This document shows positions 1 through 64,000 of a DNA stretch of 64,000 nt, one piece after another. Made by a program: the position numbers and the translations under genes. The stretch comes from a virus. Its lineage: Duplodnaviria; Caudoviricetes. Under the pieces are notes generated by a model. The model had not been told where the DNA came from. It saw only the letters and a list, made by a program, of their open reading frames with translations, and ran no database searches. How positions within the stretch are numbered: position 1 is the first letter of the stretch; every line of letters starts with the position of its first letter. The stretch lies in the IMG/VR virus record IMGVR_UViG_3300029305_005387; one strand, 5' to 3'.

Positions 1-307
1 AACCAGTAATGTGGAAGGTATAGTAAAAAGGTGTTAGGTAGAGAAAATCCGCAGCTAAGCATCTCTGAATAAGAGATGAAAGTTCAACGACTATCCCATT
101 AGGATCTGAATAAGATCAACAGGAGTAGGGCTGTAAGCTAATGACAGTGGGTGAGAATCCCTTAAATCGAAATGGAGGAACTCAGTGATGTATAATCACT
201 GGGAAGATATAGTCTCAACGTACTGCGAGAGCAGTAGAAGTTTAATTACGACTGTTAAAGGAGTAATAAGAACTGCACAGTGTTGCGAACTGTGTGAAGA
301 TAAATTG
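1..307 (+). mobile_element. Group I intron (3' portion, IA-like) in the RNA polymerase beta N-terminal subunit gene
   Basis: Q AATCCGCAGC (46-55), R GTTCAACGACTA (82-93), S AAGATATAGTCT (204-215); P7 GACTA/TAGTC; P8 hairpin 181-203; P9 TACTGC-GAGA-GCAGTA; terminal G at 307 restores the frame. Confidence 0.9.
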
Positions 308-853
308 GAAGATATTTTCATAACTAGATTATATTCTTCCGGGGTACTTAGATATGCAGAGAATGATTCTGATATGGATATGGGTATGAAATTGAAATAT
401 ACCGCAAAAGGTCCGAACAGTATCGGCAATGCGGACAATAGAAGAATCCCAATTCGTCAACGAACATTGCATCCTAGTATGGTGGGCTGGATTGACATCG
501 CAGACTCCTCATCTAGTGATCCTGGAAGATCTGGCTCATTGAGCCCATATAATGAAATGAAATCAATGTACTTTGATGAATCTCTTTATGAGAATGAAAT
601 GCATTATAAAATTGCTAAAATTCTTGATGAATGTCCTCTAGATGATGATTATGAGGAATTTAGAATCATTTGTGATAGTGAAGAAGAATATAATAAAGTA
701 TTAGATTCTTTATATCATTATGGAAATGATAAAATCAAAATCTTTGGAGTTACGAACAATCCAATGGAAATCATCATTGAGAAAGACCCTAGAGAAAATT
801 ATAGACAGTTTAATGAAGATGCATTTTTATTGTCAAAGGAAGAGAATAAATAA
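308..853 (+). CDS. 3' exon of split phage RNA polymerase beta subunit, N-terminal part (likely non-virion RNAP)
   Basis: KYTAKGPNSIG and HPSMVGWIDIADSSSSDPGRSGSLSPY align with RpoB SALGPGGL and [26 protein letters not shown]; the track start at 185 lies in the intron. Confidence 0.85.
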   Translation, partial: EDIFITRLYSSGVLRYAENDSDMDMGMKLKYTAKGPNSIGNADNRRIPIRQRTLHPSMVGWIDIADSSSSDPGRSGSLSPYNEMKSMYFDESLYENEMHYKIAKILDECPLDDDYEEFRIICDSEEEYNKVLDSLYHYGNDKIKIFGVTNNPMEIIIEKDPRENYRQFNEDAFLLSKEENK

Positions 854-868
854 CACGGAGGATATAGT

Positions 869-1558
869 ATGAAACAGATTGTGAGATATAGATTCATGAC
901 TATTCCTAGTAAGCTAACAGGAGAGTTAAGAATTACAATAGATGAAAGATCTGCTGAGTATAATTCTCAGTTTGATGGAGGTCGTTCAACTAATATTGCG
1001 TTGTTTCCTATCATAGCAGTTGCAATAACACGACCTAACGAAATAGATGAGAAAGGAAATAAAATCAGAGCACCTTGGAATCCGAATGATTCAATTGGTA
1101 TGACTAAGTTTACATTTCCTATTTTCATCAACGAATTAAAAGCAATGATGAGAGATATGAAGATTCCTGAACTGTATACATATCAAGGGAATCGTTTAGA
1201 ACTAAATACAAAGATTAGTGAAAAATATCGTCATGTATTTATGCTCGGTAATACAGCGATTGAATTTAGTCCGGTAGTAATCACTCAACCTGATGAAACA
1301 AAAGTAGAAGGTGTTAAACTGAAATTCAATAGAGAAGAATCTTCAGTTTTATTAACATTAAATGAATTGGAAGCTTTGTTATATAATCTCAATTCATTGA
1401 ATGTTGATTTACTATCTCTTCAATTGTATAAGACTTACATTACAAAAGTTTCTTACAGTGAAGGACGAGCTTATAGAAATCCTAATCCAGATAAATTGGT
1501 AGATGTTCCAAATAACAATCATCCTAAAGAAATGGATTTTCAAGAATTTGTAGATTAA
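869..1558 (+). CDS. Hypothetical protein (229 aa)
   Basis: ORF with GGAGG RBS, followed by palindrome/terminator. Confidence 0.8.
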   Translation: MKQIVRYRFMTIPSKLTGELRITIDERSAEYNSQFDGGRSTNIALFPIIAVAITRPNEIDEKGNKIRAPWNPNDSIGMTKFTFPIFINELKAMMRDMKIPELYTYQGNRLELNTKISEKYRHVFMLGNTAIEFSPVVITQPDETKVEGVKLKFNREESSVLLTLNELEALLYNLNSLNVDLLSLQLYKTYITKVSYSEGRAYRNPNPDKLVDVPNNNHPKEMDFQEFVD

Positions 1559-1569
1559 TAAAGATATAA

Positions 1570-1601
1570 GATTTAGGAGGATCAATTGATCCTCCTAAAT
1601 C
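1570..1601. terminator. Perfect 32-bp palindrome, probable intrinsic terminator
   Basis: GATTTAGGAGGATCAA|TTGATCCTCCTAAATC. Confidence 0.7.
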
Positions 1602-1647
1602 GTTTTATTATGAAAATAAAGTAGGATTAAATAACTACTATGAAATT

Positions 1648-1656
1648 ATATATTAT
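1648..1656 (+). promoter_or_regulatory. Early-type phage promoter motif ATATATTAT
   Basis: Recurrent oriented motif upstream of non-structural genes; resembles phiKZ early TATATTAC. Confidence 0.6.
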
Positions 1657-1701
1657 CTCTATAATAAAACATATCTAACAAATAAAAATGGAGGTAAAGA
1701 G

Positions 1702-2598
1702 ATGATTGGAGTTATTCCTAGTGGAAATAAAACATATGAAATACTCGGAAGTTTTGAATCAGAAAAATTAGTCGAAGGTAAATTGTATTATAGACCCAAA
1801 GACAATCGATTGTATTATTATTCAAAGATCGAAACTAGATCAAATCCAAATACTGGATATTTTCCTGTATGGAACGGTAGCAGAGTATTTGAATCAAATT
1901 TCTCAAATCGTAAATATTTCGATAAAGACACAATAATCACTGATGTAAATAATTTAGCAATATCAATCAACAATTCAGTTGCCAAAAATATTATTTATAA
2001 TCAAAGAAAAAGTACAAATGGTTCATTATTGAAACCAGAGATCAAAGATGAAGATAATATGTTTACTCAATGCATTAAAAGCGTAATATGTGCAATGGAT
2101 ATCACAATGGTAGATCTGTTTGATATGTGTGCTCCTAAACTTAGTGAGAAAGTAATTGAGAATTATTATTCTGCGTTAACAAAGATTTCTTTTATGAGAC
2201 TTGATAGATGGAATATATGGCTCAATACTATTCTACATATGTCATATGTTTTAGAAGTCTATAATGGTGATAGAAAACTATTGACATATTCATATCCATC
2301 AGATACATTCGATACTGGAATTGTTAAGTATGACAACATCATTCAAACAGCTGATGATCCATATAAGAAAATTGTTAAAGTATTAATGGTGATGGAAAAT
2401 ATTACAAAGTCTACATTAAAGACTGATGAAATTGATGATTATACCATCAATAACATGATGACTACATTGGGTAGTAAGAAACCATTATCAGCACAATTAT
2501 TTAGTAGATTCATTCGTATGGCTAATCTTGCATATACAATCACCATATATGACAAAGATAAAGTCATGTTTGAATATAAAGAACAGGGAGGAAATTAA
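1702..2598 (+). CDS. Hypothetical protein, possibly two tandem HTH-like domains
   Basis: Two similar helical units in the C-terminal two-thirds; GGAGG RBS. Confidence 0.6.
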   Translation: MIGVIPSGNKTYEILGSFESEKLVEGKLYYRPKDNRLYYYSKIETRSNPNTGYFPVWNGSRVFESNFSNRKYFDKDTIITDVNNLAISINNSVAKNIIYNQRKSTNGSLLKPEIKDEDNMFTQCIKSVICAMDITMVDLFDMCAPKLSEKVIENYYSALTKISFMRLDRWNIWLNTILHMSYVLEVYNGDRKLLTYSYPSDTFDTGIVKYDNIIQTADDPYKKIVKVLMVMENITKSTLKTDEIDDYTINNMMTTLGSKKPLSAQLFSRFIRMANLAYTITIYDKDKVMFEYKEQGGN

Positions 2599-2600
2599 AC

Positions 2601-2864
2601 ATGAAGAAATTAGGAAAGAAAGTATTATTAACAGGAGCAGTGTTAGCAGTAAGTGGTCTAGTGATGACTGGATGTAATAAACAGATTATCGATACTACAT
2701 TCAATTATGACTATGCGTATATCTCTATGCCGAATGGAGAAGTTGTAGAAGGAGAAATTGAGTCATGGAAAGATTTTGAAGACGGTGATCAGATCCAGGT
2801 AAAGATCGATGGAGATATGTATCTAGTACATTCTTCAAATATTATCATGATTGATAAAGATTAA
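2601..2864 (+). CDS. Small lipoprotein
   Basis: Basic N-terminus, hydrophobic stretch, lipobox MTGC. Confidence 0.8.
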   Translation: MKKLGKKVLLTGAVLAVSGLVMTGCNKQIIDTTFNYDYAYISMPNGEVVEGEIESWKDFEDGDQIQVKIDGDMYLVHSSNIIMIDKD

Positions 2865-2887
2865 AAAAAGAAAGGTAGGTAAAATAT

Positions 2888-3391
2888 ATGAAGTATTACG
2901 ATAAAGCAGGTAAAATTCATAATTCATTAGCAGGAGCAGCATTCAGTAATTTTCGAATCAAAGTAGACAAGACCATGAAGGATAAAATTCCTGGATATGG
3001 TTTAATGAAAGAGGCAAAGAAATATAATAACGAAAATATTGAAGACGATGTTATTGATGCTGAATTTGTAGAAGACAATACAGATGATTTGGAAGATAAT
3101 AATGTTGTTACAAACGTGACAGATGTAGAAATTGATTATGAAAATGGAAATCTTGTTTCTGTTGACGGTGATGGAAATGTAGTTGCAGAAGATCCTATTC
3201 CGGAGAATCTCCAGAGACAAACATGTACAGATCTTTTCATGGATGAAAGAGATCCTAATCCACGTAAAATTTATACAGTTCCTTACGAATATAGATGTCG
3301 CTGTGGACTGAAGAAATCTCCATATGTATTGGACGAGACTTGTAACATTTGCGGAACAAAGATTGATATTCAAAAAGAAATCACTGAATAA
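2888..3391 (+). CDS. Acidic hypothetical protein with C-terminal Zn ribbon
   Basis: CRCG...CNICG. Confidence 0.7.
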   Translation: MKYYDKAGKIHNSLAGAAFSNFRIKVDKTMKDKIPGYGLMKEAKKYNNENIEDDVIDAEFVEDNTDDLEDNNVVTNVTDVEIDYENGNLVSVDGDGNVVAEDPIPENLQRQTCTDLFMDERDPNPRKIYTVPYEYRCRCGLKKSPYVLDETCNICGTKIDIQKEITE

Positions 3392-3405
3392 AAAATATCT
3401 TAAAA

Positions 3406-3432
3406 GAAAGGAGGGAATTCATCCCTCCTTTC
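3406..3432. terminator. Bidirectional terminator between convergent genes
   Basis: GAAAGGAGGGA/TCCCTCCTTTC stem with A/T flanks. Confidence 0.75.
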
Positions 3433-3475
3433 CTTTTCCTCATATTTTCTTAATGATAATTATTTTTAATGATAA

Positions 3476-4315
3476 TTATTTTTTATCTTTGTCATCCGCT
3501 TTAACAGCTTCAAGACCTTCCAATTCAGAAGGAATCTTCTTGTCAACTACGATCATATAGCACTGACGAGCATCCTTCCAGCCGAAATGAGTGATGAACA
3601 TATCTTTTACACTCTGTGTAGTTTTAATGTAGAGAATCTTATATTCTCCAAGTTCATCTTTGAACTTCTCATTAGCATCGTCAACTAATTTAGAAATATT
3701 ACCTTCTTCAGTATCACAGATACCGATAACCTGCCATAATCTTGCCTGAAGAGCTCTAACTGCTGCAGGAGAGAAGATCAATGATTCGACACCAATAGGC
3801 ATAGTAATTGCACCAACAATCAATCTAGACCAAATCTTAGACTCTCTAAAAGGAATATCATTATTCTTCATGAATTTCTTGAAATCATCTTTGATCTTTT
3901 CAACAATATCTTTGATGTCTTTTTTGTCAGATTTATCAACTCTCTCAAACATAGGTCCACTGATAATAGAGTTGTAAATAGCTTCAGCTACAGCTGCTTC
4001 AGTGAATTCTTCCTGATCCTGTTCAGTTGTAGATTCAACAATTGTACAGCTCTGAAGAATACCTAAAAGTTCATAAGACTCTTTAAAGCTCTTCTGAAGA
4101 TCTGCAATTGCAGAATTGTATGCTTCTTTAGTAATAGTGGAACCTGCAGGAATAGAAGGACCAAATTCACCACCCTCAGGTTTTGCAGTAGGTTTTTCTG
4201 TGAGACCACCAGGTACAGATGGACCCATATTTTCTACACTTTCGTTCAATTGCATATTAAGAATGTCATCATCTTTCGCATTCTCAAAAATGCCTAAATT
4301 AAATAAACCATTCAT
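3476..4315 (-). CDS. Probable internal head/virion protein
   Basis: Acidic leader with LNE-S, IVE-S, FTE-A motifs; AACA-N6-TA upstream. Confidence 0.6.
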   Translation of the reverse strand: MNGLFNLGIFENAKDDDILNMQLNESVENMGPSVPGGLTEKPTAKPEGGEFGPSIPAGSTITKEAYNSAIADLQKSFKESYELLGILQSCTIVESTTEQDQEEFTEAAVAEAIYNSIISGPMFERVDKSDKKDIKDIVEKIKDDFKKFMKNNDIPFRESKIWSRLIVGAITMPIGVESLIFSPAAVRALQARLWQVIGICDTEEGNISKLVDDANEKFKDELGEYKILYIKTTQSVKDMFITHFGWKDARQCYMIVVDKKIPSELEGLEAVKADDKDKK

Positions 4316-4360
4316 ATTAACGTCTCCTTTACTTTAATAAATTTAATTGTTAGTCTAAGT

Positions 4361-4372
4361 TAACGACATGTT
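4361..4372 (-). promoter_or_regulatory. Late-type promoter AACA-N6-TA
   Basis: AACAtgtcgtTA, matches the AR9 nvRNAP consensus. Confidence 0.6.
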
Positions 4373-4379
4373 CTATTAT

Positions 4380-5921
4380 TTATCGTTCTGTAAACCCATA
4401 ATCTGTAGCAACAAATTCACCATTTTTTCTGATACCAATATTACCCCAATGGATATCAGTTAGTGATATCTTTAATCCTGCGTTAATTCTTGCATCATGA
4501 ATATCATCTAATAATTTATCATATTTCTTTTGGTGGCTAGAATCATGGCGATCTACAGTATCAGTATCTACCAATTCCATAGATATAACGCATTTATTTT
4601 TAGAAATGTTTTCAACTCTTGTCAACAAATGATCAGAATTATTCTTTTTGAATGCGTCAAATACCATTGCTTCAGCATTATTAGATCTAACACCATATTG
4701 AGATAATGCAACTTTAATAGCTACTGGTTCATTTAATGGGAATAACGCTAATCTTGTTTGACCCATTTTAGGTCTTCGTTGATCTGCATTTCCTCTCATA
4801 CGTTTACTACAAATTGCAAATGTATTCCAAGCAATATATTTTGGAGGAACATTTCCAGTTATACAACCTTCGACGAATTTAGATAAATCTTCATTATTGT
4901 CAATCATCTCTGCATACTTAGCATCTATCTCATAAATATGATTCATACATGTGGTGATAGCGTTAATACCGAATTGAAATCTCCAAGATACATCAGCAAT
5001 GAAATTTAGAGCTTCACGAACAATAACACTGTTTTCACCAGGAATGATACTAGGATCATCATAGAAAGATAATGCCTTATGAATATCTTGAATAACTTTA
5101 TTTACTTCTTCAATATTCTTTATATCTGCAACGAATTTGTTAGGTACAGAAGCACCAGTATTCCAATATTGTTTAAATTTATTCACTTTATTGACAAATT
5201 GAGTTTCATTAAAAATACCACCTTCATATTCTTTAGCATTTAATGAAGAGATAATATCTTTAAGTAGATTTAGTTTATCAGGATTGATAATCATATCAAA
5301 AGTGAATACAATAGCATTCCAAGAATTATTTAACGGAGCATGTCCAGGTACAGCATTTCTACCTCGGTTAACCATATTGGAATCTTGAACATAATTTACT
5401 CGAAATAAAAAAGAACTTCCATCTATTTTACATTGTAAATCTTTATATGCTAATGTGATATTTTCTGTATGATCCGTTTTATCATCACCAACAATTGGAT
5501 TGAATGGAATACTGATAGATTTTTGTTCACTTACACTTTTATTAGATTCCAAAGATTTATCATTTGCTGATATTAATGTCTTTTGTGATTTTATACTTTG
5601 ATTATTAGATGGAGATTTAAATACTTCATCAACAATTGCATCTACACTTTGAGTTTTTCGTTTAAATAAATTTTTAACCCAATTAGTGAAACGATTCCAC
5701 TGTTTTGCAATCCAAGTAAATATCTTTTTAATTGTCTCCATAATACGAGTTATAAGATTTTTCTTTGTAACTGGTTTGGAAGTAGCCTCTGATAAAACTT
5801 CTTCCATATATGATGTTCCATCTTCAAAATAATTAATGAAAACATCTTCCTTTAAAATGTTTTAACATTTTAAAGGATTAAAATCAAATTTTTCATTGAT
5901 TACTAAGTCAATATTATTCAT
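4380..5921 (-). CDS. Head-protein leader fused to C-terminal protein-kinase-like domain; in-frame TAA at 5862-5864 (open frame 4380-5807)
   Basis: GQTR loop, VAIKVA, alphaC Glu (NNAE), DIHWGN, DYG; AAGGAGG RBS and ATG at 5921 in frame; leader homologous to paralog 6771-8246. Confidence 0.75.
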
Positions 5922-5940
5922 TTTATCCTCCTTAAAATAT

Positions 5941-5975
5941 AAAAATAAAGGGATCTAAACAATCCCTTTATTTTT
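5941..5975 (-). terminator. Terminator after phosphatase gene
   Basis: 14-bp stem AAAAATAAAGGGAT/ATCCCTTTATTTTT, 7-nt loop. Confidence 0.65.
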
Positions 5976-6706
5976 TATGAATAGAATACTTCCATGTCAT
6001 CTAGACGAATACATGACAATCTACCACCATAATTAGGATAAGCTGCTCCACAATCAATTCCAATAATGTCGTTATCTTCATAGATTTCCATTGGAGAAAC
6101 TTTATTTTCATCCTGATGCAAATGGATTGTTGGTGTGTGACCAAATATAAACTTAACCTTTCCTTGTCCTGAATCTGCTAAATAATGTACTGCTTCACGA
6201 TCCCATACGCAGAAGAATGCTTTTGATTCTTTCAAATCGTCTCCAAGTGTTTTCTTGAATTCATTATAAATGATCTCTGGTGCCGCATGACATAAAACAA
6301 ATTTTTTATCTCCAGCTTCAGTAATGATGTTCAAAGGAAGTTTAAGTAGATAATTGATGATTTTAATCTGTTCGTCTTTATTCAGTTTTAACAACGATTT
6401 GTGAGTAATACCTCCTCCATTATGATACCATAGATCACGATCTTCTTTCAGGTTTATAACCTGATCTTTTTCGTATGGAAATCCTAATGAAGACAGCATC
6501 ATGTATTCGTGGTTACCCAAAATCATTTTTGCGTTTGGCATATTCATAATTCTTTGAAGAATATTAATGCCATATTTACCTCTGTCAACTACATCCCCAA
6601 GAATAAATAATTCATCTTCGTCAGAAAAGTTAATCTTCTTGAGAATAGAATTGAACGCCTCTAAGTTACCGTGGATATCTGATAAAACATATTTCATTTT
6701 ACACAT
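5975..6706 (-). CDS. Ser/Thr protein phosphatase (PPP / calcineurin-like metallophosphoesterase)
   Basis: SDIHG, GDVVDRG, GNHE, HA, FGHTP, IDCG motifs. Confidence 0.92.
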   Translation of the reverse strand: MCKMKYVLSDIHGNLEAFNSILKKINFSDEDELFILGDVVDRGKYGINILQRIMNMPNAKMILGNHEYMMLSSLGFPYEKDQVINLKEDRDLWYHNGGGITHKSLLKLNKDEQIKIINYLLKLPLNIITEAGDKKFVLCHAAPEIIYNEFKKTLGDDLKESKAFFCVWDREAVHYLADSGQGKVKFIFGHTPTIHLHQDENKVSPMEIYEDNDIIGIDCGAAYPNYGGRLSCIRLDDMEVFYS

Positions 6707-6731
6707 CTCCTTTTCTTATTATTCTATATTA

Positions 6732-6740
6732 ATAATATAT
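6732..6740 (-). promoter_or_regulatory. Early-type promoter motif ATATATTAT
   Basis: Upstream of the phosphatase RBS. Confidence 0.6.
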
Positions 6741-6770
6741 CTTTCTTAAGAAAAGAGATGCGTTAATCAA

Positions 6771-8246
6771 TTATTTGCTAATTGCTTTAAGAGAAGTTCT
6801 ATGAGTAAAACCATAATCCAGTGCAACTATTTTACCATTCTTTTTACCAACATTGAAAACGTGTAAATCTGTAATAAGGAATGGAATATTATGATCTGAA
6901 ATTAATTGTTGCATTTCTGTTTTCAATTTTGAAATATCGTCCTGTTTCACTTTCAGAGGATGGATAATCTCAACTCGTTCAGAATCAATTATTACATGAT
7001 CATTATAATCTTTATTACAAACTGCAATTAAATGGTCTCCATTATATTTCTTATACGCATCAGATATCTGATGTTCTGAGAAATTACTTCTAATTCCCCA
7101 ACCGGATAATGCAATCTTATGAACAATTGATTTATCTTCAGGGAAGAAAGTAACTCTAGACTGACCCCAGCAAGGTTTATTAGCTTCAGAATCGGTTCCT
7201 CGAATTTTCTTAGAACTAATCAGATATGTGTTATATGAAACATATTTTGAAGGAATACCATTATCAATCATTTTCTTTACAAATTTTGATAATGTTTCAA
7301 CAGAATCAATACTTCCATAATATGATCCATCGATTAAAGCAACTTCCTTCAAAGAACTAGTAATAGCATTCATACACATCTGCATAGCGGCCAATATACC
7401 TGATATTGCATTTAATGTAAGAATAATAAAACTGACATCTCTATCTTCTTTAAATGAAGAGAAAGGATCATCAATCTTTCTAATTATTTGATCTGCTTCA
7501 TTTAAACTTTTCTGAAATGTAATTAATTGATCAATTGTGTATTCAAATGTTTTATTCATTTGATCAAATTTCATTTGTTTATCTGAATACTCTTTAGTAA
7601 ACTTATTACATTTATCCTGTAATTCCTTTGTAATAACATCTGCGTTTACTATCTCATTTAACAGATCTTTGATTTTGTCAAATTCTGCAGGATTTTGAAT
7701 ATATTCCATACATGATAAAAATGGACCCATTGTCATTGGCGTATCCTTATGACCTTTAATTTTACCATGCATTTTATATCCCATTTTCACTGCATTCCAT
7801 ATAAAGTTAAATTTGATCTTTTTATTATCCATAAATTCAACTAGTACTGGTTTACATACTAATTCAATCTCTTCATCAATTTTAACTTCAGAATTATCAT
7901 GTGATGGAATTTTAATTCTCATATTGTTAGCGAAATTTTTATCAACTTCATGTCGAGGAATATTCATTTCTATTGCTAACTGGTCTACTGTCTTCATATT
8001 CTGTCTGAGAATTTTTGTCTTACAGAAGTTAATAAATTTTGTCCATTGTAATGATAGCCAACCAAAAAGTTTTTTGATTAATTCCCATAAACGTTTGAAG
8101 ATATTTTTCTTAGATACAGCTTGTGATGCTTCTGTAATCACATTTTCTAAGAATTGTACACCTTCAGAAAATGAACAAAAATCTTCACGTATCATATCTA
8201 ATGGATCACAGTTAAATGATTCCATAATAAATGCATTTTCGTACAT
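6771..8246 (-). CDS. Head-protein leader fused to C-terminal protein-kinase-like domain (paralog of 4380-5921)
   Basis: ITE-A then amphipathic helix KNIFKRLWELIKKLFGWL; GQSR, VHKIA, NFSE, DLHVFN, DYG. Confidence 0.8.
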   Translation of the reverse strand: MYENAFIMESFNCDPLDMIREDFCSFSEGVQFLENVITEASQAVSKKNIFKRLWELIKKLFGWLSLQWTKFINFCKTKILRQNMKTVDQLAIEMNIPRHEVDKNFANNMRIKIPSHDNSEVKIDEEIELVCKPVLVEFMDNKKIKFNFIWNAVKMGYKMHGKIKGHKDTPMTMGPFLSCMEYIQNPAEFDKIKDLLNEIVNADVITKELQDKCNKFTKEYSDKQMKFDQMNKTFEYTIDQLITFQKSLNEADQIIRKIDDPFSSFKEDRDVSFIILTLNAISGILAAMQMCMNAITSSLKEVALIDGSYYGSIDSVETLSKFVKKMIDNGIPSKYVSYNTYLISSKKIRGTDSEANKPCWGQSRVTFFPEDKSIVHKIALSGWGIRSNFSEHQISDAYKKYNGDHLIAVCNKDYNDHVIIDSERVEIIHPLKVKQDDISKLKTEMQQLISDHNIPFLITDLHVFNVGKKNGKIVALDYGFTHRTSLKAISK

Positions 8247-8262
8247 TTCATTTCCACTCCTT

Positions 8263-9588
8263 CTATTCTAGATTATATATCTCTTTGATCATATTGTTAA
8301 TATAATCATGTGATACTGTTATGAGAAGACGGTAAGTTCTATGTTGATCCGGATTAGTCAGATGCAACTCCCTTTTATACCAATCAATATAGAACATCTC
8401 ATCATCTAAAATTTTTCCATTCTCACGGAATTGAATTTTAATAAATCTATCCATTGGAATCCCATATTGTAGATGATAATCAATTACAGCATTTAATGAC
8501 TGATTTAAAATATTTTCAATTGAAATAGAACTTTCTTCCATTTTCAATTTGAATATAGGCCATCCTAAAATAGTCCATCCAACAGGGATTTCAAAATCAT
8601 CAAGATTAATTACGTCTGAAAACATTGGTACAATTGCTTTATTTTCATCATTATTATTTACTACCACAGATTTTTTCAAATCAGGAGAATTTAGTGTGAA
8701 ATAACCAATTGTATTAAACTCACAGCGTACAGTAAATGTGATATCAAAGTTCCTTCGTACTTGTCCATCTTTTACTCCAGGTCCTGCTTGAGGGTCTTGA
8801 ATAACTGTATCAATATCAGCAATGTAATACATAAAGAATTCATCTGAATTAGATCCCCCTTTGAGTTTATACGTAATAGGATGATAAAACATACTATTCA
8901 TCAATGTTAAGAAATCATAAACAGAATTATTTTCATCCTTTACTGGAACTTTAGATAGATTTCCAACTAATTCACAGAATCTCTCAGGAATATACAATTC
9001 TAATGGAGCTTTAATGAATTGATTATGTCCAATTGGAAGTGTATTGAATAAATAAGACATCCAATTGATTTGTTCTGAATAAGTATTAAACGATAATACT
9101 ACATCCACATACATAACAGCACGATTATAATGTCCATGAATATATAGATTCTTTTGACGATGTTTAGCTAATTCTATTAATGATCCATCTCCCCATAATG
9201 CATGAGTATTAGTAATTCTACTATTAAGTAGAGTATTTCCAAGAAAACGATTGTCTTCTTGACCAAATACAACTCTTGGAACTAATACCATCATAGGACA
9301 TTCTTTTTTGTGTAATTGATGAGGTAAATGATTTAACTGTCTACTTGCAAGTGTGGTACTAGCAGTAACTGTCTTAAATAAATCTGCTGGAAATACGTCT
9401 AATAAATACTTTTCTACTACACTTAACACATTTCCATATGTATGAGCAGCAGATGTATTACAGATAGCAGTTGTATTTCGTATATGCTCTCCATATGCAG
9501 CTCCGCTATTCTTTTCATATTGCATTCCAACTTCTCTTATTTCAGGATTCGATTTATTAGGATTTACCTGATAATCACGTGGTAACAT
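8263..9588 (-). CDS. Probable virion structural protein (tail/neck region)
   Basis: 441-aa ORF within the structural block; no diagnostic motif recognised. Confidence 0.45.
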   Translation of the reverse strand: MLPRDYQVNPNKSNPEIREVGMQYEKNSGAAYGEHIRNTTAICNTSAAHTYGNVLSVVEKYLLDVFPADLFKTVTASTTLASRQLNHLPHQLHKKECPMMVLVPRVVFGQEDNRFLGNTLLNSRITNTHALWGDGSLIELAKHRQKNLYIHGHYNRAVMYVDVVLSFNTYSEQINWMSYLFNTLPIGHNQFIKAPLELYIPERFCELVGNLSKVPVKDENNSVYDFLTLMNSMFYHPITYKLKGGSNSDEFFMYYIADIDTVIQDPQAGPGVKDGQVRRNFDITFTVRCEFNTIGYFTLNSPDLKKSVVVNNNDENKAIVPMFSDVINLDDFEIPVGWTILGWPIFKLKMEESSISIENILNQSLNAVIDYHLQYGIPMDRFIKIQFRENGKILDDEMFYIDWYKRELHLTNPDQHRTYRLLITVSHDYINNMIKEIYNLE

Positions 9589-9629
9589 ATTTTCTCACCT
9601 CTTTTCCGTTAATAAAACGTACGCAAATT

Positions 9630-9671
9630 AAATATAAAAGATTGGGGAATATTCCCCAATCTTTTATATTT
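9630..9671. terminator. Perfect 42-bp palindrome
   Basis: AAATATAAAAGATTGGGGAAT|ATTCCCCAATCTTTTATATTT. Confidence 0.7.
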
Positions 9672-9676
9672 TTCTT

Positions 9677-10063
9677 TTATATTTTTCTTTCTCTTTTAAA
9701 GAAGACTTTCATTATTTCTTTTAACATATTTGGATTATAAACTTTAATAATCGGATAACAAAATTCAGTTACATTTTTGAATCCATTAACTCGTAATAAT
9801 GCTAACCATAATTCTGTAGTTCCATATAATTCCAAACTTAATAACTTTGGTTTATAAAACATACTTTCTGGAACTGTATACCATTGAATAGTACTTTCGA
9901 GTTCTGCTTTATGCTTTAAGAAGAAATCATCAATTGGAATTCTGTATATATGATTTTCATCGTTAATATCTCCCACTAAAACTGTATCGTAGATGTTATG
10001 TAAAGATATTACTTCTTTTTTACCATCTGTAATATATCTATCTACATAAGTTGTATTTGCCAT
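9677..10063 (-). CDS. Baseplate wedge protein, T4 gp53/LysM-like
   Basis: YKPKLLSLELYGTTELWLALLRVN. Confidence 0.7.
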   Translation of the reverse strand: MANTTYVDRYITDGKKEVISLHNIYDTVLVGDINDENHIYRIPIDDFFLKHKAELESTIQWYTVPESMFYKPKLLSLELYGTTELWLALLRVNGFKNVTEFCYPIIKVYNPNMLKEIMKVFFKRERKI

Positions 10064-10065
10064 TA

Positions 10066-10518
10066 TTATTCACCTCCACCAGGTAGAGAAGAAGCATCAC
10101 CTGCATTTTTATTATGACCTCTGATAGCTGCTTCAGTACCAAAATATCTATATTTCATATTAGGATTACCACCTAAACATTTTAAAATGAATTGTCTGCC
10201 TTTTTTTGTATTATCCGTTCCGCCATAGAATTCTAATGGAGCTCTACCAATGAACTGTGTCGTTAGGTAATTTTGACACTTGGTAGTTTTAGCAAATGAT
10301 AATTTAGTTTCATCATCATTTAAAAATATAGTATTATCTATAACTTCAGGTATTTCTGAAGCTTCTTCGAATGGAATATTAGGCATTAAAGCGTTTGCAT
10401 GTATTTTATACATTCCAATATCAGTAAATTTATAATCCTTCGCAGAACGACATGTACTTTCTTCTGCAACTCTATTCACGGAATATGTTCCATTTATCAT
10501 TATATCAACTCCAATCAT
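10066..10518 (-). CDS. Hypothetical protein, likely structural
   Basis: Coupled to the gp53-like gene. Confidence 0.6.
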   Translation of the reverse strand: MIGVDIMINGTYSVNRVAEESTCRSAKDYKFTDIGMYKIHANALMPNIPFEEASEIPEVIDNTIFLNDDETKLSFAKTTKCQNYLTTQFIGRAPLEFYGGTDNTKKGRQFILKCLGGNPNMKYRYFGTEAAIRGHNKNAGDASSLPGGGE

Positions 10519-10558
10519 TTATCACTTATTAATTAGAATTGTTTATAATAAAAGAATA

Positions 10559-10598
10559 AAACAGATGCGTATGACCACTTGGTCATACGCATCTGTTT
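10559..10598. terminator. 19-bp inverted repeat with 2-nt spacer
   Basis: AAACAGATGCGTATGACCA-CT-TGGTCATACGCATCTGTTT. Confidence 0.7.
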
Positions 10599-10624
10599 GT
10601 AGCTTATCTACATTTTACAATGAA

Positions 10625-11683
10625 TTATGCCTTTTTGCCGTCCTTTGCACCAGAACCGATTTTAGTTTTGATGTAACCTTCTAATGCATTCAACATTCTC
10701 TTACGATAGCTCAGATATCTACTATATACACTAATTGTAGCTCCAACACAACCTACGATAGTTGTATAAGCTTCATTCATCTTAGCAATATCTTCTGCAT
10801 TAGGTGTTTCACCTTCAGCTGCTTCAGCAGGCTGTAACATCTTTTCGATTTCAGGTTCCAAAGCTTTAAGCTTGTCTACGAACTTCTGAATCTTATCATA
10901 ATTTGCCTGAATCATTAATCCGGAATGCTGTACATTCTTACTTGCACCCAAAATAAGATCTTTAACGTTGTCCATATGGTATTTCTTTTTACCCTTAACC
11001 ATCTTCTGGCAAACCTTGATCAAGTCTTCAATAGGAATAGCACAAACATCTGTACTACCACCAGAAGATCCATTCAACTTAACAAGTTCATTAGAAAGAA
11101 CTACACACATGTAGAATTCAAACAAACCTAAATCATTACCCTTAGGTGCATCAGCAGCATATTTCAACTTCAACTGATCTCTGAAAGGCTGATACTTTCC
11201 ATGATAAGGAACTGTATTATCCTGACCATCTGCTTTATCGTTCCAGATATCTCCCTGAATCTTATTGATTGTTTCAATATCTTCTCTAGTTAATTCAATA
11301 CCTCTTAAAGATTCAAGAACTTTGTTAGACTGCTTACCAACGTCCGTTAAAGAAGCTGCACATTTAGAGAAGAAGTTAATGACGTTTCTCCACAATTTTC
11401 TGAAACCATTTCTAATTTTTGTAATAATAGAAACTTTCTTAGCTTCTTTAGCTTCCATAATAGACTGAACAGTTGCATCATCAACAGATTCAGCAAAGAA
11501 GCTTTCAGTCAAAGTAATGTTTTCTTTGGTAATCTTTTCCTGCTGTTCCTGCATAAATTCCTGATTCTCTAAGAATCTTTCCATTACAGAAAGTTCAGAG
11601 CATTCTTTAAAAAGGTCGTACGCCTCATTGGAATGAGGATACATACTACATTCAACTACAAGGTCTTTGTAAGTCTGTGCCAT
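10625..11683 (-). CDS. Internal head protein (phiKZ-like head protein architecture)
   Basis: Acidic propeptide with LTE-S, FAE-S, IME-A followed by amphipathic IITKIRNGFRKLWRNVINFF. Confidence 0.7.
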   Translation of the reverse strand: MAQTYKDLVVECSMYPHSNEAYDLFKECSELSVMERFLENQEFMQEQQEKITKENITLTESFFAESVDDATVQSIMEAKEAKKVSIITKIRNGFRKLWRNVINFFSKCAASLTDVGKQSNKVLESLRGIELTREDIETINKIQGDIWNDKADGQDNTVPYHGKYQPFRDQLKLKYAADAPKGNDLGLFEFYMCVVLSNELVKLNGSSGGSTDVCAIPIEDLIKVCQKMVKGKKKYHMDNVKDLILGASKNVQHSGLMIQANYDKIQKFVDKLKALEPEIEKMLQPAEAAEGETPNAEDIAKMNEAYTTIVGCVGATISVYSRYLSYRKRMLNALEGYIKTKIGSGAKDGKKA

Positions 11684-11737
11684 AATAATTATCTCCTTTA
11701 CTTTTAAAATTTAATATTGTTATAGACTTGGATTACA

Positions 11738-12448
11738 TTAGTGTTGAGTCTGAGGCAATAGTTCACTTGCGGCATCTCTTGCCACTGAACTATTATTAGT
11801 AGTGGAAACCATTACTAAATATTTCTGAGCTAAGTTTTTAGCTTCATCATATTCCTCTTTCTGAATATTAACACTTGCTTGCTTTTTAATAGCAGCTGCT
11901 TTCTTAAACATCTGCCACTGTTCAGTATTCTTTTTCTGTGCAATTAATTTTGCACATACATTGATTAACTGAGACATTCTTGTTTCATCATCGAAACTAA
12001 TGATATTCTTTTCAGTTAATACAGCTGCTTCAGATAAAGCATCATTCTTCTGATCAGAAATATCTCTTTCAAACTTCTGAGAGACAAGTACTGGAGTGAA
12101 GATTTTATTGAGTTCATCCATCAGTTCTTTTTCATCATAAGATGAAGATTCTGGTGAATCATTACTCACAGGTAGATCCTCCATATTCTGATAGATTCTA
12201 GGATCTACCATATGTTCCATGATACAATTCATTGCTTCCAACATAGTAGTCCAAGTCATTAAGTTACTTTTCATGACTCCATTATCAGAAGTTGCAGAAA
12301 GATGATTAGGATTATTATGTGGAATATCAGAAAGATCTTTACCTTTACTATCCATACTATCAAGAGTGTCATCTAAAAGAGATTTATAATGTTTATTGAT
12401 CTGATCATCAGATGCTACTCCACCAGTCATAGAATCTTTAAAACTCAT
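11738..12448 (-). CDS. Probable head protein
   Basis: Next to portal; LSE-A motif; AACA-N6-TA upstream. Confidence 0.55.
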   Translation of the reverse strand: MSFKDSMTGGVASDDQINKHYKSLLDDTLDSMDSKGKDLSDIPHNNPNHLSATSDNGVMKSNLMTWTTMLEAMNCIMEHMVDPRIYQNMEDLPVSNDSPESSSYDEKELMDELNKIFTPVLVSQKFERDISDQKNDALSEAAVLTEKNIISFDDETRMSQLINVCAKLIAQKKNTEQWQMFKKAAAIKKQASVNIQKEEYDEAKNLAQKYLVMVSTTNNSSVARDAASELLPQTQH

Positions 12449-12485
12449 TTATGAATTTCCTCCCTTCCTTAGTTATTCCATAACT

Positions 12486-12497
12486 TATGAAAATGTT
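12486..12497 (-). promoter_or_regulatory. Late-type promoter AACA-N6-TA
   Basis: AACAttttcaTA. Confidence 0.6.
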
Positions 12498-12500
12498 TCA

Positions 12501-14837
12501 TTATTGTTCAACTTCCTTCAGATCTTTTTCTTCAATATTGAACTGATTTACTTTGTTCTGTAAAACGTCATCATTAGAATCAATATTAACCTTATTAATG
12601 ATCTCATCCAATTCATCGAAATCAAATTGAGCTAAATATTTCTTAGCCAACTCTCTTCTCAGATTAATTTGTTTCACAGTAGGATTTCCATCTTTGTCTT
12701 CCATTTCATTTTTAGGATAGTAAATCGCCATAACCATTTCAACCATACTATTGAAGTTTGTGATCATTTCGGATGTAATTACCAATTCTTGTTGTTTGAT
12801 CTCATTAAACTTAAATTTGAAACCATTGATGACCTCTGCAGGCATATCAGTACTACTTCTCATAATAGCTTGATATAATTTAGTTAAACCTCTATTCATA
12901 TCAATTTTATATGAAGATACAGTTGATAAGAATCTTGTATTTGCCATTTCCAGAGTTTTAGCAAAATCAACTTCATCTATTGCATTAATGATTAACAAGT
13001 GAGGTACACCTGTACCAGATAATGCCTGTCGTCTTTGTTGTTCTAGGAATTCAATGTTGATTGGATTTGGAACAGCTTCAATTGTATCAGTTTCTAATGC
13101 CTTATAATCGTTACGACCAGCAGGAAGAACCATTTCTCCCATACCACCGACTTTATTTAACACACCTGAATAGGAATAAATATCATCAATGGTAATTCTT
13201 CTCTGTTGGAACTTTCTCATAGTTCTCTGAATCTGGGAAGCATAATCTTTATTTAATCCAGATGATTTTAAGTAGTGAATTCTAGTCGTATTATTATTCA
13301 ATGTATAAAGCATATTATACATATTTAACATTAAATACATACGAGCTGGGAATAAACTAGGTTCAAGAACAGAATGTCCTCTTCCTTCTTCATCTTCATT
13401 AATAATGAGACGAATTACTTCATTTTCTGGGATATAAATAAAGGAAAGTTTTCCTTCAGAGAATTTATGTGCCATTATGATTTCAGCAATTTCATTCTTC
13501 AACTTAATGTTTCTTTCCAACATTTTCTTGTCGAATGACTTGATAATCATATTAGCTAATCTATCAACCATATTACGATCTCTCACATAATTCTGATATG
13601 ACAGATCAACTATACCATTTGGATTAGCAGAGTTTGTCTGTAAGTCCATTGTAGTAGAAATGTAATAATAACCAATTACACGTCTATCCATACGAATTGG
13701 AACAATTCTTAATCCGTCAAGATACTTTATATAACATCCTTTAATTTCAGAATATGAACTGAAATCAATTGCATCCTGATCAATATTAGCATATGTACCT
13801 TGATTAACTCTGCCATAGTTAGCTTGTGCTTCCATGAAGTGCTGTCCAGGATAATTGGAACTTTTTGTAGGTCGTGTTTCTTTATATTCTTTTAACACTA
13901 ACTCAGCAAATCCTTCTGGACCCATTTCTGACATCATTATTGAAGAATGATTATACACTTCAATATTTTCAAGAATGCATCGCATGTTATTCTTAGTAAC
14001 TTTATCAGGATTGAAATCATTTCCACTAATTCCAATTTCATTTTCAGAAACCTTTTTATCATCTGAAGAATCTACTTTACTAATGGATGATACAGATTCC
14101 ATTAAAATATTTAAATTTTCTTCAGAATACAAAGATTTCGAACCACTGAAACTACTCATCACGTGATTTGGTATACTTTCTCTAAAAGTTTCACCTAATG
14201 CAGAAACTTTTTTATTTTTATTTTTACCACCAGAAAATCTAGAATCATGTATAGATTCTAATTCTGCAAATAGTTTTGCATATGGAACTACTTGGATATA
14301 CATCTCTCCATGCATTAATGTTTTAGGAACAATAAAATTCTTAATAGCCATTAATAAATCATGACGAGTTTCAATTTCTTTAGCTTGTGTTTCAAAACTT
14401 TCATCATCTTCATGATTTTCAAATAATAAAGTTCTTGAAACTTCACCAGTTGAAACATTGCATTCAATGATTGAATCTCTTATAACATTTATAACATCAT
14501 GCATTTCAGGCATCTGAGTGCAGATATTATAAATATCTCTTCTTAACAACAATTCACTTTGATTCAATGTATCAGCTGACAAATAATCCGTTTTAATGTT
14601 ATTTAAAACATTCTTCATCATTGATTTATCATGTTTTTCATCGAGATCAATATCTCTCATCTTTTTGATAAATCCTTCATCATCAAATGTAGAAGAATTG
14701 AAAGTTTTTAAAGCTTTATTCAATGTACTTGTAAATGAAGATGAAATATTATCCAGATCATCTTCTTGTATATTACCAACATCCTTAGTTATATCTGCTG
14801 ATAATTTATCAATAAAATCATTTAAATTTGCAGGCAT
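12501..14837 (-). CDS. Portal protein (jumbo-phage type)
   Basis: 778 aa; KTLMHGEMYIQV and ALSGTGVP...EVDFAKTL segments typical of T4 gp20/phiKZ-like portals. Confidence 0.75.
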   Translation of the reverse strand: MPANLNDFIDKLSADITKDVGNIQEDDLDNISSSFTSTLNKALKTFNSSTFDDEGFIKKMRDIDLDEKHDKSMMKNVLNNIKTDYLSADTLNQSELLLRRDIYNICTQMPEMHDVINVIRDSIIECNVSTGEVSRTLLFENHEDDESFETQAKEIETRHDLLMAIKNFIVPKTLMHGEMYIQVVPYAKLFAELESIHDSRFSGGKNKNKKVSALGETFRESIPNHVMSSFSGSKSLYSEENLNILMESVSSISKVDSSDDKKVSENEIGISGNDFNPDKVTKNNMRCILENIEVYNHSSIMMSEMGPEGFAELVLKEYKETRPTKSSNYPGQHFMEAQANYGRVNQGTYANIDQDAIDFSSYSEIKGCYIKYLDGLRIVPIRMDRRVIGYYYISTTMDLQTNSANPNGIVDLSYQNYVRDRNMVDRLANMIIKSFDKKMLERNIKLKNEIAEIIMAHKFSEGKLSFIYIPENEVIRLIINEDEEGRGHSVLEPSLFPARMYLMLNMYNMLYTLNNNTTRIHYLKSSGLNKDYASQIQRTMRKFQQRRITIDDIYSYSGVLNKVGGMGEMVLPAGRNDYKALETDTIEAVPNPINIEFLEQQRRQALSGTGVPHLLIINAIDEVDFAKTLEMANTRFLSTVSSYKIDMNRGLTKLYQAIMRSSTDMPAEVINGFKFKFNEIKQQELVITSEMITNFNSMVEMVMAIYYPKNEMEDKDGNPTVKQINLRRELAKKYLAQFDFDELDEIINKVNIDSNDDVLQNKVNQFNIEEKDLKEVEQ

Positions 14838-14898
14838 AAATATCGATTAACTCCTTTCTTTCTAGATTTACAATGAAATGTCAATCTATTTAGTTGTT

Positions 14899-14932
14899 AT
14901 AATGGAGAGGACTGATCAGTCCTCTCCATTAT
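14899..14932. terminator. Perfect 34-bp palindrome
   Basis: ATAATGGAGAGGACTGA|TCAGTCCTCTCCATTAT. Confidence 0.7.
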
Positions 14933-14943
14933 CTTATTCAGAG

Positions 14944-15777
14944 TTAACGGATATTATCCATAACCATCTTCTTAGCATCCTCAACACTCTTTGTCAAAGC
15001 TCCAAGTTTCTTAAGAATTGCATCCCTTGCATCAGTTGTAGTTTCTCCACCAGCTGCTTCTGGTTCAGAGTCCATTTCAGCTACTTTATCTTTTACTGCT
15101 GAAGTGACTGGGTTATCATCCGGAGGTGTATCATCACCAACAGGTTCTGCAGGAACTTCCCCTTCATCTTTAGGAGGTTCTTCAGCACTAGTATCACCAG
15201 CAGGAGCTGGTTCTTCTCCAATGCTAATAGCCTCGCTTAGTAAATCAAAGTTATTATTCTCTAATTTAGGTTCACTCTCTTTAGGAGGTTCTTCAGCACC
15301 AGAATCTTCATCTTCAATTGGTTGATCCAAGATATCGTCAGTATCAGAACTACCAATAGGAGCTCCAACTTGTTCAGGTTCTCCATTACCTGCATCACCG
15401 AAGCCACTATCAATTTTCTGAGAAAGAATATCGTCGTCAGCAATTGCTTCTCCAGCATTTACAGGAGGAGTAGGTAATACATCTTTCTGAGTGTTTGTAG
15501 CAAGGTCTAATTCAATACCAAGAATATCATCAACACCTGCTTCAATAGGTTCACCAGTCTGTTTTCCAACAGGTTCTGGTAGATCATCGTTTCCAGGAAC
15601 GACTGGATTTTCTGGTTCATTCACAGGTTCTTCGTCTTTGATATCAGGATTTTCAATTTCTTCAGGTCCTTCATTTAAAATGATAGCATCATCAAGATCT
15701 TCATTTTCCAATAATAGATCAGCTGCTTCCTGATATACTTTCTGTTTTCCAATAAGCTCTTTAATCGTATTAAGCAT
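14944..15777 (-). CDS. Highly acidic Pro/Glu-rich protein, possible scaffold/core protein
   Basis: AAAGGAG RBS supports ATG 15777; YQE-A, LSE-A motifs; C-terminal coiled coil; upstream of portal. Confidence 0.55.
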   Translation of the reverse strand: MLNTIKELIGKQKVYQEAADLLLENEDLDDAIILNEGPEEIENPDIKDEEPVNEPENPVVPGNDDLPEPVGKQTGEPIEAGVDDILGIELDLATNTQKDVLPTPPVNAGEAIADDDILSQKIDSGFGDAGNGEPEQVGAPIGSSDTDDILDQPIEDEDSGAEEPPKESEPKLENNNFDLLSEAISIGEEPAPAGDTSAEEPPKDEGEVPAEPVGDDTPPDDNPVTSAVKDKVAEMDSEPEAAGGETTTDARDAILKKLGALTKSVEDAKKMVMDNIR

Positions 15778-15922
15778 TATAACTGCTCCTTTCATTTTAA
15801 AATGTGATTTTAGATTCATTGTATATATTCAGACACAAGGTTATTAGTAAGTCGTTATTATTTAATCCATTATTAATGTATATTTACTAAAATTTAATAA
15901 AAAATAAAAGGAGGTTAAGATT

Positions 15923-16036
15923 ATGATTAATCCTAGAGATATTGAAGGCAAATCCGATGAAGAATTAAAAGAACTCCTCGGAGAAGACTTTATGGACGAA
16001 GTGTCCAATAACAAAGGAGAGGAGGATGATGACTAA
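15923..16036 (+). CDS. 37-aa acidic peptide translationally coupled to the lysin (not in ORF track)
   Basis: AAGGAGG RBS; MINPRDIEGKSDEELKELLGEDFMDEVSNNKGEEDDD; TAATG overlap. Confidence 0.7.
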   Translation: MINPRDIEGKSDEELKELLGEDFMDEVSNNKGEEDDD

Positions 16037-17373
16037 TGGCTGCTACACAGAAATTCTCAAATAGTGGTTTAATCTGCTATACAAAACTTAGTCCAAATCA
16101 TTCTGGGCTCAGAACACATAATATCGAACAAATTGCAATTCATACGATGGCAGGAAACTGTAGTGTTGAAACTTGTGGAGAAATTTTTGCTCCAAAAAGT
16201 AGACAGGCTTCTTCCAACTACGGCATTGGATCAGATGGTAGAATTGCTATGTATGTAGAAGAAAAGAATAGAAGCTGGTGTACTTCTTCTTCTGCAGTAG
16301 ATCAGAGAGCTATTACGATCGAAGTAGCTAGTAGTGTAAACAGATCTCCATGGCCATGTACAGATGCTGCTTATGAGTCATTGATTGATCTCTGTGTGGA
16401 CATTTGTCAGCGTAATCCTCACATCAAGAAAATTATGTGGGTAGGGGATAAGAGTTTACTTAATAAAACTGATAAACAGAATCTTGTACCACACCGCTGG
16501 ACAGCAAACAAGAGTTGTCCAGGAGATTGGTTATATGAGAGATTTGATGATATCAGAGACGAAGTTAATAAGAGATTATCTTCTAATGGATCAAATGTCA
16601 GCTCTAATACAGCTACTGTTATTACAAAAGAATCCAATGAATCTTATATTTGGAACTTCTTAACAGAGAAAGGTTTAAATGCATATGCAGTTGCTGGTAT
16701 TATGGGTAACTTGTTTGCTGAATCAGCTTTAATTCCTAATAACTTACAGAATACTTATGAAAAGAAATTAAGTTTAAGCGATTCTGAATATACTTCTAGA
16801 GTAGATTCTGGTAAGTATACTAACTTTGTTAAAGATAGTGCAGGATATGGTTTAGCTCAGTGGACTTATTGGTCTAGAAAACAGGCTTTACTTAACTATG
16901 CGAAGAAAACTAAAAAATCAATTGGTGATCTTCAGATGCAGTGTGAATTCTTATGGACAGAAATGCAGGGTTATAAGAAAATGATGACTGTTCTCAAGAG
17001 TGCAAAATCTGTTAGAGAAGCTTCTAATATTTTCTTGACTGAATTTGAAAGACCTGCAAACATGGGTATAGAAGTACAGAATAAGAGAACCTCTTATGGA
17101 GAAAAGTATTATAAAAATAATGCCAATACTTCTACAAGTAAACCAGCATCTTCTACTACAAGTGGTGCTAAAGTTCCTTACTTAGTAAAAGTTACTGCAA
17201 GCTCTTTGAATATCCGTAAAGGTCCTGGTACAAACTATGGAATCAACAGAGCTATTACAGATCGCGGAACATACACAATTGTAGCTGAAAGCTCTGGTAA
17301 GGGTGCTAGTAAGTGGGGCAAACTTAAATCAGGAGCTGGTTGGATTAGTCTTGATTATTGTCAGAAACGATAA
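16036..17373 (+). CDS. Endolysin: Amidase_2 + phage tail lysozyme-like domain + SH3b
   Basis: IAIHTMAG/SSNYGIG/PHRW..KSCPG; GIMGNLFAES, GYGLAQWT, FERPA; LNIRKGPGTNY...GWISL. Confidence 0.92.
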   Translation: MAATQKFSNSGLICYTKLSPNHSGLRTHNIEQIAIHTMAGNCSVETCGEIFAPKSRQASSNYGIGSDGRIAMYVEEKNRSWCTSSSAVDQRAITIEVASSVNRSPWPCTDAAYESLIDLCVDICQRNPHIKKIMWVGDKSLLNKTDKQNLVPHRWTANKSCPGDWLYERFDDIRDEVNKRLSSNGSNVSSNTATVITKESNESYIWNFLTEKGLNAYAVAGIMGNLFAESALIPNNLQNTYEKKLSLSDSEYTSRVDSGKYTNFVKDSAGYGLAQWTYWSRKQALLNYAKKTKKSIGDLQMQCEFLWTEMQGYKKMMTVLKSAKSVREASNIFLTEFERPANMGIEVQNKRTSYGEKYYKNNANTSTSKPASSTTSGAKVPYLVKVTASSLNIRKGPGTNYGINRAITDRGTYTIVAESSGKGASKWGKLKSGAGWISLDYCQKR

Positions 17374-18139
17374 AATGACAAAAAAACAATAGGGATGGAA
17401 ATACCATCCCTATTGTTTTTTTTGTCATTTTATTTTTATTCTTTGGAGGATCATATTTCCAAGTTTTTGGAATAGATGTGGTTGATGGAACATATGATGG
17501 ATTGTCTTTATACTCTTTATCATACTTACCTAGAAAATATTCTCGCCGCTTAATATCGAAACCATATTCCATATTCCATAAGTAGCATGCCATTTCCCAG
17601 TTAGTATAATTTGGAAAATCTTCATGATAATCCATCAGTAAATTTCTAATTTTATTCAAATCAGTTTTTCTCACATACCAATCAATGTATTCATCCTTAT
17701 GATATTCCATTTTATTATCTAAGAAATGAAATCTGGCAACTTTTGTTTCGCCACTTTTTAATTTTGATGAATTGAATACTTTGAAGTATGGAACTCCTAT
17801 ACGTTTCCTATCAGGGTTAACTTGAATTCTGAAGTTATGTTTTCTATCAATTGTAACGGTAGCCATCTCTGTAAGATATTCAGCTGCTTCTAAATATCCT
17901 TCCGGTTGCAATGATAAAAACTCTTCTCTACTCATTAAATCTGTATATAATTCCAAACATGATTCTTTCTGAATACTAAAACGTTCTTCTTCATCATAAT
18001 CTACTGAAATTAAATAGTCAGATTCATAAAGTTTATCATAATATTCACCATTCAATTTTACAGATTCAACGATACCTATACAATCATGCCAATGATCACC
18101 AATTATTTTAACAATGTCTCCTTCTTTAAATTTTAACAT
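17345..18139 (-). CDS. SH3/KOW-like N-terminus plus DUF4160-like domain; paralog of 29304-30512
   Basis: FKEGDIVKII; LTEMA followed by IQVNPD..PYFKV..VARFHF. Confidence 0.5.
   Translation of the reverse strand: MLKFKEGDIVKIIGDHWHDCIGIVESVKLNGEYYDKLYESDYLISVDYDEEERFSIQKESCLELYTDLMSREEFLSLQPEGYLEAAEYLTEMATVTIDRKHNFRIQVNPDRKRIGVPYFKVFNSSKLKSGETKVARFHFLDNKMEYHKDEYIDWYVRKTDLNKIRNLLMDYHEDFPNYTNWEMACYLWNMEYGFDIKRREYFLGKYDKEYKDNPSYVPSTTSIPKTWKYDPPKNKNKMTKKTIGMVFPSLLFFCHFIVSDNNQD
17370..17432. terminator. Long bidirectional terminator
   Basis: ~29-bp arms, 5-nt loop, A7 versus T8 run. Confidence 0.75.
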
Positions 18140-18165
18140 TCATATCATCTCCTTTCTATAAAAAT

Positions 18166-18209
18166 AATATATCATCAATGGGATCATATGATCCCATTGA
18201 TGATATATT
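18166..18209. terminator. Perfect 44-bp palindrome overlapping an early motif (18164-18172, minus)
   Basis: AATATATCATCAATGGGATCAT|ATGATCCCATTGATGATATATT. Confidence 0.7.
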
Positions 18210-18215
18210 GATAAA

Positions 18216-20846
18216 TTAATTCTCTAATACAGCTACTCTTCGGAATAAACCACAATGACAAAGTCCTATCTCGTTACTTTCTCTAAACTCTTTACACATA
18301 CATTTTGTATCAGGAGTCTTTTCAATAACACAAGGACAATATCCATCGTTTTCTTTAAGCTTTTTCTTAATAAGTTCTACGTGTTCTTTATCTTCATTAG
18401 CAATAATTTTAGTTTTTACATTACCAGATACAGATTCTGCACTTATTTTGAAGGAATCTATAATTTTATTTAATCCTTCAAATACATGTAAAACTTTACC
18501 ATCAAGAGATGTTGATACTAATGTAGGGGTTTTTGTAACATTTAAAGCTCTTGCTAATTCGATATTTGCAGCTCCGATAATTACATCATATTCGGTTCCA
18601 TGGTTATCAAGGAACTTCTTAGCTTCTTTACAGTTAGGGCATGTAGAAGATACAAATAGAATATTTGATTTAAAGTTCTTGAAATAATCTTCAGATATTT
18701 CCAAAGTATTTTCTTCTTTTTTATCTTGATTTAATGGTCCTTCATGAGTTAACTTCGAAGTAGTAATGTTATAATTCTGACGATCATCAAATTCCTGTGT
18801 TTTACCATCATTCCAATTCTGTACAGGACGATAGTACCCAGTGATACGACTGTATACTTCTGTAGATTCACCGCAATGAGGACACTTATATTGTTCACCT
18901 ACTAGATATCCATGATTTTTACATACAGAATATGTTGGACTTAAAGTAATATATGGAAGTCTGTAATTATCGGTGATAGTTTTTACAAGTTTAGCAGCTG
19001 ATTTCCAATCAGATAATTTTTCTCCTAAGAAAGCATGGAATACAGTACCTGAAGTATATAGAACTTGTAATTCATCCTGTACATCAAGAGCTTCAAAAAT
19101 ATCATCTGTACATCCTACTGGTAAATGTGAAGAGTTTGTATAGTAAGGAGTACCATTTTCATTAGCACTGATAATATCAGGATATCTCTCTTTATCATGT
19201 TTTGCTAATCTGAAAGAAGTTGATTCTGCTGGTGTAGCTTCAAGGTTATACAGATCACCATATAATTCTTGATAATCAGATAATCTATCTCTCATAAAGT
19301 TAAGAACAGCTTTTGCAAATTCTTGAGATTCTTTATGAGTTAAATCTTTCTGAATCCATTTAGCATTTAAACAAGCTTCATTCATACCAACAATACCAAT
19401 CGTAGAGAAATGGTTATCTAATGTACCAAGATATCTCTTTGTGTATGGATATAATCCAGCTTCAAGAAGTTTAGTAATAATCGTTCTTTTCACATTTAAA
19501 CTTCTTGCTGCAAGATCCATCAAATTTTTTAGCTTTGCATAGAATTCATCTTTATTTTGTGATAAATATGCAATTTTAGGTAAATTCAGTGTTACTACAC
19601 CGATACTACCTGTAGACTCTCCACTTCCGAAAAATCCACCCTGTTTCTTTCGCAATTCTCTTAGATCGAGCAATAACCGGCAGCACATACTACGGATATC
19701 ACTAGGATTTAGGTCACTATTTACGTAATTTGTGAAATATGGAATTCCATACTTAGCAGCCATTTCAAATAGAAGCTTGTTATTTTCAGTTTCAGACCAA
19801 TCGAAATCTTTTGTAATAGAATAAGTCGGGATGGGATACTGGAATCCTCTTCCATTAGCGTCTCCTTCAATCATCAATTCAATAAATGCCTTATTAATCA
19901 TATCAATTTCTTTCTGACATTCACCATATGTGAAATCTTGTTGTTTTCCACCAACGATGGCAGGAAGATTTTTCATATCTTCAGGACAAGTCCAATCTAA
20001 TGTTACATTAGAAAACGGAGCTTGTGTTCCCCAACGAGAAGGAGTATTTACACCATAAATGAAACTCTGTAAACATTGTTTAGTTTCTTTATAAGAAAGA
20101 TTATCAATCTTTACAAATGGTGCGAGGTAAGTATCAAATGAAGAAAATGCTTGTGCACCAGCCCATTCATTCTGCATGATACCTAAAAAGTTTACCATTT
20201 GATTACATAAAGTTGATAAATGACTTGCAGGTGTAGATGTAATCTTTCCAGGAACACCACCTAGTCCTTCTTCAATTAACTGACGTAAAGACCAACCAGC
20301 ACAATATGCCGTTAACATACCAAGATCATGAATATGGAAATCACAATTTCTATGAGCATTTGCAATGTCTTGATCGTAAACCTCTGACAACCAATAGTTT
20401 GCTGTTACTGCACCAGAGTTAGAAAGAATTAATCCGCCAACTGAGTATGTTACTGTAGAATTCTCTTTAACTCGCCAGTCATTAATTTTCAAATACTTGT
20501 CAATTGTCTCTTTATAATCAATAAGAGTGTTGTTTACATTGCGTAATTTCTCTCGTTGTTTTCTATATAAAATGTAAGCCTTTGCTACTTCAGTATATCC
20601 AGTTTCAGAAAGCACATGTTCTACACTATCTTGAATATCTTCAACACTGATTTTGTTTTCAACAATCTTTTCTTCAAAATCAGAATTGACTCTGATAGTG
20701 ATCAATTCGACTGTAGTTGAATGTACCTTTTTATTTGTAGCATCGAATGCTTTAGTAATTGCAGAAATAATTTTATTGATATTGAAATCAACAATTTCTC
20801 CGCTACGTTTGACTACTTTAAAGTCGTTAGTTGAAAAATGTTCCAT
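18216..20846 (-). CDS. nrdD: Anaerobic ribonucleoside-triphosphate reductase (ATP cone) with fused glutaredoxin-like and FTR-like domains
   Basis: VVKRSG ATP cone, SMCCRL, CKNHG/CPHC, YSRITGYY glycyl-radical loop; CPNC; CPC/CMC/CHC. Confidence 0.95.
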   Translation of the reverse strand: MEHFSTNDFKVVKRSGEIVDFNINKIISAITKAFDATNKKVHSTTVELITIRVNSDFEEKIVENKISVEDIQDSVEHVLSETGYTEVAKAYILYRKQREKLRNVNNTLIDYKETIDKYLKINDWRVKENSTVTYSVGGLILSNSGAVTANYWLSEVYDQDIANAHRNCDFHIHDLGMLTAYCAGWSLRQLIEEGLGGVPGKITSTPASHLSTLCNQMVNFLGIMQNEWAGAQAFSSFDTYLAPFVKIDNLSYKETKQCLQSFIYGVNTPSRWGTQAPFSNVTLDWTCPEDMKNLPAIVGGKQQDFTYGECQKEIDMINKAFIELMIEGDANGRGFQYPIPTYSITKDFDWSETENNKLLFEMAAKYGIPYFTNYVNSDLNPSDIRSMCCRLLLDLRELRKKQGGFFGSGESTGSIGVVTLNLPKIAYLSQNKDEFYAKLKNLMDLAARSLNVKRTIITKLLEAGLYPYTKRYLGTLDNHFSTIGIVGMNEACLNAKWIQKDLTHKESQEFAKAVLNFMRDRLSDYQELYGDLYNLEATPAESTSFRLAKHDKERYPDIISANENGTPYYTNSSHLPVGCTDDIFEALDVQDELQVLYTSGTVFHAFLGEKLSDWKSAAKLVKTITDNYRLPYITLSPTYSVCKNHGYLVGEQYKCPHCGESTEVYSRITGYYRPVQNWNDGKTQEFDDRQNYNITTSKLTHEGPLNQDKKEENTLEISEDYFKNFKSNILFVSSTCPNCKEAKKFLDNHGTEYDVIIGAANIELARALNVTKTPTLVSTSLDGKVLHVFEGLNKIIDSFKISAESVSGNVKTKIIANEDKEHVELIKKKLKENDGYCPCVIEKTPDTKCMCKEFRESNEIGLCHCGLFRRVAVLEN

Positions 20847-20934
20847 TATTTTACATCTCCTTTTTTAATTTTGATTAATATATTGAAATGACTTTTTTAA
20901 GATTTAAAGTCATTATAATATACGAAAATAAAAT

Positions 20935-20966
20935 TGATAGGTGTGGGAAATTTCCCACACCTATCA
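20935..20966. terminator. Perfect 32-bp palindrome
   Basis: TGATAGGTGTGGGAAA|TTTCCCACACCTATCA. Confidence 0.7.
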
Positions 20967-20972
20967 TTATTC

Positions 20973-22475
20973 TTAAGATACAACGATGTTCGGTTTATTT
21001 TCTTCAGTAAATACCATTGGTTGTCCACCATCATAAAGGTAATATAACTGAAGTTTATCTTTGTGCTTATTGCCACTAAGCATAATGTTGACATTACTCA
21101 TGTTAGTAGTTGCAGCACCGTAAGGCTGTACTAATAGGATACCTGCATATTCAGGATATTCTTCATTCGTTTTGTAATATACATTGTTTTCAATATAGAT
21201 ATTACATTTTGCATCACCTTTGGTACCAACACGAACCGCGTTACTGGAATATTCAAATACATTATCACGGATGTAGATATTTGCATTATCTTCTACATCA
21301 TAGATGTTGATAATGTTGTTAGAACATACAGATTCTTCAAAGTAGTTATTAGAAATAGAACTTCCATCAGTTAATTTCTGAACAAGTTCCATACCGTTGT
21401 AATAGCTACCTACTTCAGAAGTAACATTTGTACCAAAATAACATCCTTCAATTACAAGTTTAACTGGTTCATTTCCTCTAGCTAAGCAAAGATAAGATTT
21501 TTCCTGATAAGGTTCAATGTCTTTGATTACACAGTTTTCAAGTGAAACTGTTCCAGCTCCTGAAGTAAGATTTAAATATGCTTCTTTAGTAAGTGTAATA
21601 CCTTTCAAAGAAACATTTACATTTTCAGCGATATTGAAAGATCCACTAAATACAGTACCAGTATCTTTACCCTTGAAAGCGACTGTGTTAACTTTGATAT
21701 CAGGATTGCTACCTAAAATCTCTACATCTTTAGTGATATTAATTTTACCACTGACATCACCAGTAGGAAGATTTACAATACCAGATTCGGAAGAAGTAAT
21801 AGCTTCTTCAATTGCAGTTGCACTCATCTGAGTTACAGGAATTTCTTTATCTGCAAATTTAACTAACTTGATATCAATTTCTTTCACAGATCCATCTTCA
21901 ATGAATACAACTTTCTGAGGAGTCAACATAGAATCAGAAGTGATTGCAACAATCTTTGCAGTTACGTTCTTATCAACGCCATTATCCAAATCAAGATAAA
22001 TAAACTGCTGATAAATACTTCCTTCAAACAGATCAAATTCATTCAATCCATTGTCAGAAAGTTCAACCTCCATATGTACACCATACTTCAAACCAACAGA
22101 CATACGTTTTACAACATCACCATCAGGTTTGAATTCAAGAATTTCTCTTACAGGAACATTGATAACTTTAGAATGATATTGTTCAGAACAGTCAAGTGAG
22201 ATAGACTGTAGGGTTACATCTTCATCAAAGTAACTCTTTACGTCATCAATAGAACTGTAAACGTGTTTTACATTTTTCTTAGTGAAGCTAATCTTATCTA
22301 ATCGACCACTCACTACAGCAATGTCACCATTAAGAGCATATCGTAAATTCTCAATAATGTCTTCTTTTTCAAAGGCATCTGTAGTGATATCACCATTTTC
22401 ATAGATAGTATTGATCATTAACTTCAGCTTCTGAGATAAATGTGTTTCAATTACTCTTGCCATTTTAATTGTCAT
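20973..22475 (-). CDS. Protein with C-terminal right-handed beta-helix (pectin-lyase-like)
   Basis: Repeats LENCVI, IEGCYF, ISNNYF, IRDNVF, IENNVY, LSGN; late motif upstream. Confidence 0.7.
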   Translation of the reverse strand: MTIKMARVIETHLSQKLKLMINTIYENGDITTDAFEKEDIIENLRYALNGDIAVVSGRLDKISFTKKNVKHVYSSIDDVKSYFDEDVTLQSISLDCSEQYHSKVINVPVREILEFKPDGDVVKRMSVGLKYGVHMEVELSDNGLNEFDLFEGSIYQQFIYLDLDNGVDKNVTAKIVAITSDSMLTPQKVVFIEDGSVKEIDIKLVKFADKEIPVTQMSATAIEEAITSSESGIVNLPTGDVSGKINITKDVEILGSNPDIKVNTVAFKGKDTGTVFSGSFNIAENVNVSLKGITLTKEAYLNLTSGAGTVSLENCVIKDIEPYQEKSYLCLARGNEPVKLVIEGCYFGTNVTSEVGSYYNGMELVQKLTDGSSISNNYFEESVCSNNIINIYDVEDNANIYIRDNVFEYSSNAVRVGTKGDAKCNIYIENNVYYKTNEEYPEYAGILLVQPYGAATTNMSNVNIMLSGNKHKDKLQLYYLYDGGQPMVFTEENKPNIVVS

Positions 22476-22509
22476 CCTTTCTTTTTAATTTACTATATTT
22501 ACTATAGGT

Positions 22510-22521
22510 TATCAGCTTGTT
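22510..22521 (-). promoter_or_regulatory. Late-type promoter AACA-N6-TA
   Basis: AACAagctgaTA. Confidence 0.6.
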
Positions 22522-22531
22522 TCACAGAAAT

Positions 22532-22561
22532 CGTCATGGACTGGAATTCCAGTCCATGACG
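22532..22561. terminator. Perfect 30-bp palindrome
   Basis: CGTCATGGACTGGAA|TTCCAGTCCATGACG. Confidence 0.65.
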
Positions 22562-22708
22562 TTACAGAACGAAACCAAAAATTTCAAGCATAATTTCAGT
22601 TATGTCATTAGCAGTCATCGGAATCAATCCATAGTCTGCTAAAGTTTTGTCACCTATTACAGTTACACCATTAAGTATTGGAAGTCCCAAAAGTTCATCA
22701 TAATTCAT
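22562..22708 (-). CDS. 48-aa protein (not in ORF track)
   Basis: GAGGAG RBS; MNYDELLGLPILNGVTVIGDKTLADYGLIPMTANDITEIMLEIFGFVL. Confidence 0.7.
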   Translation of the reverse strand: MNYDELLGLPILNGVTVIGDKTLADYGLIPMTANDITEIMLEIFGFVL

Positions 22709-22747
22709 ATATTGTAACTCCTCTCATTAATATTTTTATCAATGAGT

Positions 22748-23341
22748 TTATTTATTTAATACAGGAGCTATCTTTTCATACATCTCATCAATTAAATGAT
22801 GCTGACCGTCATTAGAAGCAGCAACTGCTAACTGATCTGCTCTTTCATTGAATTCGTGACCTGTATGTCCTTCTACATGATTCATGATCAAGTTAATATT
22901 CATTGATCTCAGCTGGTTCTGAATATTAATAATTTGCTCCCACAGATCTTTATTTTTCACATCTTTTGGTTTCTGACCATTGTAGTTAGATGTCAGCCAA
23001 TTATTTGATTGCCAGCGAGTAATCCAATTTTGTTTAATTGCTTTTACAAAATAATCAGAGTCAGAACTCAATGTAATCTGAGTTGGAATATCATTGATAA
23101 ATATACCATTCTTTATTTCATGAATGATTCTATTTAATCCATAAATTCCTGCCATGATTTCCATTCGATTGTTTGTACTCAAACGAAAACCTTGATTTCC
23201 TTCAATAGTCTTAGTTTCAGGCATTCCTTCAAAGTCATCATCTGAAAGCTCGGTATATTTGATAATATATCCAAGACCTGATGCTCCAGGGTTACGTAGA
23301 CTTGATCCATCTGTAAATAGTTCAATAGATTTATTAATCAT
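22748..23341 (-). CDS. rnhA: Ribonuclease HI
   Basis: FTDGS, STNNRME, SDSDY, VKNKDLW, HVEGH, NERADQLA. Confidence 0.95.
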   Translation of the reverse strand: MINKSIELFTDGSSLRNPGASGLGYIIKYTELSDDDFEGMPETKTIEGNQGFRLSTNNRMEIMAGIYGLNRIIHEIKNGIFINDIPTQITLSSDSDYFVKAIKQNWITRWQSNNWLTSNYNGQKPKDVKNKDLWEQIINIQNQLRSMNINLIMNHVEGHTGHEFNERADQLAVAASNDGQHHLIDEMYEKIAPVLNK

Positions 23342-23401
23342 AATTAATAAATACCTCCTTTGATTTATTATATTTTTATGTAATTTTATTTTCGTTAGTT
23401 T

Positions 23402-23433
23402 ATAATGGAGGAGAAAATTTTCTCCTCCATTAT
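23402..23433. terminator. Perfect 32-bp palindrome
   Basis: ATAATGGAGGAGAAAA|TTTTCTCCTCCATTAT. Confidence 0.7.
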
Positions 23434-23434
23434 T

Positions 23435-24865
23435 TTAGTACTGAGAAATTTGTTCGTTAATAGCCTTTTCTGCCTTGGTGACAAGTTTCTTGAATTTTGG
23501 ATTATTATTCAATTTAGTAATTCTCTGTAATAGTGCAGCTTCTGTCTTCTTATTCTGTTTAGCAACTTTCTTTCGTTCAGACTGTTGCATATTTTCAGTA
23601 GTCATATTCATCTTACGACGGAGTTCCATAACATTAATACCGTTGGACTCCATAAGTTTAAAGAATTCTTGAAGTTCTTTATCTCCATATGTCATATAAC
23701 GTTCACCAACAGGTCTCTGTTTAGCAATCTCTTCACTAACCACCAAATCATAGATAAATACGTCATCATCATTAGCCCAAGATCCATCGAATCGAAGATC
23801 ATCCCAGAAACTCTTCTCTTTCTTTTCAGGTTCAAAGATACTATTTGTAATTAACATAGTTCTAGGTGTATAACTATCACCCTCTCTATTGTTAGGATTA
23901 CTTTGAATCTTTCTGAGCATATCATGAAGACTTTCTTTAGCATATCTTTCTTTCTTACTAAGTTTCTTATTTTTCTTCTTAGAATTGAATGTCTTCCTAT
24001 CATAACCTTTAATCATTCTAGGTTTGATATCTTTAACTTTCATTTCAGGAGGAGAATCGACATTGTTCTGTAGGTATTCGGCCTCTTCAAGAGAAATAAG
24101 TCTAAAGAATTTATCTTCTTCAGATTCTTCTTCACATTCTTCTTCACATTCAATATCGTCGAATTGATCATACCAACTATCATATTGTTTCTTTGGATCT
24201 TCTTTTACTAAATCTTTTGGATCTAATTCTGGATTAGAAATATAATTGATAATTAAATCCATATTATATTTATCTAATCCTTTCATTCTTGGCATTATAA
24301 TAGAATTAGAATAAATAAATCCATCTGAAACCATTTCAAAAAATCTTTCTTTGCTATGCATATAGTTATCTTTAGATTCTAATAACTCCCATGCATCTAC
24401 AACTACTCGCATAGCTTCAATGTACTTATCAATCTGACGATATGTTTTCTTTAACCCATTGAGTTTCATTCGAAGTTCAGCCAATGTATCATTCTTTACT
24501 CTTTCTTCATCACTGATATGATATACATCATTTTCACCATAATCATGTACTATTGTAGTTTCACATGATTGGCGAATTGCATTCATCTCACTCTCAGTGT
24601 ATTTATATTCTCTTCTTTTCGTGTAACGTTTGAAATGGACATCTTCCTCAATTTCTATTGGACCTGTCGGAAGTACAAATCCATTTTCATCTGCCTCACC
24701 TTGATCTTGTTTCATTTTTACAATTTCACTACTTGTTAGGAAATCTTCATTATCTTCATCATCATAATTATATGAATTTCCAATAGTAGATGAATCTCCA
24801 AATGCTCCAAACAAAGCTTCTTGTTCGATCAAATCTTGATATTGTTCAAAAGTACTTTTAGCCAT
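23435..24865 (-). CDS. Hypothetical protein (476 aa)
   Basis: Long ORF with RBS; ATATATTAT at 24904-24912. Confidence 0.75.
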   Translation of the reverse strand: MAKSTFEQYQDLIEQEALFGAFGDSSTIGNSYNYDDEDNEDFLTSSEIVKMKQDQGEADENGFVLPTGPIEIEEDVHFKRYTKRREYKYTESEMNAIRQSCETTIVHDYGENDVYHISDEERVKNDTLAELRMKLNGLKKTYRQIDKYIEAMRVVVDAWELLESKDNYMHSKERFFEMVSDGFIYSNSIIMPRMKGLDKYNMDLIINYISNPELDPKDLVKEDPKKQYDSWYDQFDDIECEEECEEESEEDKFFRLISLEEAEYLQNNVDSPPEMKVKDIKPRMIKGYDRKTFNSKKKNKKLSKKERYAKESLHDMLRKIQSNPNNREGDSYTPRTMLITNSIFEPEKKEKSFWDDLRFDGSWANDDDVFIYDLVVSEEIAKQRPVGERYMTYGDKELQEFFKLMESNGINVMELRRKMNMTTENMQQSERKKVAKQNKKTEAALLQRITKLNNNPKFKKLVTKAEKAINEQISQY

Positions 24866-24928
24866 ATATTAGTCACCTATCCTTTCTTTATTTCATTATT
24901 TTAATAATATATAAACAAGAAAGAATTT

Positions 24929-24968
24929 AATATATTAGAGGAATCCAATTGGATTCCTCTAATATATT
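24929..24968. terminator. Perfect 40-bp palindrome
   Basis: AATATATTAGAGGAATCCAA|TTGGATTCCTCTAATATATT. Confidence 0.7.
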
Positions 24969-24976
24969 TTTTAATA

Positions 24977-27523
24977 TTAAATCTTTCGACCTTTACTATG
25001 TGCTTGCTGAATATAACGATACTGTGTTCTAATTGATCCAGTAATGATTTCAAATAATGTACCATATTGATTCTTAATAGCTAATTCGATTTTACTCAAA
25101 GCTAGCTGACTTAAATCAACCTGATTCAATACTTTATTTTCGTTATTATTTTGCTGTGTAGTTTGAGGTTGTTGTGTTTGATTTTCAGTTCCACCGGTTA
25201 ATGTAGGTGGTTTCTCATCAGGTTTTTGTTCTGTGCTTGGAGGATCAATCTTCTGTCCAACTATTTTAGATTTGATAGTTGTAAGAGCCTGATCAATTCT
25301 GTTATTCAATTCAGTAATTCCTTGACGAGTCTGATCACATTTAGCCACATTTTCAAACCAAACATTTGTTAATTCTGCTTTAATCTCTTCATGAGAATTC
25401 AAGGTTTTAGTTTTTAATTCAGTATTAGAACTACTAGGATCGATACCAAACAGAATCCAGTTTCTATATAATTCATTGATCTTCTTTGCTTCAATTTTGT
25501 CATTATTGAATATCTTGTTAAGATCCATTTTTTCAGTTACATACAAATTATGGATATATTTGTCCAGAGACTCCTGAGATTTCAATACATCAGAATTGAA
25601 AGCATTTAGTTTATTAATCAATGTATCAATATGACTGATGTATACAGAACTTTTATATGGAATAATATTTTCCATAGGAGGTGTAAAAGTCATCTGTGTT
25701 AATGAACTTTGATATTTCTTACACCATTCAATCGCTTCATTCAATTCTCTGTTTGTCCAGAAAGTATCCCATTTCTTTTTCAAACCAGCAAGCCACGCCA
25801 TAAGAGCGTTTGCAACATCTTTAATATTTACAGCTTCATTATAATACCAGAAGTCTTTCATACCTGGAAGAGATTCTACATATTCATCATACATAGTCAT
25901 TTCTTCTAAAGATGGTAAAGAATAATCATCAATAAGATCCAAAGGAATACGAGTTAATTCAGGAACACCACTCATCATATTATGACTAGAGCTGAAATCA
26001 GATTTCTCTCCACCAGGAATTTTTATTGTCAAATCATTTATTGTATTTGCAATTTTGATATTACGAATTTCATTGATCTTCATTTCAATATCTCTAGCTT
26101 TATATAAGAAAGCAACGTTCAGTTCTTTATAAAGTTCAAGAATGTTTTTAGCTAATTCTGTAGCTGTAGTTAATGCAGAATTGTTATGCTTCGGATTATT
26201 TGACTCGTGGTTCATAAAGTCTTCAATGATATGGAAAGACATTTTAAGTTTACTAAGCATCTGAATAATAAATTCACCTAAATCAGAAGCAAGTTTCTGA
26301 TATCCTTCAATAGTTTCTTTTTCAGGTTTAGTACCACGAATAACATGTAGCATTTCCTGTTTGGAAGTAGTAACATTTTCAATTGCATGTTTAGGTGATA
26401 AAGTCATTGCATTTAAAGAATCTTTAATTCTAACTAAATCTTGGAAATTTCTGCTATACAACTGATCAGCATATAATCTATTAGACAAGAATTCTCTTAG
26501 CTCATTAGAAATCAATTTAGATCCAAAATAGTTATTTTCTAACTCCGCAAGTTCAGGTACACCAGCCGGATTAAATGAATCTCTCTTATCTGCAAAGAAA
26601 TTGTATGATCCAATGGATTTTAAGAACTTTTCATAAACCTGAGATACTTCTACAAGTTTATGAATATCTTTAAAAATAATTTCATTTGCATCTCTCATAA
26701 CAGTAATCTCATTATCAGAAGGAACTGATTTAATATGAGATTTTACAGATTCATTATAACTTCTAAAGAAGATATAAGGACATACATATTGAGAGATTGT
26801 ATAAATACGTGTAGCATATGCAGTTAATACATAATTCATGTATTCAACTACATGATTGATTACGGAAATCATTAACTTTGGTTCAATTGATCTAATCTGT
26901 AAATGTTTATTCAAATCATAAATGATATATTCGGCTGTCTTCTCAATAGATTTGTAAATTTCTTTTACATCCATCTTTTCAAATAAATCTTTTCCAGAGA
27001 TAGATTTAAATAAAGCTGCTTCTGCTTTGCTGGCTTTCTTTCTTGGACTGAATTCATTACCTAATGTAAATACTTCATCAAGTAGACCTGCAACGCTATC
27101 TGCTCTACCTTTAAAAGCTTTATTCACAATATATTCAAAGTAATCTTCAATATCATCACTTTCTGTAAACTTATGATTTGTGATTCCTTTAAATATACCA
27201 TCTGCAAATAATATGATAGAAGCAAAATCATATTTACAATATAAATATGATTTAACATCTTTATATTCAATTGCATAAGGACCTTCAGAAGGATCACAAC
27301 TATTCATACCGTCAGTAATTTTATCAGCATATTCAGACCACATATTCAAGAAACTACTAACTTCTCCCATGTAATCTTTAATAACATCTTTATTGATGTC
27401 TTCTGACATAATAACAGCTTTGAATATGTTTTGCTTTAATTTAGAAGCAGCTTTTGTTATTTCATGAACAGATTTTCTGAGATCTGTATCATGCATCATT
27501 TTAAAATCATATTTAGAACTCAT
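24977..27523 (-). CDS. Large internal head protein / polyprotein
   Basis: YNE-S and YNE-A sites; the latter precedes amphipathic NALMAWLAGLKKKWDTFW; GACA-N6-TA at 27560-27571; RBS supports ATG 27523. Confidence 0.6.
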   Translation of the reverse strand: MSSKYDFKMMHDTDLRKSVHEITKAASKLKQNIFKAVIMSEDINKDVIKDYMGEVSSFLNMWSEYADKITDGMNSCDPSEGPYAIEYKDVKSYLYCKYDFASIILFADGIFKGITNHKFTESDDIEDYFEYIVNKAFKGRADSVAGLLDEVFTLGNEFSPRKKASKAEAALFKSISGKDLFEKMDVKEIYKSIEKTAEYIIYDLNKHLQIRSIEPKLMISVINHVVEYMNYVLTAYATRIYTISQYVCPYIFFRSYNESVKSHIKSVPSDNEITVMRDANEIIFKDIHKLVEVSQVYEKFLKSIGSYNFFADKRDSFNPAGVPELAELENNYFGSKLISNELREFLSNRLYADQLYSRNFQDLVRIKDSLNAMTLSPKHAIENVTTSKQEMLHVIRGTKPEKETIEGYQKLASDLGEFIIQMLSKLKMSFHIIEDFMNHESNNPKHNNSALTTATELAKNILELYKELNVAFLYKARDIEMKINEIRNIKIANTINDLTIKIPGGEKSDFSSSHNMMSGVPELTRIPLDLIDDYSLPSLEEMTMYDEYVESLPGMKDFWYYNEAVNIKDVANALMAWLAGLKKKWDTFWTNRELNEAIEWCKKYQSSLTQMTFTPPMENIIPYKSSVYISHIDTLINKLNAFNSDVLKSQESLDKYIHNLYVTEKMDLNKIFNNDKIEAKKINELYRNWILFGIDPSSSNTELKTKTLNSHEEIKAELTNVWFENVAKCDQTRQGITELNNRIDQALTTIKSKIVGQKIDPPSTEQKPDEKPPTLTGGTENQTQQPQTTQQNNNENKVLNQVDLSQLALSKIELAIKNQYGTLFEIITGSIRTQYRYIQQAHSKGRKI

Positions 27524-27675
27524 TATTAGCACTCTCCTTTTATTTTTATATTCATGAATTAACTTTCTGTCTTAATACGCATACTTTTCATACTATTATT
27601 AAAATACATATTACATGTATTATAAAAATTTCTGCAATACCAAGATTAAATCTATATTAAAGGGGTGGTTACCAT

Positions 27676-28425
27676 ATGAAAATATACAGATGTCAACATT
27701 GTAAATTCAGTGTCGCTGTTAATAAAAATAAAAAAGGTATTCATAGTGCTAAATATATAATGGGTCATCATTATGAAACTAAACATAAAAACCTGTTACC
27801 AGAAGGAATGAGTGGTTACAGATGGTTTTATTATTTATTAACAAAAAAAGACAGAGGAAGTTGTGTCGAGTGTAAAGGTGAAACTGATTTCAATGAGATC
27901 ACTATGAAATATTCCCGTTTTTGTAATAATCCACAATGTAAGCAAAAATATAAAGAAGAACGAGATCGTAGAATGATGGGTAAATATGGCAAACTATATT
28001 TACTTGATGATCCTGAAATGCAAAAGAAGATGCAACAAGGAAGAAAAATAGCTGGATCATATACATGGAGTGATGGAAAAACAAAGATACCTTATTTAGG
28101 CACATATGAATTAGACTTCTTGAAACATTTAGATATTAATTTACACTGGCCTGTTTCCGATATTATTTGTCCATCTCCTCATGTTTATACATATGAATAC
28201 AAAGGAGAATCTCATTTCTATATTCCTGATGCATTTATCCCATCAATGAATTTAGAAATTGAAATAAAAAGTACGGAACGTATGTACAATCAAAATCAAG
28301 AGAGTATGGAAAAAGAAAAAATAAAAGATGATTTAATGAAGTCCTGCTCTAATATGTTTAACTATTTAAGAATTGAAAATAAAAATTATGCTCCATTTGA
28401 AGCATTGATTATGAAGGAGGATTAA
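27676..28425 (+). CDS. Zn-finger PD-(D/E)XK nuclease (TnsA-N / T4 gp4-like)
   Basis: CQHC..H..H, CVEC..C..C, FYIPDAFIPSMNLEIEIKS. Confidence 0.75.
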   Translation: MKIYRCQHCKFSVAVNKNKKGIHSAKYIMGHHYETKHKNLLPEGMSGYRWFYYLLTKKDRGSCVECKGETDFNEITMKYSRFCNNPQCKQKYKEERDRRMMGKYGKLYLLDDPEMQKKMQQGRKIAGSYTWSDGKTKIPYLGTYELDFLKHLDINLHWPVSDIICPSPHVYTYEYKGESHFYIPDAFIPSMNLEIEIKSTERMYNQNQESMEKEKIKDDLMKSCSNMFNYLRIENKNYAPFEALIMKED

Positions 28426-28430
28426 GAGAC

Positions 28431-28640
28431 ATGATTCAGTATGATAAGAGTCAATATTATATTGACTTCAGTGATAGGGATAACTTAACTAATGATGAGA
28501 AGAAAGCATTAGAAAATATTCAGATGTTATATCGCCCAATAGAGAGAGTGGAGTACCTAATTGAATATCGGATCACTGGGAAGATTACATCTGATGAATT
28601 TGAAAAAATGACAGGATTACCATATGATTTCAATGGATAA
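28431..28640 (+). CDS. Hypothetical protein (69 aa)
   Basis: AGGAGG RBS, followed by palindrome. Confidence 0.7.
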   Translation: MIQYDKSQYYIDFSDRDNLTNDEKKALENIQMLYRPIERVEYLIEYRITGKITSDEFEKMTGLPYDFNG

Positions 28641-28642
28641 TT

Positions 28643-28686
28643 ATAAAAATAAAATGGGAGGTCATGACCTCCCATTTTATTTTTAT
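28643..28686. terminator. Perfect 44-bp palindrome between convergent genes
   Basis: ATAAAAATAAAATGGGAGGTCA|TGACCTCCCATTTTATTTTTAT. Confidence 0.75.
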
Positions 28687-28701
28687 TTTTCTAATGACAA
28701 G

Positions 28702-29238
28702 TTAATCTGTATAACAGTTAACCCACTTATATTTCCACATATTTCCAGCACCTGTGATCACTGCATAATCCTGATATGGATGTTCCTGATGTTCTCTTGT
28801 GTCATGATTATTTTCTTTCAAGAAATCGATAAATTCCTCACGAGTAATGTCTCTGTCGAATGTAAAATCAATCATTCGATATCCGTCTCCATAATGAATA
28901 TGTTTAACAGAAGTCTTTTCGTCAATTACCTTGAAAGGAATCTTTTCAGGAACAACTTTTTCATCTTTAATACACTCAGATGTAGGAATTAAACTGTACA
29001 CGTTAATGAGATCATAAATAGAACCGGACTCTGTAATGATAGTAATGCCATTTTGTAACTTTTCGACATGAACAACTTTTGTTGTCAACCAGATACATTC
29101 GTTGTTAGTAATATCGATAAAACCAGCACGTTTGTAGTAGTCATCATGAACTTTGCTATTGGATTTAACTTTAAACAGTTTACCATTGAGAATCGCTTTG
29201 TCACCACTGAGTGGATTTTTAAGTGTATAAATATTCAT
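28702..29238 (-). CDS. Hypothetical protein (178 aa)
   Basis: RBS; early motif at 29273-29281. Confidence 0.75.
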   Translation of the reverse strand: MNIYTLKNPLSGDKAILNGKLFKVKSNSKVHDDYYKRAGFIDITNNECIWLTTKVVHVEKLQNGITIITESGSIYDLINVYSLIPTSECIKDEKVVPEKIPFKVIDEKTSVKHIHYGDGYRMIDFTFDRDITREEFIDFLKENNHDTREHQEHPYQDYAVITGAGNMWKYKWVNCYTD

Positions 29239-29303
29239 ATTTTATACCTACCTTTCTTATTATTCTATATTAATAATATATTAGAGAATTATAAGAATAT
29301 ACG

Positions 29304-30512
29304 TTAATCAACGTTGAAGTTCATATTGTCAAATTGTTTAATGTCTGCATTTCCTTTACACATGATATTGTATAGATATTCATCTTTCTTATACTTCTTA
29401 ACCATTTTGAATCCACATTTATTATACAAATTCATTGCTACTTCGTTATCAGATTTTACAAACACATATAGTCCTTTATTTGGATTCATTTCAAGAATAA
29501 TATCTTTATAAATTTCATCCAATAATAAACTTGCTAATCCTTTGTGACGATATGCTAATTTTGTTTCAACATCATGAATCAATATCCAGTCAAATCCAGG
29601 CATATCATAATCAACAAATTCTATTTTACAAATAATTTCTTTATCTTTCTTATTTATGATATTATATTCTCGACGAAATTTCAATATCATAACATCTTCA
29701 GCAGTGACGCTTTCTTTCAACACATCTATTTTCTTTCTTGGAAAATCTGGATCTTCGTTATTATTCTCATGATAATTAATATTTAAACGTGTATAGTCAG
29801 GCATTACAAGGTTTCCATTTTTATATTTAAATACTTTATAAGGATCACCAAACGTTGAAATATAAGTGTCTGCAGCTCGCTCCCAACATGTTTCTGATTT
29901 ATTTAGAACACTTTTTATTGGCGTATTAAAGAATACTACTAATGCATCAATTTCATCTGGACTAAGAATTCTAGTATTCTTTAAATGATGTGCTGAATAA
30001 GTAGCACTATTGAGGGAAATATATGCAATTTTATTTTTACCATTAATGAATTCAATATGAACATGTGGATCATTAGTTCCTTCATTACGTTGCATAACCT
30101 TTATTCTGAAACCGAATCCTTTACGTTTATAATACTCATCACACTTATTCATATCAGGAATAATTTCAGCCATTTCACCAAAGAAGAAATCATATCCATC
30201 AATATATTCAACATCGTTACTATTATAATTTACAATTAATTCAGCATTCTCTTTTGCATTAATCATTGTAGATTCATAAACATCCAGAAATTCATTTACA
30301 TATTCCATCAATGCTTCATTCTCTGGAACTTTGAATATTTCACTTTGATAAAACCATTTACGAACACCATCTTCAAATTCTAATAAATAAGCAGGTTCAG
30401 TTGATACTGAAGTGAGTTGATGATTTACTTTCGAAATGATTCCATATTTATCAAATGATTTACCATTACTTTTAATAGCTACTTTGTCTTTTAAATTGTA
30501 TTCTACTTTCAT
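29304..30512 (-). CDS. Multidomain protein: SH3-like, DUF4160-like, C-terminal GNAT acetyltransferase
   Basis: NEGTNDPHVHIEF; YRHKGLASLLL (GNAT motif A), NEVAMNLYNKCGF (motif B). Confidence 0.75.
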   Translation of the reverse strand: MKVEYNLKDKVAIKSNGKSFDKYGIISKVNHQLTSVSTEPAYLLEFEDGVRKWFYQSEIFKVPENEALMEYVNEFLDVYESTMINAKENAELIVNYNSNDVEYIDGYDFFFGEMAEIIPDMNKCDEYYKRKGFGFRIKVMQRNEGTNDPHVHIEFINGKNKIAYISLNSATYSAHHLKNTRILSPDEIDALVVFFNTPIKSVLNKSETCWERAADTYISTFGDPYKVFKYKNGNLVMPDYTRLNINYHENNNEDPDFPRKKIDVLKESVTAEDVMILKFRREYNIINKKDKEIICKIEFVDYDMPGFDWILIHDVETKLAYRHKGLASLLLDEIYKDIILEMNPNKGLYVFVKSDNEVAMNLYNKCGFKMVKKYKKDEYLYNIMCKGNADIKQFDNMNFNVD

Positions 30513-30617
30513 TTTATTATCCCTCTCTTAAAATATTTTTAATCATATTTCCCTTTGCCCAAAAATAATCATTTAGGATATATAAGATATATAAATATAA
30601 TATATAATTTAAGAATA

Positions 30618-30652
30618 ATTAAAGAAGGAGGGAAATTCCCTCCTTCTTTAAT
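30618..30652. terminator. 17-bp inverted repeat with 1-nt spacer
   Basis: ATTAAAGAAGGAGGGAA-A-TTCCCTCCTTCTTTAAT. Confidence 0.7.
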
Positions 30653-30656
30653 CCTT

Positions 30657-31517
30657 TTATTTATTAAACCAGTCTTTTAGCATTGATTGTGTTTTATTAC
30701 GAATGAATCTATCATTGATAGGCTGAACGTAAGTATTAGCTCCTTCGGTGATTACGACTGAATTACCTGTTGAAGTTAAACCAACAATATCTTTTTCGTC
30801 TAAACCAAAAGATTCACATATCCAATTGGCTTCTCTTGAATTAGCAGCAGCCATTTTTGCAAGTTCAGGTAAAAAGATAATTGTGCAACCAAGCTGTTTA
30901 GAAGCTTCTTCTACAGACTCCTGAATTGGTTGATTAATTTTAGCTTGTGCGAGTTTATGTGAGGGGTACAATACCCAGTCATATCCGATTAATTTTCGGA
31001 CTCGGACCACTGGTTTTCCATAAGTATTGTCAAGAGAGCCTAATACCCTAGCACTAAAGCATGGAATGATTTTTCCATCAACAATTTTAATAGCCATATT
31101 CATACCTGCATCAGTACCTGAATCTGTTTGAATAGATGCTTCAAGAAGATTACCAACGAGACGAGGTCTTCTAATATAATGAGAAGATCTTGTCATATCT
31201 ATATTTGATATACGTTGAATAGTTAATTCTTCACCTTGATATGCTGGAGTAGGATGATCAATCTCACCCATCCATGAATTTTGTTTCAACATAGATTGAA
31301 TATAATCATCATTATTGATACAATCCATAATATTTTGAGCTTCATAAATACGTCTATTTCTATTTTGATCACCAAAAGATTGAAGAACAGCATCAAATGT
31401 AAGGTAGAATCTATTACCTCTATCATGGACTTCATATCCAAAATTTCCAGCGTAGTCATCATCAAAAGAAGTCTGCTCATGTATATAGCAAAGTGTATTT
31501 AAATCAAGTTTTTGCAT
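30657..31517 (-). CDS. Prohead protease (T4 gp21-like)
   Basis: LQSFGDQNRNRRIY, GEIDHP, SHYI, FSARVLG, YDWVLYPS. Confidence 0.88.
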   Translation of the reverse strand: MQKLDLNTLCYIHEQTSFDDDYAGNFGYEVHDRGNRFYLTFDAVLQSFGDQNRNRRIYEAQNIMDCINNDDYIQSMLKQNSWMGEIDHPTPAYQGEELTIQRISNIDMTRSSHYIRRPRLVGNLLEASIQTDSGTDAGMNMAIKIVDGKIIPCFSARVLGSLDNTYGKPVVRVRKLIGYDWVLYPSHKLAQAKINQPIQESVEEASKQLGCTIIFLPELAKMAAANSREANWICESFGLDEKDIVGLTSTGNSVVITEGANTYVQPINDRFIRNKTQSMLKDWFNK

Positions 31518-31535
31518 ATTTATACACCTTCTTTC

Positions 31536-33605
31536 TTAACAACAATCCCATGTGAACATTACATGATCAAATCTATTTCTTGCAAGATCTTCTTTACTGA
31601 TGAAGAAGTTAGCAATACCACAATCGCCCCACATCATACCTGCTTCAGAATCTAACTGAAGTAATAGAATGCTATGTTTCTTATCGCGAGGGTCGAATTG
31701 TGTGAAGCTTGGATAGCCACCAAGTCTGGTTCCATAAGATTCATTAAGTTCACAATAAATCTTCCAAGCTACTTTATCTACTTCATTTGGAATCTGAGAC
31801 CATGTCTTCCAATCAGTTCCAAACTCAGCATTCAAATACTTACAGAGAAGATCTGAATAACTTAATTTATCACATTTACCATCAATTGTATACTCCGTAG
31901 AGCTCTGAATACCAATCTTCTGAACAGATGCAGTTGGATAATAAACACCCTGAATAGGTGCGTAATCATCTTCATCATACTTGTTATTAGTATCCTTCAA
32001 TCCAATTGTGGATCTAGGAGGAATATCAAGTAGATCAGTTGCATCAGTTTCTGTGTGATGAATCACCATACAATTTTCTTCATCTTGCCAGCATTCATCA
32101 GAATAAATAAAGAACTGAAGTAAACCTGTACTTGGATATCCTTCCAACTTAGGAAGTTCGGAAAGGTTCAACTGTGCAAGACAGATCATTGGTTTATCCT
32201 TTCCATACATAGGCCATTCTTTATCTTTAGGCCAATAAGGAATACCACCAATCTTTGTTACTTTACGCTTTTTAGGATCATCCTGATCGTGTTTAGATCC
32301 AGGAGTTAATCTAATAGATTTTACTGCAGTATCATCGAACATTTTCTGCATTGCTCGTTTACACTTTTCTTCAATTTCTTTCTGACTAAATTCAGATTTC
32401 TTAGAAGTAGCATTTTTGGAAACAAAGTTATGTTCGATGACTACAGATCTTCGGATATCTTCAATATCTCCTTTGGATCTATTTGCTTTATTACGGAAGT
32501 GGAATTTAGATGGTTTCTTTCCTTCGGTCACATAACCAAATACGGAACTTTCCAAAACGAAATCATCATCTTCATGTTTACTACTGATCTTAGGATTTTC
32601 TTTCTTAATTTCAGTAGCAGCTGCTTTTTCAGTTTCACAAAGTTCGGCACGAAGTTTTTCTGCTTTCTTTCTGTACTGCTCACAAACAGCCTGCTGTTTC
32701 TTGATGATAATTTCTTTCTTCTTAGGATCCATATTTTTCATATTCTCAAGCTGCTCAATATTTCTCTGAATAAATTCTACCTGCTGTTCAAGAGAAAGAA
32801 TTGTATCAGCTTTCTTCTTATAACGAAGATAAATGATAGAACGAATCAAAGGAATAATACCAAACATTGTATTTTTAATAGATTTAAAAATGTTTGCTCC
32901 AGCTTTTACAATTTTACCAGTACTATTGAATAGAGCAGAGATCAGTTCAATAGTATCTCCAATGGAAGCTTCAGTAAAAGAAGTGTATTCATTTACAGAT
33001 ATCTCTTTATTATTAACAGCGTTAATTAATTCTTCCAAATAATCTCTGTGTTTACTGTCTGTAAGCTGTTTAGCAAGATCTTTCAATGTTTTAGGAATAA
33101 TTCCAAATGTCGTAGCAGATTTCTTTTGAATACGAATCTCTGTACCATTACTAACAACATCCATATTGTTTGCCATAATCATGGATAAAGAAGTTACTAA
33201 AAGATATACGGAGTTTTCATATTCCAGAACTACCAAACGCACATTCTTATCATATGCATCAGTATATAAAGACTGATACCTTTCTAAAGACTCAAAAACT
33301 TTATCACATTCTTTAACAGATTCAAGAGTTCCTAAATTCTTCTTAAGGAAAGATAAAGCACTCTTGATATTTTCATATGCAGAAAAGTTTCTAATATTAC
33401 CTCTGGATTTAGAGATTCTTTCATCTTTAACCACATCTTTAGAAGCAATCTTCTCAATATCTGTGATAAAATTCTTCAAGTATGTAAGTCCAGTTTTTGT
33501 ATCTTTATCAACATTACTAGCTGCTTCCATATAAGCTGGACTAATTCTATTGGAAGTACCAGCAATAATTTCAAGATAATTATTACAAATAGAATACTGT
33601 TCCAT
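31536..33605 (-). CDS. Head structural protein fused to C-terminal YwqG/DUF1963 domain
   Basis: TKIGGIPYWP, LAQLNLSELP, GLLQFFI, LGGYPSFTQFDPR, LLQLDS, MWGDCGIANFFI, WDCC. Confidence 0.8.
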   Translation of the reverse strand: MEQYSICNNYLEIIAGTSNRISPAYMEAASNVDKDTKTGLTYLKNFITDIEKIASKDVVKDERISKSRGNIRNFSAYENIKSALSFLKKNLGTLESVKECDKVFESLERYQSLYTDAYDKNVRLVVLEYENSVYLLVTSLSMIMANNMDVVSNGTEIRIQKKSATTFGIIPKTLKDLAKQLTDSKHRDYLEELINAVNNKEISVNEYTSFTEASIGDTIELISALFNSTGKIVKAGANIFKSIKNTMFGIIPLIRSIIYLRYKKKADTILSLEQQVEFIQRNIEQLENMKNMDPKKKEIIIKKQQAVCEQYRKKAEKLRAELCETEKAAATEIKKENPKISSKHEDDDFVLESSVFGYVTEGKKPSKFHFRNKANRSKGDIEDIRRSVVIEHNFVSKNATSKKSEFSQKEIEEKCKRAMQKMFDDTAVKSIRLTPGSKHDQDDPKKRKVTKIGGIPYWPKDKEWPMYGKDKPMICLAQLNLSELPKLEGYPSTGLLQFFIYSDECWQDEENCMVIHHTETDATDLLDIPPRSTIGLKDTNNKYDEDDYAPIQGVYYPTASVQKIGIQSSTEYTIDGKCDKLSYSDLLCKYLNAEFGTDWKTWSQIPNEVDKVAWKIYCELNESYGTRLGGYPSFTQFDPRDKKHSILLLQLDSEAGMMWGDCGIANFFISKEDLARNRFDHVMFTWDCC

Positions 33606-33627
33606 TTATGTTTCCTCCTTTCTCGAC

Positions 33628-35418
33628 TTAACGATTCACCATTTTATTCAATTCTTTCATAATCTGACTATTGTCAGTTTTAGCAAGCTCAGCATCGATT
33701 GCTGCAAGAGACTGAACATCCCAGTCGTTATCACTGTCAGGGAATAATATTCTCATAGAACCTGCAGATCCATCTACAATTACGATACCAATCAAGAATA
33801 ACGTTTTTGCAAGTTTCTTAGCATTAGAAACTACACTCAAGTCAATACCTGTCTGATTGGTTAATGTGGTAACATCAGTCTGTGCAAGTACTAAAGTACC
33901 ATTTGGAATAGGTACGTGTCCATCAGTGAGTAATTGAGTAGGTTTCTTTAATAGTGAACCATGCGTTTTGTCATATTCACCAAGACGCTTTAATGTATTG
34001 ATCCAACGCTTATTGTAGTTAATATGTTTAGCAGCATCTGCTTTGAGACCTTTGATATTAAACATGTAATCCATGAAATCAATTTCTCCAGTTTTATAAC
34101 GTACTTTCTGAAGAGATTTGATATTACCAGTTACAAGTTCACGAAGATCTTCAGCTAAATCCTGAGTACGAATTAGATGCATAACACTCTTGATACCAAT
34201 GATGAATCTAACATCTCTTTCTAGTCCACCATTATTGGATTTAATGCGGAAAGTTGCTTCAATAGTGTAAGGAAGCATGTTGTTAATCTTCTTAATATCA
34301 CCGTCTCGAAGCATTTTAGGAGCATCAACAGCTTTAATTACGTCAGGAGCTTTTTTGATGAATTCTTTAGTAGAAGTAGTAACATCCTCACTTTTTTCTA
34401 ATCTACGAATTCGTCCAGCTGGATCAACATCATAATTTTTGATTTTACCATCTTTAATGTCAGCTTTTAATTTATCCAATTCTCTCTTTAATTTTTCTTC
34501 AGCATCATGCTTCTGTCTTAAACGACGTTCAATGGCTTCACGAACTTTTCTCTGATGAACAGCATCATCCTTATCTCCAGGCATAGATGCTTCTACTTCT
34601 GATTTAATATCACGAGCACTCATATCGATTGTTTTCCACTCACGATCAGTGAATCCGGCACGTTCACGAGCCATTTCTTCCAGTTCTTTCTCACTGACAA
34701 TTACCCCTTTAACGGTAACTTTTTTGCTTCTATCAGTAGTGGTATCTACATTATCAGCTTCTTTAAGATATCTGAAACCAGTAAGAGGTTCGTTCATTAA
34801 ACGAGCATTTTCCATGATAAGATTCTTATCTGTAGTAGGAACTCTACGAAATTCTACATTACAGATAGGACTGATCTGTTCAGAATAAAAAGCAGCTTCT
34901 TTCATAATGGAATCGATTTCATCAATTGGTTGATAAAATTCATTCATTAAAACAAAATCTGCAGATTCTTTAAGATTGGTATGGAACTTTTTCAAGAATA
35001 CAAGGTTATTAGCCTCATCCTCATCCAAAATAGGATTCTGAGAAAGAACTGTCTGAACAAGAGTTGTGTAAACTCTCTCAAACAATCCTGCAATAATTTG
35101 AGCTTCGTTAACTCTCAATGTTTGTGTTACATAAATAGGGAACTGAAGAACAGAGTTTCTGGATCTAGCGATAATGGATTTATTATCAATTCGATGTTTG
35201 TTCATACTTTGATCCAAATCACTAATTCTGTTAGCAACCTTATCAACACCATGATCCTGAACGGCTTTAGCTTTATCATATATGCCTTTATCCGCATCAT
35301 TCCATACGTCTTTGATTGCATCAACGTCTACATTACTAGCAGATTTTAGTACATCCCCAACCATTCCTTCAGAAAATACTTCAGTAGGTTGAGATGCATT
35401 ACCAAATAAAATAGCCAT
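33628..35418 (-). CDS. Probable head/virion structural protein
   Basis: First gene of the protease operon; FSE-G, LKE-S, LKE-A motifs; late promoter. Confidence 0.6.
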   Translation of the reverse strand: MAILFGNASQPTEVFSEGMVGDVLKSASNVDVDAIKDVWNDADKGIYDKAKAVQDHGVDKVANRISDLDQSMNKHRIDNKSIIARSRNSVLQFPIYVTQTLRVNEAQIIAGLFERVYTTLVQTVLSQNPILDEDEANNLVFLKKFHTNLKESADFVLMNEFYQPIDEIDSIMKEAAFYSEQISPICNVEFRRVPTTDKNLIMENARLMNEPLTGFRYLKEADNVDTTTDRSKKVTVKGVIVSEKELEEMARERAGFTDREWKTIDMSARDIKSEVEASMPGDKDDAVHQRKVREAIERRLRQKHDAEEKLKRELDKLKADIKDGKIKNYDVDPAGRIRRLEKSEDVTTSTKEFIKKAPDVIKAVDAPKMLRDGDIKKINNMLPYTIEATFRIKSNNGGLERDVRFIIGIKSVMHLIRTQDLAEDLRELVTGNIKSLQKVRYKTGEIDFMDYMFNIKGLKADAAKHINYNKRWINTLKRLGEYDKTHGSLLKKPTQLLTDGHVPIPNGTLVLAQTDVTTLTNQTGIDLSVVSNAKKLAKTLFLIGIVIVDGSAGSMRILFPDSDNDWDVQSLAAIDAELAKTDNSQIMKELNKMVNR

Positions 35419-35465
35419 ATTTACATCTCCTTTACGTGAATTACTTACTTATTTTAGTACAGTAT

Positions 35466-35477
35466 TAAGCTTCTGTT
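35466..35477 (-). promoter_or_regulatory. Late-type promoter AACA-N6-TA
   Basis: AACAgaagctTA. Confidence 0.6.
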
Positions 35478-35520
35478 TGATCCTATATTTTATAAAAGAA
35501 AAAAAATATAAAAGAAAAAT

Positions 35521-35550
35521 AAATGGGTCCATTAAATGATGGACCCATTT
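35521..35550 (-). terminator. Intrinsic terminator
   Basis: AAATGGGTCCAT/ATGGACCCATTT stem with T-rich tail on the minus strand. Confidence 0.7.
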
Positions 35551-35555
35551 TATTA

Positions 35556-36257
35556 TTAATTATGAAATACCTGATCATCTTCAGCACACCATTCTTCCAA
35601 TAGCATACTGTCTAGATCCTTCATATCCTCTTTACGAACATCAATACCATATTCTTTTAATCGTCGAATCTTTTCTTTCTTTGTCATCATTCTGATGATA
35701 GATTCTTTACCGTCTCTGGTAGTTGATTTAGTCTCCAACTCTTCTTTAGCAGCTGCTCTACGAATATCAACAGCATTATCCCAAATAATGTCTCTATCAA
35801 TATAAATTGATCCAGTTCTTCCTTTTGAAAATAACTCATTGAGATCAATCACTTCTATATCAAATTTTTTCTTCATATGTTTACATAAAACATCGATATA
35901 GAAATTTTCATTTTGATCACATATCATCATCACGTCATAATGATTAAGTAATGGATTGATTAATGCTTGATATATTAAGACGTCATAATGATTAACATGT
36001 TTCAATATTGTCCTATCTTCATCATTTAACATCTCTAAATACATCTTTTCAAAAAGAGTCTTATCTTGTGTTTCAGCATATATCATTATAGCTTCACTTT
36101 CAGGATATAGCTCACTCAATTTAACAACATTTCGTTGTTTACCTTGATTAGACACCTTAGCAGAAATAATAGCATATTGAATATTTCGCAATTCCATATC
36201 AGTAAAATGATCAATAGCATGAATTAAAAAATGTTGCCAGTCTATCCTATATATCAT
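35556..36257 (-). CDS. Hypothetical protein (233 aa)
   Basis: GGAGG RBS. Confidence 0.75.
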   Translation of the reverse strand: MIYRIDWQHFLIHAIDHFTDMELRNIQYAIISAKVSNQGKQRNVVKLSELYPESEAIMIYAETQDKTLFEKMYLEMLNDEDRTILKHVNHYDVLIYQALINPLLNHYDVMMICDQNENFYIDVLCKHMKKKFDIEVIDLNELFSKGRTGSIYIDRDIIWDNAVDIRRAAAKEELETKSTTRDGKESIIRMMTKKEKIRRLKEYGIDVRKEDMKDLDSMLLEEWCAEDDQVFHN

Positions 36258-36278
36258 TTACTACCTCCAATTTTATAA

Positions 36279-36314
36279 AAATACAAGGCAACCAATATTG
36301 GTTGCCTTGTATTT
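36279..36314. terminator. Perfect 36-bp palindrome
   Basis: AAATACAAGGCAACCAAT|ATTGGTTGCCTTGTATTT. Confidence 0.7.
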
Positions 36315-36329
36315 AGAAATTATTTTGTT

Positions 36330-39300
36330 TTAATTTTCTCGATTACCCTTACGACGGATAGGTGCGAAAGTTCTATGACCATCTGCTTCTGCTTCATCAA
36401 TCATACGCTGTGCTGCTGGAGAAATATTCATATTTTGATTATCTTCTTCCACCTGTACTGATTCAGCAGTTTCAACCTTATTACTATCATTGGATACATT
36501 AGGAACTACTACAGCAGGACGTCCAGGTGTTCCGAGAAGTGCCTCAATAGCAGCCTGTTCTGCAGCATTCATCTGTTCATCTGAACTGGTAACAAATTCT
36601 TCGCCCATTTCTTCTTCACCATCCTCATCATCACTTTCCATTACTTGAACGAAATCTTTGACATAATCTTCATCATGTACAAGATCAGGCATTGATAGTG
36701 TACGTCTAAGATGTGAAATTGCTCCATTGCCGATCTCATCACAAATAACAGTATTGATGCGATTAAGAGTTTCTTCATCATCAACAAGTTCATAGTCTCC
36801 ATCATTATCGATAACAAAGATTCCCATGAGATAATAAACACCAATGATTGCTTCACCAGTCTCTTCATTCATATCAAGAATAACCATATGAATCTGCTCT
36901 TCTTCAATTTCATCATCGTTAGCAGCATTCAACCAATACTCCGGATTTTTAGTTCTGAACATAATGTCTGGAGTAAAGTGAATCAACCAATCCCATTTAC
37001 CGTTACGATCGTCAGCAAGACTAGGAAGCTTCTTAGATGGATCAATCTCAGCAATGTTTACATACAGTGGAATGTTAATATCACCAGATGATTCAGATGA
37101 AATGATCTTTACAATATCCATACCGTCATCATCAGGATAAATTTCTACTGTCAAACTCTGAGCTGGCATTGTATCTTCATCATCTTCTTCAGACTCAACT
37201 TCTTCATCGAATTCATTCACTGCATTTGTGATCATCTCTGCTGAAAATGCCATCTGATCATCTTCAATGGCCTGTTTCATGACAGATTCATCAATGATCG
37301 TAGCATTGTTATTTACTTTACCAGCCTCAGCTAACATTGCATGAATAGATGCTTCATCTGCATTTTCTACAGGATTCTGTTGAATTTCTTCCTGAAGACT
37401 TTCTTCCTGAAGACTTTCTCTTAATTCTGTAGAAATGTATTCTTCCTCAGGTAAACACCATGTTTCCAATCCTCTTGCAACGATTTCTGCACCTGATTTA
37501 GAAATACTAAACTTCAGGCACAAACGATCTACAAATGTAGGAAGCCATTCTCTCTGGATACCTCTGTAATCAGGGAACATCTGATCATACTTTTCCATAA
37601 TGGATTTACAATCATCTGTCTGATTCAGATTACGATTATTCCAGAATCGTTCAATGAATACAAGTGTTGGGAAATAGTCAGCTGTGTAAATATCATCCTT
37701 CTTCAATATCCATTCTGTATGAGTGCCTGGTTTCTTAGGATTATTATTGGGAACTTCTACAGTATCACAATCCACGAAAGCTACCAAAGAACGGAAAATT
37801 GCATTCTGACATGCTCTATAGAATTTTTCCGGTAACAGCTTCTTATCTTTACAATAAGATTTCACATCATCGAACATTTCTGTTTGATGAAGATACTCAC
37901 TCATCTTGTTGGATAATTTACTTGTTGCATAATGAAATTTATCAATGAAATTATCAGGAAATACGATTTCTTCTTCCACAGGTTCTTCAGCTTCCAATTC
38001 AGCTGTTACAACAGTAGCTTCGATAAATTCTTCTTCTACTTCTACAGGTTCTTCTTCATTTTCTTCTACCTGTACTGATGGTGCAACAGTTTCTGTCGTT
38101 ACAGGATTTTCCACAAATTCATCTTCATCACCTGAATCTTCTGCTAAATCTTCAATGGACATATCAAAATGGTTTTCAGCTGGAATATGTTCTTCAGACT
38201 TACCATCATAAATCACATGTTCTTCTTCCTGTGGAACTTGAACCACTTCAGCTTCAACTACAGTTGCTTCTACAACTGTTGCCTGGATTACGTCATCACC
38301 CATTGTTCCTGCAAATGCAAGTCCATCATCAGATTCTTTAACAGCAGGCTCCTGTTGATCTGCCATCCATACCTTTACATTGATTGCTCTCTGGTTATTC
38401 ATTCTTTCCTGCACCATTCTTTGTGCGATTGTTGCTCTAACATCTTTAGCCATGTTATTATCCTCCTTATTGTTAATATATAAATTTTCATTTATACCAT
38501 TCATAGTGAAAGTATCTGGACCAATATTGATTACTTCTTCTTTCGGTTTTTCAACTACTTTCTTTTTAGTGACAAGATAATTACTCTTATTTGGATCCAA
38601 TGTTCTTAATACATTAGATTCTGTCATTTCATATCCCTCATCACTAAGGTCGCCAATTTCATGACGATGCATATCATTACCAATTCTTCCTCGTATGTCC
38701 TCAAACTTATATTTCTTCCCACATGAGGAACAATATAATTCTGTGAAATCCTTATTAGGAACTAACATCGAATTATTTTTGCAGCTGTGACATAATAGAA
38801 GATCAGAACCTACGTCATAGACATATGCGAAGTCTAGACATACAGGTTCTTCAGAACCAACTCGTTGGCCCCAGTTGGCATAGTTATTTGGTGTGATACC
38901 AACATCACCAATCAGGTATACTGAGCTTAATGACTGAAGTATTTCTCGAATTTCATCAGCATACTTATACATTTCAGTATACGAGTTAAATGGTTGAATA
39001 TACTCAGCCACTAACAATGTACCAGAAGTTGAAACTTCATATATCTTTGTTACATGTGGATATAGACGTTTCGCCATCTTGAATTCTTTAAGGTTATCAA
39101 TCTTTCCATCGTGGTCCGTTGCAACCTTAATAACATAACCATCTAACCTGAAAGCATAACGATTTGTTCCAGGTCCTAAAAGAACTACATCACTGATGTG
39201 AAACTCTCTCAGCAGGTTAATGATTTCGGATTGTTTTTCTTTATTACTGATATCCCTTCGCCTACTGAGAAGTTCGAACTTCACACGTAATTCAAAAGGT

Positions 39301-39341
39301 AATCTTTCGTGTAACAAAGATCGCAAAAATTTCTCTGCCAA
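36330..39341 (-). CDS. Large protein: N-terminal kinase-like domain, Zn ribbon, long acidic regions
   Basis: LGPGTNR, YVIKVA, NLKE, GDVG...NWG, LDFAY; CHSC/CSSC; TTG start with GGAGGAG RBS; early motif 39369-39377. Confidence 0.75.
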   Translation of the reverse strand: MAEKFLRSLLHERLPFELRVKFELLSRRRDISNKEKQSEIINLLREFHISDVVLLGPGTNRYAFRLDGYVIKVATDHDGKIDNLKEFKMAKRLYPHVTKIYEVSTSGTLLVAEYIQPFNSYTEMYKYADEIREILQSLSSVYLIGDVGITPNNYANWGQRVGSEEPVCLDFAYVYDVGSDLLLCHSCKNNSMLVPNKDFTELYCSSCGKKYKFEDIRGRIGNDMHRHEIGDLSDEGYEMTESNVLRTLDPNKSNYLVTKKKVVEKPKEEVINIGPDTFTMNGINENLYINNKEDNNMAKDVRATIAQRMVQERMNNQRAINVKVWMADQQEPAVKESDDGLAFAGTMGDDVIQATVVEATVVEAEVVQVPQEEEHVIYDGKSEEHIPAENHFDMSIEDLAEDSGDEDEFVENPVTTETVAPSVQVEENEEEPVEVEEEFIEATVVTAELEAEEPVEEEIVFPDNFIDKFHYATSKLSNKMSEYLHQTEMFDDVKSYCKDKKLLPEKFYRACQNAIFRSLVAFVDCDTVEVPNNNPKKPGTHTEWILKKDDIYTADYFPTLVFIERFWNNRNLNQTDDCKSIMEKYDQMFPDYRGIQREWLPTFVDRLCLKFSISKSGAEIVARGLETWCLPEEEYISTELRESLQEESLQEEIQQNPVENADEASIHAMLAEAGKVNNNATIIDESVMKQAIEDDQMAFSAEMITNAVNEFDEEVESEEDDEDTMPAQSLTVEIYPDDDGMDIVKIISSESSGDINIPLYVNIAEIDPSKKLPSLADDRNGKWDWLIHFTPDIMFRTKNPEYWLNAANDDEIEEEQIHMVILDMNEETGEAIIGVYYLMGIFVIDNDGDYELVDDEETLNRINTVICDEIGNGAISHLRRTLSMPDLVHDEDYVKDFVQVMESDDEDGEEEMGEEFVTSSDEQMNAAEQAAIEALLGTPGRPAVVVPNVSNDSNKVETAESVQVEEDNQNMNISPAAQRMIDEAEADGHRTFAPIRRKGNREN

Positions 39342-39382
39342 ACCTATTCTCCTCCTTTCTCTATATTAATAATATATAAGGT

Positions 39383-39919
39383 TTAGTCGCCAAAATGCTC
39401 TGGAAATGATTCATATAAAATCATCAATTCATCTAACATAAATTCTTCAATCAGTTTATTTCTAGTATTATAAACAATATGTTTCATGATTATTTCAAAG
39501 AAAATATCTTTCAATGCTTTCTGATATTTATTTTTCAAATATGGAAAAGCTTCGTTAGCATATCCATAGTTAATCCTTGTCAATAAGAAATTCTTTGCTT
39601 CATCATTAATCATCATACTCTCTGTACTAGTTAATGGAGCAACTAAATATTTTGCTTCTTTACCTCTCTTATGATTTGGATTTTTCACTGTTAGATTATA
39701 TAGACTAATTTCATCATTAGTGTTCTCATCCAATATAGGAAGAATATTACGCATAACATCAGTCATTGATTTTAATTTGAAATTTCTACATTTATGGAAT
39801 TCCATATATGCTTTTACATATTCCTTATTGTCACTCCATGCTTGTACTTGTTGACGATCTCCTAAATCATGTATAACGAAATATATCGTTACTTGATCAT
39901 CTCTATCATATCTTTCCAT
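39383..39919 (-). CDS. Hypothetical protein, paralog of 39934-40632
   Basis: QAWSDNKEYVKAYMEFH versus YGWTSNKNILKAFFSQR. Confidence 0.7.
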   Translation of the reverse strand: MERYDRDDQVTIYFVIHDLGDRQQVQAWSDNKEYVKAYMEFHKCRNFKLKSMTDVMRNILPILDENTNDEISLYNLTVKNPNHKRGKEAKYLVAPLTSTESMMINDEAKNFLLTRINYGYANEAFPYLKNKYQKALKDIFFEIIMKHIVYNTRNKLIEEFMLDELMILYESFPEHFGD

Positions 39920-39933
39920 GTCTTTCCTCCATG

Positions 39934-40632
39934 TTATAAATCTTCTCTCAAAATCATTATGAAACTTTCTAATGAATATAATATTTTCTTAGCAGGTAAT
40001 GTAAATGTTGATAAACCTGGAATTTCATCTTTTCGATGATATTCTTCTTCAGGATAATCATACATCGAGTATGCACCCTCTATTTCCATATTTATCATAT
40101 CTTCACTAGAAGTACACTCATGATATCCACATACATCATACAATGCTTCTATCTCTGGTGGTTCAAATCCTAGATATAATAAGGCATCTGCATAATATTC
40201 ATCTAAATTATTAAACATATTCAGATGTTTAATTCCGCACTTACCTCGATCCACAATAGATGATAAATTTCTAAAATATGCTTGAATTTTCTTTTCAGTT
40301 TCCATCATCTCATGTTTAGTTATAAAGAATTCAATTTCCTCACCAGTAGAAGCTATTTTTAATGTTAAGAAATCAATCATTATATCCATACTTAGGTCAG
40401 TATCAGAATAGTAATAAGCTAAGTCTTCAGTACTTACTTTCTTCACTCTATATTTGTCTTTATTTCTTTGACTGAAGAAAGCTTTTAAAATATTTTTATT
40501 ACTAGTCCAACCATAAAGAACGATTCTTTCTTCAGGAGATGAAATATCAGGTCGTTCATTTTCCATATAAGTACGGAATACTAAATATTTTGTATCACTC
40601 ACGTTTACCCTCACTTTCCTGATATTTATCAC
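39934..40632 (-). CDS. Hypothetical protein (start uncertain)
   Basis: Tandem paralog of the downstream gene. Confidence 0.7.
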   Translation of the reverse strand: MINIRKVRVNVSDTKYLVFRTYMENERPDISSPEERIVLYGWTSNKNILKAFFSQRNKDKYRVKKVSTEDLAYYYSDTDLSMDIMIDFLTLKIASTGEEIEFFITKHEMMETEKKIQAYFRNLSSIVDRGKCGIKHLNMFNNLDEYYADALLYLGFEPPEIEALYDVCGYHECTSSEDMINMEIEGAYSMYDYPEEEYHRKDEIPGLSTFTLPAKKILYSLESFIMILREDL

Positions 40633-40804
40633 CGAATATTTCTTTCATGAAATCTTCATAATTATAAATGGAATCATACTGATCAAAATCTTTACATTCA
40701 TAACAAGGTGAGTGATTTGATACACATAAAACATTTATGCAAGTTTCACATTTATTTCGTTTCTCTCCGGTAATAAAACCAATTATTGTTTTTATAATTC
40801 CCAT
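40595..40804 (-). CDS. Small Cys-rich protein
   Basis: CETC..C..CYEC; GAGG RBS. Confidence 0.6.
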   Translation of the reverse strand: MGIIKTIIGFITGEKRNKCETCINVLCVSNHSPCYECKDFDQYDSIYNYEDFMKEIFGDKYQESEGKRE

Positions 40805-40806
40805 TA

Positions 40807-41520
40807 TTATACCTCTCTTCCTACGATATGAATTAAAGGTATAATGATGTTCTGAAAATTGAATAATGGATTGATTTTATTACTTGTATTATTGAATTCT
40901 AAATAATATCCTTCATCCAATTCTCCAGCTTTATATGCATCTATAAATTGGATCAAATATCTCTTGACTCTAGAATTCTTTGTTTCCATCATAGATATTA
41001 TATTCTTCAAAAATTCCATCATATATAATCTATGACGATTAACCGCACTATCACTCATACCTTTAACATCAATTCCCATATAAGAATAATATATTTCTAT
41101 ATTTTGAATATTTGGAAATCTAATATAAGAAGTATAATTGTTTTTAGGACTAAATTGTACTTGTCCAAATTTCAATCGCTTACAACTTCCTATTGTATAT
41201 ATTGCATCCTTCTTGACACTTAGAATGTTATTATCATTCAAATTATTAAACTCTATAAAGAATCCACGAACTTCTGCAAACTTTTCTCCTAGACGATTTG
41301 AGAATTCTTTATCTTTGCCTTGCAACTTACCAACTGCTATATGTCGTTCAAGTCCTTTATCAAGTCGCTCTAACTCCCGAATTTGTTCGGGAGAGAGCAA
41401 CTTAAATTGTTTTATCAAACTAAATCCAGCATCTTTCATATCATATTCAATAATTTCATCATTAAACAAATACTCTATATTTGGATTTAGATAAGTGCTT
41501 CGTTTCGGATCATATGACAT
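40807..41520 (-). CDS. Small family-B DNA-polymerase-palm-like protein
   Basis: IIEYDMKDAGFS (motif A-like) and ILSVKKDAIY (motif C-like). Confidence 0.55.
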   Translation of the reverse strand: MSYDPKRSTYLNPNIEYLFNDEIIEYDMKDAGFSLIKQFKLLSPEQIRELERLDKGLERHIAVGKLQGKDKEFSNRLGEKFAEVRGFFIEFNNLNDNNILSVKKDAIYTIGSCKRLKFGQVQFSPKNNYTSYIRFPNIQNIEIYYSYMGIDVKGMSDSAVNRHRLYMMEFLKNIISMMETKNSRVKRYLIQFIDAYKAGELDEGYYLEFNNTSNKINPLFNFQNIIIPLIHIVGREV

Positions 41521-41521
41521 A

Positions 41522-43279
41522 TTAATCCTCCTTTATATATTTACCACCTCTAATCATCTTCCAAGATCCTTCAGTCGATGTAATATATCTGTTAAGATAA
41601 TTACAAATTTCAATTAATACATTTGGATCCTTAATTCTGACTAATGTTTCAATTCTCTTATTGAGTTTATTTGATACAAGATCTAGAGATCCAATATAAA
41701 TAGTAGGATTCATTCTTCCAAATGCATATAATCTTGAATGTTCTAATTTATCCCATACAACTGATTTGATTTTCACATTATCATTGATTTCTTCTGGTAT
41801 CCATGTACATACTCCGCGAATAATCAAATCAATGTTACATCCTGCAATTGCAGCTCTGTTCAGATAACTAATTATTTCTTCATCATCTAAAGCATTGCAT
41901 TTGATACAGATATATCCGTCTTCTTCCTTATCAGTTTCTTCTTTTATTAGTTGAATTAATCTATCCCTTGCATTATATCTGGTCACCAGAAGATCATTAC
42001 TAAATTCTTCATATTCTTCTGCATTCTTCGATAAAAGGTTGAATAATTTTTCAACCTGTCTACATATATCAGGATCAGCAGTCATCAACGAAAGATCTGT
42101 ATACTGAGAAGTGGTTTTAGTGTGATAATTTCCTGTACCGATTTGTACTATCGAATTACCATTATTAAATTTTACTAAAGTTAATTTGGCATGTACTTTT
42201 AATCTACCAGCTTCAAATGTGTATACTTTCACGCCGAGATTTTTTAACTCATTCATCCATAATTTATTAATTTTTTCACCAGTTGCAAATAATTCAATAT
42301 TAACATAAACTTTGATACCTTTTTCAATTGCCTCCTTAAGAACATAGAAAATCGAAGGATCTTTTCCAATTCTATAAAGAGTGAGATAAATCTTTTTTGT
42401 TTCCTTATTATCAACAGCTGATTTCAAGAAACTTAAATAATCATCAAATGAGTCATTAGGGAATTGAATTAACTTATCTTCATTGATTATATCCAGCATA
42501 TTAATGTTCTGAATCTTTTGTGTTTCTTTCTCTTTATTTTGAATATATCTTCCAATCATTTGAGAAATATCGCCAGTATAAATAAATGGATTAGAAATCA
42601 TTAAACAACTGCGACCAAATATAGCAGCTACACGTTTCATAGTTTCCGTAGGTCCATTATATTCAACTTTCGTTACAATGGTTGGATTTTTCAAAGCAGT
42701 AGTGACTTTTACAGCTACGACATCTTCTAAATCTAAATCACTCTTAATAAAATCTCGAATACAGTCATCGGTTTTATAAACGATTAATTGCTCTCCATTT
42801 TGGTATGTGATGGGATTATTGTAAACTTCTCGTTTAGGATCGACATGAGATACTGAAATACAATTATCTTTTATACCAATATAATATAATTGACCACTTT
42901 CAAATGGATAATTAAACATTCTGATATCTGGATAATATTGAGTAATTACTTGATTTTCAAGAGTTGTATTAATTGCAAATCTTCTTTCAAAACTATCCTG
43001 ACGAGTAAAAAATAGTTCTCTCTTTACTGAAATTGCATGTTGAATAATCATACTTACATTAGAAATATATTTATTCAAACATTTTACATAGTCATCCAGG
43101 ATTTCTGTAGTTCTATGCTTTTCAAATATTTCATTAGTATTAGACATGAATACCTCATTGAAGAATAATATTTCTTTCAGACTTTTCATATCATAAACAA
43201 TACCGTTCCTAGGTGTACCTTGATATAGAACTCGTTTATCGAATTCCATAAGGCTTTTAATAAATGAAATGTGATACAT
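41522..43279 (-). CDS. ppk1: Divergent polyphosphate kinase 1
   Basis: EFDKRVL, TLYR, LKVHAKL, IGTGNY, YTDLSLMT, IIRGVC, LEHSR, IGSLD...RIETL; early motif 43305-43313. Confidence 0.88.
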   Translation of the reverse strand: MYHISFIKSLMEFDKRVLYQGTPRNGIVYDMKSLKEILFFNEVFMSNTNEIFEKHRTTEILDDYVKCLNKYISNVSMIIQHAISVKRELFFTRQDSFERRFAINTTLENQVITQYYPDIRMFNYPFESGQLYYIGIKDNCISVSHVDPKREVYNNPITYQNGEQLIVYKTDDCIRDFIKSDLDLEDVVAVKVTTALKNPTIVTKVEYNGPTETMKRVAAIFGRSCLMISNPFIYTGDISQMIGRYIQNKEKETQKIQNINMLDIINEDKLIQFPNDSFDDYLSFLKSAVDNKETKKIYLTLYRIGKDPSIFYVLKEAIEKGIKVYVNIELFATGEKINKLWMNELKNLGVKVYTFEAGRLKVHAKLTLVKFNNGNSIVQIGTGNYHTKTTSQYTDLSLMTADPDICRQVEKLFNLLSKNAEEYEEFSNDLLVTRYNARDRLIQLIKEETDKEEDGYICIKCNALDDEEIISYLNRAAIAGCNIDLIIRGVCTWIPEEINDNVKIKSVVWDKLEHSRLYAFGRMNPTIYIGSLDLVSNKLNKRIETLVRIKDPNVLIEICNYLNRYITSTEGSWKMIRGGKYIKED

Positions 43280-43327
43280 AATTATTACCTCCTTTTATAA
43301 ATTAATAATATATAAATAAAAAGAAAA

Positions 43328-43358
43328 TGATACAGGAGTCCAATGGACTCCTGTATCA
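43328..43358. terminator. 15-bp inverted repeat with 1-nt spacer
   Basis: TGATACAGGAGTCCA-A-TGGACTCCTGTATCA. Confidence 0.7.
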
Positions 43359-43364
43359 ACAATA

Positions 43365-43844
43365 TTATTTATTTGCTTCTTTATTCATTGATTCAAGTTT
43401 GATATTTTTTTCGATTGTACCTAGTTTAGATTTATATACTTCAAGTACACTATTATGAGCATTTACAATACCGATACACTCATTCAATGCTTTACCATAA
43501 TGATCAAATTGTTTTGTCAATTCTTCCTTTAGTAAAGAATCATACATCAGGATTGCATTGTGAGCTGATTGTGTCATTGCAATAACCATCATTTCTGACA
43601 ATTCTTTTGCACAATCTTCTCCAAATTTATCTGCAATATGATTAAAGCCTTTAACAAATGAAGGAAGCTTCATAATTTCTATACTTGTTTCTACAATTGC
43701 ATTGTATAATACGTAAGCAGGTTCCTGTTGTTCTTCTTCTGCTGTAGATCTTCCCTCTTTAACATCATCGGTTTGCTCTGAACTCTGTTTCATTTTATCT
43801 TTAAAAGATTCTAGATCTTTTATACTATCTTCTAGATTTGGCAT
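43365..43844 (-). CDS. Hypothetical helical protein (159 aa)
   Basis: Overlaps the end of the RNAP gene. Confidence 0.7.
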   Translation of the reverse strand: MPNLEDSIKDLESFKDKMKQSSEQTDDVKEGRSTAEEEQQEPAYVLYNAIVETSIEIMKLPSFVKGFNHIADKFGEDCAKELSEMMVIAMTQSAHNAILMYDSLLKEELTKQFDHYGKALNECIGIVNAHNSVLEVYKSKLGTIEKNIKLESMNKEANK

Positions 43845-45978
43845 TTTTCAGTTTTCTCCTTTCTTGTACTTTCTTAGCTAATTCTTTAAGATGTGTAGTA
43901 TCAATCTTTTCTGCATACATGTGATCAAGATAAGAAGATCCATCTTTTTCCTCATATAAAGCGTCACTCAAGATCTGTCGTTTAAGTTCTTGATACGAGA
44001 AACCAATAGTAGGAGCCTTAGTATTCAGTAATGCTTGATTTAATGTAAGAATCTTGTACTCTGGTTTCTCAAATTTCAAGAAATCTGGTCTATGATAAAT
44101 ATCATTTGCATCACGGATAAGTCGGTTAAGAATTACTTCAGCTTGTACACAACGACAACGAATACCTGCACTGATCAATGTTTCAAAGAAATCCTGTGCA
44201 AGTTTACTGTAATCATCATATTTAGATGCATCCTTATTAAGAAGATTCATAATCATATAAAGATTATCTGTAAGACCATTATTCTTGATATCTATATTCA
44301 TCAAACGACCTTCAAGTTCACTTGATAATACATCAAATGGAATTTCATAATATTTCTTTCCACCCTCAGATTTCTTCTCTGCAACGATTTTAAATAACTT
44401 AATAGAAGCAGCATCAATAAACATAGATTCATAGTTAATAATCTCAATTGCTTCATAAGTTTTCGTTCTGGAATCATAGACATAGAAAGGACTTTCAATA
44501 TGATTACCAAATGTATTGTATTCTTGCATGTCATTATCATTAATAGCAAGAACGTTTCCTTCCTCAATACGAATACTAAGATGACCAGTGTTCAACTGCT
44601 GAGTATCATCAAATTCATCTTTGTCTTTAAGATAAATATCTCCAGAGGAATATTTAAAATACTTATGGAATGATTCAGAAAATCCAATCTTATTTGCTGC
44701 AGTGAATAATAAGTGTTTGGTAGAAAGAATATTTTGTGATACTGGTTCTGAATATACTTCAGTATTGAAAATTGCCATACCTGGCATATTCATTACAAGA
44801 TGACTATCTTTACCATAACATACGTGGCATACTTCATCCCCACATGCACACGTTAACAAAGATCTGATATGAATTTGTTTACCTATCAAATGTTTACAAT
44901 CTTCATAGTGAATGAGTTTCAATGGTTCACCGAGGTGTTCACAATACCATCTATTTTCAAGTCTATGTAAGAATGAGCTATCTGTTACAGTTAATGGTAG
45001 TAAATGTTTAGTACCACAATCAAATACAGTTTTAGACAGTGTTAGAGTTCTACTTGATAAAATTAAGTTACGAGAAAGATAACCAGCTTCACCCATATGA
45101 GCTTTATTCATAATTGCAGATAGACGAGCACCTGTAGCTGCAACATAATAGGTAGTCGCATCAATATAGCCTGTGGAGAATCCATTACCCTGCATTGTAT
45201 ATGGAATAACATTACCAGATACATCAGGAATCTGTCCATAAGACAAGAATAATTCTTGAACTTGTTTAGGTTTAATATGATTACCTGCTTTGGAAATATA
45301 CCAAATAGGATTTTTCGTTTCACCCAATGCAGAAATCAATTCATTCGTTTTCTGACGTAATAAATCTTCTACTTCTGCTGTTTGCAATGATTGAGGAATT
45401 TCCAGATTATTTAATTCTCTAATCTTTTCAGAATTCTTATAGTCATTTAAGAATACTGATTCAAATGTCATTATACTTGCACTTGATGTTAGAGAAAATT
45501 CAATTGATGCTTCTTGATATCTTTCAATCATTACTTTTAACAACTCTGAACATCTCTCAAACGGAATGCCGTATTCATTTAGTACGGCTAATACTTTAGA
45601 TTCCAAACCAACACGAAGTTTATCACTCATCATAATACCAATGATGAATGATTCATCCAAGACTTCAATTTGTTTTCGATAATATTTCTGAACTTCATTC
45701 AATTCAATAAGTGGACGCCAAGCATTCAAATTAAGCATGAACTTAGGCATTGATAACTCAAAGATTTGATCATCCTCTTGATAAAATTTAAATTTGATTT
45801 TGTGACTAACACATTCAGGAATTTCAATACATGCACAAATAGCATAGTATACTTTGTAATACAAGTCATCGAATTCTTCATATGTTCTGAGTTTTGATAT
45901 TACTATCAAATCAGGAAACTCTCGTTCACAATCTGCTACTGTCCTGATAACTGGTAATTGATACATTACTGATTCCAT
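43825..45978 (-). CDS. Split phage RNA polymerase beta' subunit, C-terminal part (likely non-virion RNAP)
   Basis: Bridge helix ATGARLSAIMNKAHMGEAGYLSRNL, DCGT, RSLLTC..VCHVCYG Zn site, trigger-loop SEPVSQNILSTKH. Confidence 0.9.
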   Translation of the reverse strand: MESVMYQLPVIRTVADCEREFPDLIVISKLRTYEEFDDLYYKVYYAICACIEIPECVSHKIKFKFYQEDDQIFELSMPKFMLNLNAWRPLIELNEVQKYYRKQIEVLDESFIIGIMMSDKLRVGLESKVLAVLNEYGIPFERCSELLKVMIERYQEASIEFSLTSSASIMTFESVFLNDYKNSEKIRELNNLEIPQSLQTAEVEDLLRQKTNELISALGETKNPIWYISKAGNHIKPKQVQELFLSYGQIPDVSGNVIPYTMQGNGFSTGYIDATTYYVAATGARLSAIMNKAHMGEAGYLSRNLILSSRTLTLSKTVFDCGTKHLLPLTVTDSSFLHRLENRWYCEHLGEPLKLIHYEDCKHLIGKQIHIRSLLTCACGDEVCHVCYGKDSHLVMNMPGMAIFNTEVYSEPVSQNILSTKHLLFTAANKIGFSESFHKYFKYSSGDIYLKDKDEFDDTQQLNTGHLSIRIEEGNVLAINDNDMQEYNTFGNHIESPFYVYDSRTKTYEAIEIINYESMFIDAASIKLFKIVAEKKSEGGKKYYEIPFDVLSSELEGRLMNIDIKNNGLTDNLYMIMNLLNKDASKYDDYSKLAQDFFETLISAGIRCRCVQAEVILNRLIRDANDIYHRPDFLKFEKPEYKILTLNQALLNTKAPTIGFSYQELKRQILSDALYEEKDGSSYLDHMYAEKIDTTHLKELAKKVQERRKLKNAKSRR

Positions 45979-46067
45979 ATACCATCAACCTCCTATGTTA
46001 AATATTTCATATAAAGTATATAAATTTCGTTATACACCTAGTAAAAATATATCATTAAAATAAAACA

Positions 46068-46100
46068 ATAAAGGAGTGGGTATAATACCCACTCCTTTAT
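46068..46100. terminator. 16-bp inverted repeat with 1-nt spacer
   Basis: ATAAAGGAGTGGGTAT-A-ATACCCACTCCTTTAT. Confidence 0.7.
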
Positions 46101-46101
46101 C

Positions 46102-46581
46102 TTATTTGCTATTCGGATTATTAATAGGCTTGAAAGATTGATTGGATTTCTGTTCAGTTTTGTTTTCTACCTGTGTTTCTTTTGTTTCTTCTTTTTTTGT
46201 AGAGTTGTCACTTTTGACTTCCTCCTTTGTTTCAACAGTTTCTACCTGTTTATTTTTATTCTGCTGAACAGGAGGTACCGGATTACTTACAGGAACATTA
46301 CGTACTTCTGGAGTTACCGGAGAAGATTTTACTGGCTGAGTAACAGTTGGTTTACTTGCAACTTTTTTCTGCACTCCATATGTATTCCACATCTTCTGAA
46401 GATTACCATTCGTCAATGGAATTAATTTTCCTGTAGCTGGATTTAACATATTTACTTTGAAAGTACCAGTAGCAAGAATTAACTTGATGAGATTTAGATC
46501 AGCATCAAATGGGGTTTTACGAGGTGCAATACCATGACCTCTTGGAATAAGTCCTTTACCTAAAACTTGAATTTTTAACAT
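46102..46581 (-). CDS. Hypothetical protein with low-complexity C-terminus
   Basis: AAAGGAG RBS. Confidence 0.75.
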   Translation of the reverse strand: MLKIQVLGKGLIPRGHGIAPRKTPFDADLNLIKLILATGTFKVNMLNPATGKLIPLTNGNLQKMWNTYGVQKKVASKPTVTQPVKSSPVTPEVRNVPVSNPVPPVQQNKNKQVETVETKEEVKSDNSTKKEETKETQVENKTEQKSNQSFKPINNPNSK

Positions 46582-46599
46582 TGTAATTATCTCCTTTCA

Positions 46600-47325
46600 T
46601 TATTCAAATAATTCTGCAGATGTTTTTGGCAAAATATAAGTAGGTGTAACAAGATCTGAATGTAGTCCCATTGATAATAAAAAGGTATTGACAGTATTAA
46701 GGGTGATTTTATTCGTAGGAAGATTCTCTAATTCATCCAACATAACATAACCTTTATCAGCAATACTTTTATTCATTTGACGTTTCATAACAGGGTCATC
46801 TGATCTTGGTCCATGAAGTTCTTGAAGAATTTTATCTGCTCCTAAAGCAACAAGCATTGATGCTTCGATATCACTATCTCTAGCATTCTTATCTTTATTA
46901 ACAACCTGACCTGTTAATGCAGATGTCTTTTCATTAGAAGTAGATAGTCCATTCTTCTTATGCAAAAGTTGTTGTGTACGTTTAACGTTAATATATCCAA
47001 CTAAACACTTCTCTTTAGAAACAACCACTCGTTTTTTGTCCATAGTTAAATGAGGCATGTATATATATTCCATGAGTGGGAATCCAATTACTTTAGCAGC
47101 TTTTTCACAATATTCCATTTTTAGATCATGTTCAAATTCTACTATATCTAATGAGAAATTTTCATTCTCATCTTTTAAAAAGTCTTTCATAAACTTTTCA
47201 AATTGTGTGTCATTCATATCACTAAACATAGCCCGATATTTATCACTATTAGTCCCAGATGGATCTAATGCATCAAATGTATCATAAATAAGTTTTTCAA
47301 TATAAGCACGATTAGTTACAGCCAT
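46600..47325 (-). CDS. Split phage RNA polymerase beta subunit, C-terminal part (likely virion RNAP)
   Basis: VGYINVKRTQQ, ALTGQV, DIEASMLVALGADKILQELHGPRSDD align with RpoB GYMYMLKL...[26 protein letters not shown]. Confidence 0.85.
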   Translation of the reverse strand: MAVTNRAYIEKLIYDTFDALDPSGTNSDKYRAMFSDMNDTQFEKFMKDFLKDENENFSLDIVEFEHDLKMEYCEKAAKVIGFPLMEYIYMPHLTMDKKRVVVSKEKCLVGYINVKRTQQLLHKKNGLSTSNEKTSALTGQVVNKDKNARDSDIEASMLVALGADKILQELHGPRSDDPVMKRQMNKSIADKGYVMLDELENLPTNKITLNTVNTFLLSMGLHSDLVTPTYILPKTSAELFE

Positions 47326-47351
47326 AAACTACTTCCTCCTTTCTTCATTTA

Positions 47352-47819
47352 CTATTGTGCAGTAACATTATAAATCATTTCATTCATTTCATCATATGTT
47401 ATACCAATTAAATACCTATTTGAATATGCAAGTTTATCACTCTTATATCCAACTGGGTATTGCTCTTTACCCTCAATATGAATCATTAATGATGGTTGAT
47501 GATTATAAATTGTTTTTCTAATATCAAGTGTACCAGCACTCATATAAGTTCCCAGCATAGCACATTGTTCTGTAATCTGAGATTTTAAATCATCTTCATT
47601 TATTTCATCATAAAAAGAATAAAGCTTGGTTTCAATATCTAAACCAATTTGAGGGATTGATGGATATGAACCAGGCTTTGAAAATAAAACAAATAAGAGT
47701 ACATCTTTAATTGTTTCGATCTCGCTTCTAATTCTAGGTTCATTAAATTTATTAAGTTCAAAAGTTGTATCATAACCAACAGAACCAATTGCATAGTTGG
47801 CACCCATTAAATATCCCAC
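47352..47819 (-). CDS. Baseplate wedge protein, T4 gp25-like
   Basis: TIKDVLLFVLFSKPGSYPSIPQIGLDI. Confidence 0.75.
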   Translation of the reverse strand: MGYLMGANYAIGSVGYDTTFELNKFNEPRIRSEIETIKDVLLFVLFSKPGSYPSIPQIGLDIETKLYSFYDEINEDDLKSQITEQCAMLGTYMSAGTLDIRKTIYNHQPSLMIHIEGKEQYPVGYKSDKLAYSNRYLIGITYDEMNEMIYNVTAQ

Positions 47820-47883
47820 CTTTCTTAATCTTTTATAAAAACTTATATCCTAGTTTCTCATGTTACTAAATCAAAAAATAAAA

Positions 47884-47919
47884 AAAATAAAGAGGTGGAA
47901 ATTTCCACCTCTTTATTTT
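47884..47919. terminator. Perfect 36-bp palindrome
   Basis: AAAATAAAGAGGTGGAAA|TTTCCACCTCTTTATTTT. Confidence 0.7.
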
Positions 47920-47936
47920 ACAGATATTTTATTAAA

Positions 47937-48647
47937 TTAGTCAGCAGAGAACATACTCATGTCATCAAGATCAACAGTATCAGGAATGTCATCATTGATT
48001 TCATTTACATCATCGATATCTACATTTACATCTACATCAACATTATCGTCATCCTTCTTCTTATTGTAAATATAGATACCAGCTGCAACTCCACCTACTA
48101 CCAGAACTGTTACGCCACCAATGATAAGAGTCTTCTTAAAGTTGTAATCCTTTCTTGCATCTTCGCCCATTGCGGCAAGAGTGATACAGTCCATAGCAGT
48201 GAGAGGAATGTCAAGAATAGTTGCATTGTCTCCAGCAAAGATATTCTTCAGTTCCTTGTTTTTTGCTTTAGTAATCATAGGAACTACCCCATTTACTCTA
48301 AGACCATTTGCAGGAATACCCATATCATCATCTGTAGCAACCTGAGCTGCTTCAAGTGCTTCAAGATACACATTTTCTACATTTCTGATAAAATCATCAA
48401 CGATTGTACAAATTTCACTAACCTGCTTCTTAGAAGGAAGAGGTTTGTTGAACTTGATCTTAGTTTCATTCTTCTTATTGGTGGTAAACTCTGCACCACA
48501 AAGAGTTTCAACTAAGACCATGTTCAGTTGATAACGCTTTGCGTCATAAGCCTGATTGTTTACGCCTGCAGGATTGGAAACCATTGTTTTGATTTCGTTA
48601 ACGATGTTACTAATAGTTGTGATTCTTTCTTTTACAGTATTTTTCAT
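47937..48647 (-). CDS. Single-pass membrane protein with acidic C-terminal tail
   Basis: TM LIIGGVTVLVVGGVAAGIYIY then KKK and D-rich tail; AAAGGAG RBS supports ATG 48647. Confidence 0.75.
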   Translation of the reverse strand: MKNTVKERITTISNIVNEIKTMVSNPAGVNNQAYDAKRYQLNMVLVETLCGAEFTTNKKNETKIKFNKPLPSKKQVSEICTIVDDFIRNVENVYLEALEAAQVATDDDMGIPANGLRVNGVVPMITKAKNKELKNIFAGDNATILDIPLTAMDCITLAAMGEDARKDYNFKKTLIIGGVTVLVVGGVAAGIYIYNKKKDDDNVDVDVNVDIDDVNEINDDIPDTVDLDDMSMFSAD

Positions 48648-48666
48648 AATAAATACATCTCCTTTT

Positions 48667-49032
48667 TTAAATAAATTCTTTGACAATTGTAATGATCTCA
48701 GCAATATGATCCATACTCTGAGAAATTTTCTTTTCCCTAACTTTTCCTTCTATATTCCATTTTTTCTTAATGAAATTATAACCCAGGTCAAGTTTAAATG
48801 TATCTGAACTCAGCATTTCTCTACCTCGTATCGATACACGTATGTTGCTCAGACCATCTAAGCTTGGGAAAGTATATTTATCGATAACAAGGTCAATCGG
48901 TTTCTCAACATTTTCATTGAGAACTTTCATTTTTAATCTAGCCTGCTGGTTTGGTGCTAGATTAATTCGTAGATCTGAAATCAACGGTTTCTTATCTACT
49001 TGAATAACTCCAGAGGGGAAATCAATAAGCAT
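48667..49032 (-). CDS. Hypothetical protein (121 aa)
   Basis: AAAGGAG RBS; early motif 49098-49106. Confidence 0.75.
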   Translation of the reverse strand: MLIDFPSGVIQVDKKPLISDLRINLAPNQQARLKMKVLNENVEKPIDLVIDKYTFPSLDGLSNIRVSIRGREMLSSDTFKLDLGYNFIKKKWNIEGKVREKKISQSMDHIAEIITIVKEFI

Positions 49033-49129
49033 AATACATCATCTCCTTTCTCCATATTTTATTAATTTTGAGATTATTCTTATTCCCTTCTACGCTAATA
49101 ATATATCTCTGAAAAAGTGAGATATGCGT

Positions 49130-49882
49130 TTATGCATATGATTTTAAACAATCATAAATTTTCTGTACAACAGGAATATCATCTACATAACCACCAACAC
49201 ATCTAACATCTTTATTCTTCTTAATATTATTGATAAATAAAACGAAGATATTATAAATTTCAGTATATAAATCCACCATTTTATTCGTACTACGATAATG
49301 TCCAAGTGATAGTAGATGTTGTGAATTGAAATCTTTATCCTTTGAAGTGATTCCATTAGATATAGCTAATTCATTAAGAAACTGGAAATCAGGATCTTTA
49401 TCAAAACCAGCACATGTCATAATATGCATTATAGCTTCATGAATACTTAAAGATTCTCCGATGTAAAGGTTAATTACATTATTAATGTTTTCACATACGA
49501 TAGTATTATGATTATTAAATTTCTGATATGACTGTAATCTTTCAATAGCATCATTTGGATTAATAAATCTACATATCTCAGTAATAAACCCATTATCAAG
49601 AAGATTAATTACATAAAATTTATTATCTTCTATACTTAGTACATATTTTGGTTGATTACTTAATTTTTTACTAACAGGAACATCACCCAGGTAAAATTTT
49701 CCTTCTTTGTCAGTAATACAGAATAATACATTTGGATCTCGTGGAACCTCCATCCGATCATAGAAATTCTGTGGCATAAATGCAGTTCTTTTAACATAGT
49801 GACCGGCACTCATTAACGAGTTACTAATATCAATACCAGTTATTCTTAATGGATTATTAATATCATTATCAGTTGATTTCAT
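49130..49882 (-). CDS. Hypothetical protein (250 aa)
   Basis: RBS; early motif 49922-49930. Confidence 0.75.
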   Translation of the reverse strand: MKSTDNDINNPLRITGIDISNSLMSAGHYVKRTAFMPQNFYDRMEVPRDPNVLFCITDKEGKFYLGDVPVSKKLSNQPKYVLSIEDNKFYVINLLDNGFITEICRFINPNDAIERLQSYQKFNNHNTIVCENINNVINLYIGESLSIHEAIMHIMTCAGFDKDPDFQFLNELAISNGITSKDKDFNSQHLLSLGHYRSTNKMVDLYTEIYNIFVLFINNIKKNKDVRCVGGYVDDIPVVQKIYDCLKSYA

Positions 49883-50026
49883 ATATGTATCCTACCTTTC
49901 ATATTAATTAATTTCAATAGTATAATATATCATTTTGTCAGAAATAAACATTAATTATATATTCTTAGAATAATGAAATAACAAAAGAATGATAACAATT
50001 CTTTTTAGAAAAGGAGATGTAAAATT

Positions 50027-52378
50027 ATGCAATTTAGCGAAAAATTTATTGACAAGAATATCTCTGACTTAGTCAAGATGTATGACCTTGTCCACAGTAG
50101 TAATGTAAATCTGGCACGTACCAGTACTGATCTTATAGATGGTCTGAAACTAGTACAACGAAGGACATTGTACATCATGTATCTGAAAGATCAAGGAAAG
50201 AAATTCCGTAAAGTAGAAACTATCGGTGGTGATGTATTAGGTAGAGCACATCCTCACTCTTCTGATAGTATTAAAGATGCATTAGTCATTATTGCTCAAG
50301 AATGGAAAAATATTATTCCTCTTATTGAATCTTATGGAAATTTTGGTAGCCCTTCAGGTGACCCAGCAGGTGCAGGTCGTTATATTCAGGCTAGATTATC
50401 AGATTATGCTCAGGCATGTTTCTTTGATGATTGGAAAGATTCCATTGTTGATATGGAAATGTCTTATGATGAAGAAACAATGTTACCTAAATATTTACCT
50501 GCTAAGTATCCTAATGTCTTACTAAACGGATGTCTTGGCATTGGCCATATGGGTATTTCATTTAATATACCTGCATACAATTTCAGAGAAGTAGTTGAAG
50601 CAACTATCAATCTGATGATGAATCCAAATGCAAAGATTGTGTTAATTCCGGATAGTCCTACAGGTGCTGATATTATTGAAACTGACTTTGTTTCTTTATG
50701 TGATAGAGGTAATGGTTCATATATGCAGAGATGTACATATGACATTGATGCTGAAAATAATATTATTACCATCACAAGTCTTCCTCATCTTGTAACAGCT
50801 TTTGCAGTAAGAGAAAAGATTTCTGATATTAAAGAATCTGGAGGGTTACATGAACTTCTTGATATGAATGATTTATCTGGAAAGAGTATTGAAATCCAAT
50901 TAGTAATCAGAGATGATGTTAATCCATATAAATTCATGAAGAAGTTAATATCTATGATTCCTGGCTTAGAAAGATCTTATCCAGTAAATATTACAGTAAC
51001 AAACAATCTTCGATCTGTAGATTATTCTATCAAACAGCTTTTACTGGATTGGATTCAGTGGAGAAGAGAACAAAAGAGAACTGTCGTAAGTAATAAACGT
51101 ACGACTCTTTTATCAGAGCAGCGTGTAAACGATGTTAAAATCTTTATTATGAATCCGGAAAATAGAGACGCAACTTTGAAGATTTATTCTGGAGGTAAAA
51201 ATGGTGCAACTATTGAAAAGGAACTGATTGAAAGATATAAAAATACTGAAATCAGAATGGATTCTTTACAAGCAAGAGCATTATCTAATATGAGACTTGT
51301 AGACTTCTGTCAAGAGGCATATGAGAAATGTTTGGAAAAGAAAGAAGAACTTGATAAAGAGCTGAAAAACATTGATGCAACTTTAAATACAGAAAATGGC
51401 ATCGATAAACTTATCATTGCAGAGTTGCGTGATGGTATGAAACGTTTTGGAACACCTCGTCGTTCTAATGTAGTACCTCATAAGATTTCTGTAAAGAATG
51501 AAACTGAAGGATTCTGTATTTTACAATTATCTTCTGATGGAATGATTATTCGTAAAACGGCTACTAATGCTGAAGAAGAACCTATTCCAACTGACAGTAA
51601 TGGATTTGCATGTTTAGTAGACAATGACAGCTCATTTATTCTTGTAGACTCGAATGGATATCATACATTTATTCGTGTTAATGAATTACCAATAGATTCT
51701 GAAGTACCTGTATGGAGATATTCTAAGAGACCCCTTGAAGGAAATATTGTTGCTATGTTGCCTGCAGAAATTGAATCTGACAGATATTGTACTTTGATTT
51801 CTAAGAAAGGTATTGTAAAGAGAGTAATGATTTCTGATATTGGTCCTTCTAAGAAACCAATTATTGCAATGGATAAAGATGATAAGTTGATAAGAGGAGT
51901 TATCTTAAGATCTAAATCTAAAAAGGAATTATTAGTATATACCAAAAATGGAATGGGTCAAAGATTGGATCCTAATTCTATTAGAATCACATCTCCATCA
52001 GCAAAAGGTGTAAGTGGATTTAAACTCACAAAAGATGATGAGATCGTTGGTGTATATGCAATATCTCCAGAAGCAAATGCATATCTATTGTATGTAACCA
52101 CAAAGGGTAAAATGAGATTAAACGTAATTAATTATTTACCAACAAGAAATTCTAAACATGATTCTATGTTGCAGTTAATTTCTCTCAATGATCGTGATAA
52201 GTTGGTAGCAGTAGTAGGTTGTAATAAACTTGATAAGGTTTGTGTATTTTATGATGATCAAACATCAGAAATTGTTGATCTCTCTTTAATGGAAGAATCC
52301 ACAATGAGTAGCGAACCTAAGAAAGTTACAACCAAAAATGCTGTAAGTAATAACATCATTAAAGTAAAACTTGTATAA
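50027..52378 (+). CDS. gyrA: Type IIA topoisomerase subunit A (GyrA-like, with C-terminal pinwheel repeats)
   Basis: DGLKLVQRR, HPHS, GNFGS, AGAGRYI catalytic Tyr, PNVLLNG, PDSPTG. Confidence 0.92.
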   Translation: MQFSEKFIDKNISDLVKMYDLVHSSNVNLARTSTDLIDGLKLVQRRTLYIMYLKDQGKKFRKVETIGGDVLGRAHPHSSDSIKDALVIIAQEWKNIIPLIESYGNFGSPSGDPAGAGRYIQARLSDYAQACFFDDWKDSIVDMEMSYDEETMLPKYLPAKYPNVLLNGCLGIGHMGISFNIPAYNFREVVEATINLMMNPNAKIVLIPDSPTGADIIETDFVSLCDRGNGSYMQRCTYDIDAENNIITITSLPHLVTAFAVREKISDIKESGGLHELLDMNDLSGKSIEIQLVIRDDVNPYKFMKKLISMIPGLERSYPVNITVTNNLRSVDYSIKQLLLDWIQWRREQKRTVVSNKRTTLLSEQRVNDVKIFIMNPENRDATLKIYSGGKNGATIEKELIERYKNTEIRMDSLQARALSNMRLVDFCQEAYEKCLEKKEELDKELKNIDATLNTENGIDKLIIAELRDGMKRFGTPRRSNVVPHKISVKNETEGFCILQLSSDGMIIRKTATNAEEEPIPTDSNGFACLVDNDSSFILVDSNGYHTFIRVNELPIDSEVPVWRYSKRPLEGNIVAMLPAEIESDRYCTLISKKGIVKRVMISDIGPSKKPIIAMDKDDKLIRGVILRSKSKKELLVYTKNGMGQRLDPNSIRITSPSAKGVSGFKLTKDDEIVGVYAISPEANAYLLYVTTKGKMRLNVINYLPTRNSKHDSMLQLISLNDRDKLVAVVGCNKLDKVCVFYDDQTSEIVDLSLMEESTMSSEPKKVTTKNAVSNNIIKVKLV

Positions 52379-52381
52379 ACA

Positions 52382-52411
52382 AAACAGGAGGGAAATATTT
52401 CCCTCCTGTTT
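52382..52411. terminator. Perfect 30-bp palindrome
   Basis: AAACAGGAGGGAAAT|ATTTCCCTCCTGTTT. Confidence 0.7.
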
Positions 52412-52444
52412 ATATATTCTAAATGAAGAAAGGAGATTAACAAA

Positions 52445-54559
52445 ATGACATTTCAGAAAATTTTAAATGATCTTTCAATGGATCTTTTATCAGTTAAAGA
52501 TGCATATAGTGAAATGAGTTCAAAAGAAAAGATGAAACGAATCAATTTTTATAGTCATATTAATGATATCCGAAAGGATCCATTAACAGATGGACAGCTT
52601 CAAGAACTGGAGTCTATTGTAAATGTTTTACAGATTCTTTACAATTCTGCAGTAGGTTCACCAGTGAGTGACTATACGTACGATATTTTACAAGAAATTT
52701 TAGTAGACATGGGTATTCCTCGACTAACAGGATCAATTGAAATTAATGATTCTAAGAAGTTGAGTCACACTTATAAAAACTTAAGAGGTACATTGGATAA
52801 AGTTTATTATCTATCAAAAGAAGAGCCTAGGACTAACAAATCACGAAAATATTTAGATGAATGGATTAATTCAATTGACTCCATTTATTATAAAGCTACT
52901 GGTAAAAAGATCGATTTCAACAACGTGAAAGTTTTATGTCAGCCAAAATTTGATGGAACTTCTGCTATTATGGAATGGGATGGTAAACATGCAGTATGGT
53001 TAAATAGAGGAGATACTGCTAAAAATAGAGCATCTGAAATTACTCATATTATGAAAATCTTCAATGATCTATTTTGTGATGAAGATCCTGTTGGAATTAA
53101 ATTCGAAGTAATGATGACAGAAGAAAACAAAGATCGAATCAATGAACTATATAGACATCGTCAATACAAAAATTCTAGACAGATAGTTACGGCTACTTTG
53201 AATTCTAATGAAGCTGATTTTAAAGCAGATTATCTGTATCCGGTACCATTAAGAATTATTAGACCAGGTGATGATATTGAACAGATTCATCCAATGTTAT
53301 TAGAAAAATTTCCGACAATTATTTGCACTATTGGAGAAAGAGAAAAGATACGTTCTTATGCAAATTCAATTAGATATGTAAATATTAATGGAATGAGATT
53401 ACGTACTGATGGTGTTGTATTAACTATTCTTGATCCAGATATCCAGAGAATACTTGGGCGAGAAAATGATATTAATAAATTCGAAGTTGCTTTTAAATTT
53501 ACTGAAGAGACTGCGTATAGTAAAGTAAAAGACATTGAATTTTATGTCTCTGAATTCGGATACATTACACCAGTACTTGTTGTAAATGATGTAATCATGA
53601 AAGGTAACACAGTAAATCATATTTCATTATCCAATAAAGAAAGATTTGACGAACTTGGATTATGCTATGGAGATACTGTGAAAGTATTATATGATATTAT
53701 TCCATATGCAACAATTGATGAATCTTGTGTACGACAGAAAACTGGAAGAAAAATTGAATTTGTAACACATTGTCCTCGATGTCATGAAGAACTTGATTTA
53801 AATGCAACTGAAGTTCAATGTAAAAATCCTATTTGTCCTTCACGTGTAGTTGGTCGCGTAATGAATTATTGTAGCTGCTTAAGAATTAAGAATATTGGCT
53901 TCCAAACTCTCGATATGTTATATTCCGCAGGTTTACTAAATAACGGAATAAGAAGCCTATATAAGCTAAAAGGAAAAGGCAATAAAATTGAAGATCTAGA
54001 AGGATTTGGTAAACTGAAAACCCGTAAAATGATTAGTGAGATTGAAGCAAAAAGAAGATTAAAAGATTATGAATTCTTCGGAGCAATTGGTATTGAAGGT
54101 TTATCAACAAAAACATTCCAAGGAATATTTGAAAAGATTAAATTAAGCGATTTCATGGATATGTTTAAATTGAAGAATTTTGATTTACTACATGCTAGAT
54201 TAGTTTCAATAAATGGTATTGGTGCTTCAAAAGCTGATCTTCTAATTAACTTCTTCAAAGATCCTAAAAATAGGAATGAAATTGAAAAACTTCTAAATGA
54301 AATAACATTATATGAAACATTTAACAAAAATTTACAGTCAAAAGGAAGAATTGTATTTACGGGATGTAGACCAAGCGACGAACTTGAAACATTTATATCT
54401 TCTAAAGGTTTTGAACCATCTGATTCTTGGACGAATAATGCAAAATGTTTAGTTGTACCTCATAACAGTTATGAATCTTCTAAAGTAGGAAAAGCTCAAT
54501 CTAAAAACATTCCGATTATTACAATTTCTGAAGTTTATAATTACATTACTAAACTATAG
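52445..54559 (+). CDS. ligA: NAD-dependent DNA ligase
   Basis: QPKFDG adenylation site, DGVV, VAFKF, CPRC..C..C Zn finger, HhH repeats, BRCT IVFTG. Confidence 0.93.
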   Translation: MTFQKILNDLSMDLLSVKDAYSEMSSKEKMKRINFYSHINDIRKDPLTDGQLQELESIVNVLQILYNSAVGSPVSDYTYDILQEILVDMGIPRLTGSIEINDSKKLSHTYKNLRGTLDKVYYLSKEEPRTNKSRKYLDEWINSIDSIYYKATGKKIDFNNVKVLCQPKFDGTSAIMEWDGKHAVWLNRGDTAKNRASEITHIMKIFNDLFCDEDPVGIKFEVMMTEENKDRINELYRHRQYKNSRQIVTATLNSNEADFKADYLYPVPLRIIRPGDDIEQIHPMLLEKFPTIICTIGEREKIRSYANSIRYVNINGMRLRTDGVVLTILDPDIQRILGRENDINKFEVAFKFTEETAYSKVKDIEFYVSEFGYITPVLVVNDVIMKGNTVNHISLSNKERFDELGLCYGDTVKVLYDIIPYATIDESCVRQKTGRKIEFVTHCPRCHEELDLNATEVQCKNPICPSRVVGRVMNYCSCLRIKNIGFQTLDMLYSAGLLNNGIRSLYKLKGKGNKIEDLEGFGKLKTRKMISEIEAKRRLKDYEFFGAIGIEGLSTKTFQGIFEKIKLSDFMDMFKLKNFDLLHARLVSINGIGASKADLLINFFKDPKNRNEIEKLLNEITLYETFNKNLQSKGRIVFTGCRPSDELETFISSKGFEPSDSWTNNAKCLVVPHNSYESSKVGKAQSKNIPIITISEVYNYITKL

Positions 54560-54570
54560 GAGGTTTACAA

Positions 54571-55173
54571 ATGATACATCCTGCTACAAATGTTCATGTC
54601 CTCTCTACAGAAGGAGGAAATAATATTGAAGGAGCTATAGAAAGTGTTATTCGTATCTATAGCTCCATTATTGATTATCATGATATAAATGACGGAGTAG
54701 ATTTCAGTTTGATATTAGCTCAACCAAATATTGGATCTAAGTTAAAGATTACAGATTGGACTGGTTGGACAGATATATTCAGCATCGAACGTCATAAGTA
54801 TAATGGTAAATGGTATGAAATAACAATTGAAAATGGTAATAACAAGATTTATGTAACTGAAGATGAATTAATTCCAGTATACAAAACAGAAGATGTTAAA
54901 CGAGGATTCCATGGTGAGATAAAATACTCTTATATTTTGAAATCCCCTTCTAAGATTGAATCCAGCGATTACATGAGATTTAGAAAAGTATACAATGATG
55001 ATCCTGATTATTCTTATGATTTAACATTTGAACCAGTCATCATTAAAGAATGCAAAGGTCCTGAATATGCATATAAAATTATTACACGATCTAAATTTTA
55101 TAATGCATTTGGAATGCATTTGTGGGGATGTAATGATATCCCTGTAACCGAAGTTCAAAAATGGTATAAATAG
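54571..55173 (+). CDS. Stand-alone degenerate Hint (intein-like) domain protein
   Basis: MIHPATNV (block A), IYVTEDELIPV (block B), YAYKIIT.SKFYNAFGMHLWG (blocks F/G). Confidence 0.6.
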   Translation: MIHPATNVHVLSTEGGNNIEGAIESVIRIYSSIIDYHDINDGVDFSLILAQPNIGSKLKITDWTGWTDIFSIERHKYNGKWYEITIENGNNKIYVTEDELIPVYKTEDVKRGFHGEIKYSYILKSPSKIESSDYMRFRKVYNDDPDYSYDLTFEPVIIKECKGPEYAYKIITRSKFYNAFGMHLWGCNDIPVTEVQKWYK

Positions 55174-55188
55174 AGTAATTTTAAAATG

Positions 55189-55197
55189 ATATATTAT
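55189..55197 (+). promoter_or_regulatory. Early-type promoter motif ATATATTAT
   Basis: Recurrent oriented motif. Confidence 0.55.
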
Positions 55198-55286
55198 GTA
55201 AATGACATCGCATAAATCTATACATAATATGTGATATCGTTCTCTACTTATATCTGTAAAATACAATACAAGGAGGATTATTTACA

Positions 55287-56291
55287 ATGGCTAAGAAGGA
55301 TAAGATTAAAATTCCAAAATCAGTCCTTGATCTACGTCACAGTCCTAAGAAGTTTGCTAAGAAGCATAATATTAGGATTAACGGGAAAGGATTAAGCAAA
55401 GGCGAAAAGAAGAGAAATAAGAAAAGACTTAAGGAAGAATATTCCGAACATGCAATTGAGGGTCTAAATAAGGCAGTTAAGATTCTCGCTGAACATCCTG
55501 ATCACAAGAAGACTGAAAAGGTCAAAGCAGGTGTTGATAATATCATCAATAACGATGTTGTTATGAAACGTATTGTGAAGTTGTATAAGAAGGATCCATC
55601 TAGTTATCCTAACATGATCTATCTTCCTAACATGATCATGAATACGTTAGCATATTACAATTCTGATACTATTACAGATGAAGAGAAAGCGATCGGAGCA
55701 GAGCTCGATACAGAAGGACTTATCAAATTCTGCGAAAAGATTCTTAAAAAGGAAATTAAGCGTTATGAAAATGCTGGTATCGCACCTGAAGTTAGTTTCC
55801 AGCTTGCCGTGACGATTCCTACCACAAAGTTATTCAAGAATCGTAAATGGTACAAGCATCTGATCTCAACTCTTTATGATATTGCTGAAAAGAGTGATGT
55901 TGATGTAGATGCAGTTCTGCGTGCAGTTACTAAGGTTGATAAGAAGAAAGGTATTAAGAAACAGGAATTCCTTGAAGGATTCTTCTCTGAATTCATTCTT
56001 CAGAAGAATACCAACAGAATCGCTAAGTTTAATGATTCTCAGAAGCAGTTACATGAAGATCTTATCGAAAGATCTCTTGTATATCTTGATAATCTGAAGA
56101 AATCTAAACTTCGTGATGTACTTAAGCAGTATATTAAGAGAAGAAAGAACGCAGAAGAATACAAGAATGATTCTAAACGTGTAATCAAGTTTACAGAGCA
56201 TGCTAATAGCAATTCTCCTTACGCAAATATCAAAACAGTTGTACAGGATTTGATTGCTGATAATGCATCAAATGAGCTCTACCTTTCTTAA
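55287..56291 (+). CDS. Basic hypothetical protein (334 aa)
   Basis: Lys-rich N-terminus; AGGAGG RBS. Confidence 0.8.
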   Translation: MAKKDKIKIPKSVLDLRHSPKKFAKKHNIRINGKGLSKGEKKRNKKRLKEEYSEHAIEGLNKAVKILAEHPDHKKTEKVKAGVDNIINNDVVMKRIVKLYKKDPSSYPNMIYLPNMIMNTLAYYNSDTITDEEKAIGAELDTEGLIKFCEKILKKEIKRYENAGIAPEVSFQLAVTIPTTKLFKNRKWYKHLISTLYDIAEKSDVDVDAVLRAVTKVDKKKGIKKQEFLEGFFSEFILQKNTNRIAKFNDSQKQLHEDLIERSLVYLDNLKKSKLRDVLKQYIKRRKNAEEYKNDSKRVIKFTEHANSNSPYANIKTVVQDLIADNASNELYLS

Positions 56292-56315
56292 ATTATGAAA
56301 TAGGAGGATTTTATC

Positions 56316-56849
56316 ATGGCTAAGAAGTCTAAGAAAGTTGAAAAAGAGACTAGACGTCTCATGGAAAGTATTGCCGATCTTGTAAAGAAGAAAGGTGACA
56401 AATATAAGTTTAAATCTAAGAATAAGAAAGTGATCAAGAAAGTTAAGAAGACTTGTGTTCACTGGATTTATCGCAAAGGTAAGGAAGTACCTACAGTTAT
56501 TCAGGATCCTAATCGTTCCGGATATTGGAAATGTAAGATCTGCGGTGCATCTTTCCCTATTAAGCCTCTTCCAACAGAAAAAGATTCCAAACGTAATGGT
56601 TATGAAATCGCTGCAGATGATATGCTTGGTTTAGTTAATCAGATGCAGTTCTGGTCTGTAGAACTTGGTGGCGACGCAGATGACACTAAGATGTTCATCC
56701 GTTTAAAGGAAGACCTTCCTAGATTCGCAAAGGTTTCTAAGCAGATTCTGAAGAATGTTAACAAGCGTGATGAAATGGAAAATAACAGAGCTAGAACAGA
56801 TGCAATGAGCCAGTTCGATGCATACTCTGGTTTCGGTTATAGAAATTAA
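56316..56849 (+). CDS. Basic Zn-binding hypothetical protein
   Basis: CVH...CKIC; AGGAGG RBS. Confidence 0.8.
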   Translation: MAKKSKKVEKETRRLMESIADLVKKKGDKYKFKSKNKKVIKKVKKTCVHWIYRKGKEVPTVIQDPNRSGYWKCKICGASFPIKPLPTEKDSKRNGYEIAADDMLGLVNQMQFWSVELGGDADDTKMFIRLKEDLPRFAKVSKQILKNVNKRDEMENNRARTDAMSQFDAYSGFGYRN

Positions 56850-56860
56850 TCAGTGTTAAA

Positions 56861-56898
56861 AATTATGGAAGGTGATATTATCATCACCTTCCATAATT
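56861..56898 (+). terminator. Terminator hairpin
   Basis: 16-bp stem, 6-nt loop. Confidence 0.65.
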
Positions 56899-57004
56899 AA
56901 AATAAAAACTTATAACGTCATATACATTTAATAGTAATAGGGTGAAATAATAAAAGATGAGAGAACATCAATTAAAATTTCATTGAATTAATCTATCTGA
57001 TTCA

Positions 57005-57097
57005 AATTCTCAACTTAGTTGGTTATTCAAGATATCTAACAGCAGTCTGATAAACTGTGAATATAAATTGATAGATAATTTATATTGGTTGAGAATT
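57005..57097 (+). ncRNA. Oversized tRNA-like cloverleaf with Ile-GAT anticodon loop; no TTCG T-loop, no CCA
   Basis: 10-11-bp closing stem, GTTGG/CTAAC arm, GCAGT-CTGATAA-ACTGT arm, 10-bp arm with 7-nt loop. Confidence 0.55.
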
Positions 57098-57107
57098 CCT
57101 ATATTAT

Positions 57108-57184
57108 GGGCCTTTAGCTCAGTTGGTTAGAGCATCCGGCTCATAACCGGACGGTCCCGGGTTCGAATCCCCGAAGGCCCACCA
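57108..57184 (+). tRNA. tRNA-Ile2 (CAT)
   Basis: Canonical cloverleaf GGGCCTT...AAGGCCCACCA, loop CTCATAA; acceptor resembles Firmicute Ile2 rather than Met. Confidence 0.9.
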
Positions 57185-57193
57185 TTAATATCA

Positions 57194-57303
57194 AAGTCAC
57201 ATACAGCAACTAATAAAACAAAATTGCTTATAGCTTCATGAGTTCGAATCTCATACTATTAAACTTTAATAGTTATCCAAGTGGCCAAAGGAACAAGTGA
57301 CTT
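57194..57303 (+). ncRNA. Circularly permuted, anticodon-less tRNA mimic (YrlA Y-RNA-like topology)
   Basis: Order T arm, loop-closed acceptor stem, D arm, all enclosed by AAGTCAC/GTGACTT. Confidence 0.75.
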
Positions 57304-57321
57304 ATGGATATATTAAAATAT

Positions 57322-57406
57322 GCCGGTATGATGGAATTGGCAGACATGACTGACTCAAAATCAGTTTCCATTAGGAGTAGCGGTTCGAGTCCGCTTACCG
57401 GCACCA
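57322..57406 (+). tRNA. tRNA-Leu (CAA)
   Basis: GCCGGTA...TACCGGCACCA, loop CTCAAAA, long variable arm. Confidence 0.93.
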
Positions 57407-57409
57407 TAT

Positions 57410-57485
57410 GCGTCTTTAGCTCAGTAGGAAGAGCAATGCACTTTTAATGCATGGGTCTGGAGTTCGAGCCTCCAAAGACGCACCA
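57410..57485 (+). tRNA. tRNA-Lys (TTT)
   Basis: GCGTCTT...AAGACGCACCA, loop CTTTTAA. Confidence 0.93.
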
Positions 57486-57745
57486 CTTCTCCGTATCGTG
57501 GGAGATTAATAAAATACACGAGCATCTTATATCAGTGAATAAGATGAGCCCAGTAAAATCTGACGTAATACCAAGCGGTATGAATGTAGTAAATAATCGG
57601 GGCTAATCTCTATAGTGATATAGAGCAGTTCATAAGAGAACGGGCTAAGATTAGCGACCTTAGTCGAATATTATTAAACCTTAGCACTCCTCGTGCGAGA
57701 GGCATCCTAGCCACAGGGAGTTGGAAGGATGAAAAAAAAGAGGGC
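57486..57745 (+). ncRNA. Unassigned multi-hairpin structured RNA
   Basis: GC-enriched non-coding stretch with about nine stems, between tRNA-Lys and a terminator. Confidence 0.5.
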
Positions 57746-57749
57746 AATT

Positions 57750-57795
57750 AATAAATTACCCAGAGGAGCTATGATGCTCCTCTGGGTAATTTATT
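57750..57795 (+). terminator. Terminator of the tRNA/ncRNA cluster
   Basis: 20-bp stem, 6-nt loop, T tail. Confidence 0.75.
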
Positions 57796-57819
57796 TTTAC
57801 TAAAAGGAGGGATTAATTT

Positions 57820-58677
57820 ATGTTTGAAGGATTCAATAATCATGAAAAGAAAACAATCGCAGATGTTATTATGTGGACAATTCATCACGATGTAATTTCA
57901 TCCTCATTAATGATGAAAACTTTTCAAATTGAAAAATTCGTAGCACAAAGCACATTGGAGATGTTGTCTAAGATTGAAGTAATTGAAGAAAATGATCAAC
58001 AACCGGAACTGTATTATGTATTAATTAATGAGGTAGAAAACTTACTTCCAGAAGTTTTAGATCTTCTCATTAATTGTGATTATAGTTTATCTGATATTAA
58101 GAAAGCCGTACAAGGTGTACCTAAAGAAGAAAAATATGTTTCATCAAATATCTTATCTGATAAGAGTAGAGATTGGATACCATTCAATGAAACTAAACCA
58201 AAACTAAATACACCTATACTGATTCGTTTTACGGATGAATCTACCGTATTAATGGAATCCAAAACAGAAATCGTTTATTCTGAGGATTTAAAAATTGCTA
58301 TGTGGGATGGTATAGAATTCCATATTATGGCCCCATATCCTAAGTATGATTTTAGTCCATTATCAAATAAAGAATATTTAAATGATGGAGTATTTGTAAC
58401 ACACTGGTCCAATATTAATAGGAAAGATTTGGAAGGATGGCAGACTCGTTTCAATCCTATCAATAAATATAAACATTTGGAATTATCTGTTTCTAGAGAA
58501 CAAGAGGAGGAGGTTTATAAGGCATTAATTCTTGCAGCCGCCTGCATCATGCGAACTGTGAATGATTGTGCTGCTAATGATCCTACTAGAGATAAACTAG
58601 TAAAGGCTCATTCAGTTATGTGTGATCTTCAAAGTGCAATTGACTATGGTATAATTCAAAATTCGGAAGGAGAATAA
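57820..58677 (+). CDS. FtsK-gamma-like winged helix plus DUF551-like domain
   Basis: ISSSLMMKTFQIEKFVAQSTLEMLSKIEVI...VLI; WIPFNETKP...VTHW. Confidence 0.55.
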   Translation: MFEGFNNHEKKTIADVIMWTIHHDVISSSLMMKTFQIEKFVAQSTLEMLSKIEVIEENDQQPELYYVLINEVENLLPEVLDLLINCDYSLSDIKKAVQGVPKEEKYVSSNILSDKSRDWIPFNETKPKLNTPILIRFTDESTVLMESKTEIVYSEDLKIAMWDGIEFHIMAPYPKYDFSPLSNKEYLNDGVFVTHWSNINRKDLEGWQTRFNPINKYKHLELSVSREQEEEVYKALILAAACIMRTVNDCAANDPTRDKLVKAHSVMCDLQSAIDYGIIQNSEGE

Positions 58678-58681
58678 AATC

Positions 58682-59392
58682 ATGCCTTGGATCAGAAACA
58701 TAAACAATGAGAAAGTTTACAAACCATCAATTTATACTAAGGAGGAACTGCCAACATGGTCAGAAGTCTATGAAGAGTTTTATCTAAAGAAATATTATGA
58801 TAAGACTGTCATCAAAAAGAATAGGAAGTTATTTGAGGAGATTAATATTTATTGGAAGATTCCTCATTATAATTTCTTATTAGCAACAGTATGTAATCAA
58901 TTTAATAAATCTTTATTTGAAGATGAGTCTTTACCTCAGGTAATTAAAGAACTTCTTTCAACTAAACGATTTGAAGAGATTGATAATATAATTGATATTA
59001 AATTCGTCTGTCACCCAATAGATGATACTCAGAAGATGATAGAAGAAACTTATCTTGGATTATGTTGTGCTCCTCCAATCTATACCATTCCTCTTCCGAA
59101 TGGAAATGAAAATCCTTTCATTAGTGATTATACCAGAATCAATATTAAAGACATACAAGAAGAATTAGAATTCCATATTTTGATTTATTGCAGAATTGAA
59201 GATAATTTTACAGCATATGATATAGACGTTGAAAGTGATCTATTCAATGAAGTAATGGATGTAATGATATCTAAATACTGTGAATATTTCGAAGGTGATG
59301 ATATTCCTGGATGGAAAAATCAACATGGAAAAGTAGATAAAAGTACTTATACGCATGAAAGATGTTTAGCAGGTTATGATCCTGCATTGTAA
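58682..59392 (+). CDS. Hypothetical protein (236 aa)
   Basis: AGGAG RBS. Confidence 0.75.
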   Translation: MPWIRNINNEKVYKPSIYTKEELPTWSEVYEEFYLKKYYDKTVIKKNRKLFEEINIYWKIPHYNFLLATVCNQFNKSLFEDESLPQVIKELLSTKRFEEIDNIIDIKFVCHPIDDTQKMIEETYLGLCCAPPIYTIPLPNGNENPFISDYTRINIKDIQEELEFHILIYCRIEDNFTAYDIDVESDLFNEVMDVMISKYCEYFEGDDIPGWKNQHGKVDKSTYTHERCLAGYDPAL

Positions 59393-59436
59393 AAAAATAT
59401 AGGGAGGTGGAATTCCACCTCCCTATATTTTTTTAC
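59389..59436. terminator. Perfect 48-bp palindrome between convergent genes
   Basis: GTAAAAAAATATAGGGAGGTGGAA|TTCCACCTCCCTATATTTTTTTAC; contains both stop codons. Confidence 0.75.
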
Positions 59437-59732
59437 TTTTTACCCGTAGCCGTGATCACATCACCATTTACTGTAACAGAATCATTTGTATTAGATTCTT
59501 TTATCTTCTCCATAGTTTCTTTGTCTGTAGAAACTTTTACACTCAATGAGTTATTATCAGGCGTACTGGGAGTTGTTAATGATGTAATCGTGTCAATCTT
59601 TGCAGCTTGATTTTTACACGTATCGTACACCTGAGAAAATGCATCATATTTATTTGTAACGAAATCTGTCAGTTTAGCTTGATCATCGGCTGGTAGAACT
59701 TTGCCCATAAATTCGGGCTTATACTTCTGCAT
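59433..59732 (-). CDS. Hypothetical protein (99 aa)
   Basis: RBS; end of the baseplate-hub operon. Confidence 0.7.
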   Translation of the reverse strand: MQKYKPEFMGKVLPADDQAKLTDFVTNKYDAFSQVYDTCKNQAAKIDTITSLTTPSTPDNNSLSVKVSTDKETMEKIKESNTNDSVTVNGDVITATGKK

Positions 59733-59755
59733 AAATTACTACCTGCCTTTCTTTT

Positions 59756-59905
59756 TTATAATAAATCTGTGAGTTGTGGATTCTTCTCTATATTGATCTT
59801 ACGCAATTCAACAATCTTCAGAAAATGAGATTTTGGTAAGTGATTAAAAATATAATCAAAAGTTGGATCATTCCTGAAAAGTCTGCCCAATTCCTCTATG
59901 AACAT
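59756..59905 (-). CDS. 49-aa protein coupled to the hub-assembly gene (not in ORF track)
   Basis: TAATG overlap; MFIEELGRLFRNDPTFDYIFNHLPKSHFLKIVELRKINIEKNPQLTDLL fills the gap. Confidence 0.65.
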   Translation of the reverse strand: MFIEELGRLFRNDPTFDYIFNHLPKSHFLKIVELRKINIEKNPQLTDLL

Positions 59906-61800
59906 TAGATTCTTTTCAATGTTACTTGAACGCTCGATAGGGATCGGGCTACAATAAAAAGCAATCTAGTCATACTGTCAATAGGAATCATTGATCTGTT
60001 TTTACACTTAGGACACACGATATCACGAAGAGAGAATCTAAACTGATAAGGTTCAAGCATCAGACGAGTGATTTCAGAAATAGTCTGCCAGTCAACTTCA
60101 TCAAGAGTATCAAGTACTTTAACTAAGTTATCAGCACCTGTGATTCTGTGGTTAATACCAGTAATTTTATCTTCAATAATGAAAGCTTTAATTGTACTGA
60201 GAGTAGCATAAGACATACCTCGAGATACAATTGAAGGATCTATATTTTTAGGATTTTCTAATTCTTTCATCTTAGAATAAATACTATCAAGATATTCATA
60301 TGCAGAAATATGACCATAAACTGCTTTGAATCCAGATGTATGTAATGTTACAAAATCATTAGATGCTACTGGAGAAGTTTTATAAACTCTCATAATTTCT
60401 TCTGTAGTAGAAGCTTCTCCTGTTTCTTTCATTTCTTCAAGAACTGTAGGAGAAATTGTATCCATAGAAAGTAATTCACTAGGACTATAGATCCAGTCAT
60501 AACTGTGACCACATTCTTTACCATTGTTACCTTTAGAATGACAATCAATAGAAACTACTTCTTTGTCCATTGCAGTCGCACAAAGGATCTTCCAAAGAAT
60601 GAATTCAAGATCCATGAAAGAAGTCTTGCGTAAGAAGTCTTCAAACTTGGTAACATGATGAACAATTGCATCAGGAACATAATCAGGAAGTTCTACTCCT
60701 ACTGGAGACTTAACAGTTTTCTTAGTCTTAGGATCTTTATAAAGTAGATATTCTTCCCAAGCACCAATAGACTGATTTTTGATGTGATTGAACGCAATAG
60801 ACCATTTCTTACGTTCACCATCCAATGTATTCATTTCATTAGAAGAAGAAAGATCAATTACTTCAGGATATGTCAAACCAGTAAATGTAGCTCTATATTT
60901 AGATGCAGGAAGAGCTGCAACTACATCATTGGACTTTCTTTCATACTGAGATAGCAGGGCATCAATATTAGATGTATCTGCCTCCTGAATAGATCCAAAT
61001 TCGAGATCAGAACCTTCAACAATATTCAATTCAATTGTTCTAGATTTCTTAATCTTATCTACTTCTTCCTGACTCCATGCAACCTGATCAAGATTTCTTT
61101 TATCAATAACGATTTTTGTATCAATTCCTTCAATACTGTCGCCTACGACCATTTTAGGTTTAATAGGTTCTGCAGAAGGAGTTCCCACTACGTTTTCTGT
61201 ATTTTCTTCTGTAATTTCAGAAGCATTATCTTCTTCAATAATTTCACTTTCAGTGGATTGAACTTCTTCATTGTATTCGATGAAGGAAGGATAAATTTCT
61301 TTAATTTCTTCAAGAATTTTATCCAGACCTTCTTGTGCACGTTTATGATCTGTATCACCTGCACAAATCAACATTCTAACCTGTTCATTTCCAGGTGGAA
61401 TATGAAGGTTTTTAATATTATGACGCTGCTTAGCCTCTTCAATATTTGCGAGTTTGCGGTTCATGTCGTCCATCGATTCTCTAGACTCCTGAACTGCCAT
61501 GTCATCAGCAATGTTATGAAGCATCTTATCTTCAGTGAGTTTAACTTCATCCTTATCATATACTGCACCAGGCTGATTAAACTCTGACATTCCTTCTGTT
61601 AATTTAGGATCAGGCATCCATGCCTTCTTCTCCTTTTTAACAGGTGCTTCTTCCTGCGGTTCTTCTTTAGTTTCTTCATCAAATTCACGTTTTACATTGC
61701 CAGAAACAGGATGTTTACGAAAGATCTCTGCAGGATCAATTTCATGTTCATCTGCATAATCATTCATCATATCCATTACACTAAACTTATTATCAGACAT
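59905..61800 (-). CDS. Baseplate hub assembly protein (T4 gp26/gp51-like) with acidic N-terminal extension
   Basis: DLEFILWKILCAT..IDC..CGH and terminal CPKC Zn motifs. Confidence 0.6.
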   Translation of the reverse strand: MSDNKFSVMDMMNDYADEHEIDPAEIFRKHPVSGNVKREFDEETKEEPQEEAPVKKEKKAWMPDPKLTEGMSEFNQPGAVYDKDEVKLTEDKMLHNIADDMAVQESRESMDDMNRKLANIEEAKQRHNIKNLHIPPGNEQVRMLICAGDTDHKRAQEGLDKILEEIKEIYPSFIEYNEEVQSTESEIIEEDNASEITEENTENVVGTPSAEPIKPKMVVGDSIEGIDTKIVIDKRNLDQVAWSQEEVDKIKKSRTIELNIVEGSDLEFGSIQEADTSNIDALLSQYERKSNDVVAALPASKYRATFTGLTYPEVIDLSSSNEMNTLDGERKKWSIAFNHIKNQSIGAWEEYLLYKDPKTKKTVKSPVGVELPDYVPDAIVHHVTKFEDFLRKTSFMDLEFILWKILCATAMDKEVVSIDCHSKGNNGKECGHSYDWIYSPSELLSMDTISPTVLEEMKETGEASTTEEIMRVYKTSPVASNDFVTLHTSGFKAVYGHISAYEYLDSIYSKMKELENPKNIDPSIVSRGMSYATLSTIKAFIIEDKITGINHRITGADNLVKVLDTLDEVDWQTISEITRLMLEPYQFRFSLRDIVCPKCKNRSMIPIDSMTRLLFIVARSLSSVQVTLKRI

Positions 61801-61851
61801 AAGACTGACCTCCTTTAATATTTCATTACGATAGTAGTTTACTGAATTTAA

Positions 61852-63186
61852 TTAATTATAGTGAGCAATCATAAAGATTGTATAATTGAATATTGCCCTT
61901 GTGTAACTAATGATAGTTGCTTCTCGCTGATATTGAGATCTGATATCAATAATATCAAACATCCAAATGTTTAGGATATCTCTGATTTCCTTTAACAATG
62001 GATCTTTAGATGTACCTATGGATCTATATAAAGATAGTCCAAAATTAATGAATTCACCAGATCCAACAGACATACTCGTTGGATTCTTAGAAAAATAAAC
62101 AGTAATAATATTTTCAATTATCTTATTAATTCTATTATTTTTTGAGCCATTAATTTGAGCAATATACCCAGCTAAATTATCTTTATCAACTTTACTGTGA
62201 TCAGCAGCAACTCTAATCATTGATTTATTAATTTCTCCAGTTGCAAACTTATTTGTAGTTTTATCTACGACCTGAGCAATATTAGTTGTAACTCCTTCCT
62301 GATCAGCTATTTCGCCATCATCGAAAGTAGAAACATTATTATGCTGAGTAGCATTCTTTTCTACATTATCATAGTAAGCATTTGCAATATTACGTATCTT
62401 AGATTTAATCTGATTATTCATTCTTTGCATCAAATCCATATACGTATTATCAGCTCCTATTTTCAATTCTTCTGTGAAGAATGATACAGCAGCATGAGCA
62501 TCATATTTCAATAATTCCTGGAGATTATTCATACTCTTAATCTTAGATTTATTATTTAGATGCTCTATTGTATAATTCATTACATCTTCTTTTACACCAG
62601 TTTTCCAGAATTCTCGATATATCGTAGGATATTCACAAAACGCCCAAATATATTCACAGCATGTAACAATATCTTCATATCCTTTCTGAACGGCTTCCAT
62701 GAGAATAGACGTAATTAAGATTTTATGCGGGGCATTGTAAACCCAACCAGTGAAAAATTTACTAATTTTTCCATAATATGCTTCTTGAACCATTACATCA
62801 TAGAACTGTTTGATTTGATCAGGTCCAATATTAAATGTTGAATAAAAGAAATTAGCTTCTTTTTCACCAAATGTAAACATATATACCGGTCCAGATGTAC
62901 TTAACTGTGTATGATGGTCATCAATGAATTTTCCAGTGAAGTCAATAATTGCATCCTGAATTTTCCTACTTGATAGTGGTTTAGAAACGAATGGTATTTG
63001 TAAATTATTTCTAAAATAGAAATTCTGTTTATAAACATCATCTCTCACTGCTTCATCAAATTCCATTTCTTCTTGAAATAGTTCTGCGAGTTCTGGGTTA
63101 TTCTCAACAAAATGATCTCTCATAAATCGTAAATAATTTCTCATTAATATTCTCCTTTCAATAACTTCACTTATATTTATTGACAC
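61852..63186 (-). CDS. Hypothetical protein (444 aa, start uncertain)
   Basis: Long ORF, no recognised motif. Confidence 0.75.
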   Translation of the reverse strand: MSINISEVIERRILMRNYLRFMRDHFVENNPELAELFQEEMEFDEAVRDDVYKQNFYFRNNLQIPFVSKPLSSRKIQDAIIDFTGKFIDDHHTQLSTSGPVYMFTFGEKEANFFYSTFNIGPDQIKQFYDVMVQEAYYGKISKFFTGWVYNAPHKILITSILMEAVQKGYEDIVTCCEYIWAFCEYPTIYREFWKTGVKEDVMNYTIEHLNNKSKIKSMNNLQELLKYDAHAAVSFFTEELKIGADNTYMDLMQRMNNQIKSKIRNIANAYYDNVEKNATQHNNVSTFDDGEIADQEGVTTNIAQVVDKTTNKFATGEINKSMIRVAADHSKVDKDNLAGYIAQINGSKNNRINKIIENIITVYFSKNPTSMSVGSGEFINFGLSLYRSIGTSKDPLLKEIRDILNIWMFDIIDIRSQYQREATIISYTRAIFNYTIFMIAHYN

Positions 63187-63196
63187 ATCAGAAATG

Positions 63197-63205
63197 ATAT
63201 ATTAT
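63197..63205 (+). promoter_or_regulatory. Early-type promoter motif ATATATTAT
   Basis: Upstream of the SbcC-like gene RBS. Confidence 0.6.
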
Positions 63206-63244
63206 TCTAATAATGAAATAAACACAAGGGAGGAATTTTCTTAT

Positions 63245-64000
63245 ATGAAAGTAACATATCTAAGATTAGAAAACGTAGCTGGATTAATAGTAGGATCTAA
63301 TAAAGATATTCTTGAAATATCATTTGAGAAATCTATAAATAAAATCATTGCAATTGTTTCTGAAAATGGTAGAGGTAAATCGGTATTGATTTCGTCCATT
63401 AATCCTTTTGCATATCCAACATCAGTTGATGAAAGATCAACTTTACCTTATATAGCTCCACATAAGAATGGATATAAAGAAATCCATTATGTTGATGGAC
63501 CTGATAAATATGTTATTAAGCATTATTATAAAGCCAATAAAGACAGTCACAGTGTGAAAAGTTACTTCATGAAAAATGATGAAGAATTAAATGAAAATGG
63601 AAATGTTCGTTCATTTGATTCTTTAGTAGAATTACACTTTGGACTAACTCAAGAAATGATGAGATTAATACGTATAGGTACTAACGTTAATTCTTTTATT
63701 TCATTAACACCTGCAAGAAGAAAAGAATACATAGGAAAGTTAATTGAGGAAATAGAATTATATTTAAATATCTATAAAAAGGTTAATGAAGATATTCGAG
63801 TAGTACGTACAATGATTCAGGCAAATAATACGAATCTTTATAACTGTCATATCACTGATCCAGTAGTAGAAGATGAAAAACTTTCTAAATTAAAAAAAGA
63901 TATTAGAAAATATGAACAAGAACGAGATCAAATCATTGCTAAAATTTCTAAAATTAATGCTCTTATGAAGGATAATGACATTGATGATTTACGAAGAAAA
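63245..64000 (+). CDS. SbcC/Rad50-like SMC ATPase (5' part, runs off the window)
   Basis: MKVTYLRLEN, Walker A SENGRGKS, start of coiled coil; GGGAGG RBS. Confidence 0.88.
   Translation, partial: MKVTYLRLENVAGLIVGSNKDILEISFEKSINKIIAIVSENGRGKSVLISSINPFAYPTSVDERSTLPYIAPHKNGYKEIHYVDGPDKYVIKHYYKANKDSHSVKSYFMKNDEELNENGNVRSFDSLVELHFGLTQEMMRLIRIGTNVNSFISLTPARRKEYIGKLIEEIELYLNIYKKVNEDIRVVRTMIQANNTNLYNCHITDPVVEDEKLSKLKKDIRKYEQERDQIIAKISKINALMKDNDIDDLRRK

What the first reader, a model, noticed from the sequence alone, without database searches (positions are those of the whole stretch)
57194..57303. Circularly permuted, anticodon-less tRNA mimic (Y-RNA/YrlA-like) inside the phage tRNA operon
Seen in sequence: T arm ATGAG-TTCGAAT-CTCAT (57238-57254), then a 7-bp acceptor stem ACTATTA/TAATAGT closed by a loop (57255-57273), then U8-A9 and a Tyr/Ser/Leu-type D arm TCCAAGTGGCCAAAGGA (57276-57292). 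The tRNA halves are therefore in reversed order, with canonical spacing. There is no anticodon loop or CCA. A short TTG/CAA stem and a terminal helix AAGTCAC/GTGACTT with an unpaired ATACAGCAA segment take the place of the anticodon arm. Established: bacterial YrlA Y RNAs, partners of Ro60/Rsr, have this T-acceptor-D topology. Inference: the terminal helix does not look like the usual bulged-C Ro-binding helix, so this may be a distinct Y-like RNA class that binds another TROVE/vWA-type protein, or an elbow decoy for tRNA-binding host or defence factors.
Basis: partly seen in the sequence, partly recalled or inferred. Interest (0 to 1): 0.9.

Follow-up and report, generated by a model that had tools for sequence, protein, structure and literature searches.

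The report
Phage Y-like RNA with tRNA mimic
Between two tRNA genes this goat-gut jumbo phage encodes a ~125-base RNA built like a tRNA turned inside out (sealed acceptor end, no anticodon) on a short "handle"; it belongs to a large, mostly viral RNA family, absent from Rfam, that travels with a Ro60-like protein gene.

Summary
Observation confirmed. 57188-57311 (+) folds into a two-tier closing stem, an unpaired AU-ACAGCAA, a T arm stacked on a sealed 8-bp acceptor-like hairpin, U8-A9 and a D arm. All tRNA elbow nucleotides are present. There is no anticodon loop and no CCA.

It is not a YrlA member: no Rfam hit, no GNCGAA motif, and no TROVE gene in the window.

It does belong to an RNA family that the scan has noted before on other DNA, defined by stem + 1-2 nt + ACAGCAA. 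I re-tested that here:
- A covariance model built only from Felix O1-type modules hits exactly 57194-57303 (29.7 bits).
- A model built from 60 diverse IMG/VR modules gives 56.2 bits (E 2.5e-9), against a background of 23 bits or less.
- Family stems pair in 98-99% of cells and covary.
- 29 of 35 viral loci with such a module have a DUF2828/DUF7788 gene in the same record, against 0 of 11 control phage records.
- A model of the Felix-type protein matches Ro60 structures.

The two complete relatives of this phage lack the tRNA operon, the element and DUF2828.

Most likely this is a Y-RNA-like partner of a phage Ro60-like protein that displays a tRNA elbow. Expression and binding are untested. 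I could not verify the partner gene in this genome; only first-reader notes place it about 34 kb beyond the window.

The parts
57100..57107 (+). TATATTAT box directly upstream of tRNA-Met; candidate phage promoter core for the operon
   Evidence: Pattern search. The box count in the window is at chance level, but most copies sit just upstream of genes. The promoter role is inferred.
57108..57184 (+). tRNA-Met(CAU) with encoded CCA. Its 3' maturation would set the 5' end of the element.
   Evidence: ARAGORN; Rfam 68.3 bits.
57188..57192 (+). Outer closing stem, 5' strand (AUAUC); pairs with 57307-57311
   Evidence: Minimum-free-energy fold; sequence.
57194..57200 (+). Handle stem, 5' strand (AAGUCAC); pairs with 57297-57303
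   Evidence: Aligned to the family handle helix.
57201..57209 (+). Linker AU plus the family's invariant unpaired word ACAGCAA
   Evidence: Same layout in Felix O1 and other DUF2828-linked modules.
57205..57228 (+). Variable-arm-like hairpin AGCAA/UUGCU with a 14-nt A-rich loop. It overlaps ACAGCAA, so it is an alternative fold. The strain variant 57210 C>G lies in its loop.
   Evidence: Fold; variant.
57238..57254 (+). T arm: 5-bp stem with loop UUCGAAU
   Evidence: Sequence.
57255..57273 (+). Sealed acceptor-like hairpin: 8 bp, loop ACU, abutting the T stem with no spacer
   Evidence: The family helix pairs in 98.1% of cells and all 7 pairs covary.
57274..57292 (+). U8-A9 followed by a D arm with a 3-bp stem and an 11-nt loop (A14, G15, G18, G19, A21)
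   Evidence: Sequence; aligned to the family D arm.
57293..57311 (+). Linker ACAA, handle 3' strand GUGACUU (57297-57303), internal loop AUG, outer stem GAUAU (57307-57311)
57322..57485 (+). tRNA-Leu(CAA) and tRNA-Lys(UUU). RNase P cleavage at 57322 would set the 3' end of the element precursor.
   Evidence: The processing step is inferred.
57756..57798 (+). Hairpin UUACCCAGAGGAGC / GCUCCUCUGGGUAA followed by a U run: likely terminator of the operon
   Evidence: Sequence; hairpin seen in the alignments.

Best explanation
57188-57311 is a small non-coding RNA gene of the 'stem + ACAGCAA handle' family, carrying a circularly permuted tRNA-like body.

Proposed mechanism:
1. It is transcribed within the tRNA-Met / element / tRNA-Leu / tRNA-Lys operon (inferred).
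2. It is released by the normal 3' maturation of tRNA-Met and by RNase P cleavage at tRNA-Leu (inferred).
3. The two-tier closing stem and the single-stranded UACAGCAA form a handle. The phage's Ro60-like DUF2828/DUF7788 ring protein binds this handle, as Y RNA stems bind Ro60. This is inferred from genomic co-occurrence and fold similarity.
4. The body (T arm stacked on a sealed acceptor-like helix, with the D arm) forms a tRNA elbow without an anticodon or a chargeable end (shown from sequence and fold).
5. The particle therefore presents a tRNA look-alike to enzymes that recognise tRNA shape. It either tethers them to the ring or decoys them (speculative).
For: Family membership:
- A model built only from seven Felix O1-type modules hits 57194-57303 full length at 29.7 bits; next best is 14.7.
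- A model built from 60 diverse IMG/VR modules gives 56.2 bits, E 2.5e-9.
- Felix O1 module 4 has the same part order: handle, ACAGCAA, V hairpin, T arm, sealed acceptor stem, U8, D arm, handle.

Structure is selected in the family:
- Cells paired: handle 99.4%, T stem 99.6%, acceptor-like stem 98.1%. Slid controls give 35-47%.
- Nearly all pairs show two-sided changes.
- Against the Felix type, the window keeps the handle, T and acceptor helices through 4 two-sided changes each.
- All 33 base pairs in the window element are Watson-Crick.

Partner protein:
- Felix O1 ORF42, directly upstream of four handle modules, is DUF2828 + DUF7788.
- Two other phage lineages at 30-40% protein identity have modules abutting the gene.
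- Loci were found by an RNA pattern alone. Of the 35 that pass my structural criteria, 17 have the gene in the locus.
- Of the 18 remaining loci, 16 records were searched and 12 have the gene elsewhere in the record, including 7 of 8 records that are at least 90% complete.
- 0 of 11 control phage records have the gene.
- The same pattern in prokaryote genomes passes my criteria in 1 of 80 loci.
- The AlphaFold model of the Felix-type protein (pLDDT 82) has Ro60, Rsr and phiLo Ro60 as its top 13 PDB matches.

This phage:
- The whole operon is an insertion relative to its relatives.
- The two complete relatives lack the element, DUF2828 and TROVE.
- The element is near-identical in contigs from other studies; the one change lies in a loop.
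Against: - No transcript, RNA end or binding datum exists. RNA runs held too little of the stretch to use.
- I could not read the rest of this genome. The DUF2828 gene and a five-module array about 32-34 kb beyond the window rest only on unchecked first-reader notes.
- No diverged orthologue of this particular locus was found, so covariation is shown for the family, not for this locus.
- The preferred fold pairs AGCAA of the motif with UUGCU, which would hide part of the supposed binding word.
- The element sits about 40 kb from the claimed gene, not beside it.
- E-values from these models are rough. Dimeric tRNAs reach up to 33 bits with R3.
- The whole stretch 57155-57820 is nearly invariant among strains, so conservation is not specific to the element.
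Confidence: 0.65

Rival explanations
1. It is a functional handle-family RNA that works without the Ro60-like protein. For example, it could be a free decoy or competitor for host enzymes that recognise tRNA shape (RNase P, the CCA-adding enzyme, tRNA-cleaving defence nucleases). Alternatively, another protein could bind the handle, as Dictyostelium Class I RNAs bind an RRM protein.
For: - The element lies in a tRNA operon about 40 kb from the claimed partner gene.
- 4 of 16 module-bearing records showed no DUF2828 gene.
- Class I RNAs share the stem-plus-motif design, and one was shown to associate with the RRM protein Rnp1A (PMC7919456).
Against: - Of the four records without the gene, two look like false module calls (the segment after the hairpin is not D-arm-like). 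The other two records are 25-33% complete.
- Co-occurrence with DUF2828 is otherwise near-complete: 7 of 8 complete records.
Confidence: 0.2
2. It is a bona fide YrlA-type Y RNA bound by a canonical TROVE Ro60 (phage or host).
For: It has the same V-T-AS-D topology and the same tRNA tertiary nucleotides as YrlA.
Against: - No match to Rfam YrlA RF02553 even at E 10 on a 141-nt search.
- No GNCGAA(N)G motif.
- No TROVE gene among 53 window ORFs, nor in the relatives.
- The handle is of a different, well-defined type.
Confidence: 0.05
3. It is debris: the 3' half of one decayed tRNA gene followed by the 5' half of the next, or a rearrangement left by intron or homing-endonuclease activity. It has no function of its own.
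For: - Relatives carry broken and intron-split tRNA-Leu genes beside an HNH-like ORF.
- Dimeric tRNAs mimic the T-then-D order and score weakly with YrlA-like models.
Against: - The two 'acceptor strands' form a perfect 8-bp hairpin with a 3-nt loop.
- There is no CCA, although all three neighbouring tRNAs encode it.
- All 33 pairs are Watson-Crick despite the AT-rich sequence.
- The stem + ACAGCAA handle is present.
- It scores 56 bits against a family model, where tRNA dimers reach 33 or less.
Confidence: 0.04
4. It is a permuted tRNA gene that matures, through circularisation or ligation, into a decoding tRNA, as in Cyanidioschyzon merolae.
For: ARAGORN calls the re-permuted sequence a tRNA at a lowered threshold.
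Against: - Joining the ends creates no 7-nt anticodon loop; the ends form a 12-bp two-tier helix.
- There is no CCA and the acceptor end is sealed by 3 nt.
- No RNA ligase gene is found among the window ORFs.
Confidence: 0.01

Closest known systems
YrlA, the tRNA-like bacterial and phage Y RNA bound by Ro60/Rsr (Rfam RF02553; Chen et al. 2014, PMC4201824)
   Same: - Closing stem, then an optional V hairpin, T arm, sealed acceptor-like stem-loop and D arm.
- tRNA tertiary nucleotides are kept.
- No anticodon loop.
- Encoded in genomes that carry a Ro60-shaped protein.
   Different: - No GNCGAA(N)G Ro-binding motif, and no match to the Rfam model.
- The handle is a stem + 1-2 nt + ACAGCAA.
- The associated protein family is DUF2828/DUF7788, not Pfam TROVE.
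- The acceptor-like stem is 8 bp, against about 5-6 bp in the Rfam consensus.
- The D arm has a 3-bp stem and an 11-nt loop.
Unannotated handle modules of Salmonella phage Felix O1 (NC_005282: 23872-23944, 24039-24102, 24493-24566, 24580-24710), downstream of ORF42 (DUF2828/DUF7788)
   Same: Module 4 has the same order and spacing of handle, ACAGCAA, V hairpin, T arm, sealed acceptor stem, U8 and D arm. A model built from it finds the window element.
   Different: - All stems differ in sequence.
- Felix modules sit directly after the protein gene; here the gene is not within 64 kb.
- The Felix D arm is of the GUG-UAAUGGUAG-CAC type.
- Felix shows no outer stem with an AUG internal loop.
Ro60 of Thermus phage phiLo with Yrl1/Yrl2 (PMC12135203)
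   Same: A phage-encoded Ro60-fold ring with phage-encoded partner RNAs. These are shown to bind and to engage host PNPase. phiLo Ro60 structures are among the top fold matches of the DUF2828 protein model.
   Different: Yrl1/Yrl2 are stem-bulge-stem RNAs with a CGAA motif. That paper's text makes no mention of a tRNA-like domain (0 occurrences of the term). The phiLo protein is a recognisable Ro60 homolog (its structure is deposited as a TROVE domain).
Class I RNAs of dictyostelid amoebae (Rfam RF01414; Kjellin et al. 2021, PMC7919456)
   Same: [quoted passage not shown] From my memory the motif reads CCUUACAGCAA, which shares UACAGCAA with this element. RF01414 gives weak full-length hits (15-20 bits) on the three short Felix O1 modules.
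   Different: - Class I RNAs are 42-65 nt with no tRNA-like insert, are eukaryotic, and one was shown to associate with the RRM protein Rnp1A.
- RF01414 does not match the window element.
- All hits are below the gathering score.
Permuted tRNA genes of Cyanidioschyzon merolae and two-piece (permuted) tmRNA genes (from my memory of the literature)
   Same: The gene order places the T arm and 3' acceptor strand ahead of the 5' acceptor strand and D region.
   Different: Those mature into molecules with an open, CCA-bearing acceptor end, and either an anticodon loop or a tag reading frame. Here the acceptor end is sealed, with no CCA, no G3-U70 pair and no anticodon loop. ARAGORN finds no tmRNA.

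Membership tests
YrlA (Rfam RF02553) | Permuted tRNA-like domain: T arm, sealed acceptor-like stem-loop, D arm, with tRNA tertiary nucleotides | tested here: met
   Sequence and fold, compared with the description in PMC4201824.
YrlA (Rfam RF02553) | GNCGAA(N0-1)G motif in the 5' strand of the closing region (the likely Ro60 contact) | tested here: not met
   No such word in 57185-57240. The only UCGAA is the T loop.
YrlA (Rfam RF02553) | Score at or above the Rfam gathering threshold (69 bits) | tested here: not met
   No YrlA match on the element, even at E 10 in a 141-nt search. The only YrlA hit in the region (14.8 bits) is the tRNA-Leu/tRNA-Lys dimer.
YrlA (Rfam RF02553) | Encoded near a TROVE-domain Ro60/Rsr gene | tested here: not met
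   No TROVE among 53 window ORFs and none in five relatives. The rest of the genome could not be read.
Stem + ACAGCAA handle RNAs of phages (uncatalogued; defined in this scan and re-derived here) | A 6-10-bp closing stem, then 1-2 nt, then unpaired ACAGCAA after the 5' strand | tested here: met
   AAGUCAC-AU-ACAGCAA ... GUGACUU. It is the only such module in the window, and there are none in 581 kb of relatives. Control words give 1.6 hits per 645 kb.
Stem + ACAGCAA handle RNAs of phages (uncatalogued; defined in this scan and re-derived here) | Significant match to a covariance model built from other members | tested here: met
   R2 (Felix-type only): 29.7 bits, E 1.6e-4. R3 (60 IMG/VR members): 56.2 bits, E 2.5e-9. 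tRNA dimers score 33 bits or less.
Stem + ACAGCAA handle RNAs of phages (uncatalogued; defined in this scan and re-derived here) | A DUF2828/DUF7788 (Ro60-like) gene in the same genome | not testable with these tools
   Not among the window ORFs. DNA beyond the window could not be fetched. Only first-reader notes report the gene. In other records, 29 of 35 module-bearing loci have it.
tRNA (RF00005) | Contiguous cloverleaf with an anticodon arm and an open acceptor end | tested here: not met
   No call by ARAGORN or Rfam. The acceptor end is sealed and there is no anticodon loop.
Dictyostelium Class I RNA (RF01414) | A 42-65-nt RNA with a short terminal stem plus an 11-nt motif, and a match to the Rfam model | tested here: not met
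   No RF01414 hit on the element, and its length is 110-125 nt. Only the stem + UACAGCAA design is shared. Weak hits occur on the short Felix O1 modules.
Two-piece / permuted tmRNA | CCA end, G3-U70 pair and a tag reading frame | tested here: not met
   ARAGORN finds no tmRNA. Acceptor pairs 1-3 are U-A, A-U, A-U, and there is no CCA.

The most novel reading that the evidence does not exclude
The handle is a universal adaptor that loads interchangeable tRNA-shaped baits onto a viral Ro60-like ring. On this reading, this anticodon-less bait with a sealed acceptor end captures or recruits a specific host factor that reads tRNA shape. Candidates are a tRNA-cleaving defence nuclease, RNase P, the CCA-adding enzyme, or PNPase. 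The system would then be a programmable phage counter-defence or RNA-repair particle. Its handle design is shared with the unexplained Class I RNAs of social amoebae.
Probability: 0.18. Interest if true: 0.85.

Novelty: new variant of a known kind. Interest (0 to 1): 0.65.

Why it matters
Ro60-Y RNA particles are known from animals, some bacteria and a few phages. What the tRNA-like domain of bacterial Y RNAs does is still open.

This element adds three points:
- The same design (closing stem plus a permuted tRNA body) exists with a different handle, and with a different, Ro60-shaped protein family.
- The family is abundant in viral contigs.
- It is missing from Rfam 15, from GenBank annotation of a model phage (Felix O1), and from the papers I could search.

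Felix O1 grows on laboratory Salmonella. The role of a tRNA-mimic Y-like RNA is therefore directly testable by deleting module 4 or ORF42.

This instance also shows that the module can sit far from the protein gene, inside an acquired tRNA operon of a phiKZ-like gut phage.

Tried and rejected
Searches that found nothing useful:
- Rfam at gathering and at E 10 gave only noise on the element.
- BLAST of the operon against GenBank phages matched only the tRNAs.
- Exact or near-exact patterns built on this D arm found nothing, or only ordinary tandem tRNAs.
- Neighbour-gene searches in viral and metagenome contigs returned relatives at 55-78% identity (plus L006, a 95%-identical fragment that ends before the operon site). 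None has the tRNA operon.
- Contigs carrying the identical neighbour protein are 99-100% identical, so they give no covariation.
- A single-sequence model (R1) found nothing in the relatives. In Felix O1 its top hit was module 4, at only 12 bits.

Attempts to reach the rest of the genome:
- Contig walking failed. The long contigs have no DNA on hand and the others are 2-8 kb.
- Searching 5.8 billion proteins with a DUF2828 profile gave more than 4,500 hits. None in the 120 listed could be tied to this phage.

Technical failures:
- MAFFT misaligned the window with the Felix modules.
- R2 with default filters missed the window hit; filters had to be turned off.

Controls:
- The same RNA pattern in prokaryote genomes is almost all chance.

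Readings considered and rejected:
- Permuted intron-exon or circular tRNA: the flanks are only 3 and 10 nt from the neighbouring tRNAs.
- tmRNA.
- A minus-strand reading.

Full report
**Context.** The window is about 31% GC and phage-like. It encodes phiKZ-type head proteins, gyrase A, NAD-dependent ligase, NrdD and PPK1. ARAGORN and Rfam find three tRNA genes on the + strand: Met 57108-57184, Leu(CAA) 57322-57406 and Lys(UUU) 57410-57485. The finding lies in the 137-nt spacer between tRNA-Met and tRNA-Leu.

**Observation.**
- The minimum-free-energy fold of the spacer forms an outer helix AUAUC/GAUAU and an inner helix AAGUCAC/GUGACUU.
- It also forms a hairpin AGCAA/UUGCU, the T arm, an 8-bp hairpin ACUAUUAA-ACU-UUAAUAGU that abuts the T stem, and the D arm (z = -2.2).
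- By direct reading, the nucleotides that build the tRNA elbow are all present: U8, A14, G15 with C48, G18 G19, T54 U55 C56, A58 and G53-C61.
- There is no anticodon loop and no CCA, although the three neighbouring tRNAs all encode CCA.
- After circular re-permutation, ARAGORN calls a tRNA only at 90% of its threshold.

**Not a catalogued family.** No Rfam family matches the element, even at E 10 on a 141-nt search.
- The YrlA model gives only a 14.8-bit hit on the tRNA-Leu/tRNA-Lys junction. This is the dimeric-tRNA artefact that Chen et al. warned about.
- The YrlA consensus has a GNCGAA motif, a short acceptor-like stem and a 4-bp D stem. The element has none of these.
- No TROVE gene is among the 53 window ORFs.

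**Relatives.** The flanking genes are syntenic in IMG/VR jumbo phages at 55-78% protein identity. Those phages have about 535 bp where the window has about 1,430 bp, so the whole tRNA operon is an insertion.
- Two complete relatives (292 and 289 kb) carry no copy of the element by three tests.
- They also carry no TROVE gene and no DUF2828 gene.
- Near-identical contigs from other samples and studies carry the element. The only change is 57210 C>G, in a loop.
- One strain is about 8% diverged just upstream (56850-57132) but about 0.3% diverged across 57155-57820.

**The lead.** Earlier notes of this scan describe a phage RNA family with a 'handle': a closing stem, 1-2 nt, then ACAGCAA. The notes place it beside a DUF2828 Ro60-like protein, for example in Felix O1. 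The element has exactly this: AAGUCAC-AU-ACAGCAA ... GUGACUU. I treated the notes as leads and tested them.

**Tests of the lead.**
1. Felix O1 (NC_005282) has four such modules, unannotated, in its tRNA cluster directly after ORF42. ORF42 matches DUF7788 (E 3e-43) and DUF2828 (E 1e-28).
2. Module 4 (24580-24710) has the same order of parts as the window element. RNAalifold on seven Felix-type copies predicts the handle, T arm, 7-bp acceptor-like stem and D arm, with compensatory changes.
3. A covariance model built from those seven copies alone (R2) hits the window at exactly 57194-57303. The hit is full length at 29.7 bits, E 1.6e-4; the next best is 14.7 bits. On the model-fitted alignment, the window keeps the handle, T and acceptor helices through four two-sided changes each.
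4. Two further phage lineages, whose DUF2828 proteins are 30-40% identical to Felix O1's, have modules abutting the gene. Their stems differ in sequence but stay complementary.
   - 36 of the 83 hits in the 80 loci returned have a handle stem, a paired T stem and a sealed hairpin abutting it. In most, this is followed by an obvious U8 + D arm.
   - The same pattern in prokaryote genomes passes these criteria in 1 of 80 loci. The criteria are therefore specific, and in this sample the family is mainly viral.
6. R2 finds 60 modules in those viral loci (28-70 bits), often several per phage.
   - Cells paired on their alignment: handle 99.4%, T stem 99.6%, acceptor-like stem 98.1%. Slid controls give 35-47%.
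   - Almost every pair shows two-sided changes. The alignment is fitted to the model, which favours pairing.
7. A model built from these 60 modules (R3, window excluded) scores the element at 56.2 bits, E 2.5e-9. tRNA dimers score 33 bits or less.

**Partner protein.**
- Of the 35 viral loci with a well-formed module, 17 have a DUF2828 homologue within the few kb fetched.
- Of 16 further records, 12 have the gene elsewhere in the record, including 7 of 8 that are at least 90% complete.
- Of the four records without the gene, two look like false module calls and two are 25-33% complete.
- None of 11 control phage records has the gene: six relatives of this phage and five tRNA-rich phages.
- Some of the 35 loci are near-duplicates, so the number of independent lineages is smaller.
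- An AlphaFold model of the Felix-type protein (43-sequence alignment, pLDDT 82, pTM 0.81) has Ro60, Rsr and Thermus phage phiLo Ro60 as its 13 best PDB matches, over the full length. Plain sequence search of the PDB finds nothing.

**This genome.** First-reader notes on overlapping windows report five stem-(Y)ACAGCAA modules about 32-34 kb beyond the window end. The modules are said to have an outer stem and a 3' UAUG, and to lie upstream of a TROVE/vWA (DUF2828) gene.
- The element shows the same scaffold: outer stem, inner stem, UACAGCAA, and U-AUG before the outer stem's 3' strand.
- I could not fetch that DNA, so this remains unverified.
- From the family statistics above, a DUF2828 gene in this genome is likely.

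**Mechanism.**
- Shown: the sequence, the fold, family membership, covariation across the family, the co-occurrence with DUF2828, and the Ro60-like fold of that protein.
- Inferred: transcription from the TATATTAT box at 57100-57107 to the hairpin at 57756-57798, release by tRNA processing, and binding of the handle by the Ro60-like protein.
- Speculative: the tRNA-shaped body tethers or decoys a factor that reads tRNA shape.
- The 3-nt loop closed by an A-U pair makes RNase P opening of the acceptor end less likely here than in M. smegmatis YrlA. This is my inference.

**Literature.** Iyer et al. (PMC7824862) note that some jumbo phages encode a ROT/TROVE protein that works with a tRNA-like partner in cells. 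I found no paper on the ACAGCAA handle or on DUF2828 in phages. The searchable library holds only open-access papers and preprints.

**Verdict.** This is a real, structured small-RNA gene. It is a new variant of the Ro60/Y-RNA kind, and another member of a family that this scan has already noted on other DNA.

Noticed in passing
window 57486-57745: A ~260-nt non-coding, GC-richer stretch lies between tRNA-Lys and the terminator. Its piece 57669-57709 (AAACCUUAGCAC..GUGCGAGAGGCAUCCUA) recurs right after tRNA-Met in a relative (G001 47098-47139). The piece at about 57609-57643 recurs at several sites in two relatives. No Rfam match.
   Followed up: partly
L016 (G001) about 5040-4130, minus strand: The relative's tRNA cluster holds a tRNA-Leu 5' fragment followed by an ORF with a zinc-finger/HNH-like look. 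It also holds a second tRNA-Leu split by a long, group-I-intron-like insert in the anticodon region.
   Followed up: no
window 57135-57136 and 57150-57151: A strain contig (L017) changes UC to GA and GA to UC in the anticodon stem of tRNA-Met. This is a double compensatory change within a 99.3%-identical stretch.
   Followed up: no
window 56850-57132 versus 57155-57820: In one other study's contigs, the stretch upstream of tRNA-Met differs at 22 of 283 positions. From the 3' part of tRNA-Met (57155) through the rest of the operon to 57820 there are 2 substitutions and 4 small indels in 666 nt. This suggests a recombination boundary or a hypervariable leader.
   Followed up: no
window, 24 sites, e.g. 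6732, 18164, 24904, 29273, 39369, 43305, 49922, 55190, 57100: TATATTAY boxes are no more frequent than chance overall. Most of them lie just upstream of gene starts, as expected for a phiKZ-like phage promoter core.
   Followed up: no
L044 (Felix O1, NC_005282) 23872-24710: Four stem-ACAGCAA modules are unannotated in the RefSeq record. Rfam's Dictyostelium Class I model gives weak full-length hits (15-20 bits) on the three short ones.
   Followed up: partly
L025-L028 (about 100-173-kb viral contigs), e.g. L025 1261-1345: An 85-nt tRNA with anticodon GCA (Cys) has a Tyr-type D arm and a long variable arm. This is unusual for tRNA-Cys.
   Followed up: no
L145, L140, L185, L128 (IMG/VR loci): Several phages carry three or four permuted-tRNA handle modules within a few kb. 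This suggests sets of different tRNA-shaped bodies mounted on one handle type.
   Followed up: no

Follow-up and report, generated by a model that had tools for sequence, protein, structure and literature searches.

A probable composite RNA of intron-derived and pseudoknot modules at the 3' end of a phage tRNA operon

The window analysed here is a 64,000-nt stretch of the IMG/VR record IMGVR_UViG_3300029305_005387, a virus of the Caudoviricetes. It carries a tRNA cluster in the order tRNA-Met, tRNA-Leu and tRNA-Lys, whose final member is an element of 260 nt at positions 57486-57745. The first base of the element directly follows the encoded CCA of tRNA-Lys(UUU) (57410..57485, + strand; found by ARAGORN and scored at 67.6 bits by the Rfam tRNA model), which forms its 5' boundary in the predicted precursor transcript. 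Downstream, a 20-bp hairpin (57750-57795, -33.8 kcal/mol, z -10.25) and the T-run UUUAUUUUU make up an intrinsic terminator (57750..57798, + strand) that is predicted to close the tRNA/ncRNA operon, and the element is, by this arrangement, predicted to be co-transcribed with the tRNAs. It lies on the + strand, as the tRNAs do, and its G-U pairs (for example 57565-57585 and 57644-57664) fit that strand. An earlier note, made from the letters alone, had described a non-coding stretch running from the tRNA-Lys CCA to a terminator, and these limits hold, with no notable ORF between the two. The sole ORF touching the element encodes 24 amino acids (MKKKRAINKLPRGAMMLLWVIYFY; 57729-57803, + strand), starts in the 3' strand of hairpin 2 of module X (described below) and extends across A-run and terminator. 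A gene is unlikely here, and we did not retain the idea that X is a translated leader: the ORF is not conserved in the homologues of X, and the copies in L033-type phages have no start codon. No relatives of the 285-aa ORF downstream were found anywhere, and the IMG/VR relatives of the 177-aa gene upstream have neither tRNAs nor the element adjoining. The element is 100% identical in the ~20 metagenome contigs of the same phage species, and population variation, being nil, therefore provides no covariation. A strain variant (L010, JGI 3300018878), compared with window 57106-57151, has a different, Leu-like tRNA directly upstream of tRNA-Met and a double compensatory change in the anticodon stem of the latter (57135-36 TC->GA with 57150-51 GA->TC), while its element is unchanged.

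The minimum free energy fold of the element is stabler than those of shuffled sequences (z -3.07 on the + strand; 2/200 shuffles), and compensatory changes in homologues support most of the stems listed at first reading, which bears out the description of a structured ncRNA at the 3' end of a tRNA operon. The 5' part (57488..57521, + strand) consists of hairpin S1, whose TCTCC/GGAGA stem (57488-92 / 57501-05) is present and homologue-supported, and of a candidate H-type pseudoknot, PK1, in which an A-rich strand (57506-16) would be bridged by pairing of the S1 loop UCGUG (57496-500) with CACGA (57517-21). This region is identical at 34 of 35 nt in the homologue at locus L043, and a direct reading of the homologue at L032 gives AACGG/CCGUU at the place of S1 and AUCAU/AUGAU at that of PK1; coming from two sequence types only, the pseudoknot is suggestive. 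RNAfold chooses one or the other of the two helices. The 5' strand UUCUC(C) pairs either with GGAGA, as in S1, or with the 3' strands GAGGG/GAGAA, which RNAfold prefers, so that in the folding model the two ends of the element can pair in both ways. Next comes hairpin H-A (57523..57546, + strand; 8 bp, 8-nt loop), formed by CATCTTAT and ATAAGATG (57523-30 / 57539-46) and likewise supported by the homologues; its place is held by different hairpin sequences in L043 (ACaCCUUA/UAAGGcGU) and L032 (AACC/GGUU), and only 50% of its cells pair in the covariance-model alignment, which misplaces this hairpin.

The middle of the element (57547..57604, + strand) is closed by a helix, AGCCC/GGGCU (57547-51 / 57600-04), that occupies the position of P7 in group I introns and encloses a single hairpin, H-B (57564-86; ATACC-AAGC-GGTAT), and A-rich joining strands. 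Helix and hairpin had both been noticed earlier and both are supported by the homologues: the closing pair changes from A-U to U-A or U-G, and 5/8 pairs of H-B are changed on both sides while its AAGC loop is invariant. Three hairpins follow on the + strand, namely P9 (57608-25; CTCTATA-GTGA-TATAGAG, with a GNRA loop), P9.1 (57628-41; the GTTC/GAAC stem of GUUCAUAAGAGAAC) and P9.2 (57643-65; loop AUUAGCGAC). The first two had been read correctly. The third had been given as GCTAAG/CTTAGC, a pairing now superseded, as GCTAAG pairs with CTTAGT (57659-64), just as in canonical P9.2 hairpins; CTTAGC (57680-85) is, by comparative evidence, part of hairpin 1 of module X. Two long-range pairings that we considered, a GCTAATC/GATTAGC tertiary pairing and an AU helix between 57506-15 and 57668-77, are conserved in neither L043 nor L032 and were discarded.

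These comparisons show that the element does not behave as the single RNA fold first supposed. It is a composite of an upstream module (module 1, 57486-57671) and a downstream pseudoknot (57679-57744) that occurs alone elsewhere. This downstream part, module X, is a 65-nt pseudoknot (57679..57744, + strand) made of hairpin 1 (57679-702; CCUU-A-GCAC / GUGC-GA-GAGG, with the N5 loop UCCUC at 57688-92), hairpin 2 (57703-31), variable in sequence and length, an A-run (57732-39) and the 3' strand GAGGG (57740-44), which pairs with the hairpin-1 loop at 5/5 positions. The CATCC/GGATG stem reported earlier (57703-07 / 57727-31) closes hairpin 2 and is homologue-supported; the CCTC/GAGG stem gives way to GCAC/GTGC and CCTT/GAGG, with the 5-nt loop pairing GAGGG at 57740-44. 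We defined the family as a hairpin CCUUAGCAC-N5-GUGCGAGAGG, a variable second hairpin, an A-run and a GAGNN strand pairing with the N5 loop; the copy in the window fits this definition and scores 69.5 bits with the corresponding covariance model, R2, against which X copies score 64-81 bits. Four combinations illustrate the covariation of loop and 3' strand: UGCUC/GAGCA, UCCUC/GAGGG (the window), UUCUC/GAGAA and UGCUC/GAGUA. Over 6 loop/3'-strand combinations, 27/30 cells pair, counted by script because the length of the A-run shifts the window's row in the alignment; 1.7% of permutations reach 27/30, and slid registers give at most 18/30. Since the N5 loop and GAGNN covary, X is, on this comparative evidence, an H-type pseudoknot.

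Unrelated phages from gut and rumen also carry module X, again beside tRNA genes. A 292-kb relative (G001; 74% identity in the 177-aa protein) has a copy, as do 11 true metagenome loci. Scanning metagenomes for the stem pattern common to these copies gave 16 loci, among which L037, L038, L044 and L045 are chance matches and the others are phage tRNA islands. X was not found in INPHARED phages, an exact-pattern scan of 185,579 species genomes yielded no copy, and a looser X pattern gave mostly a protein-coding false positive in viral contigs. In G001 a tRNA-Met and a small hairpin are followed by a segment 88% identical to 57669-57709, and L033-type phages likewise have a tRNA, a small hairpin and X, without module 1. 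Because AACCUUAG is part of X in these insert-free loci, the intron-like module must end near 57671; for the same reason we rejected the idea of an intron inserted in the X RNA with a 3' splice site at CCTTAG|CAC, as AACCTTAG belongs to X in G001. Two minor observations concern X copies. In the window (GGGAG, 57716-57720) and in L043 (GAGAA), and not in other X copies, hairpin 2 contains a third purine stretch with complementarity both to the X loop and to the UUCUCC strand at the 5' end; it may permit alternative pairings or be due to chance. In G001 (locus L023, IMGVR_UViG_3300031555_003590, minus strand, ~1380-1440), X is followed by the 5' half only of a tRNA-Leu (GCCGGTGTGGTGGAATTGGCAGACAC...), which runs directly into a ribosome-binding site and ORF start and looks truncated.

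X might itself be the active part of the RNA, and the intron module just one of several interchangeable handles upstream of it. X could be a small ribozyme that cleaves itself, an element that senses a ligand or mediates antitermination, or a decoy of a host RNA, such as a pseudoknot that resembles a type III antitoxin and is cut at its A-rich flanks. X is the most widely shared piece, and its ~29 nt of primary sequence that are invariant across very different phages, together with a covarying pseudoknot, are typical of small ribozymes, aptamers and protein-binding sites. Every copy has some hairpin and an A/U-rich linker before it and GAAAAAAGAG after it; in L033-type phages, as in the window, there is also a terminator 10-60 nt further on. 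Against this, there is no terminator after X in L043, L034 or L032, no conserved downstream ORF, and no Rfam ribozyme, riboswitch or ToxI match at E<=10; its absence from the species genomes also leaves no known bacterial original to mimic. We consider such a role for X unlikely.

The upstream module has a recognisable ancestry. When the element was compared with 50,697 phage records by blastn, 338 records matched at E<=1e-3 (about 340-520 over 57603-57683), with 79-87% identity, and every match was confined to window 57603-57683; neither the 117 nt at the 5' end nor the 65 nt at the 3' end had a match in this collection. The homologous block, 57603-57671, is the 3' peripheral domain of phage subgroup IA group I introns (57608..57671, + strand: P9, P9.1, P9.2 and the tail GAAUAU). 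In all three matches that we inspected it lies at the 3' end of a homing-endonuclease-bearing insert in a split gene, in the final ~70-80 nt before the 3' exon: the thymidylate synthase (td) gene of Pseudomonas phage PspYZU05, the DNA polymerase gene of an Acinetobacter phage and the tape-measure gene of Lactococcus phage AM1. Further matches fell in T4 nrdB, and one was annotated 'Intron_gpI'. In the canonical introns (IA2, of the td/nrdB/Twort type) the block consists of P9, P9.1 (GUUCAUAAGAGAAC, almost invariant), P9.2 (loop UAGCGA) and the tail GAAYAU, and the J8/7-P7' motif AAGAUAUAGUCU, which is invariant, precedes it; GCAGTTCATAAGAGAAC and the P9.2 loop are common to the element and to the canonical introns both of relatives and of the same phage. 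The likeness extends upstream, to a helix in the P7 position and to H-B, whose pattern GUA-5bp-AAGY-5bp-GAA is that of P7.2. We would tentatively equate the two, although the MAFFT alignment to canonical 3' halves fits either P7.2 or P8 and the assignment is uncertain.

IA introns and homing endonucleases abound in the phage and its relatives, and the same phage carries a canonical IA intron at window 1-301 (+ strand), of which the 3' two-thirds are present, the rest being cut by the window start. This intron has CAACGACTATC at ~86-96, GGGAAGATATAGTCT at 201-216 and P9-type hairpins, and ORF 185..853 would contain its 3' exon. The element had been called unassigned at first reading, and this is right in so far as no Rfam family contains it, but ~70 nt of it are homologous to P9-P9.2 of phage group IA introns; likewise, the check for a known family, named then as a possible refutation, yields homology to part of the group I introns without membership. 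Neither at the gathering score nor at E<=10 did any Rfam 15 model, those of small ribozymes and riboswitches included, match the element, and this agrees with the earlier statement that signatures of tmRNA, RNase P, SRP and 6S RNA are lacking. The same library found nothing but tRNAs at loci L032, L033, L034, L036, L043 and L023. The Intron_gpI model (RF00028) did not match the element at E<=10, and the gathering scan also missed the canonical intron at window 1-300, which indicates that RF00028 is insensitive for subgroup IA. Searches with exact patterns found neither H-B/P9 in viral contigs, nor the 3' half of tRNA-Lys in viral and metagenome contigs, nor the 5' conserved segment in genome contigs, and we found no description of either module in the literature.

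Group I introns consist of a P4/P6 scaffold (P4, P5, P6) and a catalytic domain, P3/P7/P8/P9, whose P7 binds G (PMC3984707), to which subgroup IA adds the peripheral elements P7.1, P7.2, P9.1 and P9.2 (PMC2248736; PMC3984707). The element has the IA periphery, with P9, P9.1 and P9.2 recognised by blastn and by a covariance model and P7.2 probably represented by H-B, whereas P4-P6, P3, P8 and P7.1 are lacking. Only a hairpin (57523-46) stands between S1/PK1 and the P7-like helix in place of the P4-P6 domain. Between the P7 strands IA introns have P7.1, P7.2, the P3' strand and P8; the element has one hairpin there, and nothing equivalent to P7.1, P3' or P8. AAGATATAGTC is absent from 57486-57745 even with one mismatch allowed, and a direct reading of the same positions did not reveal AACGACTAT, which every canonical intron inspected contains. 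The R/S-type P7 and J8/7 sequences (ACGACUA ... AAGAUAUAGUCU), invariant in the canonical relatives inspected, are replaced in the element by GCCC...GGGGC. The splice-site context differs as well: S1 is Watson-Crick throughout, with a C-G pair at the putative site instead of the U-G splice-site pair of introns; there is no omega-G, as 57667-57683 contains no G and G57684 lies inside module X, where it is conserved in the insert-free G001; and no gene is interrupted, the flanks being a complete tRNA and a terminator. We therefore rejected a complete group I intron, ruled out by the missing P4-P6, P3/P8 and P7/J8-7 motifs and the splice-site context. With core motifs, omega-G and an interrupted gene all missing, the element is, as judged from four of the defining features, not a self-splicing group I intron. 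For annotation this means that BLAST or covariance-model matches to P9-P9.2 alone should not be called introns.

Could the element nevertheless be a working, reduced group I-type ribozyme that cleaves or splices the transcript just 3' of tRNA-Lys, for instance freeing the 3' trailer? S1 would then be P1 (5' exon UCUCC, guide GGAGA), AGCCC/GGGCU would be P7 and H-B would be P8. The order of P7, hairpin, A-rich strand, P7', P9, P9.1 and P9.2 is that of a group I 3' half, S1 with its 5 bp and 8-nt loop has the size of P1 in a td-type intron, the 35-nt 5' segment is nearly invariant between the window and L043, other group I introns reside in the same phage, and AGAUU (57503-07) with AAUCU (57557-61) offers a possible P3. 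That pairing is not kept in L032, where only 3/5 pairs form, and in L032 the module follows X, without UCUCC/GGAGA. Catalysis would also have to proceed without a P4-P6 domain, without the P7 and J8/7 sequences, without a U-G wobble at the splice site (C-G in the only stable register), without an omega-G at any plausible 3' end and outside any interrupted gene. Taken together, these points make a reduced ribozyme very improbable.

The homologues of module 1 bear on whether what is left of the intron is maintained. The homologue at L043, which lies on the same contig as L048, is full (76.5% identity over 226 nt), and that at L032 is a core homologue located downstream of its X copy, so that the module order is core-X in the window and L043 and X-core in L032. 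A covariance model, R1, built from the three sequences (window, L043/L048 and L032) scores them at 158-205 bits and canonical introns at 30-77 bits, the latter via P9-P9.2 only, and it recovered no further members among the DNA searched. The contigs with homologues share no detectable protein with the window. Each homologue alone folds to the same architecture. On the model-fitted alignment the share of paired cells is 92%, compared with 79% for shuffles and 34-48% for slid registers, and 13 pairs are changed on both sides, which 0/500 shuffles reach; as these counts come from three sequences and an alignment fitted to the model, the statistics lean towards structure. The two-sided changes are split between the P7-like helix (1), H-B (5), P9 (4) and P9.2 (3). 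Across the three homologues there is no variation in the joining strands or in the loops AAGC and AUAAGA. Thirteen two-sided changes combined with fixed loops in unrelated contigs argue for selection on structure, and the comparison points to an RNA that is kept for its fold rather than to a decaying relic.

The opposite reading, an internally deleted intron drifting inertly in the tail of a tRNA operon next to an unrelated X, would explain the missing catalytic core, as a deletion predicts. The IA introns and homing endonucleases of the phage and its relatives could generate such fragments, and a non-splicing insert would be harmless in a tRNA trailer. Drift, however, should not leave the same 'deleted' architecture in three contigs without detectable protein similarity, nor 13 compensatory pairs since divergence with AAGC, GAAUGU and GCAGUUCAUAAGAGAAC fixed, which is a signature of purifying selection; moreover, every hairpin in the window is perfect, and the homologue at L048 stands behind a consensus promoter of its own. 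We regard an inert relic as improbable.

That promoter is of the sigma-70 type, and downstream of the element version at L048 lie a tRNA-Ile and an HNH endonuclease that is free-standing; the X-bearing versions at L034 and L039 also lie behind a consensus sigma-70 promoter. The segment L048 9215-10953 (minus strand) begins with a gene for a complete 159-aa mini-GGDEF protein and a perfect TTGACA-17-TATAAT promoter, and continues with ~130 nt of extra folded RNA, the element and X, a 94-nt tRNA-Ile(UAU) and an HNH/NUMOD homing endonuclease. We considered the GGDEF gene as a split host gene and rejected this, since the gene is complete and the promoter separates it from the RNA.

Having weighed these alternatives, we favour, with a probability of roughly 60%, a composite structured ncRNA in which an exapted, intron-derived shell and the X pseudoknot form the 3' part of the tRNA-operon transcript; the identity and the architecture of the element, taken by themselves, are assigned with good confidence. 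Module 1 (57486-57671) would descend from a subgroup IA group I intron, of which it retains the periphery only: the P7-like clamp, one P7.2-like hairpin, P9, P9.1 and P9.2. Gone are the P4-P6 scaffold, P3 and P8, and so are the splice-site context and the sequences conserved in P7/J8-7. With core and splice-site context gone it would be unable to self-splice, and thus represents an exapted intron domain. Module 2 (X, 57679-57744) is an H-type pseudoknot that stands on its own and includes the variable hairpin as well as an A-rich strand. Processing of the tRNA 3' end would free the RNA, which may persist as a compact, stable molecule and act non-catalytically. In cis it would be a nuclease-resistant cap for the folding or stability of the tRNA transcript; alternatively, in trans, it would bind protein or serve as a decoy. 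RNA stability or processing and protein binding are our best guesses for its role, and any specific function is put forward tentatively at most.

Group I introns are known as selfish, self-splicing elements, and we know of no core-stripped intron shell kept under structural selection outside any gene. If our reading is correct, an intron shell without its catalytic core, selected for structure outside genes, would be a clear case of the exaptation of an RNA domain. Unlike the IA introns to which it is related, the element sits in a tRNA-operon trailer or in a promoter-driven ncRNA and is fused to a non-intron pseudoknot. The GIR1 lariat-capping ribozyme is also a group I-derived RNA with a new job and, like the element, a descendant that no longer acts as a splicing intron; GIR1, in contrast, has a complete, rearranged core, P4-P6 included, and is catalytic, whereas the sequence of the element, its core lost, gives no indication of catalysis.

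Phage tRNA genes are known to be accompanied by other structured RNAs. The stable RNAs 'species 1 and 2' of the T4 tRNA cluster (rnaC and rnaD) are non-tRNA structured RNAs of unknown function, as are the large phage RNAs GOLLD and ROOL (Rfam RF01998 and RF03087), which lie beside tRNAs. The element resembles all of these in being a non-tRNA structured RNA co-located or co-transcribed with phage tRNA genes, but it matches none of them in sequence or model, and it is modular (two or three units) and partly intron-derived. The comparison with GOLLD and ROOL drawn in the earlier note thus does not extend to kinship, as there is no Rfam match and the element is far smaller and unrelated. X, as an uncatalogued, sequence-conserved pseudoknot, adds to the increasing number of RNAs other than tRNAs known from phage tRNA islands, and the element bears on what these islands do beyond supplying tRNAs. 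In the window the order is tRNA-Lys, intron shell, X and terminator. The intron shell, exapted together with X, could also amount to a new class of phage RNA made alongside tRNAs with an active role of its own, which we think rather unlikely. Were this so, it might be a reduced ribozyme or an RNP that processes or protects tRNA-island transcripts, or else a decoy titrating a host or phage factor that recognises intron or tRNA-like RNA, and the adjacency of the modules in either order (core-X, X-core) would mean that they work as one unit. At ~65 and ~185 nt, the two modules are of a size that biochemistry and structural work can address directly.

The region around the X-core homologue contains further RNA modules. 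At L032 1480-3150 (+ strand), more than 1.6 kb of ORF-poor sequence lies 3' of four tRNAs and holds repeated modules, for example GCUGUAGUWAAAUGGAGU...GAACRGCC twice and GGACUCYCAAU..GGUGCAA..GAGCAGAGAG twice, with X and the core embedded among them. The first of these repeats is common to the arrays at L034 and L039, and the L034/L039-type array ends in module X.
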